Part shown: in pieces, positions 1 through 64,000 of the stretch
Layout: each line of letters opens with the position of its first letter
Position numbering within the stretch: the first letter of the stretch is position 1
The notes under the pieces: model-generated
Told to the model about the DNA's origin: nothing
Seen by the model: only the letters and a program-made list of their open reading frames with translations
Databases searched by the model: none
Made by a program: the position numbers and the translations under genes
Origin: Acidobacteriota bacterium
GTDB taxonomy: Bacteria > Acidobacteriota > UBA6911 > RPQK01 > JAJDTT01
DNA length: 64,000 nucleotides
Direction: 5' to 3'
Assembly: GCA_965209055.1 (NCBI GenBank)
Contig: OZ242374.1
Location: 3,488,001-3,552,000, forward strand

Positions 1-1
1 C

Positions 2-826
2 GGGTTCCTGCCGGCGTCCCATCAGGGCGTGGCGTTCCGAAACTCGGGCGATCCCCTGCCGTACCTGTCGACTCCCTCCACCGTCTCCTCCCGGCGCCGC
101 GCCAGCGAGATGGAACTCCTGGCCCGGATGAATCGGGAACACTTGGAAATCAATCCCGGAGACAGCGCCTTGGAGGCGCGGCTCCAGTCCTACGAGTTGG
201 CCGCCCGCATGCAGATGACCATCCCCGACATCGTGGATCTGGACACGGAGCGGCCGGAAACGCGGCGGCTCTACGGCCTGGACGAGGAGAAGACGAACAG
301 CTTCGGCCGGAATTGCCTGCTGGCTCGCCGGCTGCTGGAAAAAGGTGTCCGGGTCGTTCAAGTCTGGATCGGCGGCGCCTTCGGCCGGCCTCGCATCAAC
401 TGGGACGGGCACGAGGACATCAAGGAGAATCACACCGATCAGGCCGACACCATGGATCGTCCGTTGGCCGGACTCCTGAAAGACATGAAGGAGCGGGGCA
501 TGCTGGAGGACACCCTGGTGGTCTGGTCGACGGAGTTCGGCCGGACCCCGTTCACCGAAGGGCTGGGCGCCAAGGGCCGCGACCATCACCAGCTCGCCTT
601 CACCTGCTGGCTCGCGGGCGCCGGTGTCCGGAAGGGATTCAGCTACGGCGCTTCAGACGATGTGGGCTACGACGTGGCCCGGGACCCGGTCACCATCTAC
701 GATTTTCACGCCACCATCCTTCATCTGCTGGGGCTGGACCACAAGAAGCTCACCTTTTACCACAACGGCATTCAGCGCCGCCTCACCGACGTCCACGGCC
801 ACGTGGTGCGTGGTGTATTGGCGTAG
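2..826 (+). CDS. DUF1501 family (sulfatase-like) protein, 5' end outside the window
   Basis: Frame open from the window start (GFLPASHQGVAFR); motifs SYELAARMQ, GVRVVQ, WDGH, EFGRTP, GRDH, DFHATILHLLGLDH; paralog of 15716-17188. Confidence 0.9.
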   Translation, partial: GFLPASHQGVAFRNSGDPLPYLSTPSTVSSRRRASEMELLARMNREHLEINPGDSALEARLQSYELAARMQMTIPDIVDLDTERPETRRLYGLDEEKTNSFGRNCLLARRLLEKGVRVVQVWIGGAFGRPRINWDGHEDIKENHTDQADTMDRPLAGLLKDMKERGMLEDTLVVWSTEFGRTPFTEGLGAKGRDHHQLAFTCWLAGAGVRKGFSYGASDDVGYDVARDPVTIYDFHATILHLLGLDHKKLTFYHNGIQRRLTDVHGHVVRGVLA

Positions 827-883
827 GGTCGAGTCGTCACCGCATAATTCCAGGATGTTCAGCTCCGCCATCCGGGACCCGGA

Positions 884-928
884 CTAAACCTGGGATTCCC
901 GCGCAATGCCGAGGAACGGACCGTCCAT
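884..928 (-). CDS. possible 14-aa mini-ORF (MDGPFLGIARESQV) or paralog remnant
   Basis: AGGAGGAGC directly before ATG; 13-nt exact match (914-926 vs 1239-1251) to the KDGPF segment of the 1092-1862 gene. Confidence 0.3.
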   Translation of the reverse strand: MDGPFLGIARESQV

Positions 929-951
929 GCTCCTCCTGTGAAATACGAAAC

Positions 952-1059
952 TCAGTGAACACGAACCCGAGCCAGAACTTCCGTTCGGAACACAACCATC
1001 CTGTTTCTGGTGTCCGTGGAGCCTTCACCGCCAACGTACTGGATAAGGATGGACTTCAT
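952..1059 (-). CDS. 35-aa micro-ORF MKSILIQYVGGEGSTDTRNRMVVFRTEVLARVRVH, homologous to the C-terminus of the upstream gene
   Basis: AAGGAGG 8 nt before ATG; gapless alignment to the last 32 aa of 1092-1862 (15 identities, same stop position), many synonymous differences; below the ORF-track size cutoff. Confidence 0.65.
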   Translation of the reverse strand: MKSILIQYVGGEGSTDTRNRMVVFRTEVLARVRVH

Positions 1060-1091
1060 GTCTTGTTCCTCCTTCAAATCCCTCGCTTGAC

Positions 1092-1862
1092 TCACTGGAA
1101 CCTCACCCGGATCTGAAACTCCTGTCGAAACACCACTATCTGACTGGCAGACCCGGAGGTCCCCTCACCGCCGACGTACTGGACCACCAACCGGCCCGAG
1201 GTGGGGCCTCCGTCGTAGGCGTGGCGCATCTGGACCATGAACGGACCGTCCTTGGCGTACTCGGCTCCCCCGGCTGACTTCTCGGCCCAATAGGCCAAGT
1301 GCGTTCCAAGGGCCTTGCCCCCGGACCTCAGCATCTCGAAGCCCACAACTTTATCGTGGATCGCCCACTGGAGAAGCCTGCCGTGTTTCCAGGGGCCCAT
1401 CGCGAACATCTGCTGGGCGAACTGTACAACCCGTACGGCGATCAGGCCGTTCGCAGCGTCGAACCCCAGGCTCCGGTCGCCCTGGCTCATGTTCGTGAAG
1501 ATGTTTCCGAGCATGAAGAGCTGGAGCGTGTACTGGCCAAAGAACTCCGCATCACAGTATTTGTTGCCATCAACATCCGTCTCCAGCGTATAACCAGCGT
1601 TGCATGACTCGCATTGGCCATCACTGCCCAGTGTCCCATTTTCACAAGTACCCTCACGGCCAGATTCGGCATCCATGTTTCCGTTCAGCGAGTCAACCGA
1701 CCTCACGACGGCGACGGTCTGCCAGTACATCGGGTCGTTCCCGATCACGTCAACGGCAATCGGGTCCGGGAACCTCAGTTGCGCCTCATCATAAGTTTGA
1801 CCGAACCCCAACACCCCGAACGCGAGAAACGCCGCCAAGAAAACACGACACGAAAACTTCAT
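1092..1862 (-). CDS. secreted hypothetical protein with Cys-rich internal module
   Basis: AGGAGG SD, signal peptide MKFSCRVFLAAFLAFGVLGFG-Q; CENG...CESCNAGY...YC segment. Confidence 0.8.
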   Translation of the reverse strand: MKFSCRVFLAAFLAFGVLGFGQTYDEAQLRFPDPIAVDVIGNDPMYWQTVAVVRSVDSLNGNMDAESGREGTCENGTLGSDGQCESCNAGYTLETDVDGNKYCDAEFFGQYTLQLFMLGNIFTNMSQGDRSLGFDAANGLIAVRVVQFAQQMFAMGPWKHGRLLQWAIHDKVVGFEMLRSGGKALGTHLAYWAEKSAGGAEYAKDGPFMVQMRHAYDGGPTSGRLVVQYVGGEGTSGSASQIVVFRQEFQIRVRFQ

Positions 1863-1977
1863 GACACCCTCCTACTTCAACCTTGAGGTCCTTGCTTTTT
1901 CTCTCTAACGTGCGGGTGTTCAGATCTGTGAGACCTGGCTGACGGGAAGGCAACGATGGTGGTTGGAGTTCAGGTGG

Positions 1978-3750
1978 CTACGCCGTTCGCACCTGCCAGT
2001 GCCGTGACGTGTCCTGAGCCGTCCAGAGACGTTCGTAGAGGCCTGCGGCGTGGATCAGCCGCGAGTGGGTTCCCGTCTCCACGACCCGTCCCTCCTGGAG
2101 CACCACGATCCGGTCGGCGTTGCGGACGGTAAAGAGGCGGTGAGCGATGACCAGGACTGTCCGGTCCCGGGTCAGGCGGGTGATGGCTTCCCGGATCTCC
2201 AACTCCGACTCGGTGTCCACGCTTGAGGTGGCTTCGTCCAGGATCAGGACGGGCGCGTCTTTGAGGAGGGCGCGGGCGATGGAGATCCGCTGTTTCTCGC
2301 CTCCCGAGAGGCGCGCTCCCCTCTCCCCGACCATGGTGTCGTAGCCCTGGGGCAGGGATAGGATGAATTCCTCGGCGTTGGCGGCTCGGGCGGCGTCACG
2401 GATTTCGGCCTCGGTGGCGTCGGGGTTTCCCACCAGGATGTTCTCCCGGATGGTGGCGTGGAAGAGATACACGTCCTGCATGACGTGGGCCACACTCCGG
2501 CGCAACGGTTCCAGCGCCAGATTCCGGACGTCGATCCCGCCGACCTTCACCGCTCCGAACTGCGGTTCGTAGAACCTGGGGACCAGGTTGCAGGAGGTCG
2601 TCTTGCCGGCGCCGGTGGGGCCGACCAGGGCCAGGACTTCGCCCGCTTCGGCCCGGAAACTCACCTCCCGAAGGACGGGAATCTCCGGCGCGTAGCCGAA
2701 GGTGACCCGGTCCAGCTCCACCGACCAGCGGAGGTCGCCGGGAATGGCGGCCAGGCCGGCCGCCCGCGATTCCACCGGCAGTTCCAGTAGCTCGAAGACT
2801 CGCCGCGCCGAGGCGGCCGCTTTCTGGATGACGTCGTTCAGGTTGGCCAGCCGCAACAGGGGCTGGAAGATCTGTCCCAGGTAGAGGACAAAGACCACCA
2901 GATCGGCCAGGGCCACGTCTCCTCCCAAGGCCAGGCGTCCCCCCGCGGCGACGACCAGGAGGTAGGCCAGGCCACCGGCGAATTCGACCACGCCTGCCGG
3001 GATCAGAGACCAGCGATTGGCCCTCACGATGCTGTCGCGATAACGGGCGCTGGCCTGCCGGACCCGCCGCAGCTCGGAATCTTCCCGGACGAAGGACTTG
3101 ATGACCGTGTGGCCGCCGATCCGGTCCAGGATCTCGGCCACCAGGTCGGCGCGGCGGCCCCGGGTTTTCCTCCAGGCTCGACTGGTCCGCCCCGCGAGCC
3201 GGTACACCAGCCAGGCGACCAACGGCAAGGGCAGCGTGACGATGAGGGCCAGCTCGAAGTGAATGTTGAAGAGGATCAGGAGCATGGCTGCCGGCATCAC
3301 CGCCGCCAGGAAGATCTCCGGCACCCCGTGGGCCAGAAAGTCCTCGATGACCTCCACGTCGTTGACGGTCCGGGACATGAGTGAGCCGCTGCGGCGATGC
3401 GTGTAGGCTCCGGGCGGGAGGGCCTGAACCCGGGCGTAGGTGCGGCCCAGGAGGTTGTGCAGCGTGCGGTAGGCGGCCACGTGGGAGAAGACACCGTAGC
3501 CGTAACGGAAGACCCCCCGCAGGAGAAAGAGTCCGGCCAGAGCAAGGGCCATCCAGATCAGCGTGGACCCGGAAAGACCCCCCTCCTGAAGCAACTGGAT
3601 CAGCCGTCTCAATACCAGCGGAGGGAAGAGTCCGACCACCGAGAAGAGGAGGCCGCACAGGAGGGACAGGGCCAGCAGTCTCCGGCTCTCCACTGCCAGA
3701 TGGAACAGCCGGACCATGAGGGTTCGAGTCGAGTTGCCGCTCCGGTCCAT
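1978..3750 (-). CDS. ABC transporter, fused permease + ATPase (MsbA-like half transporter)
   Basis: N-terminal TM helices; [24 protein letters not shown]; start taken at MDRSG. Confidence 0.92.
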
Positions 3751-3787
3751 CCGTGTCCCCGTTGCCACGTCCGGACCCACAGGAAGG

Positions 3788-5008
3788 CTACTCGTAGTGG
3801 AGCGCTTCGATGGGGTCCAGTTGTGCTGCCTTGTGGGCCGGATAATATCCGAAAAAGACCCCGATGGCAGCCGAGAAGAAGATGGAGACCGCGATGGCGT
3901 TGGGGGAGATCTGGGTCGGCCATCCCATGCCCTGGGAGACGAGGAAGGATCCACCGATCCCCATTCCAAGGCCGATCAAGCCGCCCAACAGGCAGAGCAC
4001 GATGGATTCGGACAGGAACTGGACTCTCACGTGTCCGGGCCGGGCTCCGATGGCCATGCGAATGCCGATCTCCCGGGTCCGTTCGGTCACCGAGACCAGC
4101 ATGATGTTCATGATGCCGATGCCCCCCACCAGGAGGGAGACGGCGGCGATGCTGGCCAACAGGCTGGTCATGACCCGGTTGGTGGCTTCGGCCGCTTCCG
4201 CGAACTCGCTCAGATTCCGAACCCGGAAATCGTCGGCCTGATCCCGACCCAGATTGTGGCGCTGGCGCAGGAGCGCGCTGATCTGCTCCTGGGCCGCGAA
4301 GCTCGCGCGGGCGCTCACGGCGGAGATCAGGCCGGACTGGACGTAGAGGACCCCTCCCTGGAACTTCTTCTGGACCGTGGTGTAGGGAACGATGATGGTG
4401 TCGTCCTGATCCCGTCCCCAGTTGTTGGCGCCCTTCTTCTTGAGGACTCCCAGCACCTGGAACGGGAGGTTCTTGACCCGGATCGTCTGGCCCACCGGGT
4501 CGCCTCCGCCGAAGAGCTCGTCCACGACGGTCTGGCCCAGGACGGCGACTCGAGCTGCCGTCTTCACGTGACTCTCTTCAAAGAATTCACCTTGGGTGAG
4601 GGGCCAGTTGCGCAGCAGCTGGTATTGCTCGTTGTACCCTTCGATGCGAGTGTTCCAGTTCTGGTTGCCGAACACGACCTGGGCCATGGTGGAAGCGCTG
4701 GGGCTCACGGCCTGTACCGTGGGAACCTCTTGAAGGATAGCCTCGAAGTCGGCGGCGGTGAGGGTGTTTTGAGTTCCCGATCCGCTCCGGATTCCCCACG
4801 ACCGGCGGCTGCCGGCCCGGATCCAGAGGGTATTGGTCCCCATGGCGGCGATCTCCTCCTGCACCTGCCGCTGGGCCCCCTGACCCAGGCTGACCATGGT
4901 GATGACGGCGGCGACGCCGATGATGATCCCCAGCATGGTGAGAATGGAGCGGATCATGTTCCGGCCCAAGGACTTGAGGGAGATTTTCAAGATCATCCAG
5001 AAACCCAT
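3788..5008 (-). CDS. macB: MacB-type ABC permease
   Basis: RSILTMLGIIIGVAAVI; GGIGIMNIMLVSVTERTREIGIRMAIGA; PAHKAAQLDPIEALHYE. Confidence 0.92.
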   Translation of the reverse strand: MGFWMILKISLKSLGRNMIRSILTMLGIIIGVAAVITMVSLGQGAQRQVQEEIAAMGTNTLWIRAGSRRSWGIRSGSGTQNTLTAADFEAILQEVPTVQAVSPSASTMAQVVFGNQNWNTRIEGYNEQYQLLRNWPLTQGEFFEESHVKTAARVAVLGQTVVDELFGGGDPVGQTIRVKNLPFQVLGVLKKKGANNWGRDQDDTIIVPYTTVQKKFQGGVLYVQSGLISAVSARASFAAQEQISALLRQRHNLGRDQADDFRVRNLSEFAEAAEATNRVMTSLLASIAAVSLLVGGIGIMNIMLVSVTERTREIGIRMAIGARPGHVRVQFLSESIVLCLLGGLIGLGMGIGGSFLVSQGMGWPTQISPNAIAVSIFFSAAIGVFFGYYPAHKAAQLDPIEALHYE

Positions 5009-5022
5009 GGCGATTCTCCCGA

Positions 5023-5766
5023 CTAGTGAAATTTGTCGCTGACGATAAGACCGTCCCGCAGTTGGATCGTGCGCTTGGCGTGAGCCGCGATGGACGCCTC
5101 GTGGGTCACCATGATCAGCGTGATGCCCTGATCCCGGTTCAGATCCACGAGAAAGCGCATGATCTCTTCCGACGTCGCCGAGTCCAGGTTGCCGGTGGGT
5201 TCGTCGGCCAGCAGGATGGCCGGCCGGTTGACCAGGGCCCGGGCCACGGCGACCCGCTGCTGCTGACCGCCCGACAGTTGATTGGGCATGACCTGGGCCT
5301 TCTCCGGGATGCCCACCACTTCCAACGCCTCCTCGATCCTGCGGGCCCGCTCCTGGCGGGGAACGCCGGCGTAGAGCATGGGCGCTTCCACGTTCTCCCA
5401 GATGGAGGTCCGGGGCAGCAGGTTGAAGCTCTGGAAGATGAATCCGATCTTCTGGTTCCGGATGTCCGCCCGCTGGGACGCCGAGAAGGTGGAGACGTCG
5501 ATCCCGTCCAACCGATACTGTCCGCGGGTCGGCCGGTCCAGGCATCCCAACAGGTTCAGCAAGGTCGATTTGCCTGAACCCGAGGCTCCCATGACGGCCA
5601 CGAACTCGCCCGAGACGACCTCCACGGAGACTCCCCTCAGGGCTTCGACCTGGACCTCTCCCAGGTCGTAGATTTTCCAAACGGCTTCAAGAGAAAGGAG
5701 ACTGTCCCCGCCCGGCGGCGCGGAGTCGCGGAGATTCTGCTGCGCTGCGGCCACTTGAACCATCAA
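5023..5766 (-). CDS. MacB/LolD-type ABC ATP-binding protein
   Basis: GASGSGKST, LSGGQQQRVAVARAL, LADEPTGNLD. Confidence 0.93.
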   Translation of the reverse strand: MMVQVAAAQQNLRDSAPPGGDSLLSLEAVWKIYDLGEVQVEALRGVSVEVVSGEFVAVMGASGSGKSTLLNLLGCLDRPTRGQYRLDGIDVSTFSASQRADIRNQKIGFIFQSFNLLPRTSIWENVEAPMLYAGVPRQERARRIEEALEVVGIPEKAQVMPNQLSGGQQQRVAVARALVNRPAILLADEPTGNLDSATSEEIMRFLVDLNRDQGITLIMVTHEASIAAHAKRTIQLRDGLIVSDKFH

Positions 5767-7502
5767 CGGCCTCGACTGCCGGTGCCGCCGCCTCGGCCAC
5801 CGGTCCCACCCCCTCGGGCGCCGCTCCGGTTGCTCGAGCTCCGGTTCCGGCGCGGCCCGAAGGCTCCGCTGAAGGGAGAAGTGCTGCCGCGCTGGACCTG
5901 GCCCGATTCGTCCAGCTTCCAGGTGATGATCTTCTCGTCTTCCTCCAGGTCACTGCGCAATATGGCCGTCTCCCTTCCGTCGGTGATCCCCAGGAGAACG
6001 CGGCGCGGCTGGGGCTCGGCGTTTTCGTCCAGCACCCAGAGCAGACCGGGCCGGGGACGGGTCCGCTCGGCGCGGGGAAACCGGATCTTGGGTCCGGGAC
6101 GGATGCCGTACTGTTCGATGGTGGAGATTCCAATCTCGGCATGGGAGATCTCGTCTCCGCCCCGGCGCGGTCCCCGCCGTTGCCCTCCGGGGCCCCGGCC
6201 TCGTCCGCCCCACGCCGGACGGCCGCCTCCGCCGTCAGCGTCGGCCAAGGCGGCCCGGTCGGCTCCCGGTCCTCGGCCGGGGCCGGCCATGGCGGTGCCG
6301 GGCCCGCCTCCCGAAGGCCGCCGTCCGCCGCCTCGCATCAACGCTCGAATCTCTTCCGGAGATATTCCCTCGGGCCGGAAACGAAGCGCCGAGTTGGCCA
6401 CTTTCAGCACGTCCGCTTCCTGAGCGACCACGAAGTTGACGGTGGCCGTCATGGAGGGCCGCAGCTTCAATTGCGTGTTCTCCACGTCGATGATGACGTT
6501 GTAGACCACCACGTTGGTGGCGCCGCCGCCGCTCTGCGCTCCGCCGGCCGATTCGGTGTTGGGGAGCTTGGAGCTCAAGCGGATCTCGGTAATCTTGCCC
6601 TCGAAGCTCTGTCCCGGAAACGCGTCCACGGCAAAATCGACCTGGGCCATTTCCGAGATGGCGCCGATGTCCGCTTCGTCAATCTGGGCGATGACCTGCA
6701 TCTTCGCCAAGTCGTTGGCGATCAGAAAAAGGACCGGCGCCTGGAAGCTGGCAGCGACGGTCTGGCCGATGTCCACGTTGCGCTCGATGACGACGCCGTC
6801 GATGGGAGAGGTGATGTTGGTGTAGTGCAGGTCGACCTGCGCCATCGTGAGGCTGGCCTTGGCTTGCTGCACGTTGGCGGCGGCTTGATCGTTCTGGGCG
6901 TGGGCCGAACGGATGGAGGCTTCCACTTGGCTGACCTGGGCGTGGTTCTGGCTCAGGCGCGCCTTGGCCTGGTCGAAGGCGGCCTGGGCGTTCTCCAGAT
7001 CGCGGTCCGAGATCACCTCGGCTTCGTAGAGCTCGCGGCTCCGTTTCAGCTCCCGCTCGGCTTCCTGTAGATTGACCTCGCCCACCTCCACGTTGGCCCG
7101 GGCGCTCTCCAATTCGGCCTCCCGGTTGATGAGGTTGGCCGCGGCGCTCTTGACGGCCGCTTCGGCGGTGGCCAGAGAGGCCTTGGCCCGCTCCATCTGG
7201 GCCTCGAAATTGGCCGGGTCGATGATGGCCAGGGTCTGGCCCTTCTTGACCACGCTGTTGAAGTCGGCATGGAGCTCCTGGATCCGTCCCGAGACCTGAC
7301 TTCCCACCTGCACCGTCACCACGGCCTGCAGCAGACCGGTGGAGCTGACGGTTCGCCTCACGTCTCCGCGGCTCACCGGGACGGTCAGGTAGTCTTCGCC
7401 CGGCTGGCTGTCGGAGGGGCCCAGGTAGAGATAGCCGGCCGCGGAAACGGCCAGGACCAGGATGATGGTGACGACGGTGCGGAGGGTGCGCTTTTTTCTC
7501 AC
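5763..7502 (-). CDS. macA: MacA-like periplasmic adaptor (HlyD/RND MFP family) with Gly/Arg-rich insertions
   Basis: VQVGSQVSGRI, coiled coil, ITSPIDGVV, GQTVAASFQAPVLF, IDEADIG; operon with ATPase and permease. Confidence 0.9.
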   Translation of the reverse strand: MRKKRTLRTVVTIILVLAVSAAGYLYLGPSDSQPGEDYLTVPVSRGDVRRTVSSTGLLQAVVTVQVGSQVSGRIQELHADFNSVVKKGQTLAIIDPANFEAQMERAKASLATAEAAVKSAAANLINREAELESARANVEVGEVNLQEAERELKRSRELYEAEVISDRDLENAQAAFDQAKARLSQNHAQVSQVEASIRSAHAQNDQAAANVQQAKASLTMAQVDLHYTNITSPIDGVVIERNVDIGQTVAASFQAPVLFLIANDLAKMQVIAQIDEADIGAISEMAQVDFAVDAFPGQSFEGKITEIRLSSKLPNTESAGGAQSGGGATNVVVYNVIIDVENTQLKLRPSMTATVNFVVAQEADVLKVANSALRFRPEGISPEEIRALMRGGGRRPSGGGPGTAMAGPGRGPGADRAALADADGGGGRPAWGGRGRGPGGQRRGPRRGGDEISHAEIGISTIEQYGIRPGPKIRFPRAERTRPRPGLLWVLDENAEPQPRRVLLGITDGRETAILRSDLEEDEKIITWKLDESGQVQRGSTSPFSGAFGPRRNRSSSNRSGARGGGTGGRGGGTGSRGR

Positions 7503-7569
7503 AAAATGATTATACGCCTGCCGATCTCACATGTTTCAACGAAAAATGAAGAGCTGCCGGAGAACCCGC

Positions 7570-9366
7570 TCAGCGCCCTTCGGAGGTCCCGGATCCGGAC
7601 TGGACAAGGGAGACTTCCACGTAGCGGACGCCCACCGGTTTGTCGCCCCTGTGAAGCACGGCCTGCAGGCGAGTTTCACCCTCATCCAGCAGGACCTGGT
7701 CAAACGTGACTTCGGATGTCTCCGGGTCGAAGGGTTGCATTCTTCGGACCTGTTGAAGCCTCAACTCGGCATTTCCACCACCGGATGCCGGACCGAAGAG
7801 GAACCGGATCCGATAGGCGCCCGCGCGATGGACCGTGATTTCCCAAAACCCCAGGTCGGTGTCTCCCCATCCGTCGGGACCCACCATGCGCCAGTCCTGG
7901 CGAGTGAGGATGACGGGGTCATCGTGGACCGTCCCCACCGCGATCCGGGGAGGAGCGTAGCCTCGAGAGGAGGAAACGTCCTGGAGCCAGTCCGCATAGG
8001 CGGAGCGAAGCCGCCCCACCACCTCGGGACGTCCGCCTGAAATATCCCGTTGTTCTCCCGGGTCGGCCTCCAGATCGTAGAGTTCCAGGGGATAGTCCTC
8101 GAATGTCTCGCCGGCGGGCAGACCGCGCGTGGCGAAGGCCACCGGCTGGACCAGCTTGTACCGCTGCTCGATGGCGGCGAAGTGGCGGAAGGGTTGGGGC
8201 TCGTTCCCCCGGTGGGACTGGATGAAGAGGGTCCGGTCGCCGGGATCCTGGCCGGCGCCGCCGAGCCGGGACATGAGGCTGACTCCGTCGAAGGCAACCC
8301 CGTCGGGAAACGCGATTCCGGCCGCCTCCAGCAGCGTGGGCATCAGGTCGATGTGGGCGGCGATGCGGCCGTCCGTGCCCGGCTCGAGCCGTCCCGGCCA
8401 GCGGAGCAGAAACGGCACCCGGATTCCCCCATCGTAGACGGTCCCCTTGAGTCCTCTGAGTCCGGCGGTGTACCGGCGCGTGGTGGCTCCGTTGTCGGTC
8501 ATGAAGATGAGGATCGTGTTTTTCTCCAGTTCCATCCGCTTCAGGCCGTCCAACAGACGGCCCACGTTGTCGTCGATGTTGGTGATCATGCCGTAGATGC
8601 GGGCATCCTTGTCCTCCAGTCCGGTCTCCAGGTAGGACTGGCGGTAGGGTTCGGGTACGTCGTAGGGGGAATGAGGCGCGTTGGTGGGGATGTAGACGAA
8701 GAAGGGGCTCTCCCGATTCTCCTCGATGAACTCCAGCGCCTCCCGGAAGAAGATGTCGGTGCAGTAGCCCGGGTACGGCTTGGCCTTCCCGTTGTGCTGC
8801 AGGATGGGGTCGAAATAGGAGGTTTCGGGCGGGTCGGAAGGCTGGCCGATGCCGCCGCCCTTGTGGACCACCGACTCCTGGAAGCCCTGGTCCATGGCCC
8901 GGAGTGGATAGTTGTCCCCCAGGTGCCACTTTCCGAAGATCCCGGTCCGGTAGCCCGCCTCCGAGAGAGTCTCGGCCAGGGTGACCTCGTCCGAGTGCAT
9001 CATGGCCCGTCCCACGTAGGTGTCCACCACGCCGGTCCGGTAGTTGTAGCGGCCGGTCATGAGGCTGGCCCGGGTGGGAGCGCAGACGGGAGAGACGTAG
9101 AACCGGGTCAGCTCCACGCTCTCGGTGGCCAGGCGGTCCAGGTGGGGCGTGCGGAGGACATCGTCCCCATGGCTTCCCAACTGGGCCCAGCCCTGGTCGT
9201 CGGTGATGACGAGAATGATGTTGGGCCGTTCCGCTTCCTGAGCCGGAGGCGGTGAACATCCGAGAATCCAACAGCACAACAGAAGCAGCAGCCCGGATCG
9301 GGTGCCGGCCCCGCGGGGGTGCCGGCCGGCTGTGGAGGCGAGTGGAGAATCAACTGTAGTGGACAT
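7570..9366 (-). CDS. arylsulfatase (formylglycine-dependent), probable lipoprotein
   Basis: PNIILVITDDQG, CAPTRASLMTGRY (CxPxR), GKWHLG; ILGC lipobox. Confidence 0.93.
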   Translation of the reverse strand: MSTTVDSPLASTAGRHPRGAGTRSGLLLLLCCWILGCSPPPAQEAERPNIILVITDDQGWAQLGSHGDDVLRTPHLDRLATESVELTRFYVSPVCAPTRASLMTGRYNYRTGVVDTYVGRAMMHSDEVTLAETLSEAGYRTGIFGKWHLGDNYPLRAMDQGFQESVVHKGGGIGQPSDPPETSYFDPILQHNGKAKPYPGYCTDIFFREALEFIEENRESPFFVYIPTNAPHSPYDVPEPYRQSYLETGLEDKDARIYGMITNIDDNVGRLLDGLKRMELEKNTILIFMTDNGATTRRYTAGLRGLKGTVYDGGIRVPFLLRWPGRLEPGTDGRIAAHIDLMPTLLEAAGIAFPDGVAFDGVSLMSRLGGAGQDPGDRTLFIQSHRGNEPQPFRHFAAIEQRYKLVQPVAFATRGLPAGETFEDYPLELYDLEADPGEQRDISGGRPEVVGRLRSAYADWLQDVSSSRGYAPPRIAVGTVHDDPVILTRQDWRMVGPDGWGDTDLGFWEITVHRAGAYRIRFLFGPASGGGNAELRLQQVRRMQPFDPETSEVTFDQVLLDEGETRLQAVLHRGDKPVGVRYVEVSLVQSGSGTSEGR

Positions 9367-11026
9367 GGAGAAGAATCTGCTTGAGGTTCAATTTCCCGCT
9401 GGCCCGGGAACTGCGCTTCGCAACGCCGATCTCGAACCGGTTCATCCCCTGGCGGACCGGATCGGCCGAGAGCTTCCCGGACCGGAAGGGAACCCCCTTT
9501 TCCCCTTCCTTGCGAGGCGGCCGGACGCCTTCGGAATCCAACTCCACGGGCGTCTGATTGAGGGTGATCTCCAAGCGTTCGCCCGGCATCAGGTTGGGGA
9601 CCTCCACTTCGATGTCCACACTCTTCAATCGTCCCGCTTTTTCGGCGGCAGGCAGGTCGTCTCCGACCCGCATCTCGACCGCTGTCCGGTCTTGACCGGG
9701 GCTTTCCGCCAAGTCCACCGGAACCTGGCCCGGATAGCTGGCGATGGAGTAGGGGCCGACGTTGCCCATGACGTCCACCGTCTGGACGTAGTCGATGGCG
9801 AAGGTCTTGTCCTGGTAACGGAGCGCGTCGCTGGAACCGATGTGGTTCAGGACTTCGTAGCCTTCCGCCGCAGGCCGTCCGTAGGAGATCCTGGGCACCC
9901 TGCGGTATTGGAAATTCCAGAGATAGATTCCGTCGGCTCCGGCCCAGAGGATGTTGGAAGCGGCCCCCCGGAAGGCGGCGTCGGAACCGAACATTTGAGT
10001 GCCGCAGTTGATGCAGGGGTAGACGGGGACCTGGTGCCGGTGGCCCAGTCGGACCAGCTCCTCGGCCGGATTGGTGAAGGGGACGTAGCCTCCGCCGATG
10101 AGAAGGCGGTCCACCAGCCCCTCCTTCAGCCAGGTCTCGATGTCGATGCCGATGCGCCGGCAGGCGGCCACGGTTCCCGGGCTGCGGATTCCAAGCATCA
10201 GCGGCCGGCCCCGGCGCTCCGACTCCCGGTCCAGGACCTTGCGGGCCGAGCGGATCAGGTCGGTCATCAGGGGCATCCCTTCTTCCTCCTTGCCCGTCTT
10301 GAAGTACCAGGGCATGCGGAAGAAGTTCAGGTCCACACCCGCCACGTCGTATTTTTCAACCGTGTTGCGGATCCACCAGAGCCGGTCCTCCCGGACCTGG
10401 GGAACGGCGAAATCCAGGCCCGACCAGATGGCGGCCGCCTGGCTGCTGAACACCGGTCCCTTCATGCTCTCGTCCCCCAGCAGCCATTCCGGGTGCTCCA
10501 CCTTGAGGGGATAGATCAGCTTGCCCGCGGGCATGCCGTAGGAGTCGTGGGTGTCGTTCATCCGCAGGGAGCCGAAGAGTTCGACGTCCCGCCCGCGGGC
10601 GGCATCCACCATGACGGGAGTGGGATCTGAGATGACCGGATTCAGGGGTTTGCCGAGCTGTTGAGTCTCCCAGTAGCGGGTCTTTCCTTTGCCGATGGCG
10701 ATAGCCCACATGATGCACCAGGCGATGCTGTCCACGGGGGTCTCCAGGATGGGAACGAAGCGTTGGGCCAGGAAGGCCTCCACGCTCTTTTCGGCGTCGT
10801 CGCTGTAGCAGAGGTCTCCGTCATCGTCCAGGATGACGCGCCGCCGGCGCCAGGCGGCTTCCCGCCTCTGCTCCACGAGCCGGGCCGCCGAATTGCCGCC
10901 GCAGCCGGTCAGCCCTCCGGCAAGAGAGGCGGACAGTGCCAACCCCGTTCCCTGCAGGAACTGCCGGCGGGAGGGAGATTTTAGGATCGAAGTACTCTCG
11001 GGATCGCTGGCGGGCCGGTTTTTCAT
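9350..11026 (-). CDS. Tat-exported lipoprotein, putative glycoside-hydrolase-like TIM barrel (GHL10/DUF187-like)
   Basis: SRRQFL Tat motif, LTGC lipobox; RMNDTHD, LDFAVPQVR, GADGIYLWNF. Confidence 0.65.
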   Translation of the reverse strand: MKNRPASDPESTSILKSPSRRQFLQGTGLALSASLAGGLTGCGGNSAARLVEQRREAAWRRRRVILDDDGDLCYSDDAEKSVEAFLAQRFVPILETPVDSIAWCIMWAIAIGKGKTRYWETQQLGKPLNPVISDPTPVMVDAARGRDVELFGSLRMNDTHDSYGMPAGKLIYPLKVEHPEWLLGDESMKGPVFSSQAAAIWSGLDFAVPQVREDRLWWIRNTVEKYDVAGVDLNFFRMPWYFKTGKEEEGMPLMTDLIRSARKVLDRESERRGRPLMLGIRSPGTVAACRRIGIDIETWLKEGLVDRLLIGGGYVPFTNPAEELVRLGHRHQVPVYPCINCGTQMFGSDAAFRGAASNILWAGADGIYLWNFQYRRVPRISYGRPAAEGYEVLNHIGSSDALRYQDKTFAIDYVQTVDVMGNVGPYSIASYPGQVPVDLAESPGQDRTAVEMRVGDDLPAAEKAGRLKSVDIEVEVPNLMPGERLEITLNQTPVELDSEGVRPPRKEGEKGVPFRSGKLSADPVRQGMNRFEIGVAKRSSRASGKLNLKQILLHVHYS

Positions 11027-11104
11027 GGTCCAGAGAATAGCACCTCGAAGCCCCTGCGGCATGACGTTGATCAGTTCCCGAAGGGGCGGCCTATAATTGC
11101 TTCG

Positions 11105-11998
11105 GTGCGTCTCGTCTTCGGTATTTCATTGCTGTCGTTTCTGGTGGGGACCCAGCCCGAGTCCGCCCGGGAGCTGACGGAGAAATCGATCCGGGAACTG
11201 CGGCTGATGGTGGTGGAGTTCATCAACCAGGATCGGCTAAAGGCCTCGGCCCGGCCAGTGGTGTATTCCGAACCCCTCTCCCTGCTGGCCGACGAGCATT
11301 GCCGGGAGATGCTGCGGGAAGGCTACACCAGCCACTGGAACCGGGCCGGCTGGAAGCCATACATGCGCTATTCCCAGGGCGGGGTCACCGATCATACCTC
11401 CGAAAACATCGCCAGCATGAACAGCACCGGCTTCGAGGTGAGCTTCGACTCCGTCAAGGCCGAATTGACCGCGCGCCACGAGAGCCTCATCGGTGAGGAA
11501 CCGCCGTACGACCAGCACCGCCAAAACATCCTGGACCCTCACCATACCCATGTCGGAATCGGGGTGGCCTACAGCAGGGCGGGCCTGCGGATGATCCAGA
11601 TCTTCGCCCGGCGGTACGTGAGCCTGGAGCCCATTCCCGCAAGGCAGGGACCCTCCGCCAGCGTTCAACTGAAGGGCAAGTTGCTCGTGCCCGGATACGA
11701 TCTCCAGGCGATCTCCGTCTTCTACGAACCCCTGCCGGAAGAGATGTCACTGGCGCAGTTGATGGGGACGTATTCCTATGCTTTGCCCGCTGACGAGAAG
11801 ATCTACAGGACCCGTCTGCCCTCGATCATGCGCTACGCCGACGGCACCCGGGGATCGGTGGACGTCCGGGGCCGGTCCTTCTCCCAGACCATCTCCTTCC
11901 CCTCCCGGAAAGGGGTCTACACCCTGGTCGTCTGGCTCGAGAAAGAAAACGAGGTTCGGGGCTTCACGGCCACCAACGCCACCGTCTTCGTGGAGTGA
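11105..11998 (+). CDS. CAP/SCP domain protein, secreted
   Basis: INQDR, SHWN...PYMRY, ENIA, HRQNILDPHHTHVGIGV. Confidence 0.85.
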   Translation: MRLVFGISLLSFLVGTQPESARELTEKSIRELRLMVVEFINQDRLKASARPVVYSEPLSLLADEHCREMLREGYTSHWNRAGWKPYMRYSQGGVTDHTSENIASMNSTGFEVSFDSVKAELTARHESLIGEEPPYDQHRQNILDPHHTHVGIGVAYSRAGLRMIQIFARRYVSLEPIPARQGPSASVQLKGKLLVPGYDLQAISVFYEPLPEEMSLAQLMGTYSYALPADEKIYRTRLPSIMRYADGTRGSVDVRGRSFSQTISFPSRKGVYTLVVWLEKENEVRGFTATNATVFVE

Positions 11999-12087
11999 GA
12001 CGGAGAACTTCCTAGTTCGTTGAGATCACTCTAGATAGGCGCCTCGTGCACTCGGTAGGTTCCAATCGGACCTCATTCCGAAACTTC

Positions 12088-12129
12088 CCAACAAATCTGT
12101 TGCCAACAAATCCGTTGGTAATGTATGAT
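12088..12129 (+). promoter_or_regulatory. sigma70-like promoter overlapped by a tandem palindromic operator
   Basis: CCAACAAATCTGTTG (12088-12102) + CCAACAAATCCGTTG (12103-12117); TTGCCA 12100-12105, 18 nt, TATGAT 12124-12129. Confidence 0.6.
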
Positions 12130-12153
12130 GGGTTTTGTAGAGGAACCAGATAG

Positions 12154-13419
12154 GAAAAACTCAAGAAGGCAGGTGGCAACTGGGTCGACGGAGATCGATT
12201 CTTCGATCGAGACGTCGAACTTGAGGCATTGAGTGAGCGTGTCAAAGAGGGAACCCACACTCTGCTGACGGCGCAGCGCCGGATGGGTAAGACGAGCCTA
12301 GTAAGGGAACTGTTACGCCAACTGGCGGATGAAGGCAGCTTCGAGACCATCTTTGTCGATCTGGAAGGCGCTAACGACTCCGCTGACGCCATCGCCGAGA
12401 TTGCAATCCAGACACGATCGGTTCGGACTGTTTGGGGTCGTATCAAGTCCGGTTTCGCGAACTTCCTGGAAGACTTTGGTGATCGAATCGAAGCCTTGGA
12501 AGTAGCCGACGTGAAGGTCAAGTTGCGCGCCGGAATCGATGCCGGAAACTGGCGCCAGCGAGGTGATCAAATCTTCACGGCACTTGCATTGAGCGAGAAA
12601 CCAGTTGTGTTGGCCATCGATGAGTTGCCGATCCTAATCAACAGACTACTCAAGGGTCAGGACTACCGGATCACGCCGGACCGGCGGGACGCGGCAGACC
12701 AGTTTTTGAGTTGGCTCCGCAAGAATGGGCAGACCCATCGGGGGCGGGTATCCATGATCGTCTCGGGCAGCGTTGGTCTTGAACCCGTTCTCAAACAAGC
12801 CGGCCTCAGCGCGCAGGCAAATATTTTTTCGCCGTTCGACTTGAGACCTTGGAGCCGGGAAATTTCCATCAAATGCCTGGGATCGCTGGCGTATACCTAC
12901 GGCTTGGACCTATCTCGTGAGGTCCGATCCGAGATGTGCCACCGTCTCCGATGCTGTGTTCCCCACCACGTACAGCAGTTTTTCGACCATCTTCATGAAC
13001 ATTTGCGCCGGAATAAAAGACTCGCAGCGACACTCGCCGATGTCGGCCATGTGTATGAGCAGGATCTTCTCAGCGTCCGTGGCCAAATCGATCTGGAGCA
13101 CTATGAGAGCCGGCTGAGGATGATTCTGGGAACTGAAAGCTACAAGACCGCACTCAGTCTGTTGACGGAGACAGCGGTAGGCGATGCTCTACTGAGGTGG
13201 AAATCGATCGAGAAGTATCGCGGCGGTCATTCGTCAGGTTCTGGGGATTCGGTGACAATCGAAGATGTTCTGTACACCTTGGAGCATGACGGTTATCTGG
13301 CCGCCGACTCCGATGGTTATCGGTTTGTTTCGGGTCTGCTTGAAGACTGGTGGAAGGCCCGACACGGTGCGTATTTCATTCCGATCGACAGGCGAAGATC
13401 GAGACAAGAGGCGAAGTGA
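12154..13419 (+). CDS. P-loop ATPase (archaeal-ATPase/STAND-like); expected start codon disrupted
   Basis: Walker A AQRRMGKTS, Walker B VVLAIDE; frame open from 12154 (EKLKKAGGNWVDGDRFFDR) after TAG 12151-12153; first in-frame start is TTG 12229. Confidence 0.8.
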   Translation, partial: EKLKKAGGNWVDGDRFFDRDVELEALSERVKEGTHTLLTAQRRMGKTSLVRELLRQLADEGSFETIFVDLEGANDSADAIAEIAIQTRSVRTVWGRIKSGFANFLEDFGDRIEALEVADVKVKLRAGIDAGNWRQRGDQIFTALALSEKPVVLAIDELPILINRLLKGQDYRITPDRRDAADQFLSWLRKNGQTHRGRVSMIVSGSVGLEPVLKQAGLSAQANIFSPFDLRPWSREISIKCLGSLAYTYGLDLSREVRSEMCHRLRCCVPHHVQQFFDHLHEHLRRNKRLAATLADVGHVYEQDLLSVRGQIDLEHYESRLRMILGTESYKTALSLLTETAVGDALLRWKSIEKYRGGHSSGSGDSVTIEDVLYTLEHDGYLAADSDGYRFVSGLLEDWWKARHGAYFIPIDRRRSRQEAK

Positions 13420-15617
13420 TGAAGGCAATCACCAAGAAATACAATCCGGGGTTTTTGACCGACGACGAACTCTTGCAATCGTTCTGTGTACGGACCGGCG
13501 AATTTGAATCGATCGTCGAAACTCTAAGCGAGAGCACCGGAAATTCGAATCCACACATCATCGTCATCGGTCCACGTGGCAGCGGTAAGACTCACCTGTT
13601 GCTTCGAGTCGCGGTCGAGATCCGGCGAAACCCCAAGTTGGAGAGGTTTTTCCCCGTCGTATTCGCCGAGGAGAGCTACGAGGTTACGACTTGCGGCGAA
13701 TTCTGGTTGGAATGCCTTGGCCGTCTTGCGGACCAGGCACCGTCCACGGATGGTGTGGATCTGCACCGTACCTACGAAGACCTGAGATCCAGTCCGGATG
13801 ATTTCATTTTGTCGGAGCGTTGTCTCGGGGTGCTCTTGGATTTCGCCGACCGTCACAGCCAACGTCTGGTGCTCCTGGTCGAGAATCTGAACATGTTATT
13901 CGCGGACATGCTCGACCCGGACGCGGGATGGCGGTTGAGAAAGACGTTACAAACGGAACCACGAATTCTCTTGCTCGGAAGCGCAACCAGCCGATTCAAG
14001 GAGATCGACCATCCCGAAAATGCTCTCTACGACCTCTTTCGGATCATCACCCTTAATCCACTCAATACCAGTGAGTGCGCAACGCTTTGGAAGACCGTTT
14101 CCGGACGATCTGCTGAGTTGCGGACCATCAGGCCGCTGCAAATTCTCACCGGCGGCAGCCCCCGATTGCTTACCATCGTCTCTTTTTTCGGGGCGGGGCA
14201 ATCATTCCGTGAATTGATGGAAAACTTACTAGCACTGGTCGACGATCACACGGAGTACTTCAAGAGTCATCTCGACTCACTGCCGGTCCAGGAACGACGG
14301 GTCTACCTGGCACTCGCGAGGCTTTGGAAGCCGTCGCTTTCCAGGGAAATCGCGGATTTGGCGCGTCTGGACACGAACCGGTGCAGCGCTTTGCTCGCAC
14401 GTCTTCTACAACGTGGTGCGGTAACCGTTGAAGGAGGAACTGCCCGGCGCAAACAATACTATCTGACCGAGCGTCTATACAACATCTACTACTTGCTGCG
14501 TCGTGGTTCCGGAGCAGCGTCCATGGTGGAAGCACTCATTCAATTTATGGCCTCGTACTATTCGCCTGATGAATTATTGGAATTAGGCAAGCGAATTGCG
14601 GCTGAGACAGGAGTTGGTGACCAGCGAGCAAGGGAACTCGCTCGGGCGGCATTCGCAAATCTACTTGACTTACCGTTGCTAACGTCATATCGGGAGTCAC
14701 TCCTTACCGACGAAGATGTTGTCAGCGCATTTGGGTCAATGAGCACCCCGGAAATAGCACCACAAATCGCCTATGCGCTTATAGCAAAAGCTGCCAAATT
14801 AGGTCCGACAGAACCGGCACTTACCATTTATGACGATGTAATCGATCGATTCGGTTCCTCTGAAACGTCTGAGCTCTTGCAAGTAGTGCAGTTCGCTTAC
14901 ATTCTAAAGGCGGCTATTCTCATTGGAATTGGTCGAAATAGTAAGGCGGTTACGGTCTGCGACGAGATTGTGAACCGATTCCGAACCCGTAGGGATCCAG
15001 TATCCTTAATGTTATTGGCGATGGCATTTTTCAGCAAAGGAAGCGCGTTGCAATTGATTGGCGACGCTCCAAACGCGGTCCATGCGTTTGATCAAGCACT
15101 AAATCGGCTTAGTACAGCCGAAGCAAAGGAAATTAAGGGCCTTAGTCCAATTGTTGCCAATACAATCCTGGGCAAGGGGTATGCGTATCATAAGAATAAC
15201 CAACCAGGAGATGCTCTTGCCGCTTTCAACGAGGTCGCAACGCGATTCGGTGGAACCGACGATCCGCAGACCGCTAAAGTGGTGGCAACTGCCGTCGTAA
15301 GGAAAATTATTCTCCAATGTGAAATGAATCGCATTGTCAGCCAAAATGAGGTCGTGATGCTGCTGGAGCACCTACCGGCGATGGATTATCTTCCCGTAGG
15401 ATGTGTGCCTCTACTGATTCAATTTAGCGTCATGTCTGGCCCAGACCGTGCTCTTGAGTTGATCCAAGTGTCTCGGGCCTCTGATCGGTTGTTGCCCCTG
15501 GTCACCGCTTTAGAACAAATCCTCGGTCGCTCGCCTCGGGTAGCTCGGGAAGTTGCAGAGATTGCGGCTGATATACGGCAGGAACTAGAAGAAAAGATAG
15601 CTCTCGCCCGACACTGA
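13419..15617 (+). CDS. STAND-like ATPase + winged HTH + TPR-like repeats
   Basis: TGATG coupling to upstream gene; GPRGSGKT, LVLLVEN, GGSPR; wHTH-like SREIADLARLDTNRCSALLARL; four A-x3-(Y/F/C)D-x3-RF-type helical repeats. Confidence 0.85.
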   Translation: MKAITKKYNPGFLTDDELLQSFCVRTGEFESIVETLSESTGNSNPHIIVIGPRGSGKTHLLLRVAVEIRRNPKLERFFPVVFAEESYEVTTCGEFWLECLGRLADQAPSTDGVDLHRTYEDLRSSPDDFILSERCLGVLLDFADRHSQRLVLLVENLNMLFADMLDPDAGWRLRKTLQTEPRILLLGSATSRFKEIDHPENALYDLFRIITLNPLNTSECATLWKTVSGRSAELRTIRPLQILTGGSPRLLTIVSFFGAGQSFRELMENLLALVDDHTEYFKSHLDSLPVQERRVYLALARLWKPSLSREIADLARLDTNRCSALLARLLQRGAVTVEGGTARRKQYYLTERLYNIYYLLRRGSGAASMVEALIQFMASYYSPDELLELGKRIAAETGVGDQRARELARAAFANLLDLPLLTSYRESLLTDEDVVSAFGSMSTPEIAPQIAYALIAKAAKLGPTEPALTIYDDVIDRFGSSETSELLQVVQFAYILKAAILIGIGRNSKAVTVCDEIVNRFRTRRDPVSLMLLAMAFFSKGSALQLIGDAPNAVHAFDQALNRLSTAEAKEIKGLSPIVANTILGKGYAYHKNNQPGDALAAFNEVATRFGGTDDPQTAKVVATAVVRKIILQCEMNRIVSQNEVVMLLEHLPAMDYLPVGCVPLLIQFSVMSGPDRALELIQVSRASDRLLPLVTALEQILGRSPRVAREVAEIAADIRQELEEKIALARH

Positions 15618-15715
15618 TCAGGTTGCACCAGTATAGAAACGCACCGCCGGGGATTCGAAATCACTGTCGGCAGGCGTTTGTCACGACACGAGAAGCAAGT
15701 CGCCTCGGCATCGTC

Positions 15716-17188
15716 TCAGGCCAGAGCGCCCTCGATCACCTGGCCCCGCTGGCCGGTGAGGCGCTCTTCCAGGCCGTGGTAGAAGTAGGTCAGCTTGGTG
15801 TGGTCCAGGCCCATCAGGTGCAGCACCGTGGCGTGCAGGTCGGAGACGTGGTAGGGGTCTTCCACCGCCTCGAACCCAAGCTCGTCGGTGGCTCCGATGG
15901 CCTGACCGCCCTTGACGCCGGCCCCGGCCAGCCACATGGAGAAGCCGAGCCAGTTGTGGTCGCGGCCCGGTTTCCCGACGCCCTCGCTGGTGGGGGTCCG
16001 GCCGAACTCGCCGCCCCAGATCAGGAGGGTCTCCTCCCAGAGTCCGGTCCGCTTCAGGTCTTCGATCAGGGCGGCCATGGGCTGGTCGGTCTCGTAGCCG
16101 TGGAGCGAGTGATTCTTGATGCAGTCCACGTGGCCGTCCCAGGTTTCGGGGCCGTGCCCGCCGCCCGAGTAGAGCTGGACGAAGCGGACGCCCTTCTCGA
16201 TGAGCCGCCGCGCGATGAGGCACTTGCGGCCGTAGTCGGCGGTGAGCCGGTTGTTGAGCCCGTACATCTCCCGGGTCTGCTCACTCTCCTGTTCGACGTC
16301 CACCACGTCGGCGGCCGTGGTCTGCATCCGGTACGCCAACTCGTAGGAGTGGATCCGGGCGGCCAGCTCCGACTCCTGCTCCCGGCCCTTCAGGTGCTTC
16401 CGATTCAACCGTTGCAACAGGTTCAGGGAGTGGCGCTGGGTCCGTTCGCTGACGTCCTCCGGCGTCGCCAGGTTCAGGAGCGGATTGCCCTTGCTTCGGA
16501 AGAGGGTTCCCTGGTAGGCGGCCGGCATGAAACCGGCGGTCCAGTTGGAGGTCCCGCCGATGGGTCCGCCCCGGGGATCGGTCATGACGACGAAGCTGGG
16601 CAGATCGTTGCCCAGTGTGCCCAGACCGTAGCTGAGCCACGAGCCCAGGGAGGGTCTCCCGATGATGACGTTGCCCGTGTTCATCTGGATGTTTCCCGAG
16701 GCGTGCGCCGCCGTGTCGGTGTACAGGGAGCGAATCACGCAGAGGTCGTCGGCAAAGCGGGAGACGTGGGGGTAGACGCTGCTGATTTCCAGGCCGCTCT
16801 GGCCGTGCTTCTTGAACTCGAACGGAGATTGCATCAGGTAGCCGATGGGACGGTTGTTGGACCCCACCTTCACCTTGCCCTTGTAGGGGGTACCGTTGTA
16901 CTTGGTCAGCGCGGGCTTGGGGTCGAACAGGTCCACGTGGCTGGGCCCGCCGTTCATGAAGAAGAAAATGACGTGCTTGGCGCGCGTCGGGAAGTGGGGC
17001 AGCTTGGGAGCCAGGAGCTCCGGCGGGGCGCCGTCGACTGAAGCCGCGTTCAGTCGTCCGAAAAAGCCGTCGGTAGAGAGGAGGTCGATGAGGGCCAACC
17101 CGGCGAATCCTCCGCCCGTCTCCCAGAGGAACTCCCGCCGCGTCCGGCCACAGGGTGGATTGTTGCGTGTGAACCGCTTCGTCTGCAT
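15716..17188 (-). CDS. DUF1501 family protein with Tat signal
   Basis: TRREFL; AKHVIFFFMNGGPSHVDLFDPKP; GEFGRTP; GRDHN. Confidence 0.93.
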   Translation of the reverse strand: MQTKRFTRNNPPCGRTRREFLWETGGGFAGLALIDLLSTDGFFGRLNAASVDGAPPELLAPKLPHFPTRAKHVIFFFMNGGPSHVDLFDPKPALTKYNGTPYKGKVKVGSNNRPIGYLMQSPFEFKKHGQSGLEISSVYPHVSRFADDLCVIRSLYTDTAAHASGNIQMNTGNVIIGRPSLGSWLSYGLGTLGNDLPSFVVMTDPRGGPIGGTSNWTAGFMPAAYQGTLFRSKGNPLLNLATPEDVSERTQRHSLNLLQRLNRKHLKGREQESELAARIHSYELAYRMQTTAADVVDVEQESEQTREMYGLNNRLTADYGRKCLIARRLIEKGVRFVQLYSGGGHGPETWDGHVDCIKNHSLHGYETDQPMAALIEDLKRTGLWEETLLIWGGEFGRTPTSEGVGKPGRDHNWLGFSMWLAGAGVKGGQAIGATDELGFEAVEDPYHVSDLHATVLHLMGLDHTKLTYFYHGLEERLTGQRGQVIEGALA

Positions 17189-17227
17189 CGTTGTTCTCCC
17201 GGCAGGGCCGATTCCTACGGTGCCTCC

Positions 17228-19756
17228 TCAGTTGGGGTAGACGAATTCATTGAGATTGAAGACCACCCGGCAGAGTTGAACCAGGCTCTTCTCCCGGGCC
17301 ACGAGCCGGTTCCGGTTCCGGGCGCTTACCTCCCAGAGGTGGGCCTCGGTCTCCTGGTTCAGGAAGTCCACCATTTCCCGGTGTTCGTCGGGAGTCGGTC
17401 CGCGGGCGAGCGCCAGGCGATACACGAGATCCACCTGCTGGGCCAGGTCAGGGCCCGCCTCCTCCAGGACTCTGCGAGCCAGGTGGAAGGCCTGCTCGTT
17501 GGCGAAGTCTCCGTTGAACAGCGTCAGGGCCTGGGGAGCGATGCTGGTCACCGGCCGCTGGGCGGAACTCCGGGTCGTGTCGCACAGGTCCAGGACCTCC
17601 AGCATGGGGATGAGCATGGAGCGCTTGATGAAGGCGTAGACGGTCCTGCGGGAGGCCTCCCGGGGATCGGACGTATACCAGATCTTGTCCGGATCCGGAT
17701 GCCCTTCCAGCGCGGCCTCGGGTATGGGCGGCACCATGCTGGGGCCGTACATCTTGCGATTGAGCTGTCCGCTGGCCGCCAGCATCGAGTCCCGGATGGC
17801 CTCTGCCTCGAGCCTTCGATAGTGGGCCCGCCAGAGGAAGCGGTTTTCCGGGTCCGCCTCGAGGTACCCGGCCACTGGCTTCTTGCCCATGCGGTACGTG
17901 TTGCTGGTCATGATCAAGGTGTGGAGCTTCTTGAAGGACCAGCCCTCTTCGATGAAACGGCTGGCCAGCCAGTCCAGAAGCTGGGGATGGCTGGGCCGGT
18001 CTCCCATACTGCCGAAGTCGCCGGCGCTGCGGACCAGTCCCTGGCCCAGGTGCTGCTGCCAGACCCGGTTGACCAGGACCCGGGCGGTCAGGGGGTTTTC
18101 CGGGCTGGCGATCCAGCGGGCCAGGGCCAGTCTCCGCCCACTGCTGTTTCCCTTGGCGGAAAACGGGGGCTGGGAGCTGACCAGGGCGGCGGGAAGAGCC
18201 GGGACAGCCACGTCGCCGGGACTGGCGGCCCGGCCTCGCATCAACACGTGGACCACCTCCGGCGGCTTCGACTCGTAGAGGTAGTAGCCGCGGTCCAGAT
18301 CGGGAACGGATCGGCGAACCCGGGCGATCTCGGCTTCCAACCCGGCGATCCGGCCCACCAGCTCGGGAGGGAGGGCCTCGGCCGTCTTGGCGATCATCTC
18401 CGTGGAGTATTGCCTGGCCAGTTCCTTCTGCTCTTCCGTTCTCTTCCTGATGTCTTCCAGCAGGGCAGCCACGGCCTTTGCGGGGAGTCCGCTTTGACCC
18501 GAGCGGAGCCGGTCGATCCGGAAGTCCTCCCGCAGCTTGTCGATCTTGGCTTCCAGCTCCTTGATGCGCTCGTCCCTCTCGGACTGCCGGGTCATTTGGG
18601 TGTGATCCCCCACCGGCAGGCTGACCTCCCGGCGTCCGGTCTGGGACCGGCGGAGGCCGTTGAAGAGGGCGACCATTCCGTAATAGTCCTGCTGGGTAAG
18701 GGGATCGAACTTGTGGTCGTGGCAGCGGGCGCAGCCCATGGTCAGTCCCAGGAAGGCCTCCGAGGTGGTTCGAACCACGTCGTCCAATTGATCGAAGCGG
18801 TCCTGGTCGAAGTCGGCCGGTTCGTCGTCCCAGGGGCCCAGCCGGTTGAAGCCCATGGCGACATGGGTCTCGGCGGTGGCGTCCTCCAGCTCGTCTCCGG
18901 CCAGTTGCTCCAGGATGAACCGGTCGTAGGGCTTGTCCTGGTTCAGGGACCGGATCACGTAATCCCGGTACTTCCAGACCTCCGGTTTGGTGGCGTCCCG
19001 CTCGTAACCGTTGGTTTCGGCGTAGCGGACCACGTCCAGCCAGTGCCGGCCCCAGCGCTCCCCGTATCCCGGGCGGTCCAGGAGTTCTTCGATCAGGCGG
19101 TCGAACGCTTCCGGGCTGGCCTTTTTCAGGAACTCGTGCTGTTCCTGCGGAGTCGGCGGAAGGCCGACGAGGTCGAGGTGCATGCGCCGCAACAGCGCTT
19201 CGTCTCCCGCCGGAGGAGATGGTTTCCAACCGCGGCCTTCCAACCTGGCCAGGACGAAGGCGTCGATGGGGTTCCGAACCCATTCCGTGTTCTTCACCAC
19301 AGGGACCGGAGGCGAGGTCGGCGGTTGAAACGACCAGTGGTCCTTCGCTTTCGCCAGCGGACTCGAATCGGCCGATTCGGCGTATTCGGCGCCGGCGTCG
19401 ATCCAGGCCCGGAGCAGGCCGATCTCTTCGGGAGTGAGCCGATCTCCGGTCTTGGGCATGAGCCGGTCAGGGTCCAGACCGGCCACGGTCTGAATCAGCA
19501 GACTCCGGGCGCTGTCGCCGGGGATGACCGAGGGGAGGCCCGAGTCGCCTCCTTTCAGAGCGTGGCCGCGTTCGTCGAGCCGCAGGCCGTTCATCTGGAC
19601 GGTCGCTCCGTGGCACGCGTAGCAACGGTCCCTGAGAATCGGCTCGACCTGCTCGGAGAAGTCCACGCCGGCAGGAGCCGGGGGAGGGAGGTCCCGGCTT
19701 CCGGCCACAGCGGCGGTGACGGAAAAGATCAGCGACACGCCGAGCCAGTGGAACAT
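17228..19756 (-). CDS. PSD1/PSCyt2 (DUF1549/DUF1553) planctomycete cytochrome c protein
   Basis: CYACH and CARCHDHKFDP haem motifs, YGERWGRHWLDVVRYAET, NPLTARVLVNRVWQ; canonical neighbour of DUF1501. Confidence 0.93.
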   Translation of the reverse strand: MFHWLGVSLIFSVTAAVAGSRDLPPPAPAGVDFSEQVEPILRDRCYACHGATVQMNGLRLDERGHALKGGDSGLPSVIPGDSARSLLIQTVAGLDPDRLMPKTGDRLTPEEIGLLRAWIDAGAEYAESADSSPLAKAKDHWSFQPPTSPPVPVVKNTEWVRNPIDAFVLARLEGRGWKPSPPAGDEALLRRMHLDLVGLPPTPQEQHEFLKKASPEAFDRLIEELLDRPGYGERWGRHWLDVVRYAETNGYERDATKPEVWKYRDYVIRSLNQDKPYDRFILEQLAGDELEDATAETHVAMGFNRLGPWDDEPADFDQDRFDQLDDVVRTTSEAFLGLTMGCARCHDHKFDPLTQQDYYGMVALFNGLRRSQTGRREVSLPVGDHTQMTRQSERDERIKELEAKIDKLREDFRIDRLRSGQSGLPAKAVAALLEDIRKRTEEQKELARQYSTEMIAKTAEALPPELVGRIAGLEAEIARVRRSVPDLDRGYYLYESKPPEVVHVLMRGRAASPGDVAVPALPAALVSSQPPFSAKGNSSGRRLALARWIASPENPLTARVLVNRVWQQHLGQGLVRSAGDFGSMGDRPSHPQLLDWLASRFIEEGWSFKKLHTLIMTSNTYRMGKKPVAGYLEADPENRFLWRAHYRRLEAEAIRDSMLAASGQLNRKMYGPSMVPPIPEAALEGHPDPDKIWYTSDPREASRRTVYAFIKRSMLIPMLEVLDLCDTTRSSAQRPVTSIAPQALTLFNGDFANEQAFHLARRVLEEAGPDLAQQVDLVYRLALARGPTPDEHREMVDFLNQETEAHLWEVSARNRNRLVAREKSLVQLCRVVFNLNEFVYPN

Positions 19757-19973
19757 GGGAAGACTTTTGCTCGATTCAGACCAGAAAATTGCTGATTTCG
19801 CAGGTATTCTAGCAGCCGCGTGTGAAGCTCGCCACGGAAACGGAGCGCCGGCAGATCCCGGCGGGTACGGTCGTTCCGAGTCCGGCGCGAACGGTTGAGC
19901 TCCGTGGCAGCATGACCGGGGACGGGCAATCCGTAGTAGACTGGAAAGGCACGAGGATCAATTCTCCGTGGCG

Positions 19974-21740
19974 ATGACGAGTTTGGATCCCACGAAACTG
20001 GAAGGCTGGCAGTTGGCTGAGGCCGCTGAGAAGGTGGCCACGCCAATCGATCAACTGGGTTCGGAACTGGGCCTTCGGCCGGACGAATTGCTTCCCGCCG
20101 GCCGGGGACTCGCCAAGGTGGATCACCGGGCGGTCATGGAAAGGCTCCGAGGCTCTGCCCGCGGGCGGTACGTCGACGTCACCGCCATCACCCCGACGCC
20201 TTTGGGAGAAGGAAAAACCACCACCACCATCGGACTGGTGCAGGGTCTGGCACGGATCGGCTGCAGAGTGGCGGGCGCCATCCGGCAGCCCAGCGGGGGG
20301 CCCACCTTCAATCTCAAGGGGTCGGGCGCCGGCGGCGGCCTCTCCCAGTGCATTCCCCTGGCCCCGCTCTCGATCCGGCTCACCGGCGACCTGGATTCCA
20401 TCACCAACGCCCACAACCTGGCCATGGTGGCCCTGACGGCCAGGATGCAGCACGAACGGAACTACGACGACCGTAAGCTGGAGTCGCTGGGGCTGAACCG
20501 TCTCGACTTGGATCCCGGCCGGGTGGAGATGAAGTGGGCCATCGATTTCTGCGCCCAGTCCCTGCGTAACATCAACATCGGGAACGGCGGCAAGATGGAC
20601 GGCTATCCCATGGAGTCGGGCTTTCAGATCACCGCCTCCAGCGAACTCATGGCGATTCTGGCCGTCTCCCGGGATCTGGCGGATCTGCGGGAGCGGATCG
20701 GCAGGATCGTCGTGGCCTGGGACCGCCGGGGCGGGGAGGTGACGGCTTCCGATCTGGAGGTGGCCGGCGCCATGACGGCGTGGATGACGGAAGCCGTCCA
20801 TCCGAACCTGCTCCAGACCATGGAAGGGCAGCCCATGCTGGTTCACGCGGGTCCCTTCGCCAACATCGCGCTGGGCCAGAGCTCCGTCATCGCCGACCGG
20901 ATGGGAACCCTGCTGACCGACTATCTGGTCACCGAGAGCGGGTTCGGATCCGACATCGGATACGAGAAGTTCTGGAACCTCAAATGCCGGTACTCCGGGC
21001 TCCGGCCCGATGCGGTGGTGATCGTGGCCACGATTCGGGCTCTCAAGAGCCACGGGGGCGGGCCGCGGGTTCGCCCGGGCCAGCCGTTGGACCCCGCCTA
21101 CACCGAGGAGAACCTGGAACTGGTGGAAGAGGGATGCTCCAATTTGCTGGCCCACATCGACATCGTTCGGAAGAGCGGAATCGAACCGGTGGTCTGCGTC
21201 AATCGGATCGTCACCGATTCCGACGAGGAGATCGCCTTGGTGAAGCGGGTCGCCGAAGAGGCCGGGGCTCCCTTCGCCATGTCCGACCACTGGCTCAAGG
21301 GAGGCGAGGGAGCCGTGGAGTTGGCCGAGGCGGTGGTGGAAGCCTGCGAGCAGAAGCGCGATTTCCGGTTTCTCTACGACATGGAGAGCCGGCTCGAAGC
21401 ACGGATCGAGTGCATCGCCACCCAGGTCTACGGGGCCGGAAGCGTGAGCTACTCGCCGGAGGCCCGGCGCAAGCTGGAGCGGCTGGACAGCGATCCCCGG
21501 AACCGCTCACTGGGGCTCTGCATGGCCAAGTCCAATCTGAGTCTCTCCCACGATCCACAGTTGAAAGGCCGGCCGCGCGGTTGGGAGCTCCCGGTTCGGG
21601 ACATCCTGCTCTACCGGGGCGCCGGACTGGCGGTCCCGGTGGCAGGGGGAATCCATCTCTTGCCCGGAACCGGTTCCCGGCCCGCCTACCGCGGGATCGA
21701 CGTCGATCCGCAGACGGGCCGGATCCAGGGGCTGTTCTGA
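19974..21740 (+). CDS. fhs: formate--tetrahydrofolate ligase
   Basis: VTAITPTPLGEGKTTTTIGL, RQPSGGPTF, HAGPFANIA, TESGFGSDIGYEKF. Confidence 0.96.
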   Translation: MTSLDPTKLEGWQLAEAAEKVATPIDQLGSELGLRPDELLPAGRGLAKVDHRAVMERLRGSARGRYVDVTAITPTPLGEGKTTTTIGLVQGLARIGCRVAGAIRQPSGGPTFNLKGSGAGGGLSQCIPLAPLSIRLTGDLDSITNAHNLAMVALTARMQHERNYDDRKLESLGLNRLDLDPGRVEMKWAIDFCAQSLRNINIGNGGKMDGYPMESGFQITASSELMAILAVSRDLADLRERIGRIVVAWDRRGGEVTASDLEVAGAMTAWMTEAVHPNLLQTMEGQPMLVHAGPFANIALGQSSVIADRMGTLLTDYLVTESGFGSDIGYEKFWNLKCRYSGLRPDAVVIVATIRALKSHGGGPRVRPGQPLDPAYTEENLELVEEGCSNLLAHIDIVRKSGIEPVVCVNRIVTDSDEEIALVKRVAEEAGAPFAMSDHWLKGGEGAVELAEAVVEACEQKRDFRFLYDMESRLEARIECIATQVYGAGSVSYSPEARRKLERLDSDPRNRSLGLCMAKSNLSLSHDPQLKGRPRGWELPVRDILLYRGAGLAVPVAGGIHLLPGTGSRPAYRGIDVDPQTGRIQGLF

Positions 21741-21745
21741 CCGGG

Positions 21746-22546
21746 ATGCCAGGGTCCGATCGATTCAGCCTCCAGGGCGAGGTCGCCGTTGTCACCGGAG
21801 CCGGATCGGGCCTGGGAGAGGATCTCGCCGTGGCCCTGGCCGAAGCCGGCGCCGACGTGGTCGTCGGGGACCGGGACGGTGCCCTGGCCGAAGCCGCAGC
21901 CCGCCGCATTCGCCGGCGGGGACGGGACGGGTTGGGAGTGGCGGCGGACGTCTCCCGTCCCGACGACGTCGACCGCATGATGGCGGCCGCGGAGGAGCGT
22001 TTCGGGCGCCTCGACATCCTGGTGAACAACGCCGGGATTTCCATTCACGCCCCCACCCTCGACGCCACCCTGGAGGTCTGGCAGAGGGTCTTCGACGTCA
22101 ACGCAACCGGGACTTTTCTCTGTTCCCAGCGAGCCGGCCGGATCATGGCGCCCCAGGGGGGCGGTTGCATCATCAACATCGCCTCGGTCTACGGGCACGT
22201 GGGAGTGGATCCATCGGTCTCCCACCCGCCGGGCAAGCCGACGCGCGAAGATCTGGCCTATTCGGCCAGCAAGGGAGCCGTGATCAGCATGACCCGGGCG
22301 CTGGCCACCTATTGGGCGGACTACAAGATCCGGGTCAACGCCATCAGCCCCGGGATGATCCGGACCGAACGGCTGAAAACGGCCGTTCCCAAGGACACCT
22401 GGTCCAGAATGATCCAGCGCACCCCATTGAAACGCCCGGGGACGGGGGAGGACCTGCAAGGGGCCGTCATCTACCTGGCGTCAGACGCGGCTTCGTTCGT
22501 CACCGGTCAGGTCCTGTGCGTGGACGGAGGCTGGCTGGCCTGGTAG
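21746..22546 (+). CDS. SDR family oxidoreductase
   Basis: TGAGSGLG, NNAG, YSASK, RVNAISPG, VDGGW. Confidence 0.93.
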   Translation: MPGSDRFSLQGEVAVVTGAGSGLGEDLAVALAEAGADVVVGDRDGALAEAAARRIRRRGRDGLGVAADVSRPDDVDRMMAAAEERFGRLDILVNNAGISIHAPTLDATLEVWQRVFDVNATGTFLCSQRAGRIMAPQGGGCIINIASVYGHVGVDPSVSHPPGKPTREDLAYSASKGAVISMTRALATYWADYKIRVNAISPGMIRTERLKTAVPKDTWSRMIQRTPLKRPGTGEDLQGAVIYLASDAASFVTGQVLCVDGGWLAW

Positions 22547-22625
22547 AGATTCATGCCACGGCGCCCCCGATTGGCGCCGCTGAGCTTTTGGCGAACGAGA
22601 CGACTACGGACGGGAGAACGAAAAA

Positions 22626-23006
22626 ATGAACAAAGACAGGTCCAAGGCATGCAAACCGGTTCGTTTCGTGGATCTGGCGAACATCGCTGAAAACCAGGAG
22701 ACGCTGGACCACAAGTCCTTCAACGACGCCTTCGGGCTCCCCGGCCATCTTCGGATGTCGGTGGGCCGACTGGCCCCCGGTGGGAGCGTGGAGCACCACC
22801 GGCACTTCACCATGGAGGAGGTCTACTACCTGATGAAGGGCCGCGCCATGGTGAGAGTCGATGACGATGAGTACGAGGTGGAGGAGAACACGGCCATCTA
22901 CTTTCCTCCCGAACCCATGCGGTCGGTCTACAATCACACCGACGAGGACTGCTGGTGGCTCTTCGTCGGGGCCCCACCCGACGTGAAGCCGCAAGATCAG
23001 AAGTAA
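22626..23006 (+). CDS. cupin domain protein
   Basis: LAPGG...HHRH..EEVYYLMKG...YFPP. Confidence 0.85.
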   Translation: MNKDRSKACKPVRFVDLANIAENQETLDHKSFNDAFGLPGHLRMSVGRLAPGGSVEHHRHFTMEEVYYLMKGRAMVRVDDDEYEVEENTAIYFPPEPMRSVYNHTDEDCWWLFVGAPPDVKPQDQK

Positions 23007-23051
23007 CGACGCTCCGGCCACGCCGCCGCCGGATTCCGAATTGGAGGAGTC

Positions 23052-24668
23052 ATGGTTTTGAAACACCGGGTCCACCTGTATCTCTTCATTCCGCTGGTCC
23101 TTTGCCTGGCCGCTGGTTGTTCCGGCAGCGGACCGGGCACGCTCGAGCCGGACGGATTCCGTTTCGAGACGGTTCCGGGAGTGGTCCGCGGCGAGGCACC
23201 GCTCCTGGCCATCGACGACCACCTGTTGCCGCTGTGGCGGAACGTCTCCCTCTACTATTCCAAGCCGGAGGTGAGGCTGGAGCCGGTATTGACCCCCAGC
23301 CGCGACGATCCCGACAAGCCGGATTACATCGGGACCCATTTCTACGGGACGGTCCTCTTCGACGAGGGCAAGTACCGCATGTGGTACTACGCCCTGGGGA
23401 CGGGAGAGACCGAATCGGGGTTCACCGTGGGCCCGGTCGCCTACGCCGAGAGCGACGACGGGATCCACTGGGTGAAGCCGAACCTGGGACAGGTGGAATA
23501 CAAGGGGAGCCGCGAGAACAACCTTCTGGATCTGCCCGGGGAGCGGATGTACGGCGGTCACGTCCTCAAGGATGAGGAGGAGCCGGATCCGGAGCGCCGC
23601 TACAAGATGGTTTACAACCTCCACAACGGCACGACGTGGGTCTTCCGGACGGCCACAAGCCCCGACGGAACTCACTGGAAGGTCAAGGACCGGGATGCCG
23701 TCGACAAGTTCATCGAGATCGCGGGGGTCTACAAGCACAACAATTTCTATGCGGTCCACGGCCAGGCCGTCGGGCACAGCGAAGGGGGCCATGCCCATGG
23801 GCGCCAGGGTTACGCCGCCGTCTCGGCCAATTTCGACGACTGGGTATCGGGGTACGCCCCGGCGTTTCTGATCCGGGAGCCGGAGGACCCCGCCCAACGA
23901 GGCGGACGCAAGCCCTACGATCAGGTGCATCTGGGCATCGGAGCCCGCAGCTACGGCAGCGTCCTGGTGGGCCTGTTCGGGCTCTGGCACAACTTCCCGG
24001 GAGACACGACCCGGAACGTCCCGGCGGCCTGGTTCGGGCATGGCAAGATCTCGGCCGACTTCGGCCTGGTGGTCAGCAACGACGGGATCCATTTCCGCGA
24101 GCCGGTGAAGGGGCACGTCTACCTGCATCGGGACGATTCGCCGGTGACCAACGATCCGGGAAAAAGCTACCCCACCATCCTCTGCCAGTCGGGCAACGGC
24201 ATCCTCAACGTCGGCGACAAGACCCTCATCTACCACGGACGCTGGCGCAATGCCGAGTACGGCGAGGAGTACTACGCGGAGGTGGCGCTGGCCACGCTGC
24301 CCCGGGACCGCTGGGGCGCCCTGGGGCTCTATCCGGAAGGCTCGACGAGGCTGGACGAGCCCAAGGGCTGGGTCTGGTCCGCTCCGGTGACTCTGCCAAC
24401 GGGTGGTTTCGAAGTGGTCCTCAACGCCGACCACGCCCGGCTCATGAAGGTGGAGATCTCCGACGCCGCATTCCATCTGCTGCCCGGTTATTCGGGGGAG
24501 TCGAGCGGCGTTCCCCAGGGAGAGGGAGGACTCGACGTTCCCGTCCAATGGCCCGGAGGAGACCTGGCCGCCCTGGCGGGTCAGACGGTGCGCCTGCGGA
24601 TCCACATGGAGCGAGACGCGGACGCCGATCCCCGGCTCTACGTGGTCTACCTGAGGCAACTCGACTGA
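23052..24668 (+). CDS. lipoprotein, five-bladed beta-propeller (GH32/43-like) + C-terminal beta domain
   Basis: LAAGC lipobox; YRMWY, YAESDDGIHWVKPNLG, LNAD, LPGYS. Confidence 0.75.
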   Translation: MVLKHRVHLYLFIPLVLCLAAGCSGSGPGTLEPDGFRFETVPGVVRGEAPLLAIDDHLLPLWRNVSLYYSKPEVRLEPVLTPSRDDPDKPDYIGTHFYGTVLFDEGKYRMWYYALGTGETESGFTVGPVAYAESDDGIHWVKPNLGQVEYKGSRENNLLDLPGERMYGGHVLKDEEEPDPERRYKMVYNLHNGTTWVFRTATSPDGTHWKVKDRDAVDKFIEIAGVYKHNNFYAVHGQAVGHSEGGHAHGRQGYAAVSANFDDWVSGYAPAFLIREPEDPAQRGGRKPYDQVHLGIGARSYGSVLVGLFGLWHNFPGDTTRNVPAAWFGHGKISADFGLVVSNDGIHFREPVKGHVYLHRDDSPVTNDPGKSYPTILCQSGNGILNVGDKTLIYHGRWRNAEYGEEYYAEVALATLPRDRWGALGLYPEGSTRLDEPKGWVWSAPVTLPTGGFEVVLNADHARLMKVEISDAAFHLLPGYSGESSGVPQGEGGLDVPVQWPGGDLAALAGQTVRLRIHMERDADADPRLYVVYLRQLD

Positions 24669-24690
24669 ATGCGAGACGGCCGGAACCGGA

Positions 24691-27600
24691 TCAGAACGAA
24701 TACTTGAGCGCCACCTGGACCTGCCGGGCCGGCGAGGCTTCGCCCAGTGCGCCGAAGTCGGCCGTGCCGAACTGGTTGACCCGGGCCTTCCGCCGCAAGA
24801 CGAAGTTGGCGCGGTTGGCGGCGTTGAACATCTGCAGGCGCAATTCCAGATTCTGGCCTTCGCTCAGGCGGAACGTGCGCCGGAGCGAGAGGTCCACGTT
24901 GGCCAGGCCGGGTCCCTCCACGGTGGTCCGGCCCGCGTTGCCATAGCGGAAGCCGTCGGGACGCACAAAGGCCTCCGTGTCGAACCACCGGCTCGGCGTG
25001 CGCTGGTCCGGGGCCAGGTTCGGATTCCCGATCCGGTCCGGCCACTGGGAGAACTCGGATCCCACATCCAAGGAATCGCCCGGGAGATAGACGGTGAACC
25101 AGGGACCGTCCTGGAAACTGGAAATGACCTGCATGGACCACCCGCCCAGAACCGCACCCAGAGGCCCGGTCTGGAGGTAGGGCTTGCCCCGGCCGAAGGG
25201 GGGTTCGTAACTCGTTGTAATGACCAGCCGGCGCCGGAGGTGGAGTTCCGAGAGTCCGCGGTTGTGGTGCAGCGGCAGGTTCCGGCTCCTGAAATAGCGC
25301 CGTTCGTACGATCCTTCCCAGCCCCCGCCGTTGTTGATCTGGCTGGACCAGGTGAAGGAGCCGCTCAGGTGCAGTCCCTCCGCTCCGGGCCGCCTCTCCA
25401 AACGAAACTGCATGCCATGGTACCTGGAGTCGGCGTCGGCCATGGGGATGTGGACAGCCTGCAGCCCGGGGAAGGGGCGGCGGGCCTGCCGGTCGCCGGT
25501 TCCCGGCCGAGCATCGTTGAGAGACACGGTATCCAACTGGTTCGCCGTATGGGAGCCCAGATATCCCGCCTCCAGCATCAGGAGAGGGGAGAACTTCTGC
25601 TGCAGCGAGAGGCCCCAGACGTGGGTCGAGGAGAGCGGGAGCGGACTCTCCACTCCGAAAATGGTGGGTACGGCCGACCGGGACAAGGCCGCCGGAAAGG
25701 GGTCGGACAGGCTCAGGACGGGAGTCTCCAGGGGAGCGTTGAAGGTGGAGCGGATGGCGCCCTCCCGCGGAGTCCGGGTCAGCCGGTAGAGCATCCCGGT
25801 GTCCAACTCGTTGGCATAGATGCCGTATCCAGCCCGCACCACGGAGTTGGTTCCCACCCTCCAGGCCAGTCCGGAGCGGGGCAGGAAACCCTCGCTCCAT
25901 CTCCAGCTCACCAGGGGAATCCCGGCCGGATAGCGGCCCGTTTCACCCGGCTTCAGGTCGAGGTCCACGGGCGGCGCCGCAATGGCGCCCCGATGGGGAT
26001 CGAAATTGGATACGAAGCCCCGCTTGTCCTTCCAGGGGAATCTCCCCTCGTAGCGCAGCCCCAGGGTCAGGGTCAGCGTCGGGCTCAGCTTCCAGTCGTC
26101 CTGGAGGAACAGGTAAAGGCTGTTCTGGTGCAGGTTGGCCCGGTAGGACTCGCCCCCCAGAGACGTTCGGGCCGGATAGCCGAGAAGGAAGTCTCCCAGC
26201 GCGTGTCCGGTATAGCGGTCGAAGAAGTAGAACCGGGAGCGGGCCTCCATGTTGATGAACATGTAGTGTTGGCGCAACTCGGCCCCGGTCTTCAGCGAGT
26301 GGTCGCCCCGCTGGAAAGAAATCTGTTCCTTGATCTGCCAGTTCCCGGTGATGGAGTCGCCCTGAAGCTGGATGTCACCGAGATTGGTGTAGCCCTGGAC
26401 CTCCACGATGGGAATTCCCATTCGATCCACGACGTTGTCTTGGAGCTGGCGGATCCCCAGCGCCGCCGAGGCCTCCGGTTTGGGATTGGAAGGCGCCGCG
26501 TAGTAGGGCCTGCGTGTCCAGTGGATGCTGGCCACGTTGGTGAGGCCGCTCGCCAGGGTCCTCGTGTTGGTGATGCTCTGTCCGTAGGCGCGGAGAGGCT
26601 GGATGGCGGAAAATGCAGAGATCGCGCGCACGGTGACGTAGGGTCCTGAATTCCAGACGAAGCGCCCCGACCAGCGGCTCTGTTCCGAATCCTTGAAATC
26701 GATCCGCGTAATGAACTGCGGGTTGTCATACGGGGCGAAGGAGTCGGGGCTGGTGAAATTGAGCGCGCGCGGCGTGTTTGGCCGGGGAAAGAAGGCCAAC
26801 AGCCGGGTCGCCACCGGATTGATCCTTTCCGGAGGAATGGCGTTGTTGGGGAAGAGGTTTCCGGTAGCCGGATCCCTCAACGGCCTGGAGAAACGGCCCT
26901 CCCTCTGTTCGAGGGTGGGGACGACTCCGGTCAGCGGCCGAATCTCCCGGATCGACTCGAGCTGGTACGAGACGAAGAACCAAGCCCGGTCCCGCCCGTC
27001 CATCAGGTGGGGAATCCGGATCGGCCCCCCCAGGGTGGCGCCCACCTGATTGCGCTTGTACTCCTGCTTCTCGTGCTCGAAGAAGTTGCGGGCGTCCAGG
27101 TTGTCGTTGCGGTGAAACCAGAACAGGTTGCCGTGATAGTCGTTGCCGCCGCTGCGGGTGACCGCCACGATCTGTCCGCCGGGGCGGATTCCGTACTCGG
27201 CCCCGTAGAGGCCCGTCTTGACCTCGAACTCCTGCAGGGCGTCGGTGCTGGGCTTGAAGTTGGAAAAACGGGGAAACAGAGACCCGTCCACGTAGGTGAC
27301 ATTGTCCCGTTGCCGCATGCCCTGGACCCGGATGTTCCCCATGGCGCTCCCGGTGGTGCTGGTGCTGCTGGCCGGCGCGGTCCCTGGAGCCAGGGTTGCC
27401 AACTTGGTGAAGTCGCGATCGTTCAGGGGCATGTCTTCCAGCTTCTTGCGGCCGATGACCTCTCCCAACTCCGCGTTTTCCGACTCCAACTGGAGAGCCT
27501 GCGCCAAGGTTCGGCGGACTTCCGCCGAGTCCCCGGACAACAGATGGAAGTCCTGGCGAACCGTCTGCCCTATCTGGAGCAGGACTCCGGTGCGAACCTC

Positions 27601-27882
27601 CGTCTGGTAGCCGGCCAAACTCACGTGGATCTCGTATTCGCCGACGGGGACCCCGTCCAGACGGTAGTTGCCGTTCGCCGCGCTCAAGGCCACGAAGACC
27701 TCGTTGGTCTGGATCCGGGTCAGGGTCAGCTCCGCGCCGCTCAGAATTTCGTTCTGACCGTCCCGGACGGTTCCCAGAAGTGTCCCCGTGCCGGTTTGTG
27801 CCATGGGGAGAGTTCCGGTCAGGAACAGGAGTCCCACAGCCAGTACCAGAATGGAGAAAAGAGAGCGCGGCGGCGTGTGCAT
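24691..27882 (-). CDS. TonB-dependent receptor with carboxypeptidase-regulatory-like N-domain (Acidobacteria type)
   Basis: GTLLGTVRD, LPLNxR-like MPLNDRDF, RNDNLDARNFF, QDDWK, C-terminal RQVQVALKYSF. Confidence 0.9.
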   Translation of the reverse strand: MHTPPRSLFSILVLAVGLLFLTGTLPMAQTGTGTLLGTVRDGQNEILSGAELTLTRIQTNEVFVALSAANGNYRLDGVPVGEYEIHVSLAGYQTEVRTGVLLQIGQTVRQDFHLLSGDSAEVRRTLAQALQLESENAELGEVIGRKKLEDMPLNDRDFTKLATLAPGTAPASSTSTTGSAMGNIRVQGMRQRDNVTYVDGSLFPRFSNFKPSTDALQEFEVKTGLYGAEYGIRPGGQIVAVTRSGGNDYHGNLFWFHRNDNLDARNFFEHEKQEYKRNQVGATLGGPIRIPHLMDGRDRAWFFVSYQLESIREIRPLTGVVPTLEQREGRFSRPLRDPATGNLFPNNAIPPERINPVATRLLAFFPRPNTPRALNFTSPDSFAPYDNPQFITRIDFKDSEQSRWSGRFVWNSGPYVTVRAISAFSAIQPLRAYGQSITNTRTLASGLTNVASIHWTRRPYYAAPSNPKPEASAALGIRQLQDNVVDRMGIPIVEVQGYTNLGDIQLQGDSITGNWQIKEQISFQRGDHSLKTGAELRQHYMFINMEARSRFYFFDRYTGHALGDFLLGYPARTSLGGESYRANLHQNSLYLFLQDDWKLSPTLTLTLGLRYEGRFPWKDKRGFVSNFDPHRGAIAAPPVDLDLKPGETGRYPAGIPLVSWRWSEGFLPRSGLAWRVGTNSVVRAGYGIYANELDTGMLYRLTRTPREGAIRSTFNAPLETPVLSLSDPFPAALSRSAVPTIFGVESPLPLSSTHVWGLSLQQKFSPLLMLEAGYLGSHTANQLDTVSLNDARPGTGDRQARRPFPGLQAVHIPMADADSRYHGMQFRLERRPGAEGLHLSGSFTWSSQINNGGGWEGSYERRYFRSRNLPLHHNRGLSELHLRRRLVITTSYEPPFGRGKPYLQTGPLGAVLGGWSMQVISSFQDGPWFTVYLPGDSLDVGSEFSQWPDRIGNPNLAPDQRTPSRWFDTEAFVRPDGFRYGNAGRTTVEGPGLANVDLSLRRTFRLSEGQNLELRLQMFNAANRANFVLRRKARVNQFGTADFGALGEASPARQVQVALKYSF

Positions 27883-27936
27883 CGTCGGTGCCCAGTGGGG
27901 TTCAGAATAGCACGAAACCCCCGGCGCCACGGTCTG

Positions 27937-27960
27937 GGGGCGGCGGTTTCCAACCGCCGA
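27937..27960 (+). repeat. REP-like palindrome, copy 1
   Basis: GGGGCGGCGGTTTCCAACCGCCGA; related copies at 30353 and 42034. Confidence 0.6.
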
Positions 27961-28117
27961 AATCCTGATGGAGCGCGGAAGCAAGAGATCCTGGGGGAGA
28001 TTGGGGCACAGGCGTCTGGAAGTCACCCCTCGCGATTGGACAAAGCAGAGCCCCAAAAAGGGATGTCCCTTGGAATAAACAAAGTCAGATCGTTGCTTGG
28101 CCGGTACAATGTCTCCC

Positions 28118-28336
28118 ATGAAGTCGATCGTCACGTTTCGGATCGGGACTGAGCTAAAACGCGCACTGGACGAAGTGTGTGACAGACTGGATAGGACCCG
28201 GAGCGACGTTGTGCGAGATGCGTTAAGGAGGCACCTTAGCTTGACGCGGTTCGAATATACTCGGTGCCAGATCCGTCCATTCGCGGAATCTCGAGGTTAT
28301 TTGACCGATCAAGACGTTTTTCGGGACGTTTCATGA
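28118..28336 (+). CDS. ribbon-helix-helix (CopG-like) protein, probable orphan antitoxin
   Basis: VTFRI...LDEVC...RSDVVRDALRR; C-terminal PFAESRGYLTDQDVF; TACAAT 7 nt before ATG suggests a leaderless mRNA. Confidence 0.8.
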   Translation: MKSIVTFRIGTELKRALDEVCDRLDRTRSDVVRDALRRHLSLTRFEYTRCQIRPFAESRGYLTDQDVFRDVS

Positions 28337-28409
28337 GTGCCGCTCCCTCTACGGGCGCCAGTGTGACTTCCTGGTTCGGATAAATTCTTTTTTGAGGAGC
28401 CTCCCCAAA

Positions 28410-29141
28410 ATGAGCATTCGTCATCGAATCGGATTGATGGTCCCCTCCACCAACACCACCTGCGAGGGGGACTACCAACTGGTGGCGCCCAAATCCATGA
28501 CGGTTCACGGCCAGCGGCTGTGGCTGACCAACGACTCCATGGGCGAAGAAGGCATGGAGAGGATGAACACGGACATCGAGAGCGGCGCCCGCTACCTGTC
28601 CACGGCCCGGGTGGATGCCATCGTCTACGCTTGCACAACCGGCAGCTTCTTCAAGGGCGCCGGCTGGGATCGGGACATGCTCGACCTCATCGAGCGAACG
28701 GCGAAGGTTCCCGCCATCGGCACCAGTCCTGCGGTGGTCGAGGCGCTGCGCTTCATGGGCGCCCGCAAGATCTCCGTGGCCACCCCCTATCCGGATTGGA
28801 GCAACCGTAGACTCCGCACCTACCTGGAGACCGCCGGCTTCACCGTCCTCAACGTGGAGGGCGAGCCGGTGGCGGTGGGCGCCGGCCAGCAGGGGATCAA
28901 CGATCAGGATCCGGAATCGGTGGTGAGGTTCGCCTCCCAGGCCTGCCGGCCCGAGGCCGATCTGCTCTTCTGCTCCTGCACGGCCTGGCGGTCGCTGGAG
29001 GTGGTGGAGGAGCTGGAGCGGATCACGGGCCGTCCCGTCCTGACCTCCAACCAGTCCACGATCTGGGCCAGCTTCCGGAAGCTGGGACTGACCGGCCCCA
29101 TCGAAGGGTACGGCAGTCTGCTTCGGCGGATGGATCACTGA
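28410..29141 (+). CDS. maleate cis-trans isomerase / Asp-Glu racemase family
   Basis: IGLMVPSTNTT, YACTTGS, VATPY, CSCTAW, LTSNQ; GAGGAG SD. Confidence 0.9.
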   Translation: MSIRHRIGLMVPSTNTTCEGDYQLVAPKSMTVHGQRLWLTNDSMGEEGMERMNTDIESGARYLSTARVDAIVYACTTGSFFKGAGWDRDMLDLIERTAKVPAIGTSPAVVEALRFMGARKISVATPYPDWSNRRLRTYLETAGFTVLNVEGEPVAVGAGQQGINDQDPESVVRFASQACRPEADLLFCSCTAWRSLEVVEELERITGRPVLTSNQSTIWASFRKLGLTGPIEGYGSLLRRMDH

Positions 29142-29220
29142 ACCGGTCGTTCGCCCGGACCGCCTAAGCCCTTCTCGGGCCGGTGTTCCGCTCCGGACCA
29201 TTCGGTATATCCTGGGACCC

Positions 29221-30342
29221 ATGAGAATCGATGCCATCGAAGTGGTCCACGTGGCCATGCCGCTCATCTATCCCTGGCGGACCGCCTACGGAGAAGATGC
29301 GTCCGTTCAGTCGGTCCTGGTCCGGATGGAGTCGCAGGGGCTGACGGCCTGGAGCGAGGCGGCTCCACTGGCCGCTCCCCAATACCTGCCGGAATGGGCG
29401 GGAGGCGTCTTCGCCTGCATCCGGGACTGGTTGGCGCCGATCCTGGTGGGACAGGAGATCGCCAGCGGGGAGGAACTTCAGGGCCGGCTTGCCTTCGTCA
29501 AGGGAAACTCGTTTGCCAAGGGCGGCCTGGACAGTGCCTGGTGGGTGCTGGAGGCCATGCGCCGGGGAGTACCGCTCTACCGGCTCCTGGGAGGACGGCG
29601 GTCGCAGGTCGACGTGGGAGCCGACTTCGGGATCATGGACTCGGTGGACGATCTGTTGGTTGCCATCGACGGGGCTGTGGAGGCGGGTTTCAAGCGCACC
29701 AAGCTCAAGTACGGGCCGGGATGGGATCTGCCCATGTTGAAAGTGGTCAGGAAGAACTTCCCCGACCACACCTTCCACATCGACTGCAACAGCGGCTACC
29801 GGCTCTCGGACCTGGAGATGTTCCGGGAGATCGACCAGTTGGGCCTGGCCATGATCGAGCAGCCGCTGCAGTACAACGACCTGGCGGACCACGCCCGGCT
29901 CCAGGAGGAGCTGCAGACGCCCGTCTGCCTAGATGAGAGCGTGACCTCCCCCGACAAGGCCCGGAAGGCCATCGAAATGGGAAGTTGCCGGATCGTCAAC
30001 ATCAAGACCTGCCGGGTCGGAGGACTGACGCCGGCCCTGGAAATCCACAACCGGTGCCAAGAGGCAGGGATCCCCTGCTGGATCGGGTCCATGTTGGAGA
30101 GCGCCGTGGGCGTGCGGGTCAATCTGGCCCTGTCCACGTTGGAGAACTTCACCTACCCCGCCGACCTTTTTCCCACCAGCCGTTTCTACCGGAAGGACCT
30201 GGGCCGTCCCGAAGTGTTCCTGGATCAGAGGCCTTCAGGCGAACCGGTCATGAGCCTGTCGGAGGAGCCGGGCCACGGAACCGAGCCGGACCCGGCCATG
30301 CTGGAGGAATGTACGGTCGCCCGCGCGACGATCACGGCGTGA
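29221..30342 (+). CDS. menC: o-succinylbenzoate synthase / N-acylamino acid racemase (enolase superfamily)
   Basis: KLK, DCN, IEQP, LDES, NIKTCRVGGL, GSMLES; exact activity within the family uncertain. Confidence 0.85.
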   Translation: MRIDAIEVVHVAMPLIYPWRTAYGEDASVQSVLVRMESQGLTAWSEAAPLAAPQYLPEWAGGVFACIRDWLAPILVGQEIASGEELQGRLAFVKGNSFAKGGLDSAWWVLEAMRRGVPLYRLLGGRRSQVDVGADFGIMDSVDDLLVAIDGAVEAGFKRTKLKYGPGWDLPMLKVVRKNFPDHTFHIDCNSGYRLSDLEMFREIDQLGLAMIEQPLQYNDLADHARLQEELQTPVCLDESVTSPDKARKAIEMGSCRIVNIKTCRVGGLTPALEIHNRCQEAGIPCWIGSMLESAVGVRVNLALSTLENFTYPADLFPTSRFYRKDLGRPEVFLDQRPSGEPVMSLSEEPGHGTEPDPAMLEECTVARATITA

Positions 30343-30352
30343 CGCCGGACCG

Positions 30353-30376
30353 GGAGCGGCGGCTTCCAGCCGCCGA
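30353..30376 (+). repeat. REP-like palindrome, copy 2 (between convergent genes)
   Basis: GGAGCGGCGGCTTCCAGCCGCCGA. Confidence 0.6.
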
Positions 30377-30383
30377 CTCTCAA

Positions 30384-32270
30384 TTACGGAAGCGCAAACG
30401 CCACGAGCTTGCCGCCGAAGACCTTGTTGTACTTGTTTCCCCCGCCGGCCGCGATGACGATGAACTGCTTGCCGGTCTTGGGTCCCAGATAGGTCATGGG
30501 AGTGGCGTGGCCGCTGGCCGGCAGCCGCCGGACCCAGACCTCTTCGCCCGATTTCTTGTCGAAGGCTCGGATGCGGCTGTCGTTGGTGGCCGCGATGAAG
30601 ACCAGCCCGCCGGCCGTCACAATGGGGCCGCCCAGGTTGGGGGCCCCGGTCTTGGGGATCCCGCGGCGCGTCAGTTCGTCGATCTCGCCCAGGATGGACT
30701 GCCAGCGGAACTCGCCCGTGTTGAGGTCGATGGCGGTCAGCGAGCCCCACGGCGGCTTCTGGCAGGGGTACTGGTTGGAATCCCAGAAGCGTCCATACTT
30801 GGTGCCCCGGGCCCGGAAAGGGACCTTGGATCCCTCGGGCCGCTCCACCATCCGGACGAAAGCGCCCACGTCCATGGAGTTGATGTAGAGCACGTGGGAC
30901 TCGGGGTCGAACGCCGCCCCGCCCCAATTGGATCCGCCGTTGGTCCCCGGGAACATGACGGTCAGCCTGCGGCCGATGGGCCGGAACAGCGGGCCCTCCA
31001 CATAGGCGTCCTTGACCATTTCCAGGCACTCGGCTCGGGACTCCGGTGTGACGTTGGTGATCTCGTCCCGGGTCATTGCCTGGCGGACGAAGGGCGGCGG
31101 CTTGACGGGAATCGGCTGGGTCGGGGAGTAGTACTCGCCGGGGATGTCCCCCTGCGGCACCGGCCGTTCCTCGACTTCGAAGAGCGGTTCTCCCGTCTCT
31201 CGATGGAGCAGGAAGACGAACCCGGTCTTGGTGGTCTGGGCCACCGCCGGAACCGCCTTGCCGTTGCGGCGCACGGTGACCAGGGAGGGCTGCGAAGGCA
31301 GGTCCCAGTCCCAAAGGTCGTGGTGGATGGTCTGGAAGTGCCAGACGCGTTTCCCGGTTCTGCAGTCCAGGGCCACGATGGCGTCGCTGAAAAGGTTGTC
31401 CCCTCTGCGGTCCCCTCCATAGAAGTCGGTGCCGGGAGAGGTCAGGGGAACGAAGACCATCCGGCGCTCCTCGTCCACGCTCAGGTTGGACCAGGCGTTG
31501 ACGCCCGACCGGTCCTTCCATGAGTCTCCCTCCCAGGTGTCGTGTCCGAATTCCCCCGGACGGGGAACGGTGTGGAAGCGCCAGACCCTCCGCCCGGTCC
31601 GGGCGTCGACGGCCTGGATGTCGCCGCTCGGCCCCTGGGGTTCGCCGTCGGTGACCCAACTGCCGGCCACCACCACGTCGCCGCAGGGAGCCACCGGCGA
31701 GCCCAATCCCCACCGGAGATGACCGTAGTCCCCCATCATCCCGTTCTTCAGGTCCACCATCCCCGAGGTCCCGAATTCCGGGTCGACTTTCCCGGTGGCC
31801 GCGTCCACCGAAAAGAGGCGGCCCAACTGGTCCCCCAGAAAGATCCGTTTGGCCTTCCCGTCGGTCCAATAGGCGACACCGCGGCTCTTGTACATGTTCA
31901 CCCGCTCGCTGCGGTCGAACTTGGGATCGAACTCCCAGAGCTTCTTGCCCGTGTCCGGATCAAGCGCCAGGAGGCGGTGAAAGACGGTGGAGACGTAGAG
32001 GACGCCGTCCACCATCAAGGGCGTGGTCTGGAAGGAGGAGAAGGTGGGCAACTCGGAACCGTCGCTGAAATCACCCGTGTCGTAGACCCAGGCTTCCTTC
32101 AGGCGGCCCACGTTCTCGCGGTTGATCTGGTTCAGGGAGGAGTACTGCCTCCCTCCCGGGTCCCCGCCGTAGGAGATCCATTCCCGGTCCTGGGCGGGAA
32201 GGAGTCCCTGAACCGGCAAGGTGACGAAGAGAAACAGGCGGAAAAAGGCCGAAGGGCGCGCTGTGCTCAT
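30384..32270 (-). CDS. PQQ-dependent dehydrogenase (quinoprotein glucose dehydrogenase-like)
   Basis: YSSLNQINRENV, QTTPL, HHDLWDWDLP, GGSNWGG, GGPIVTAGGLVF, ATPMTY, GKQF. Confidence 0.93.
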   Translation of the reverse strand: MSTARPSAFFRLFLFVTLPVQGLLPAQDREWISYGGDPGGRQYSSLNQINRENVGRLKEAWVYDTGDFSDGSELPTFSSFQTTPLMVDGVLYVSTVFHRLLALDPDTGKKLWEFDPKFDRSERVNMYKSRGVAYWTDGKAKRIFLGDQLGRLFSVDAATGKVDPEFGTSGMVDLKNGMMGDYGHLRWGLGSPVAPCGDVVVAGSWVTDGEPQGPSGDIQAVDARTGRRVWRFHTVPRPGEFGHDTWEGDSWKDRSGVNAWSNLSVDEERRMVFVPLTSPGTDFYGGDRRGDNLFSDAIVALDCRTGKRVWHFQTIHHDLWDWDLPSQPSLVTVRRNGKAVPAVAQTTKTGFVFLLHRETGEPLFEVEERPVPQGDIPGEYYSPTQPIPVKPPPFVRQAMTRDEITNVTPESRAECLEMVKDAYVEGPLFRPIGRRLTVMFPGTNGGSNWGGAAFDPESHVLYINSMDVGAFVRMVERPEGSKVPFRARGTKYGRFWDSNQYPCQKPPWGSLTAIDLNTGEFRWQSILGEIDELTRRGIPKTGAPNLGGPIVTAGGLVFIAATNDSRIRAFDKKSGEEVWVRRLPASGHATPMTYLGPKTGKQFIVIAAGGGNKYNKVFGGKLVAFALP

Positions 32271-32401
32271 GCGTTTCTGATAGCAGCGCGCCGAGAGGGA
32301 AGTCAAGGAAACAGGCGGGTGGCCGGTCCACGTTACTGAGGAATGCGAAGGGACTGACGCGGAGCGCTGTGCAAAGCGGCACATTATCGGCGTGACGATC
32401 T

Positions 32402-32464
32402 TCATGACAATTCGCGGTCCTGTCGTCAATTGTCATGATCATTCGCGACACAGTTGTCAATTGT
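32402..32464. promoter_or_regulatory. operator-like inverted repeat in a divergent intergenic region
   Basis: TCATGACAATT (32402-32412) / AATTGTCATGA (32428-32438); GTCAATTGT occurs twice (~32425, ~32456). Confidence 0.5.
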
Positions 32465-32556
32465 TCGCAATCGATCCAACGGTTCCGATTCAAGTCCGCG
32501 GCTTTCCCGGGATCAGGCTGGCGGCTCCACCCTCCCTGCGGTATAAAAACCGCCAG

Positions 32557-34305
32557 ATGAAACGCTCCGGACCGCCCCCTCGCAGGGGCGTTCGCTACGA
32601 ACCCCCCGAAAAGCCGCCGCACCTGCTCTCCCTGGGACTCGGCCTTCAACTCGTGATGCTGAACATCAGCGGAATCGTGCTGATCCCCAAGATCATCATC
32701 GAAGCCGCGGCCGTCGGCGAGGTCTACCTTTCCTGGGCCGTCTTCGCCGGACTCTGCGTCTGTGGCCTGATCACCGTCATCCAGGCGGTTCGGGTCGGCA
32801 ACATGGGAGCGGGGTACATCCTCCTGATGGGGACCTCCGGCACCTTTGTCGCCGTGTCGATTACGGCTCTGGTGGAGGGGGGACCGGCTCTATTGGCCAC
32901 CTTGATCGTGGTTTCGTCCCTGTTCCAGTTCGTCTTGGGCTCGCGTCTCGTGCTGCTGAGACGGGTGATCACGCCGTTGGTGGCGGGGACGGTCATCATG
33001 CTGGTAGCGGTCACCATCATGCCCATTGCCTTCAACATGTTGTCCCGGCCGCCGGAAGGAACTCCGCCGGCTGCCGCCCCCGTCAGTTTCGCGGTGACCC
33101 TCCTCGCCATGGCGGGTCTGGCCCTCTTCGCAGCGGGCGCTTGGCGGCTCTGGGGCCCGGTCTTGGGAGTGATCGCGGGTTGCAGCGTAGCGGGGTACTA
33201 TGGGATCTACGACACTGCCCGAGTCGCCTCCGCCCCTTGGTTCGGGCTGCCGCCCATCGGGTGGCCCGGGTTCGACCTGAGTTTCGGCTCGTCGTTCTGG
33301 GCTTTGCTCCCGGTATTCATATTCGTGGTGGCCATCGATACCGTGAGGACCGTAGGCGGCTCCATCAGCATCCAGCAGGTGTCCTGGCGGCAGCCGCGAG
33401 CGACCGATTTTCGGTCGGTGCAGGGCACCATCGGCGCAAGCGGCCTGTCCAACCTCCTTTCCGGACTGGTGGGGACGTTGCCCAACACCACCTACTCCTC
33501 CAGCATCTCGGTGGCCGCGCTCACGGGTGTGGCGGCCCGCAACGTGGGGGTCTGCGTCGGGATCCTCATCATCGTCTTCTCCTTCATTCCCAAAGCGACG
33601 GCGGTGATCCTGGCGATTCCCAATCCGGTCGTTGCGGCCTACATCGTCGTGCTCATCTCGCTGCTGTTCGTCGTGGGAACGCGGATCGTGGTCCGGGACG
33701 GCCTGGACAGTCGCAAGAGCATCGTGGTCGGCGTCGCGTTCTGGTTGGGCGTCGGTTTCCAGAACCGGCAGATTTTCTCGGAACACCTGGGAGATGCGGC
33801 GGCGTCGATTATGGAGAACGGGATCGCCGCCGGTGGACTGGCCGCGATCGTGATGACAGTCGCCCTGGAACTGTCCAAGCCCCGGCGGAGGAAGATCAAG
33901 ACGAAGCTGGGTCTGGAGTCGTTGGCGGAGGTCGACGAGTTCGTTCAGCGATTCGCCAAGGACAAGCATTGGAACGCGACCTCAACGGGACGACTGCGCG
34001 CGGCGACGGAGGAGGCGATCCTGAGCTTGGTTCCGTATGAGAGGGATACGGAGCCGGAAGACGCGCGGAACCTGGTCCTGTCGATGGGAGGTGACGGCCG
34101 GAAAGCAGAATTGGAGTTTATCGCCGCGGCGGGGGAGGGTAATCTTGAAGATAAATTGGCGCTGTTGGGACAATGGGCGGAACAGTCGAGCGATCGCGAG
34201 TTCTCGCTCCGGCTGCTCCGCCACTTCGCCACCTCCGTGAATCACCGTCAGTATCACGACACCGACGTCGTGACGATCCGTGTAGACGCGGACAAGGAAT
34301 CATGA
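32557..34305 (+). CDS. NCS2 (xanthine/uracil) family permease with C-terminal HATPase_c/anti-sigma-like domain, paralog 1
   Basis: YEPPEKPP, GLQ, ITPLVAGTVIML, many TM helices, PK..A....IP.PV; ~125-aa soluble tail. Confidence 0.85.
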   Translation: MKRSGPPPRRGVRYEPPEKPPHLLSLGLGLQLVMLNISGIVLIPKIIIEAAAVGEVYLSWAVFAGLCVCGLITVIQAVRVGNMGAGYILLMGTSGTFVAVSITALVEGGPALLATLIVVSSLFQFVLGSRLVLLRRVITPLVAGTVIMLVAVTIMPIAFNMLSRPPEGTPPAAAPVSFAVTLLAMAGLALFAAGAWRLWGPVLGVIAGCSVAGYYGIYDTARVASAPWFGLPPIGWPGFDLSFGSSFWALLPVFIFVVAIDTVRTVGGSISIQQVSWRQPRATDFRSVQGTIGASGLSNLLSGLVGTLPNTTYSSSISVAALTGVAARNVGVCVGILIIVFSFIPKATAVILAIPNPVVAAYIVVLISLLFVVGTRIVVRDGLDSRKSIVVGVAFWLGVGFQNRQIFSEHLGDAAASIMENGIAAGGLAAIVMTVALELSKPRRRKIKTKLGLESLAEVDEFVQRFAKDKHWNATSTGRLRAATEEAILSLVPYERDTEPEDARNLVLSMGGDGRKAELEFIAAAGEGNLEDKLALLGQWAEQSSDREFSLRLLRHFATSVNHRQYHDTDVVTIRVDADKES

Positions 34306-34396
34306 CGAGCAGGCTGACGGGCGGCCCGGGAATCGGTCAGCTCCTATTTCGGAAACGAACCGGCAACGACGGGTTGCGACAAACAGGGATAAATTT

Positions 34397-36157
34397 ATGA
34401 AGCCATCCGCTCCAGCTCTTCAGAAAGATCTTCGTTACGAACCCAACGAACGGCCCCCGAACCTGCTCTCCCTGGGACTCGGATTTCAGCTTGTCCTGCT
34501 CACTATCGGCGGGATCGTCCTGACTCCGGCGATCATCATTCGCGCAGCCGGCGGGGAGGACGCCTACATGACCTGGGCCGTCTTCGCCGGGCTCTGCGTC
34601 TGCGGCGTGTCCACGATCCTCCAGGCCGTCCGCGTCGGACGGTTCGGTTCCGGCTACGTCCTCCTGATGGGAACCTCCGGCGTCTTCATCGCCGTGTCGG
34701 TGACGGCGCTGACGGATGGGGGACCCGGACTGCTGGCGACCCTGGTGGTCGTCTCGTCCATATTTCAATTTGTTCTGGCGTCGCACCTGTCTCTGCTGCG
34801 TAGGGTCATTACGCCGTTGGTGGCGGGGACCGTGATCATGCTGATCTCGGTGACCATCATGCCCATCGCCTTCAACCTGGTGGCCGACGCGGCGGAAGGG
34901 GCGGCCTCCACGGGTGCGCCTGTAAGCGCGGCGGCGACCCTCGTCTTCACGGCAGGTCTGGCCCTCTTCTCCAAGGGCAGCTTGCGGCTCTGGGCACCCG
35001 TTCTGGGTGTTACCATCGGTTGCATCGTCGCCTCTTTCTACGGTCTCTACGACGTCGCTCGAGTCGCCGACGCTGCTTGGTTCGGAATGCCCACGAGCGG
35101 TTGGCCCGGTCTCGACCTGACGTTCGGCGCCTCATTCTGGACCTTGCTCCCGGTCTTCGTCCTGGTGACCGTGGTAGGCGCCATCGAAACCGTCGGCGAC
35201 GCCATCGGAATCCAGCAGGTCTCATGGCGGAGGCCGCGGGCGACCGACTTTCGCGCAGTGCAGGGGGCCGTCGGAGCGGACGGCGTGGGCAATCTCCTGT
35301 CGGGCCTGATGGGGACCGTGCCCAACACGACCTACTCCACCAGCGTCGCCGTCACCGAGCTGACCGGCGTCGCCGCGCGCTCCGTGGGGGTCTGCATCGG
35401 AATCCTCTTCTTCTCCTTTGCCTTCCTTCCCAAAGTGACGGCGGTGATCCTGGCGATTCCGGACCCGGTGGTGGCGGCTTACATCCTGGTGCTGATGGCC
35501 GTCCTGTTTGTCCTGGGCATGAGGATCGTGGCGCAGGACGGCCTCGACAGCCGCAAGAGCGTGGTCGTCGGGCTGTCTTTCTGGCTGGGCGTCGGCTTTC
35601 AGAATCAGCAGATTTTCGCGGACTACATGGACGGCACCCTGGCGACCATCCTGGGGAACGGCATGGCGGCCGGCGGATTGGCCGCGATCGTGATGACGGT
35701 GGCTCTGGACTTGGCCAAGCCGCGAAGGAGGCGGGTCAAGGCCATGCTCAGCCTCGATTCGCTGCCGGAGATCGACGGGTTCATCTGCAAGTTCGCCGCC
35801 GCCAAGGATTGGAACGAGGCGTCAACGGAGCGGCTCCGGGCCGCTGCGGAGGAATCGGTCCTGAGTCTGATTCCGGAGGGGGAGGCGTCTGAAGCGGCAG
35901 AGGCCCGGCACCTGTTGCTCCTGGTCCGCGGGGACGGCCGCGGGGCGGAGTTGGAATTCATCGCCTCGGCAGTGGAGGGGAATCTCGAGGACCGTCTGGC
36001 GCTCCTGGGCCAGTGGGCGAGGCGATCGGTCGACCGCGAGTTCTCGCTGCGGCTGCTCCGCCACTACGCCAGTTCGGTGCGCCACCGGCAGTACCACGAC
36101 ACCGACGTCGTGACGGTGCGGGTCGAAGCGGACGCACCAGCGAAGAGTGACGGCTGA
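34397..36157 (+). CDS. NCS2 family permease with C-terminal HATPase_c/anti-sigma-like domain, paralog 2
   Basis: Collinear tandem paralog; ETVGD, GADGVGNLLSGL, PNTTYS; same tail ending HRQYHDTDVVTVRV. Confidence 0.87.
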   Translation: MKPSAPALQKDLRYEPNERPPNLLSLGLGFQLVLLTIGGIVLTPAIIIRAAGGEDAYMTWAVFAGLCVCGVSTILQAVRVGRFGSGYVLLMGTSGVFIAVSVTALTDGGPGLLATLVVVSSIFQFVLASHLSLLRRVITPLVAGTVIMLISVTIMPIAFNLVADAAEGAASTGAPVSAAATLVFTAGLALFSKGSLRLWAPVLGVTIGCIVASFYGLYDVARVADAAWFGMPTSGWPGLDLTFGASFWTLLPVFVLVTVVGAIETVGDAIGIQQVSWRRPRATDFRAVQGAVGADGVGNLLSGLMGTVPNTTYSTSVAVTELTGVAARSVGVCIGILFFSFAFLPKVTAVILAIPDPVVAAYILVLMAVLFVLGMRIVAQDGLDSRKSVVVGLSFWLGVGFQNQQIFADYMDGTLATILGNGMAAGGLAAIVMTVALDLAKPRRRRVKAMLSLDSLPEIDGFICKFAAAKDWNEASTERLRAAAEESVLSLIPEGEASEAAEARHLLLLVRGDGRGAELEFIASAVEGNLEDRLALLGQWARRSVDREFSLRLLRHYASSVRHRQYHDTDVVTVRVEADAPAKSDG

Positions 36158-36266
36158 GAAGAGTGCACCACGGGTCTCCGATACCAACCTTCACTTCCCG
36201 CGCCGGTACATATGCGCTGCATTTTCGGTATCAAGATGCTCCTTCGTCCAGGCTGCAGTTGATTTT

Positions 36267-36285
36267 GAAATTGAAATTCAGTTTC
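36267..36285. promoter_or_regulatory. Fur-box-like operator
   Basis: GAAATTGAAATTCAGTTTC, 13/19 match to GATAATGATAATCATTATC, in an AT-rich patch 35 nt upstream of the iron ABC operon. Confidence 0.65.
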
Positions 36286-36320
36286 ATATTCGGGCACGTT
36301 GGAGAAGGAGGCTCAGCATC

Positions 36321-37322
36321 ATGAACGCAAATCTTCGGCGATTGGTCATCCTTTGCACGATCTCATTGATATTGCCCGGCATAGCGAATGCACAAGAAGT
36401 CAACGTCTACTCGACGCGCTCGCACTACGGGTCCGAGCCCGCCTTCGAGTTGTTCACCGAGAAGACCGGAATCAAGGTCAACTTTTTCATGGGGAACAAC
36501 AACGAGGTCTTCGAACGGTTGCGGGCCGAGGGTTCCGACACCCGGGCCGACGTCATGGTGACGGTCGACGCGGGCAATCTGTGGAACGCGGCCCGCGAAG
36601 GGCTGCTTATGCCCATCCAATCCGACACTCTGATGAAGAACGTCCCGGCGCATCTCCGTGATCCGGAGAACCGGTGGTTCGGCCTCGCGGTCCGCGCGCG
36701 CACCATCATGTACAGCACCGAGCGGGTGAAGCCTTCGGAGCTCTCGACGTATGCGGCGCTGGCGGATCCGAAATGGAAAGGCCGCATCTGTTTGCGCACG
36801 TCCAACAGCATCTACAACCAGTCCCTGCTCGCCTCGGCGATCGGAGTTCACGGCGAAGCGGTCGTCGAGAAGATGATTGGAGGCTGGGTCGCAAACGAGC
36901 CCGAGATCGTCAACTCGGACCGGCCCGTCCTCCGCGCTATCGCGGCGGGGCAGTGCGACGTCGGGATCACCAACAGCTACTACCTCGCGCGCATCCTGGC
37001 CAAGGAACCCGATCTGCCGGTCGCGCCGTTCTGGGCCAACCAGGAGACGACCGGAACCCACGTGAACATCTCGGGGGCGGGGGTCACCAAGTACGCGAAG
37101 AACAAGGAAAACGCAGTTCGACTCCTGGAGTTCATCACCTCCGTCGAGGCGCAAGAGACACTTGCCGCAAGCAGTTTCGAGTATCCGGCAAATCCCGCTG
37201 CGGAGCCGCACCCGGTTCTGAAAGGCTGGGGGGGCTTCAAGCAGGAGCAGGTGGGCGTCGCTGCGGCCGGTGAGAATCAGGTGGCCGCGATCAAGCTCGC
37301 CGACCGTGCCGGCTACCGGTAG
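36321..37322 (+). CDS. futA: Fe(3+) ABC transporter substrate-binding protein (FutA/FbpA)
   Basis: AAGGAGG SD, signal peptide, VYSTRSHY, TVDAGNL, IYNQSL, NSYY, GTHVNISGAGV. Confidence 0.92.
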   Translation: MNANLRRLVILCTISLILPGIANAQEVNVYSTRSHYGSEPAFELFTEKTGIKVNFFMGNNNEVFERLRAEGSDTRADVMVTVDAGNLWNAAREGLLMPIQSDTLMKNVPAHLRDPENRWFGLAVRARTIMYSTERVKPSELSTYAALADPKWKGRICLRTSNSIYNQSLLASAIGVHGEAVVEKMIGGWVANEPEIVNSDRPVLRAIAAGQCDVGITNSYYLARILAKEPDLPVAPFWANQETTGTHVNISGAGVTKYAKNKENAVRLLEFITSVEAQETLAASSFEYPANPAAEPHPVLKGWGGFKQEQVGVAAAGENQVAAIKLADRAGYR

Positions 37323-37328
37323 TTTCTC

Positions 37329-55584: not shown

Positions 55585-58311
55585 TTACTTCAGACGGAAT
55601 GAATAGAGCTTGGGAGATCCCCCTGTGGCCGCCAGATGGAACCTGATCTGGAATGACTTCCCCTCAAGCCCCCGGAGGCCTCCTCCGCTTTCCCATTCGA
55701 CTCTCCAAGCCACCGAGTCCCCCTCGAACCTGGGACTCTCCTCTTTCGAGTACCCCGGGAGTGGCCGTCCGGAGGCGGGATCGATCAGCTCGACTTGCAG
55801 GAAGCCTCCGGCGCTGCAGTCGGCGTTCACGTACAGTTCAGAAGCCGTGCCGGGCCCGATGGGAATGGTGGTGAGACTGCCTCGAGCCCGTTCCTTCACC
55901 AACTCCAGATGGGTGAAGCCGTCCAGTCTCAGCGTCGCCACGCCCCCCGAGGGCTGCCCTTCGGCCCAATGCGAAAGGCGCCAGCCTCCGTAGTACAGCT
56001 TGATTTCTTCCTCATCCACCAGGGGCACGGAAGGGGCGACCATGTCCGAGTCCCAGGCGTCCGGAGCGCCGCGAGTGATCACCTTCTCGCCGGGCTGAAT
56101 GAATACGAAGGACTCTCCGTCACGGCTCGCGGCCAGTTCCACATCCATGTTCGACCCGCTGTGCTGGTATTGATACAGGGCCAGGTAGTAGCCGTATTGC
56201 TTCCACACCACCACATCATGGATCTGTTCCACCTTTCCGCTTCTGACGACGGGTACGCTTCGCGCAAAGGGGTCGAAAATGGGGTTCTGAGGATGCCCCG
56301 TCCACTGAACGGCATCCGGGCTGTAGCCGTAGGCTCCGCCGCGGCGGCTGATATTCAATGAAGTAAAGCCGTAAGCCTTGTAGCGCTTTCCGGGATCCTT
56401 TTCCGCCTCGTCGAAAAAAAGGGACATGGGCACGAAAGAACCGGGCTGGCCGGCAGGAAAGGAGATGTTCCCTCCTGCCTGTTCCCGCCACCGGATTCCG
56501 TCGGGTGAGGTGAAGAGGGTCCAGCGCTGCCTCTCCGGCAGGTGCGGCGCAGTCGCTTCCTCACGGGCGTCGCGGTCCCACTTCAGCAGCTTGTACCTCT
56601 TCGCCGGGTCCGCCTCATGGGCGTCGCGATGGATTCCCCCCGCAAAGATGGGCTTGTAAACCGGGGCGGGGGGAAGTCCGTGAACCAGATTCGTACGCTC
56701 CCGTCCTCCAAAGGGAACCATCCCCAGATCGACTCTCCTGAAATCGTAACCGTCGTTGCTCTCCGCGTAACCGATCCGGCGCATGGGTACGGGGCCCGAC
56801 TCGGGCCACTCGGACCCTGGCTCGCGAAAGACGCCGGAATACCACATTCGATACACGCCATTCTCTTTCAGGACGCCCAATTGGGAGGCTCCCCCGGCAT
56901 CGAAGTCCCCGGCGGCTCCTCGCGCGATCACCGGGTTTCCCTGGTATTTCGTGGCCTCATTGACCTTCAGCCGCAGACCGTCCAGCGCTTTCAACTCCTT
57001 CAGATCCAAGAACAAGACAGTCGTTCCGGGAGTGGCTGTGAGAGACGGGACCGGCATCGTGTGATAGGCCGTCTTGGGAAACCGGCTTTCGTGGGTGATG
57101 GAGACACCGATCCCCTCAGCGTCCTCAGCCATTTTCTCCTCCACCGCCAGCCGCTCGATGGAGAGATGGTTTTCGTCCATTCTGGGCGTATTGCGCGTGA
57201 GCCAGTAGGCGTTCAAGACCGGACTCCACTGCTTTTCCAGCCAGCGGGCGTAAAATACGTGCTGGCGGGTGCCGTTGATGAAGAAAACCCAGGGGATGCC
57301 GTAGCGGTCGACGGCAAACCGGGGCGAGTGACAGAAATCCCACGCGAACCTTTCATCCTCGCCGGTGAGAGGAAAATGTTTCTTTTGTTCGGCCCCCGGA
57401 AAAACGGATCTCAACTCCGCCGTTCCGCTCTCATGGACCGCCAGTATTCCAGCGGGCGTCTCCACCAGGGCCGGGCGATAGGCCCAGAGCCTCCAGGGTC
57501 CGGCGGGCACGGAAGAGGAGGCCCGGGTTGCAACGGCAGACCCTTGGAGCGTCTCTTGCAGATCGGAAGGCTCTTTGCTGAGATAGAAACCACGCCCTTC
57601 CCGGTTATGCCAGGCCAGGTGAAAGCGCCCCCCGCTGTCAATGAGAAGAGCGGGTGGCGCATGGCTGCCTCCGGCGGCGACTTCGAAAGCTTCCCATTTC
57701 CCTCCGCTGATGCTCCCCAGGTGGAGTGAGGCGTCGTCGCCCGTCCCGGCCGCCCATGCCACCCAGACATCGCCATTGGGCGCCTGCCGGATGTCACCCA
57801 CGAGCGAACCCGCCTCGGCCAGAATCAGCGCTCCCGGCGTCCCATCGGCTGGATTCATCCAGGGCAGCTCCTCTCCGGCCTTCAGGCGCCTCTTGAGTGG
57901 ATCCAGGCTCAACATGCTGTAACCGGAAAGACCCTCTTCGGTGCTCCAGACGAAATGCAGTCGGCCGGCCCCATCGAGGGCCATGCCGGCACAGCAAATG
58001 GATTCGCGGGCGCTCCGGGGAGGGACGAGGTCGACCGGGGGGAGAAAATCCTCCAGTGATCGAGATCTGGTGTTTCTTGAGATTCGAAGTGCGAAGCCCG
58101 CCTGTCCCTCGGGTCCCCTCCCGGGTGTCAGGAGGTAGCGGATCCCCTCGCCGTCCCGGACCACCCACCGGCTGATGGCCCGATCGAACTCTCGAAGCAA
58201 TAGCCTGCTGGGGCCGGCGAGAAGGGGAGAACAGACGGGCAAGAGAGCCGGAAATGAGAGGAGCAAGAGGCAGCAGACCTTCGGCCTGCAAAATATAAGA
58301 TTCTTGTCCAT
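55585..58311 (-). CDS. large secreted multi-beta-propeller protein
   Basis: GGAGG SD; signal peptide; C-terminal half YRMWY, YAESNDG, LRLDGF, LYVNAD, LPGYS, LYSF. Confidence 0.72.
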   Translation of the reverse strand: MDKNLIFCRPKVCCLLLLSFPALLPVCSPLLAGPSRLLLREFDRAISRWVVRDGEGIRYLLTPGRGPEGQAGFALRISRNTRSRSLEDFLPPVDLVPPRSARESICCAGMALDGAGRLHFVWSTEEGLSGYSMLSLDPLKRRLKAGEELPWMNPADGTPGALILAEAGSLVGDIRQAPNGDVWVAWAAGTGDDASLHLGSISGGKWEAFEVAAGGSHAPPALLIDSGGRFHLAWHNREGRGFYLSKEPSDLQETLQGSAVATRASSSVPAGPWRLWAYRPALVETPAGILAVHESGTAELRSVFPGAEQKKHFPLTGEDERFAWDFCHSPRFAVDRYGIPWVFFINGTRQHVFYARWLEKQWSPVLNAYWLTRNTPRMDENHLSIERLAVEEKMAEDAEGIGVSITHESRFPKTAYHTMPVPSLTATPGTTVLFLDLKELKALDGLRLKVNEATKYQGNPVIARGAAGDFDAGGASQLGVLKENGVYRMWYSGVFREPGSEWPESGPVPMRRIGYAESNDGYDFRRVDLGMVPFGGRERTNLVHGLPPAPVYKPIFAGGIHRDAHEADPAKRYKLLKWDRDAREEATAPHLPERQRWTLFTSPDGIRWREQAGGNISFPAGQPGSFVPMSLFFDEAEKDPGKRYKAYGFTSLNISRRGGAYGYSPDAVQWTGHPQNPIFDPFARSVPVVRSGKVEQIHDVVVWKQYGYYLALYQYQHSGSNMDVELAASRDGESFVFIQPGEKVITRGAPDAWDSDMVAPSVPLVDEEEIKLYYGGWRLSHWAEGQPSGGVATLRLDGFTHLELVKERARGSLTTIPIGPGTASELYVNADCSAGGFLQVELIDPASGRPLPGYSKEESPRFEGDSVAWRVEWESGGGLRGLEGKSFQIRFHLAATGGSPKLYSFRLK

Positions 58312-58395
58312 TTGATCCTCCACTTGGCGGGCGGTTCCCTTCCGGACGGCGCGGTCAGGAATACTGCAATACAATTCAGTATACGGAGAGTGAAC

Positions 58396-59955
58396 ATGAC
58401 AACCAATCGTCGCACCTTTTTGAATCGGGTCCCCTTGATAACGGCCGTCGCCGCAATGCACCCGGTGGTACCCGCCGGCGCGGGCCGGAAGAGCACCCGT
58501 GAGGCCGTTCCCATAGGCTCGCGCCGCGAGTTGTTCCTGGACGACTTCATGATCGAGCAGCTCTCAGGCAGAGCCCGGCTTCGACTTCATCATCCGGTCT
58601 TTCGCGAGGTCGTGATCGAACATGACGAACCCTGGGAAGGAAACGCCAGCGGATCCCACACCGTACTCCGGGATGGCGACGGCTACCGCATGTACTATCG
58701 CGGTTGGAACTTCAAGACCCTCCCGGGAAAACTCGTATTCGACGGCAGACCGGTCGCCTGTCTTGCCCGGAGCCGGGATGGAATTCACTGGGTCAAGCCC
58801 GACCTCGGCATTGTCGAATACCAGGGATCGAAACAGAACAACATCATTGTGGATGGAATCGGCACTCATAATTTCATGCCGGTGATCGACGAGAACCCCG
58901 CCTGCCCCAGGGAGGAGCGGTACAAGGCATTGGCCGGCATCAAGCGAGAGGGCGGACTGTTCGCCTACAAATCCCCGGACGGCGTCCACTGGTCCTTGAT
59001 GCGGGAAAAACCGGTGATCACCAACGGCGCGTTCGATTCCGCCAACCTTGCCTTCTGGGATCCCACCATCGGCCGGTACCGTGCCTACTGGCGAACCTTC
59101 ACCGGCGGCGTCACCGAAAAGGACAATTGGAAGCCGGCCGGCTTCCGGGCCATTCGTACCGCTACTTCCGGGAATTTCCTTGACTGGGACAACCATGCCG
59201 ATTTGACCTATTTCGATTCTCCCGAAGAGCACTTGTATATAAACAACGTGGCGCCCTACTATCGGGCGCCCCACATCCTGGTGGGAACGCCGCAGCGATA
59301 TATCGAACGAGGTTGGTCCGCTTCGATGAGAGCTCTTCCGGACCTGGAGAAACGGGAATTGAGAGCCAGCTCGCATCTACGCTATGGGACGGCTTTGACC
59401 GAAACCCTGATCATGGCAAGCCGTGATGGTGTGAAGTTCAAGCGCTGGAATGAAGGTTTCATTCGACCGGGCATACAACGTGACGATTCGTGGTATTACG
59501 CTCACCAGACAGTGGCCTGGCAGATGCTGGAAACCAAAGCGGCCCGGGCCGGAGCCCCCAATGAACTGTCTTTTTATGCCTCCTCGGGTTATTGGCACGG
59601 CAAGGGTGGAAAGATGAGCCGCTACACCCTGCGCCTGGATGGATTCGTCTCAGCCTCGGCGCCGATGCGAGGCGGCGAGTTGCTGACCCGGGTCTTGAAG
59701 TTCGAAGGAAGCAAGCTGAGGCTGAACTTCGCCACCTCGGCGGCGGGCACACTCAAAGTTGAAATGCAGGACGCCGAGGGCCGTCCGATCCCCGGCTACT
59801 CGTTGCCGGAAGCGGATGAAACCTTCGGGAATGAGATCGACCGAACGGTTTCCTGGAACGGTTCCACGGACGTGAGCAGGATTGCGGGTCAGGCGATTCG
59901 CTTGCGCTTTATCCTGCAAGACGCCGATCTGTATGCGTTTCAGTTCGGGGAATGA
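58396..59955 (+). CDS. Tat-exported beta-propeller protein (GH32-like)
   Basis: NRRTFL; RELFLDD, YRMYYRG, SRDGIHWVKPDLG, AFDS.N, LRLDGF, DADLYAFQF. Confidence 0.78.
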   Translation: MTTNRRTFLNRVPLITAVAAMHPVVPAGAGRKSTREAVPIGSRRELFLDDFMIEQLSGRARLRLHHPVFREVVIEHDEPWEGNASGSHTVLRDGDGYRMYYRGWNFKTLPGKLVFDGRPVACLARSRDGIHWVKPDLGIVEYQGSKQNNIIVDGIGTHNFMPVIDENPACPREERYKALAGIKREGGLFAYKSPDGVHWSLMREKPVITNGAFDSANLAFWDPTIGRYRAYWRTFTGGVTEKDNWKPAGFRAIRTATSGNFLDWDNHADLTYFDSPEEHLYINNVAPYYRAPHILVGTPQRYIERGWSASMRALPDLEKRELRASSHLRYGTALTETLIMASRDGVKFKRWNEGFIRPGIQRDDSWYYAHQTVAWQMLETKAARAGAPNELSFYASSGYWHGKGGKMSRYTLRLDGFVSASAPMRGGELLTRVLKFEGSKLRLNFATSAAGTLKVEMQDAEGRPIPGYSLPEADETFGNEIDRTVSWNGSTDVSRIAGQAIRLRFILQDADLYAFQFGE

Positions 59956-61721
59956 GTTTCGGAGCCAACGCCGATCTCATCCCGTGAGTCTGGTGACTCA
60001 TTTTTGCCCCTGACCGGAACTCCTGCCGCGGCTGCTGGCGCCGGCTGGTTGGTGCTTCCTTCCTCCACCACGACGATCTGACGGGGTTGAAGCTCTCGCA
60101 GATGATCTCGGATTCCACTTGGCCAGTGAACCGTGATCTCGACCTTGCCCTGATATTCTCCCAGGCCGAAGTGAACTCGATAGTCGCTGGCCGAAAGATA
60201 GCTGCCGGCTGAGGTGACCTGCGAAACCAGGCGTTTCTCGCCAAATTTGCTCTCCACCAGAGCCCCGTAACCATTTCGATTCGATTTCTTGCCGACCAGT
60301 CTCAATTGCAGCCAGGCATTTTCGTTGCCTCCCTCGTTGCGCAACAGCACCGGGCTTCCGCCGCAATTGCTGACCAGCACGTCCAGGTCGCCGTCGTTGT
60401 CGTAATCGGCCCAGGCCAGCCCCCGGCTGACCTGGGGAACCGTCAATACTTCGCCACGCTCAGAGGTGACGTCCTCGTACAGGCCGCCGACGTTCTCCAG
60501 CAGAAGTTTGGGTTGCCGGTAAGATGCCCCTGCTCTCAGTTGGGCCGCGTTGTCCATAATGTGGCCATTGGCGACAACCAGGTCCGGATCCGAATCATTG
60601 TCCACGTCGATCAAACCCAGACCGAAACCCACAAAGGGCCGGCTGGGAGCCAGAACACCGGCACGGGAGCTCATGTCTTCGAAAAAGCCGTCACCCATGT
60701 TCTTGTAGAGGGCCAGGTATTCCAGGTCCAGATTGGTCACCGCCAGATCGAGAAGCCCGTCCCCGTCGTAGTCTCCAGCGACGACTCCCATGCCTGCCTG
60801 CGGCTCCCCGTTCTCGTCCAGAGCGGTTCCGGTCAACAGCCCCACCTCGGAAAAGGATCCATCTCCCTGGTTCCTGAAGAGGAAATTGTCGACTCCGTCG
60901 TTGGCCACGTAAATGTCGACCAGGCCGTCCCGGTCAAAATCCAGTGGCGCCACCCCCAGACCCTTCCCCGCAAACTGAGCCACGCGAGCCTTGTGACCCA
61001 CCTCGGCAAAGGTGCCGTCGCCCTGGTTTCGATAGAGGACGTCAGGGACGCCATTGAAGGCCTCGGGACCACAGGTGGCCACCATGGGTCCGTGTTTGCA
61101 GATCGGATTGTTTTTATCAAGTGAATGATCTGTGTAACCCACGACATAGAGATCCAGGAAACCGTCATTGTCATAGTCGAAGAAGGCGGCACTCGAGCTC
61201 CATCGTCCGTCGCCTCCCACACCCGCCGCCAGCGACCGGTTGCTAAAGGTTCCGTTTCCGTTGTTGCGATAGAGGAGATCAGGACCGGCAAAATTGGTGA
61301 TGAAGAGATCGTCGAATCCGTCGTTGTCGTAATCGCCGACGGCGACGCCCATTCCGTAGTACCGGTTGGATTCAATTCCGGCCTGGGCGGTCACCTTCCG
61401 GAAGGTGCCGTCACCCCGGTTTCGATAAAGGGAGTGATCGAAGGAGAGGTCCCTGTCGGTACCCGGAGTCCAACCGCCGTTGATGAGCAGAATGTCCTGG
61501 TAGCCATCTCTGTCAAAGTCGATAAAACCGCATCCTGATCCCACCGTTGCTACGGCGTATCTCTTGGGAGTCGGCGAATTTTGGTGCAGGAAACGGATAC
61601 CGGCTTGTGCGGTCACATCCTGAAAGGTGATTGAGGAGCCGGAGTCGGGAGCTTCACCCAGGGCCCAGGCTTCGACGGCCAGCAGCGGGAAAAGCACTGC
61701 GGTCGAGAGTCGACGCCGCAT
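59940..61721 (-). CDS. CRTAC1 family protein (FG-GAP/VCBS repeats + ASPIC/UnbV)
   Basis: Repeated DYDNDG.DL and LYRNxGDGTF; SRGLAWAD; SYLS...VHFGLG; WPSG. Confidence 0.93.
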   Translation of the reverse strand: MRRRLSTAVLFPLLAVEAWALGEAPDSGSSITFQDVTAQAGIRFLHQNSPTPKRYAVATVGSGCGFIDFDRDGYQDILLINGGWTPGTDRDLSFDHSLYRNRGDGTFRKVTAQAGIESNRYYGMGVAVGDYDNDGFDDLFITNFAGPDLLYRNNGNGTFSNRSLAAGVGGDGRWSSSAAFFDYDNDGFLDLYVVGYTDHSLDKNNPICKHGPMVATCGPEAFNGVPDVLYRNQGDGTFAEVGHKARVAQFAGKGLGVAPLDFDRDGLVDIYVANDGVDNFLFRNQGDGSFSEVGLLTGTALDENGEPQAGMGVVAGDYDGDGLLDLAVTNLDLEYLALYKNMGDGFFEDMSSRAGVLAPSRPFVGFGLGLIDVDNDSDPDLVVANGHIMDNAAQLRAGASYRQPKLLLENVGGLYEDVTSERGEVLTVPQVSRGLAWADYDNDGDLDVLVSNCGGSPVLLRNEGGNENAWLQLRLVGKKSNRNGYGALVESKFGEKRLVSQVTSAGSYLSASDYRVHFGLGEYQGKVEITVHWPSGIRDHLRELQPRQIVVVEEGSTNQPAPAAAAGVPVRGKNESPDSRDEIGVGSETHSPN

Positions 61722-63386
61722 TTAATCGGGTTTCCTTCCGCCGGACAGCCGGAAGTAGATCTCTTTTTCTCTTTCGGCTTCCTGAGCGGCCCCGATCTTG
61801 GGCAGCGTCGTGGCCAGATTCAAGTGCGGGATGGGGTCGTCCGGGTCCATTTCCACGGCCCGGCGATAAGCCTGGACGGCGCCCCGAAAGTCATCCCGTT
61901 TGAAGAGCAGATTGCCCAGGAAGTTGTGGAACTCTGCATTCGTCGGGTTCAATTCGATGGCCGTCCTGACGGCGTCGAGGGAGCCGGCCACATGAGTCTG
62001 CTCCAGGAGTCTGGCCAGCACGAAGTGGTACCGCGCGTCAAGCGGATACACCTGAATCGCCTGGCGAATCCAATCGGCCGCACGTTGGCGGTTCCCCCTT
62101 TCGGTATCGATTTGGGCCAATCGATAGAAACCCAGATCCATGTCGGGGGAAGCCTCAACGGATTCGAGGAAGACCGCATACGCCTTCTCCGGCGCAGCCT
62201 GCTTGGACAAGAGGTCCATTCCCTGCGCGTATAGCCTTGGGCCTCTGTTCTCCACCGCCAGCCGTTCCCGGGCGGCCGTCCTCAGAGATTGGAATCGTTT
62301 CAGAGCGGCTGCCGCTTTCTCCTTCATCCCCAATTTGCGGAATGCATCCGCCAGCAGAAAATGGGGTTCCACATAGTCCGGGCTGCCTTGCAAAGCCAGC
62401 TCCAGATGTTCCACCGCTTTCTCATGCTCCCCCAGTTTGAGGAGTACAAAGCCCAGGTTCTTGTGAACGTCCGGTCGAACCAATCCTGACGAGATCGCCA
62501 GCTCCAGGTGCTCAACGGCCAGGCCAAAGGTCTTGTGATCGGCGCTGTACAGTAAACCCAACTCCAGGCGGGCCTCGGCGAACGAGGGGGCCAGGGCAAC
62601 GGCCTGCTCCAATGCAGCTTGCGATTCCTCGAATTGCATCAGCCCCTTGTGGCTGACTCCCAGGAGGTAATGTCCGTAGCTGTCGCCGGGGTCCAGCGTG
62701 AGGCCCTTCCGAGCCAGAGCCAGCGCCTGATCATGCTGGCCCTCCCGGACGTATATCCGGCACAGGAAGCGAATACCGGGGAGAGACTCCGGATGCCGTT
62801 CCAGAAAGGCCCGCAGCACTTGAATGGCTTCTCTGGCTTGCTTACAGTGGAACAAAACCGAGGCTAGGGCGAGCGGATAAAGATCCGAGTCCTCATCCAG
62901 GTGTCTGCTCTTCCAATATTGGGCGATGGCTTTCCGGAACTGATTTTGGGCCTGGTAGAGGATTCCCAACTGGTAATTGAGCATGGGATCCTGAGGGTCC
63001 GAGCGGAGACGATCCTGCAACACCCGCGCAGCCTGCTCCGGTGATTTCTGCTCAAACGCCCACTTGGGGAGCGTCTGGTTCGCCGCGCCGCAGACTTCTT
63101 GGGAGCGGATGGTCCAGGAATCCCCGGATCGATTCTGCTGAGACCGGGCCCCGGTCCCAGCCAGAATGAGGAAGACCAACAGGCTGGACGCAATAACAGG
63201 CCGCACCGAATATCTCGGGCCCTGCCTGCATCGTCGCAACAGCCCGTTTCGTTCGAGGCTGTCCGTGACCGGAATCCGGTGCGAGAACAGATCGCGCGCG
63301 AAGGATGGGTGATTCCCCATAATATGTTGACAATACCTGGAAGGGCCGGTGGTGAGAGCCCCGCGGCGAAACGCGATTTTCACCAC
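61722..63386 (-). CDS. tetratricopeptide repeat protein (start uncertain)
   Basis: Multiple TPRs (AEFHNFLGNLL..., AVQAYRRAVEMDP); usual partner of CRTAC1. Confidence 0.85.
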   Translation of the reverse strand: MVKIAFRRGALTTGPSRYCQHIMGNHPSFARDLFSHRIPVTDSLERNGLLRRCRQGPRYSVRPVIASSLLVFLILAGTGARSQQNRSGDSWTIRSQEVCGAANQTLPKWAFEQKSPEQAARVLQDRLRSDPQDPMLNYQLGILYQAQNQFRKAIAQYWKSRHLDEDSDLYPLALASVLFHCKQAREAIQVLRAFLERHPESLPGIRFLCRIYVREGQHDQALALARKGLTLDPGDSYGHYLLGVSHKGLMQFEESQAALEQAVALAPSFAEARLELGLLYSADHKTFGLAVEHLELAISSGLVRPDVHKNLGFVLLKLGEHEKAVEHLELALQGSPDYVEPHFLLADAFRKLGMKEKAAAALKRFQSLRTAARERLAVENRGPRLYAQGMDLLSKQAAPEKAYAVFLESVEASPDMDLGFYRLAQIDTERGNRQRAADWIRQAIQVYPLDARYHFVLARLLEQTHVAGSLDAVRTAIELNPTNAEFHNFLGNLLFKRDDFRGAVQAYRRAVEMDPDDPIPHLNLATTLPKIGAAQEAEREKEIYFRLSGGRKPD

Positions 63387-63526
63387 TCACTACTCTCTAG
63401 CATACAACTGTGGGGGTCGAATCAGCCATAGACTCGGGGAGAGCCAGTGTTGCCGAATTGTTCGACCTTCAAGCGATCCATATCCGCACCATGTAGCGGT
63501 CTTCCACGTCCAGAAGGGAACATCAC

Positions 63527-64000
63527 ATGAAGCCGCATGCAGCACTTCTTCTGTTTTGCGCCTTGCCGGTATTGACGACAGTGGACGCTTGGGCTGAGTT
63601 CAGGGCCGGGGCAGCGGTGGTGGACGTGACGCCCCTGCAGCTCCCGGTCGTCGTCAACGGCGGCCTCGTCGCCCGCACCGTCGACCAGGTGAAGACCCCA
63701 TTGAATGCACGGGCGATCGTGCTCGACGACGGACGGGTGCGTCTCGGGATGGTGGTTGTCGACAGTTGTTTTATGCAGCGTCCGTTCTTGGATGAGGTGA
63801 AGCAACTGGCGGCACGGCGAACCAAGATCCGAACCGATCGGATGCTCATCTCGGCGACGCATACGCACTCCGCGCCGTCGGTCGCGGATAGCATGGTGCA
63901 CGCTGACCCGACTTACCTGCCCTATCTTCCGGGGAGGATCGCTCAAGCCCTGGCCGAGGCGGAAGCCAACCTCGAACCCGCTCAAGTGGGCTGGGCGATC
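63527..64000 (+). CDS. neutral/alkaline ceramidase-like secreted protein, runs off the window end
   Basis: Not in the ORF track (no stop); MKPHAALL...FRAGAAVVDVTP, LNARAIVLDDG, ISATHTHSAP. Confidence 0.82.
   Translation, partial: MKPHAALLLFCALPVLTTVDAWAEFRAGAAVVDVTPLQLPVVVNGGLVARTVDQVKTPLNARAIVLDDGRVRLGMVVVDSCFMQRPFLDEVKQLAARRTKIRTDRMLISATHTHSAPSVADSMVHADPTYLPYLPGRIAQALAEAEANLEPAQVGWAI

Follow-up and report, generated by a model that had tools for sequence, protein, structure and literature searches.

A 35-codon reading frame behind an orphan Acidobacteriota gene resembles both ends of its neighbour and may be a collapsed tandem paralogue

INTRODUCTION

How does a reading frame of only 35 codons come to lie directly behind a gene whose C-terminus it resembles, and is its product put to any use? 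The question is raised by a window of 64,000 nucleotides, the whole stretch of DNA analysed here, from an Acidobacteriota bacterium (contig OZ242374.1, positions 3,488,001 to 3,552,000; the coordinates below are those of the window). Within it an orphan gene (P0001, the parent) is followed on the same strand by a short open reading frame (the micro-ORF). The initial annotation regarded this frame as a hidden microprotein that copies the end of a secreted protein, and offered three readings of it: a free strand-loop-strand peptide that competes with or complements the parent fold, an alternative C-terminal cassette, or a paralogue collapsed by internal deletion.

RESULTS

Organization of the locus

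The features of the locus are collected in Table 1. The stop codon of the parent occupies positions 1094-1092 and the ATG of the micro-ORF positions 1059-1057, with 32 nt between them. The perfect Shine-Dalgarno (SD) sequence AAGGAGG described previously is confirmed from the letters at 1074-1068 on the minus strand, 8 nt 5′ of the ATG. The frame is translated as MKSILIQYVGGEGSTDTRNRMVVFRTEVLARVRVH, 35 aa in length. It is open, its stop is retained, there are zero indels over 33 codons, and none of the marks of decay (frameshifts, stops or a lost start) is present in the micro-ORF frame. The frame is not hidden, as had been supposed; gene callers do predict it, and a 35-aa protein that is 94% identical (P0005) is present in the protein collection.

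Table 1. Features of the parent gene, the micro-ORF and their surroundings, in window coordinates.
Feature	Position	Strand	Basis or remark
Parent orphan gene (P0001)	1092..1862	-	256 aa; ORF list
Micro-ORF	952..1059	-	35 codons + TGA; codons 4-35 homologous to parent codons 225-256
Last 32 codons + stop of the parent (part copied in the micro-ORF)	1092..1190	-	AF2 strand-loop-strand, low confidence
Parent initiation region, TTGAAG-TAGGAGG-GTGTC-ATGAAGT (-18..+7), repeat D1	1856..1880	-	Direct-repeat search, local alignment
Micro-ORF initiation region, TTGAAG-GAGGAACAAGAC-ATGAAGT, SD AAGGAGG at 1068-1074	1053..1077	-	19/25 identical to that of the parent
Best-conserved block, codons for QYVGGEG (repeat D2)	1022..1043	-	20/22 nt identical to parent 1162-1183
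Second parent-derived fragment (repeat D6)	914..929	-	15/16 nt identical to parent 1239-1254, codons K204-F208
ABC exporter (ABC_membrane + ABC_tran), upstream flank	1978..3747	-	Pfam; 115 nt before the parent
DUF1501 gene, 3′ part, convergent, downstream flank	2..826	+	PF07394, E 9.8e-102
Variable segment of ~1.17 kb with parent, micro-ORF and fragment	~808..1972		blastn against 8 same-genus loci

The genes upstream lie on the same strand and encode an HlyD-type fusion protein, a MacB-type ATPase and permease, and the ABC exporter. Orthologues of the exporter, at 92-96% identity, are found in all eight same-genus genomes, yet neither the parent nor the micro-ORF occurs in the 1.5 kb behind the exporter in any of the eight; each has different DNA there, with unrelated ORFs. 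With a 1,530-nt piece that starts inside the exporter, blastn homology ends ~38-40 nt into the piece, a few nt past the exporter stop, and it resumes within the 3′ end of the DUF1501 gene in one genome alone (G003). Since the exporter is kept while the DNA behind it differs, the gene pair sits in a variable segment. The GC content of the parent and the micro-ORF is 0.59 and 0.53, compared with 0.65-0.67 for the neighbours.

Rfam gives no match over 600-2100 at E ≤ 1, the RNA fold of 827-1100 (minus strand) has z = -0.16, and a consensus scan of 700-2100 reveals no sigma-70-like promoter and no intrinsic terminator. Pfam finds no recombinase domain in the seven upstream ORFs. Double-glycine leaders are ~15-25 aa long and end in GG, and their exporter partner carries a C39 peptidase domain. 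The micro-ORF has GG at residues 10-11 only, short of such a leader, and the ABC exporter, here taken as 1981-3969, matches ABC_membrane and ABC_tran only, with no C39 peptidase at E ≤ 1e-5.

The micro-ORF frame, which is -1 relative to that of the parent, is open from position 1164. A fusion of the two frames by -1 frameshifting was considered and dropped; no slippery heptamer is seen by eye, and the one relative of the parent (P0002, below) stops at the parent's end residue.

The parent protein and its family

Three parts can be told apart in the parent: an N-terminus that resembles a signal peptide, an insert rich in Cys (~residues 61-108), and a C-terminal domain, residues 109-256, that is conserved. 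Secretion, which had been taken for granted, is consistent with an N-terminus of MKFSCR followed by 14 hydrophobic residues, an assignment made by eye. The AF2 model has a mean pLDDT of 49, and places strands at residues 221-229 and 243-252 in the tail. Pfam holds no family for the parent, the micro-ORF or P0002, in agreement with the earlier view of the parent, and the ESM Atlas gives no usable match for parent residues 105-256.

The family is extremely small. In a collection of 5.8 billion proteins just two of 837 candidates (140-448 aa) belong to it, the parent itself and P0002. The latter has 225 aa and lacks the Cys-rich residues 61-108; its identity to the parent is 74% overall and 84% over aligned columns. 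Its gene lies on a contig of 363,532 bp. A HMMER search of 1.84 billion representatives yields no further member, the extras being two weak matches to parent residues 13-88, both of them NHL-repeat proteins. Searches for related loci return 31 pattern stretches from genome contigs and 48 from metagenome contigs, none of them related. Among 41 related genomes the parent is found in this genome (G000) only, with two weak N-terminal matches besides, and a search of the whole order with the two-sequence profile again finds this genome alone (1/76).

Counterparts of the micro-ORF are equally scarce. Among proteins of 25-83 aa in the 5.8-billion-protein collection its own strain variant P0005 is the only one (1/1 candidates). 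A search for shorter proteins matching residues 170-225 of P0002 gives no candidate, and the same search also misses P0005, which shares words with the query, so that its blank carries no weight.

The end of the micro-ORF is homologous to the end of the parent

Residues 4-35 of the micro-ORF align with residues 225-256 of the parent without a gap, with 15 of the 32 residues identical and the TGA in the same register. A codon alignment thus reproduces the identity and the shared stop position on which the initial annotation was based, and confirms that eight of the 15 identical residues are written in different codons. The nucleotide identity is 60/99, with 20, 26 and 14 of 33 identical at codon positions 1, 2 and 3, respectively. 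The longest exact run shared by the two is 10 nt.

That the micro-ORF copies the C-terminus of the parent is borne out by several comparisons. When the parent is searched against the whole genome in six frames (6,077,182 bp) the micro-ORF is the sole other match, at E 0.00435, and with the two-sequence profile on the same genome its E-value is 7.4e-5. For an empirical null we took 20,801 stop-to-stop frames (at least 120 aa) and compared the final 40 aa of each with its own 400 nt of downstream DNA in three frames. The score of the micro-ORF, 82, ranks 44th of 20,801, and just 198 frames reach 50; when the top 70 are inspected, the higher scorers turn out to be mostly intergenic or repeat DNA in spurious frames. 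The DNA local alignment score of parent and micro-ORF (35) is greater than that of all 300 shuffles. Two weak echoes elsewhere in the DNA, 933-946 with 1119-1133 (score 18) and 853-865 with 1914-1926 (score 16), do not rise above the shuffles, whose median is 19.

Comparison with P0002 is informative about the origin of the copy. P0002 and the parent have three differences in the last 32 aa, and at all three the micro-ORF has the P0002 residue (T, N and M), so that its identity to the P0002 tail rises to 18/32. We take it from these shared residues that the micro-ORF retains ancestral states and descends from an ancestral tail. The statement that the eight residues after GGEG all differ is therefore true of this parent, but against the likely ancestor only 5/8 have changed.

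The start region of the micro-ORF also resembles that of the parent

The likeness is not confined to the tail. A new observation is that the translation start region of the micro-ORF is copied from the parent too. The head of the parent is written TTGAAG TAGGAGGGTGTC ATGAAGT, and from -18 to +7 the two start regions are identical at 19 of 25 positions with no gap; together they form the longest direct repeat in the region. We compared the micro-ORF start with 997 genomic sites of the form GGAGG-N4-10-ATG that open ORFs of at least 100 aa. The parent is the top match (rank 1/997), with runners-up scoring 18 and 17, and it is also ranked first among 1,169 ATGAAG starts with ORFs of at least 100 aa. 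TTGAAG at -18 to -13 occurs in just one of the 997 SD-bearing starts. In a plain shuffle test the 25-nt head match scores 20 against a null median of 19, which is not significant; the match carries weight by virtue of its equal distance from both start codons rather than by its shuffle score.

In absolute terms the parent exceeds the runner-up by one position (19 versus 18), and the SD, ATG and AAG are typical of strong starts. The genome has 141 sites of the form AAGGAGG-N5-9-ATG, of which 97 open ORFs of at least 100 aa.

The micro-ORF thus has the head of the parent unit (the start region and Met-Lys) and its tail, the pattern to be expected if a diverged tandem copy had lost approximately codons 4-224 by a deletion in frame. 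A further scrap of the parent lies beyond the micro-ORF, at 914-929 (Table 1). Within it the AAG of the parent reads as ATG, opening a 14-codon ORF, MDGPFLGIARESQV, behind AGGAGG. Its local score is 27, which lies at the 99th percentile when the best scores of 300 shuffles are ranked. This fragment is out of order with respect to the parent, and suggests that there may have been more than one rearrangement.

Divergence and past constraint

The copy is not recent. By the NG86 method the micro-ORF and parent tail give dN 0.43 and dS 1.47, a ratio of 0.29. Third positions are identical at 13/32, near the 8.8 expected by chance, compared with 25/32 at second positions where 8.9 are expected. The initial annotation was thus right to reject a fresh duplication. 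Its appeal to protein-level selection needs to be qualified, since the synonymous changes can all have arisen in the parent lineage, and the eight synonymous pairs, taken by themselves, are no evidence of selection on the micro-ORF.

We therefore simulated two lineages descending from the parent tail, one accepting synonymous changes only and the other neutral, with 20,000 runs per setting. At ~39 differences a neutral copy retains at least 15 identities in 25% of runs. It reaches the observed BLOSUM score in just 1.1% (P 0.011), and is open, with the stop kept and at least 15 identities, in 3.1% (P 0.031). Pure neutral decay fits the micro-ORF poorly. Taken together, the simulation, the dN/dS ratio and the lack of indels argue that selection on the protein restrained the copy through much of its past. 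Past selection is thus partly upheld by the simulation and the ratio of 0.29, although not by the codon pattern alone, and the constraint could have acted equally well on the 35-aa peptide or on a full-length paralogue before the deletion.

Strain variation and present state

The strain data come from four of 20 runs and consist of near-identical strains or partial contigs, the assembled contigs dropping rare variants. The only contig that spans the locus (X6, 5,607 nt) has six differences in 1,301 nt, a number too small for a dN/dS estimate. Two fall in the micro-ORF and both are non-synonymous (I6V and H35N); they match P0005. The parent has one non-synonymous (K204R) and one synonymous change. 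Strain changes thus affect 2/35 micro-ORF residues against 1/256 in the parent, ~15 times the parent rate (Fisher p 0.039), albeit from tiny counts. No recombination joints or loop swaps are found in the contigs of the four runs, and the parent tail region differs at K204R only.

GC3 is 0.63 in the micro-ORF (35 codons only), 0.75 in the parent and 0.85-0.86 in the neighbours. The codon adaptation of the micro-ORF is no better than that of the parent tail, and far below that of the neighbours. Its product lacks the signal peptide that the parent seems to have. We lean toward the view that the micro-ORF is under relaxed constraint at present.

DISCUSSION

Our analysis favours a micro-ORF that is a collapsed tandem paralogue, probably still translated and having no maintained function, to which we attach a probability of about 0.55. 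Of the three readings proposed initially, internal deletion of a paralogue is thus the one that gains, from a start region matching at 19/25 as well as from the tail, while the free peptide is left unsupported and the cassette fails. Duplication and deletion in an island of fast turnover have most likely produced the micro-ORF in passing, and any function that it has would be nascent rather than maintained.

The history would have run as follows. A full parent unit, comprising the ribosome-binding region, start, coding region and stop, would once have been copied directly downstream. The second copy would have diverged to ~39% nucleotide difference, its protein sequence still being constrained, before approximately codons 4-224 were lost in frame. 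What remained would be a parent-type start (TTGAAG..GGAGG..ATG AAG) joined to the final 32 codons with their stop. Because no full-length second copy is found anywhere, we infer the full-length intermediate. The micro-ORF would now be co-transcribed with the parent and translated into the 35-aa peptide; both are made probable by its position 32 nt behind the parent, the lack of a predicted terminator between the two and the consensus SD. Given transcription of the parent, translation of the peptide is likely. Having no signal-peptide-like N-terminus, the peptide would remain in the cytoplasm.

Two features of the frame deserve separate mention. The intact reading frame, kept stop and consensus SD look like those of a maintained gene, and speak against collapse. 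An intact frame also demands that the deletion be fairly recent, or that it was in frame by luck (1 in 3).

Could the micro-ORF instead be a maintained gene, whose strand-loop-strand product mimics the C-terminal hairpin of the parent and acts on the parent or its partners, as a dominant-negative or modulating microProtein? We regard this as possible but doubtful. The intact ORF with AAGGAGG 8 nt before its ATG is what such a gene should have, given that 97 of the 141 genomic sites of this kind open substantial ORFs, and its prediction by gene callers (as P0005) is in keeping with this. So are the uninterrupted alignment over 33 codons with the stop kept, the dN/dS of 0.29 and the poor fit of neutral decay; the strands are conserved while the loop varies, and the three differences between the parent and P0002 likewise all lie in the loop. 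However, the past constraint is equally accounted for by a full-length paralogue. Both strain changes are non-synonymous, with a protein-level rate ~15 times that of the parent, and neither GC3 nor codon adaptation is better than in the parent tail, both being far below the neighbours. The collection of 5.8 billion proteins holds no counterpart of 25-83 aa other than the strain variant. Moreover the parent looks Sec-exported and the peptide has no signal peptide, so that the two could meet only before export.

A more specific version would make the peptide a selected microProtein, a free β-hairpin arising from head-to-tail collapse that tunes the folding, oligomerization or export of an orphan secreted protein in a sponge symbiont; this we think distinctly unlikely. 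The accompanying proposal, that the hairpin would pair with the sheet of the parent before export or with a partner of the parent, is held with just as little confidence. Eukaryotic microProteins (miPs, of the LITTLE ZIPPER or Id type) are small homologues of one interaction element that could titrate a larger protein. The likeness is one of concept only: the micro-ORF is bacterial, belongs to an orphan family of two members, and has a parent that is probably exported when the peptide is not.

A closer precedent for a functional peptide is AcnSP of Synechocystis sp. PCC 6803, a small protein from a partial duplication of acnB; it repeats the N-terminus of aconitase in 44 aa and is reported to alter the kinetics of the enzyme (PMC7336809; PMC11848123). 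In both cases a bacterial small ORF of a few dozen codons, with its own start, duplicates an end of a larger gene found in the same genome. They differ in that AcnSP corresponds to the N-terminus, is encoded on a plasmid at a distance from its parent and is near-identical to it (4 divergent positions in 38), whereas the micro-ORF resembles the C-terminus plus the start region, adjoins its parent, and is 47% identical with saturated synonymous sites. AcnSP is reported to be expressed and to affect aconitase kinetics, while expression of the micro-ORF is a prediction.

The similarity to the parent tail might also have come from duplication of the 3′ end alone, with the start and SD acquired later de novo and no full-length second copy ever having existed. 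In favour of this, homology to the interior of the parent ends exactly at codon 225, a full-length paralogue is seen nowhere, and GGAGG-like strings evolve readily from Gly-Gly codons. A de novo origin does not, however, predict a start region that is the parent's, matching at 19/25, ranking first of 997 and having TTGAAG equidistant from the two start codons. We thus consider a 3′-end duplication quite improbable.

It is very unlikely indeed that the micro-ORF is an alternative C-terminal cassette, in which recombination at the QYVGGEG blocks swaps the loop and last strand. Silent C-terminal cassettes and orphan C-terminal modules are known from pilS, vls, the R64 shufflon and orphan CdiA-CT. 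The micro-ORF is like them in repeating part of the 3′ end of the full-length gene that precedes it, in direct orientation, with conserved blocks around a variable stretch of eight residues; the QYVGGEG block is identical at 20/22 nt, and a crossover there would be expected from the sequence to yield an in-frame hybrid. Yet no exact match exceeds 10 nt and the 3′ flank agrees at ~13/18, and such lengths are too short for RecA-type exchange. Unlike a silent cassette, the micro-ORF has its own SD and ATG, low flank identity, and is present as a single copy with a 16-nt scrap rather than an array. No recombinase (by Pfam, among the seven upstream ORFs) or immunity gene accompanies it, the expression site shows no variation in the strain contigs, and neither a loop swap nor a joint is present in X6 or the partial strain contigs. 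Besides, a crossover between direct repeats would delete the donor, so that the cassette could not cycle.

Finally, a chance resemblance of a random short ORF to its neighbour, for which it may be said that just 32 residues align and that open frames are common in a GC-rich region, is almost certainly wrong in view of the genome-wide E-values (0.004 and 7.4e-5) for a match directly adjacent to the parent, a rank of 44 in a null of 20,801 whose bulk lies below 50, a DNA local score above all 300 shuffles, and the agreement with P0002 at every one of the three sites where the parent diverges from it.

A collapsed tandem paralogue has much in common with the remnants of tandem duplicates: it is adjacent to its parent in the same orientation, resembles the two ends of the parent without the middle, is accompanied by an out-of-order scrap, and lies in a strain-variable segment. 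Such remnants typically have frameshifts or stops and no working start, whereas the micro-ORF is intact, with a consensus SD and signs of past constraint. A limited word-based search of the literature, including PMC11188072, found no report of a small ORF formed from the head and tail of a collapsed paralogue.

If a diverged tandem paralogue has indeed collapsed to its start region and last structural element, the locus offers a clear picture of one way in which a translatable micro-ORF may originate, neither de novo nor as a copy of one end. In annotation, mini-genes of this head-plus-tail kind would pass for orphan small proteins, and surveys of small-protein families could be led astray by them. 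Regulators that target their own parent, as AcnSP does, could plausibly evolve from such mini-genes, and should the peptide prove to be a microProtein this would be a second documented bacterial route to regulatory small proteins, after end duplication of the AcnSP type. The locus marks a site of fast turnover behind a conserved ABC exporter in a sponge-associated genus of Acidobacteriota. The stretch is contained in runs labelled as sponge metagenome, in one of them as a single contig of 5,607 nt.

A variable site behind the exporter

The DNA behind the conserved ABC exporter differs from genome to genome in all eight same-genus genomes compared (loci L007–L014, 1.5 kb each), and this site looks like a turnover hotspot. 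One locus, L008, carries an ORF starting MANAKVFAFINYKGGVAKTT that is ParA-like as judged by eye; in L013 a 374-aa ORF is transposase-like by the same judgement. A DUF1501 fragment of 28 residues is present in both L010 and L011, and L014 is the sole locus of the eight with an adjacent DUF1501 gene.

Architecture of the parent protein

Residues 13–88 of the parent, the orphan gene product, are weakly similar to two NHL-repeat/teneurin-NHL proteins, P0003 and P0004 (E = 4.5e-7 and 1.9e-4), and its motif PIAVDVIGNDPMYW resembles a single NHL blade. Residues 61–108 form a Cys-rich stretch containing four cysteines; because P0002, the one known homologue, has a short acidic linker instead, this insert between the conserved N-terminal part and the C-terminal domain would appear to be swappable. 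There is also a direct repeat inside the parent (14/18 nt, GRLVVQ vs GPFMVQ), and for this reason the C-terminal sheet may consist of repeated strand units.

Possible alternative start and downstream scrap

In the frame of the micro-ORF a GTG overlaps the parent stop codon (GTGA) and would extend the product to a 47-aa form. Since GAGG lies 5 nt upstream of this GTG, translational coupling is conceivable. Downstream of the micro-ORF a 16-nt scrap matches parent codons 204–208 at 15/16 nt, in a position that does not follow the order of the parent gene. The scrap is preceded by AGGAGG and opens a 14-codon ORF, MDGPFLGIARESQV.

Other features

Scanning the whole genome revealed numerous near-identical short DNA repeats that mimic 'C-terminal copies' in spurious frames; they resemble members of a dispersed family of intergenic repeats. 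Within the window, ORFs for a sulfatase and a CAP/cysteine-rich secretory protein domain lie near efflux genes.

Positions of the features described (window coordinates except for the repeats)
Feature	Position	Strand
Variable site	808–1972	
14-codon ORF	885–929	-
Scrap	914–929	
GTG at parent stop	1093–1095	
Direct repeat in parent	1179–1196; 1230–1247	
Cys-rich stretch	1539–1682	
NHL-like region	about 1599–1826	
Sulfatase ORF	7570–9366	-
CAP domain ORF	11105–11998	+
Repeat examples outside the window	G000:C1 1163647–1164679; 1191448–1192914; 5837738–5838145

Follow-up and report, generated by a model that had tools for sequence, protein, structure and literature searches.

What is the role of two adjacent ATP-binding proteins that are encoded by a low-GC cassette amid GC-rich genes in the genome of an Acidobacteriota bacterium? 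The cassette is located in a stretch of 64 kb (the window, by which we mean the whole stretch of DNA that was analyzed) and was singled out in a preliminary description, made from the sequence alone, as two P-loop NTPase genes joined by the overlap TGATG. The genes and their setting were both recovered in our analysis: the GC content is 0.47-0.57 across positions 11750-15500, as compared with 0.62-0.69 on either side, and the main features, with the two genes called A and B, are the following.

12000-15715, plus strand: variable slot with the whole cassette, between the stop codon of a CAP-domain gene (11998) and the stop codon of a DUF1501 gene (15716)
12154-13419, plus strand: gene A, 421 open codons, an AAA+ NTPase of the ORC/Cdc6-like type with a winged helix at the C-terminus (Pfam, AF2, Foldseek)
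13417-13421, plus strand: TGATG overlap of the gene A stop and the gene B start, the A of the gene B ATG (13419) being the last base of the gene A TGA
13419-15617, plus strand: gene B, ORF intact, a STAND-type NTPase of 732 amino acids comprising a winged helix, some five helical repeats and a C-terminal domain that is conserved

Directly after a TAG at 12151-12153, the gene A frame opens at 12154 and runs without a stop as far as the TGA at 13417-13419. Homology of the slot flanks, the genes of which were named from Pfam, to two genomes that contain another cassette in the slot (G003 and G008) stops at both stop codons. We regard the region as an operon of two genes that is self-contained and horizontally mobile and belongs to an uncharacterized family. 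Most likely, it is a module of the NLR-like (STAND) kind that acts in conflict or against phages and has no conventional effector domain, and we give this reading a probability of about 0.5. For the present genome, our best reading of the cassette is an autoregulated, effector-less, NLR-like candidate defense module that is locally disabled.

The two genes form a real, widely shared and unstudied pair of ATP-binding genes. Gene B was located directly 3' of gene A in 79 of the 80 loci found with gene A, which are from Acidobacteriota, Chloroflexota, Latescibacterota, Binatia, Gemmatimonadota, Proteobacteria, Spirochaetia and other phyla and classes. In a sample of 301 genomes from the phylum, gene A was identified in 11 genomes and the N-terminal part of gene B in 12; each of the 14 gene A places had a gene B place no more than about 150 nt away, and gene A accompanied 14 of the 15 gene B places, including pairs at only 29-49% identity to that in the window. 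The pairing, the lack of which the preliminary description had named as grounds for refutation, is far above chance. The distance from the gene A stop to the gene B start ranges from -7 to +21 nt across 79 loci, with one artefactual outlier, and across these 79 loci the identities to the window of gene A and of the N-terminal part of gene B covary (Pearson r 0.81, Spearman 0.41). The pair has no conserved third partner, the next ORF cluster being present in just 9 of 81 sources. The cassette was found in 7 of the 185 genera in the phylum sample, and diverged pairs are situated on plasmids of Clostridium (an isolate from bovine faeces), Segatella and Methylomonas; searches of phage records and viral contigs did not find the pair, which counts against the preferred reading. 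The low GC content and the patchy spread suggest that the cassette is accessory and mobile, and we count this as evidence for the preferred reading.

Gene A was found to have an ORC/Cdc6-like fold, a feature that is absent from the preliminary description and added here. Its conserved parts are the following.

12271-12294, plus strand: Walker A (AQRRMGKT), unchanged in 36 of 36 aligned homologs but for one Met-to-Ile change
12604-12624, plus strand: Walker B (VVLAIDE), D156 and E157 invariant in the alignment
13258-13362, plus strand: C-terminal winged-helix region, residues 369-403, modeled by AF2 as a helix followed by two strands and another helix

The classical Walker A pattern is [AG]-x4-G-K-[ST], which AQRRMGKT fits, so the label "atypical" that was first given to this motif does not hold, whereas the intact Walker B (IDE) is indeed present, within VVLAIDELP. 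Pfam assigned AAA_22 (28.1 bits, cut-off 27) as well as ATPase_2 (PF01637; 28.6 bits, E 1.6e-6, under the gathering cut-off of 33.2), and PF01637 is carried by many gene A homologs in precomputed lists. With the AF2 model (mean pLDDT 78), Foldseek placed 2qen and 2fna at ranks 1 and 2 (probability 1.00), followed by Cdc6/Orc1 and CED-4, and the matches to 2qen, 2fna and Cdc6/Orc1 extend across the full-length fold; 2qen is also the sole sequence match in the PDB (E 0.005). The fold thus agrees with those of the solved archaeal ATPase_2 members PABY2304 (2qen; E 6e-11, TM-score by target 0.68) and SSO1545 (2fna; E 4e-10, 0.61), although the identity is 18% and the Pfam score remains below the cut-off. 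The 2qen, 2fna and Cdc6/Orc1 proteins end in a winged helix, and gene A has in common with ATPase_2 and Orc1/Cdc6 the N-terminal motif, Walker A, Walker B, lid and C-terminal winged helix. HDGY, F391, S393 and WW are invariant in the winged-helix region of the aligned homologs. Orc1/Cdc6 proteins bind replication origins, whereas gene A belongs to an accessory operon, and we know of no function for the archaeal ATPase_2 proteins either. The mean column identity of gene A is 70% across phyla, which is unusual for an immune gene and counts against an immune role.

Gene B has the architecture of a STAND sensor, with the following parts.

13569-13592, plus strand: Walker A (GPRGSGKT), with G51, R53, G54, S55, G56, K57 and T58 invariant
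13866-13886, plus strand: Walker B region (LVLLVEN), in which Glu-Asn replaces the usual acidic pair
14148-14168, plus strand: GxP-type motif (TGGSPRL), with T244, G245, G246, P248, R249 and L250 invariant
14289-14462, plus strand: winged-helix region, residues 291-348, highly conserved, Pfam TrmB match below cut-off (E 0.002)
14709-15332, plus strand: helical (TPR-like) repeat array, residues 431-638, about five units of about 40 amino acids each
15333-15614, plus strand: conserved C-terminal domain, residues 639-732, kept in all aligned homologs including short forms that are free of repeats

The canonical Walker A, the GxP motif (TGGSPRLL), the winged helix and the TPR-like repeats noted at first reading were all recovered, the name "GxP-type" being that used in the STAND/NB-ARC literature. 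The Walker B had been called degenerate, and VEN is present (LVLLVENLN); it is not a product of local decay, however, as V154, E155, N156, N158 and M159 do not vary across the 35 aligned homologs, and VEN is retained in the homolog on a Clostridium estertheticum plasmid. Pfam assigned AAA_16 (PF13191; 33.2 bits, over the gathering cut-off of 32.6) and ORC-CDC6-like (30.6 bits, cut-off 27). The AF2 model (mean pLDDT 73) is poor over the winged helix, with pLDDT below 50 at residues 269-364, shows confident helical hairpins in the repeat array and reaches a pLDDT of about 90 in the C-terminal domain, for which there was only a faint match to EAD7 (E 0.02). All TPR Pfam matches in the copy in the window are below cut-off, and the homologs carry many Pfam TPR families. 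The number of repeat units in the homologs ranges from none to about 17, which makes up the difference in length between proteins of 458 and 1572 amino acids. The best Foldseek matches were 6mfv, SAMD9, Avs3, NLRP14, NLRP9, NOD2, Avs4 and Apaf-1, and those to Avs3, Avs4, the NLRs and Apaf-1 bear out the sensor architecture of STAND plus TPR.

No nuclease, TIR or other effector family was identified in either gene by Pfam, PADLOC or NCBIfam, as the preliminary description had also concluded by eye, and the NTPase is at the N-terminus in the best 150 gene B representatives, except for a few N-truncated fragments and one mis-called start. Likewise, no PADLOC or NCBIfam model above threshold names the pair, in line with the earlier failure to match it to a named system. 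Avs3 and Avs4 (PDB 8dgc and 8dgf; Foldseek E 7e-5 and 5e-4) resemble gene B in that a STAND NTPase core is followed by a helical-repeat sensor, and resemble the pair in being accessory, horizontally spread genes. Avs proteins have an effector at the N-terminus, for instance a nuclease or protease, whereas gene B has none, its NTPase beginning at about residue 45, and is always accompanied by a second AAA+ protein; the TM-scores are low (0.20-0.24), and there was no Avs model among the PADLOC matches at E up to 0.1. The best whole-length structural match of gene B was the PH0952-type STAND plus TPR protein 6mfv (E 1.8e-7), in which the NTPase, winged helix and TPR are arranged as in gene B; the identity is 12% and the TM-score 0.26-0.30, however, and no partner gene or function is known to us for this protein. 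As a separate candidate we considered MADS, and rejected it: the best matches to mad8 (E 2e-6 and 2e-5) cover the P-loop region only of each protein, namely the first 75 (gene A) and the first 127 (gene B) of 314 profile positions, with no other conserved neighbor.

Receptors of the STAND/NLR type are a theme common to bacterial, plant and animal immunity, and to our knowledge the bacterial ones studied so far act via a fused or recruited enzymatic effector. Here, the receptor-like gene B is always coupled to a second, ORC/Cdc6-like ATPase with no recognizable effector, and the family is large, the NTPase part of gene B having 4222 matching representative clusters at E up to 0.001, of which 1447 reach E 1e-30 or lower. 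If the pair serves in defense, it must have a new kind of output.

The repeats of gene B could also recall the repeat-rich, "eukaryote-like" proteins with which a sponge symbiont may act on its animal host. Near-identical sequences are present in runs labeled as sponge metagenomes (7 of 20 among the runs listed), and many related loci are from MAGs of phyla that we take to be typical of sponges, the habitat being absent from most titles. Such a host-interaction factor seems highly improbable to us: gene B is a STAND NTPase of the cytoplasmic type in which no signal peptide is apparent, as judged by eye, forms of it exist that have no repeats, and the pair is also found on the plasmids of Clostridium, Segatella and Methylomonas. 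The near-identical pair in about ten phyla, with many of the MAGs apparently associated with sponges, would clearly exemplify the exchange of an accessory module throughout a community.

Another feature missed in the preliminary description is a conserved tandem operator upstream of gene A, which is overlapped by a promoter-like site.

12089-12117, either strand: tandem operator of two CAAC-N6-GTTG palindromes (12089-12102 and 12104-12117), 15 nt apart
12100-12129, plus strand: promoter-like site TTGCCA-18 nt-TATGAT, overlapping the second operator site, 10 of 12 consensus matches

These two are the only strict CAAC-N6-GTTG sites in the window, and with up to 1 mismatch allowed, the 6.08-Mb genome has a single occurrence of the tandem pattern. 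At least one strict site was present within 150 nt upstream of gene A in 74 of 80 loci and at least two in 47, successive sites being spaced by 15 nt in 51 of 57 cases; the density is 10.2 per kb upstream of gene A as compared with 0.017 per kb elsewhere in the loci. The motif also precedes five diverged pairs (weakly in one of the five), and a similar palindrome was found on a Clostridium plasmid. The promoter scan of positions 11900-15800 gave this one match only, against a mean of 2.3 in shuffled sequences, and is weak on its own.

MalT/LAL activators combine a STAND NTPase with a helical-repeat sensor and act on tandem DNA sites. The pair could by analogy be a split regulator of this kind, in which gene B uses its repeats to sense a small molecule or protein and, together with the DNA-binding gene A, switches transcription at CAAC-N6-GTTG, in an accessory role other than immunity. 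The winged helices in both proteins, the overlap of the tandem operator with a promoter-like site and the lack of an effector domain would all suit such a regulator, and as a lead only, atlas neighbors of the N-terminal part of gene B include clusters labeled as MarR-type regulators. We nevertheless consider it unlikely. MalT/LAL proteins have a LuxR-type DNA-binding domain at the C-terminus of the same polypeptide, whereas no LuxR/GerE output domain was detected in gene A or gene B by Pfam at E up to 0.1. Furthermore, the operator precedes only its own operon, so that no regulon is visible, there is no conserved adjacent target gene, and the distribution is patchy and bound to a hotspot.

The hotspot is the slot itself, which in other genomes of the same genus (G003, G004, G007 and G008) is occupied by HEC-01, HEC-03 or type I CRISPR-Cas. 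G003 contains HEC-01A and HEC-01B (E 5e-163 and 3e-76), G004 contains HEC-03B and HEC-03A (2e-216 and 4e-65) with HEC-01A, and G007 contains an ATPase of the HEC-03B type, Cas6, Cas3, Cas8, Cas7, Cas5, Cas4-Cas1 and two tyrosine integrases. Within the genus, the slot is a defense hotspot. HEC-01 and HEC-03, which alternate in it, are two-gene systems of an ATPase and an effector, as are PARIS and Septu. According to the preprint in which HEC-01 was named, these systems consist of ABC-type ATPases with TOPRIM, PIN or HNH partners, and HEC-01 gave no protection against the phages tested there (10.1101/2024.01.29.577857). In the pair studied here, by contrast, both proteins are AAA+/STAND NTPases and there is no nuclease.

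The expectation of a defense neighborhood is borne out within the genus, but outside it the surroundings are mixed and form no clear defense island. A survey of 149 non-redundant flanking ORFs at 68 loci, made without a control set, recovered 2 PtuA, 2-3 defense-type proteins with ABC ATPases, 3 PIN, 3 rve, 2 resolvases and 2 IS110 transposases, along with 3 sulfatases, 3 MFS transporters, CoA-transferases and molybdenum enzymes. Next to distant pairs on plasmids there is either a set of DUF3800, GIY-YIG nuclease and integrase genes or a combination of WYL regulator and GmrSD-like DUF262 protein. A defense function of the pair may be inferred from this genomic context.

The copy in the present genome has probably lost its activity, and its annotation should say so, a point that had so far been missed.

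12150-12160, plus strand: lesion at the start of gene A, ATAGGAAAAAC here as compared with ATATGAAAAAAC in relatives; the ATG is gone and one base is missing

The relatives used in the alignment of the lesion, G001 and G002, have ATG-AAA-AAA where the window has A-GG-AAA-AA. A Shine-Dalgarno-like site, GAGGA, is present ahead of the lesion at 12140-12144, and there is no ATG, GTG or TTG in the gene A frame before the TTG at 12229, which together with the ATG kept by the relatives substantiates an early hint that the start needs repair. Metagenome contigs from runs X5, X7 and X8 have the intact form, with G to T at 12153 and an A inserted behind 12154. Two adjacent changes have thus removed both the ATG and the frame of gene A, and since the translation of gene B depends on its coupling to gene A, the module is probably switched off.

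Rather probably, in our view, the local copy is merely a remnant in decay and without current function, whatever the family does elsewhere. No start codon remains in gene A, nor is its frame connected to the upstream ATGs, contigs from run X1 are identical to the lesioned form, and other lesions in gene A were seen in genomes of the same genus. The remainder of gene A has 95% identity to the copy in G001 and no internal stop, and gene B is entirely intact, which indicates that the lesion is recent and speaks against a mere remnant; a truncated gene A starting from TTG 12229, or gene B alone, could retain some activity. A remnant in this genome and a defense module in the family are compatible readings.

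Gene A is broken or lost in 5 of the 6 cassette-bearing genomes of the genus, and gene B is open throughout. These losses bear on the hypothesis that the pair is a selfish maintenance module of the addiction or toxin-antitoxin kind, in which one ATPase inhibits growth, the other restrains it and a palindromic operator serves for autorepression. It would account for the tight two-gene operon with overlapping stop and start, the autoregulatory look of the tandem palindromes, the occurrence on plasmids and the horizontal spread without mobility genes of its own. However, the loss of gene A from genomes in which gene B is open argues that gene A is not an indispensable antidote to gene B, which is tolerated alone, though perhaps poorly translated, and two large NTPases are unlike the known antitoxins. 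We therefore hold an addiction module to be quite unlikely, with the caveat that its border with abortive-infection defense is blurred.

How, then, might an NLR-like module without an effector work? One possibility is that gene B is the sensor, a STAND NTPase that would probably be a slow, switch-like ATPase because of the Glu-Asn in its Walker B. Gene B also carries the helical-repeat array of widely varying length and the conserved C-terminal domain. Gene A, an AAA+ ATPase of the ORC/Cdc6-like type that combines a winged helix with fully canonical Walker motifs, would provide the output. One of the winged helices, most likely that of gene A, may bind the CAAC-N6-GTTG operator and repress the operon. 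A trigger that acts on the repeats of gene B could then induce a mixed A-B oligomer, and the ATP-driven DNA binding or ATP consumption of gene A might bring replication or growth to a stop; the path from trigger through oligomer to output is the weakest step. The conserved operator provides a ready experimental handle.

A bolder and, in our view, unlikely version of this scheme is that the pair represents a new type of immunity, in which an effectorless, NLR-like gene B loads or unleashes a DNA-binding gene A, otherwise a repressor on its own iterons, so that clamping of DNA or burning of ATP stops the replication of phage or host. Such a unit would be ancient, being kept down to 24-30% identity, and would have undergone a recent horizontal sweep through sponge-dwelling phyla. 

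A direct contact between the two proteins, which counts toward the preferred reading and bears on the putative complementary catalytic motifs of the preliminary description, is weakly supported by the predicted complex of gene A with residues 1-400 of gene B, which gave an ipSAE of 0.47 as compared with 0.00 for the best of 3 controls. Of the solved complexes, 58 of 80 reached the contact mark, as did 2 of 110 mismatched pairs; at 0.60 or under, those that reached it were just 7 of the 80 complexes and both mismatches. At least 63% of the contacts agree between the runs, and the pLDDT of the partner is at least 74.

We consider the two NTPase genes A and B an NLR-like candidate defence system, in which a second AAA+ partner would replace the effector and for which a role in defence is putative. 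Two reading frames on the same strand fill the interval between a CAP-domain gene and a DUF1501 gene, and the features of this part of the window are as follows.

11105-11998, forward strand: CAP-domain gene (Pfam), left flank of the pair
12089-12117: tandem operator upstream of A, CAACAAATCTGTTG-C-CAACAAATCCGTTG
12154-13419, forward strand: frame of gene A, open directly behind a TAG; stop codon TGA at 13417-13419
13419-15617, forward strand: gene B; its ATG at 13419 shares the A with the TGA of gene A (TGATG)
15716-17188, reverse strand: DUF1501 gene (Pfam), right flank of the pair

The overlap TGATG, which the preliminary description had taken as a sign of translational coupling, is present at this junction, as is the low GC content that it had reported for the cassette (0.47-0.57 over 11750-15500 vs 0.62-0.69 in both flanks). 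Both genes occur in one copy each in the one-contig genome of 6.08 Mb.

A is an ORC/Cdc6-like NTPase with canonical motifs and a winged helix. It falls into the AAA_22/AAA_16/ATPase_2 neighbourhood of Pfam (AAA_22, 28.1 bits, cut-off 27) and is alike in fold to PF01637 and Orc1/Cdc6 proteins but scores below the Pfam cut-off for PF01637. The AlphaFold2 model of A (mean pLDDT 78, pTM 0.76) best matches the archaeal Walker-type ATPases 2qen and 2fna, followed by Cdc6/Orc1 and, lower, CED-4; by sequence, 2qen was the sole match in the PDB under an E-value of 0.01 (E 0.005). The motifs quoted earlier for both proteins were all found in the sequence, and their interpretation has shifted in part. 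The Walker A motif of A had been called atypical. The classical pattern is [AG]x4GK[ST], which AQRRMGKT fits, and both the surrounding HTLLTAQRR-M/I-GKTS and the canonical Walker B motif within PVVLAIDELPIL are unchanged across an alignment of 36 homologs.

B is a STAND-like NTPase with a Glu-Asn Walker B motif, a variable repeat array and no effector. Pfam assigns it to AAA_16 (33.2 bits, cut-off 32.6) and ORC-CDC6-like (30.6 bits, cut-off 27), with a TrmB-type winged helix at residues 291-348 and TPR matches under their cut-offs. The model of B (mean pLDDT 73, pTM 0.55, poor at residues 269-364) best matches the STAND-TPR protein 6mfv, and next SAMD9, Avs3, NLRP14, NLRP9, NOD2, Avs4 and Apaf-1; the TM-scores are low, as is usual when a chain has several domains. 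The VEN described as a degenerate Walker B in B is indeed there, but it is not the product of local decay: V154, E155, N156, N158 and M159 are invariant in 35 aligned homologs. Because VEN is also retained in a homolog on a Clostridium plasmid despite 22% identity, we regard the Glu-Asn Walker B as a trait of the repeat-bearing B relatives compared. The short B-like protein in Segatella has a canonical Asp-Glu Walker B (LLIDEAH), not Glu-Asn.

The layout of B consists of strongly conserved residues 1-385, an array of helical units of about 38 aa, and a conserved domain of about 90 residues. The number of units ranges from 0 to about 17 among the relatives, with about 5 in the B of the window, and explains the variation in length from 458 to 1572 aa. 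Repeat-free forms were found in several Dehalococcoidia, one gammaproteobacterium and three genomes of the same genus. An exhaustive search with residues 1-400 of B gave 4222 representative clusters at E-values up to 0.001, and in the best 150 of these the NTPase begins at the N-terminus, the exceptions being a few sequences truncated at that end and one wrongly called start. For this reason, the B family is effector-less at its N-terminal end. Likewise, scans against Pfam, PADLOC and NCBIfam found no nuclease, TIR, protease or other effector family in A or B, in line with the initial reading that none is visible. The relative P0301, which carries an N-terminal extension of 177 residues, was dismissed as a mis-called start, since the extension is of low complexity and the usual start motif lies behind it. 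We also rejected the EAD7 adaptor as an identity for the C-terminal domain of B; the single match (E 0.02) was below the cut-off, and EAD7 was absent from the precomputed families of 120 homologs.

A and B are co-inherited, translationally coupled NTPases. Word-based searches retrieved over 2263 A relatives, most of them about 417 aa long and 60-95% identical, and over 3369 B relatives, most of which measure 1000-1280 aa. When one genome per species was scanned, 205 stretches encoded A relatives, and 79 of the 80 loci retained have B immediately behind A, which confirms the co-occurrence assumed at the outset; the sole exception (L041) has a truncated A beside an rve-type transposase. The distance from the stop codon of A to the start of B is -7 to +21 nt, and the identities of A and of the N-terminal part of B to the window copies co-vary over the 79 loci (Pearson 0.81, Spearman 0.41). 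We also queried 301 genomes, evenly sampled from 185 genera of the phylum, with A and the N-terminal 400 residues of B, and found A in 11 genomes and B in 12. All 14 places for A had a place for B at a distance of up to about 150 nt, and 14 of the 15 places for B had one for A; these counts take in second, diverged pairs (29-49% identity). One of the genomes counted, G016, is unpublished and carries none of the conclusions. The distribution is patchy, with the pair in 7 of the 185 genera. Clustering of all flanking ORFs revealed no third conserved gene; the next cluster was seen in 9 of 81 sources, a frequency that fits shared gene order between closely related genomes. Proteins of 738-2105 aa included no A relative, which hints weakly that A does not occur as a fusion. 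A match search found A in none of 50,697 phage records, and 0 of 32 pattern matches in viral contigs were confirmed.

The genome of the window has one pair, and some other genomes have a second, diverged pair that is 42-49% identical to it. Three such second pairs are listed below, two of which have their own clear tandem operator. More distant pairs, with overlapping genes and 23-24% identity in A, are located on plasmids of Clostridium estertheticum and Segatella copri.

G001:C1:3871159-3873608: second pair, same-genus genome
G004:C1:1834466-1836930: second pair, same-genus genome
G135:C1:270337-272762: second pair, another genome
L098, 5950-12328: distant pair, Clostridium estertheticum pCF003-70, plasmid of a cultured strain; B with VEN and a long TPR tail
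L099, 725-8030: distant pair, Segatella copri DSM 18205, plasmid of a cultured strain; B-like protein of 298 aa, repeat-free

Metagenome-assembled genomes from about ten phyla supplied the 80 loci; they are labelled Acidobacteriota, Chloroflexota/Dehalococcoidia, Latescibacterota, Binatia, Gemmatimonadota, Alpha- and Gammaproteobacteria, Spirochaetia, Opitutales and others, and the identity of A across them is 57-95%. Such a wide, patchy and high-identity spread, together with the low GC content, points to recent horizontal exchange of the pair. Of the 20 public runs listed with part of the stretch, seven (X5, X6, X8, X9, X13, X17 and X18) are labelled sponge metagenome, and no RNA run is among those listed. 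Taken with the relatives in about ten phyla, these labels suggest community-wide exchange among sponge-associated bacteria, a setting that is partly inferred. A rival to the defence reading is that the pair could serve as a symbiosis factor.

A conserved tandem dyad operator sits at the promoter of the pair. In 74 of the 80 loci, the 150 nt ahead of A contain at least one strict CAAC-N6-GTTG palindrome, and in 47 they contain at least two, with successive sites spaced by 15 nt in 51 of 57 cases. The density is 10.2 sites per kb upstream of A vs 0.017 per kb (27 sites in 1.61 Mb) elsewhere in the same loci. The CAAC and GTTG arms of the dyad are kept and the inner six bases are variable; 2 to about 5 copies with a 15-nt period precede the operon in nearly all relatives (L003-L082 and L101-L105), down to 29% protein identity. 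The two sites upstream of A are the only strict ones in the 64 kb of the window, and the tandem pattern occurs once in the whole genome with one mismatch allowed. Strict or near-strict sites were found ahead of all five diverged pairs examined (29-49% identity), as clear tandem arrays in three and as a single loose site in one, and the pair on the Clostridium plasmid is preceded by a like palindrome, AACAAATTTGTT. The conserved CAAC-N6-GTTG operator is new. A search of Rfam with 11000-17000 gave no match at E-values up to 0.1.

A promoter-like TTGCCA-18-TATGAT at 12100-12129, weak alone, overlaps the second operator site, and in many loci TTGACA is found directly ahead of or inside the repeats. 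The layout looks like that of an autorepressed operon, with one of the winged helices of the pair as the predicted binder, and either A or B could bind the operator and repress the operon. A split MalT-like regulator is a rival explanation for the pair.

In the window, A has lost its start: there is no in-frame ATG, GTG or TTG ahead of the TTG at 12229. The two closest genomes read GAGGAACCA-(G/A)TT-ATG-AAA-(AAA/GGA)-CTC, in which a Shine-Dalgarno-like GAGGA is followed after 7 bases by the ATG of A, and the window reads GAGGAACCAGATAGGAAAAACTC, which is one base shorter and without the ATG. Contigs from three runs of two other studies (X5, X7 and X8), one of which shares 97.5% identity with the window along the entire 3.9 kb, have 12153 G>T and an additional A behind 12154, giving an intact ATG-AAA-AAA. 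The contigs from X1 show zero differences from the window, which makes a simple assembly slip less likely, albeit that X1 may be the source sample of the window and thus not independent. Starting at 12229 would shorten A by about 25 residues and remove NWVDGDRFFDR, a motif in which most positions are invariant or nearly so in the family alignment.

Within the genus, A is whole in G001 alone, and the lesion differs in each of the five other genomes.

Window: start and frame of A lost
G002 (L085, 6068-7363): stop at about codon 125
G005 (L095, 900-2160): frameshift near codon 63
G004 (L096, 5171-5691): only fragments
G007 (L097, 18150-18236): near-complete deletion, last 29 codons left

The frame of B is open in all six cassette-bearing genomes of the genus, with the first 400 residues stop-free in five; G007 has a 551-aa open frame that spans both B matches, and G004, G005 and G007 have a short B without the repeat array. 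If large deletions are treated as point events, the chance that five of five random independent hits fall in A (1263 nt) rather than B (2199 nt) is about 0.007. Both genes are mostly whole in the 78 loci outside the genus, with premature stops in A in L040 and L068, a truncated A in L041, a stop in B in L071 and a split frame of B in L042. We read this as repeated, recent inactivation of the module via A in this lineage, which would fit A being the costly, active arm. The copy of the pair in the window is probably inactive, and for this copy a dead remnant is a rival explanation; for the pair in general, an addiction module is a further rival, against which the open frame of B beside a broken A speaks.

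The pair resides in a defence hotspot. Homology to cassette-free genomes of the same genus stops exactly at the stop codons of both flanking genes, so that the whole of 12000-15715 represents a replaceable slot, at the borders of which the alignments with same-genus genomes showed no attachment-site repeats. Its contents in the genus are as follows.

G001: cassette, 94% identical
G002: cassette, 86% identical
G003 (L093, 617-2419): HEC-01A and HEC-01B (E 5e-163 and 3e-76)
G008: ATPase of the G003 kind, frame apparently cut short, as judged by eye
G004: complete HEC-03 (2e-216 and 4e-65) and HEC-01A (2e-138) at L096, 629-4067, besides DUF1501 gene pieces, A fragments and a short B
G007: HEC-03B-type ATPase, two tyrosine integrases and a type I CRISPR-Cas set (Cas6, Cas3, Cas8, Cas7, Cas5, Cas4-Cas1) at L097, 615-15386, with the last 29 codons of A and a short B as cassette remains

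As described in the preprint that named these systems, HEC-03 (ABC ATPase and PIN) protects against phage and needs both genes, and HEC-01 (ABC ATPase and TOPRIM) gave no protection against the phages tested (10.1101/2024.01.29.577857). One plasmid pair is flanked by DUF3800, a GIY-YIG nuclease and an integrase, and the other by a WYL regulator (1.5e-30), a GmrSD-like DUF262 protein (HEC-06, 7e-18) and IS21.

The expectation of defence genes near the homologs was thus borne out within the slot of the genus, but the loci outside it have mixed neighbours. With the same-genus L003 and L004 left out, 78 loci remained, and their 675 ORFs at up to 6 kb from the pair formed 509 clusters, of which 246 had a member within 2.5 kb; the nearest 149, up to a total of 50,000 residues, were scanned after dropping ORFs of more than 900 aa. 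For these 149 non-redundant ORFs, from 68 loci, the 25 commonest families listed included a few defence-type ATPases (PtuA, 2; mad3/AriA-like, 2-3) and PIN (3), alongside transposases, resolvases, sulfatases, transporters and metabolic enzymes. This tally describes the pair loci alone.

We hypothesize that sensing falls to B and the output to A, and that activation would lead to a mixed A-B oligomer, in which ATP-driven DNA binding or ATP use might arrest replication or growth. Contact prediction for A with residues 1-400 of B gave a score of 0.47, and the best of three controls scored 0.00. Of 80 solved complexes, 58 passed the mark for such scores, as did 2 of 110 mismatched pairs; with a score of 0.60 or under, only 7 of the 80 solved complexes but both of those mismatches passed it. 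Contact agreement between model runs was at least 63% and the partner pLDDT at least 74, which hints that A may touch this part of B. In the models, B appears alike to Avs/NLR-type STAND sensors in fold and would be so in working, but it differs in having neither an effector domain nor a match to the profile models.

The pair had at first been left without a match to a named system, and the PADLOC check returned only partial matches to mad8 and faint ones to PDC-S01 and PDC-S27. The mad8 matches (25.5 and 22.2 bits) are restricted to the surroundings of the P-loop, and we rejected membership in MADS as well as in PDC-S01 and PDC-S27. No model in PADLOC (2023) names A or B, both are near no cut-off in NCBIfam (June 2026), and their atlas neighbours are merely termed “ATP-binding protein.” Searches of open-access literature and bioRxiv gave no published description of the pair.

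The surroundings of the slot offer two further observations. The DUF1501 gene and its PSCyt1/PSCyt2/PSD1 neighbour (15716-19756) have many paralogs in this genome and its relatives; a DNA search with 15716-17188 gave numerous matches of 64-74% identity, and pieces of the DUF1501 gene are duplicated within the slot of G004. On the reverse strand, the ORF of 570 aa at 9350-11062, which matched no Pfam family at E-values up to 1e-5, adjoins a sulfatase gene and has a twin-arginine-like N-terminus (SRRQFLQGTGLALSASLAGG).
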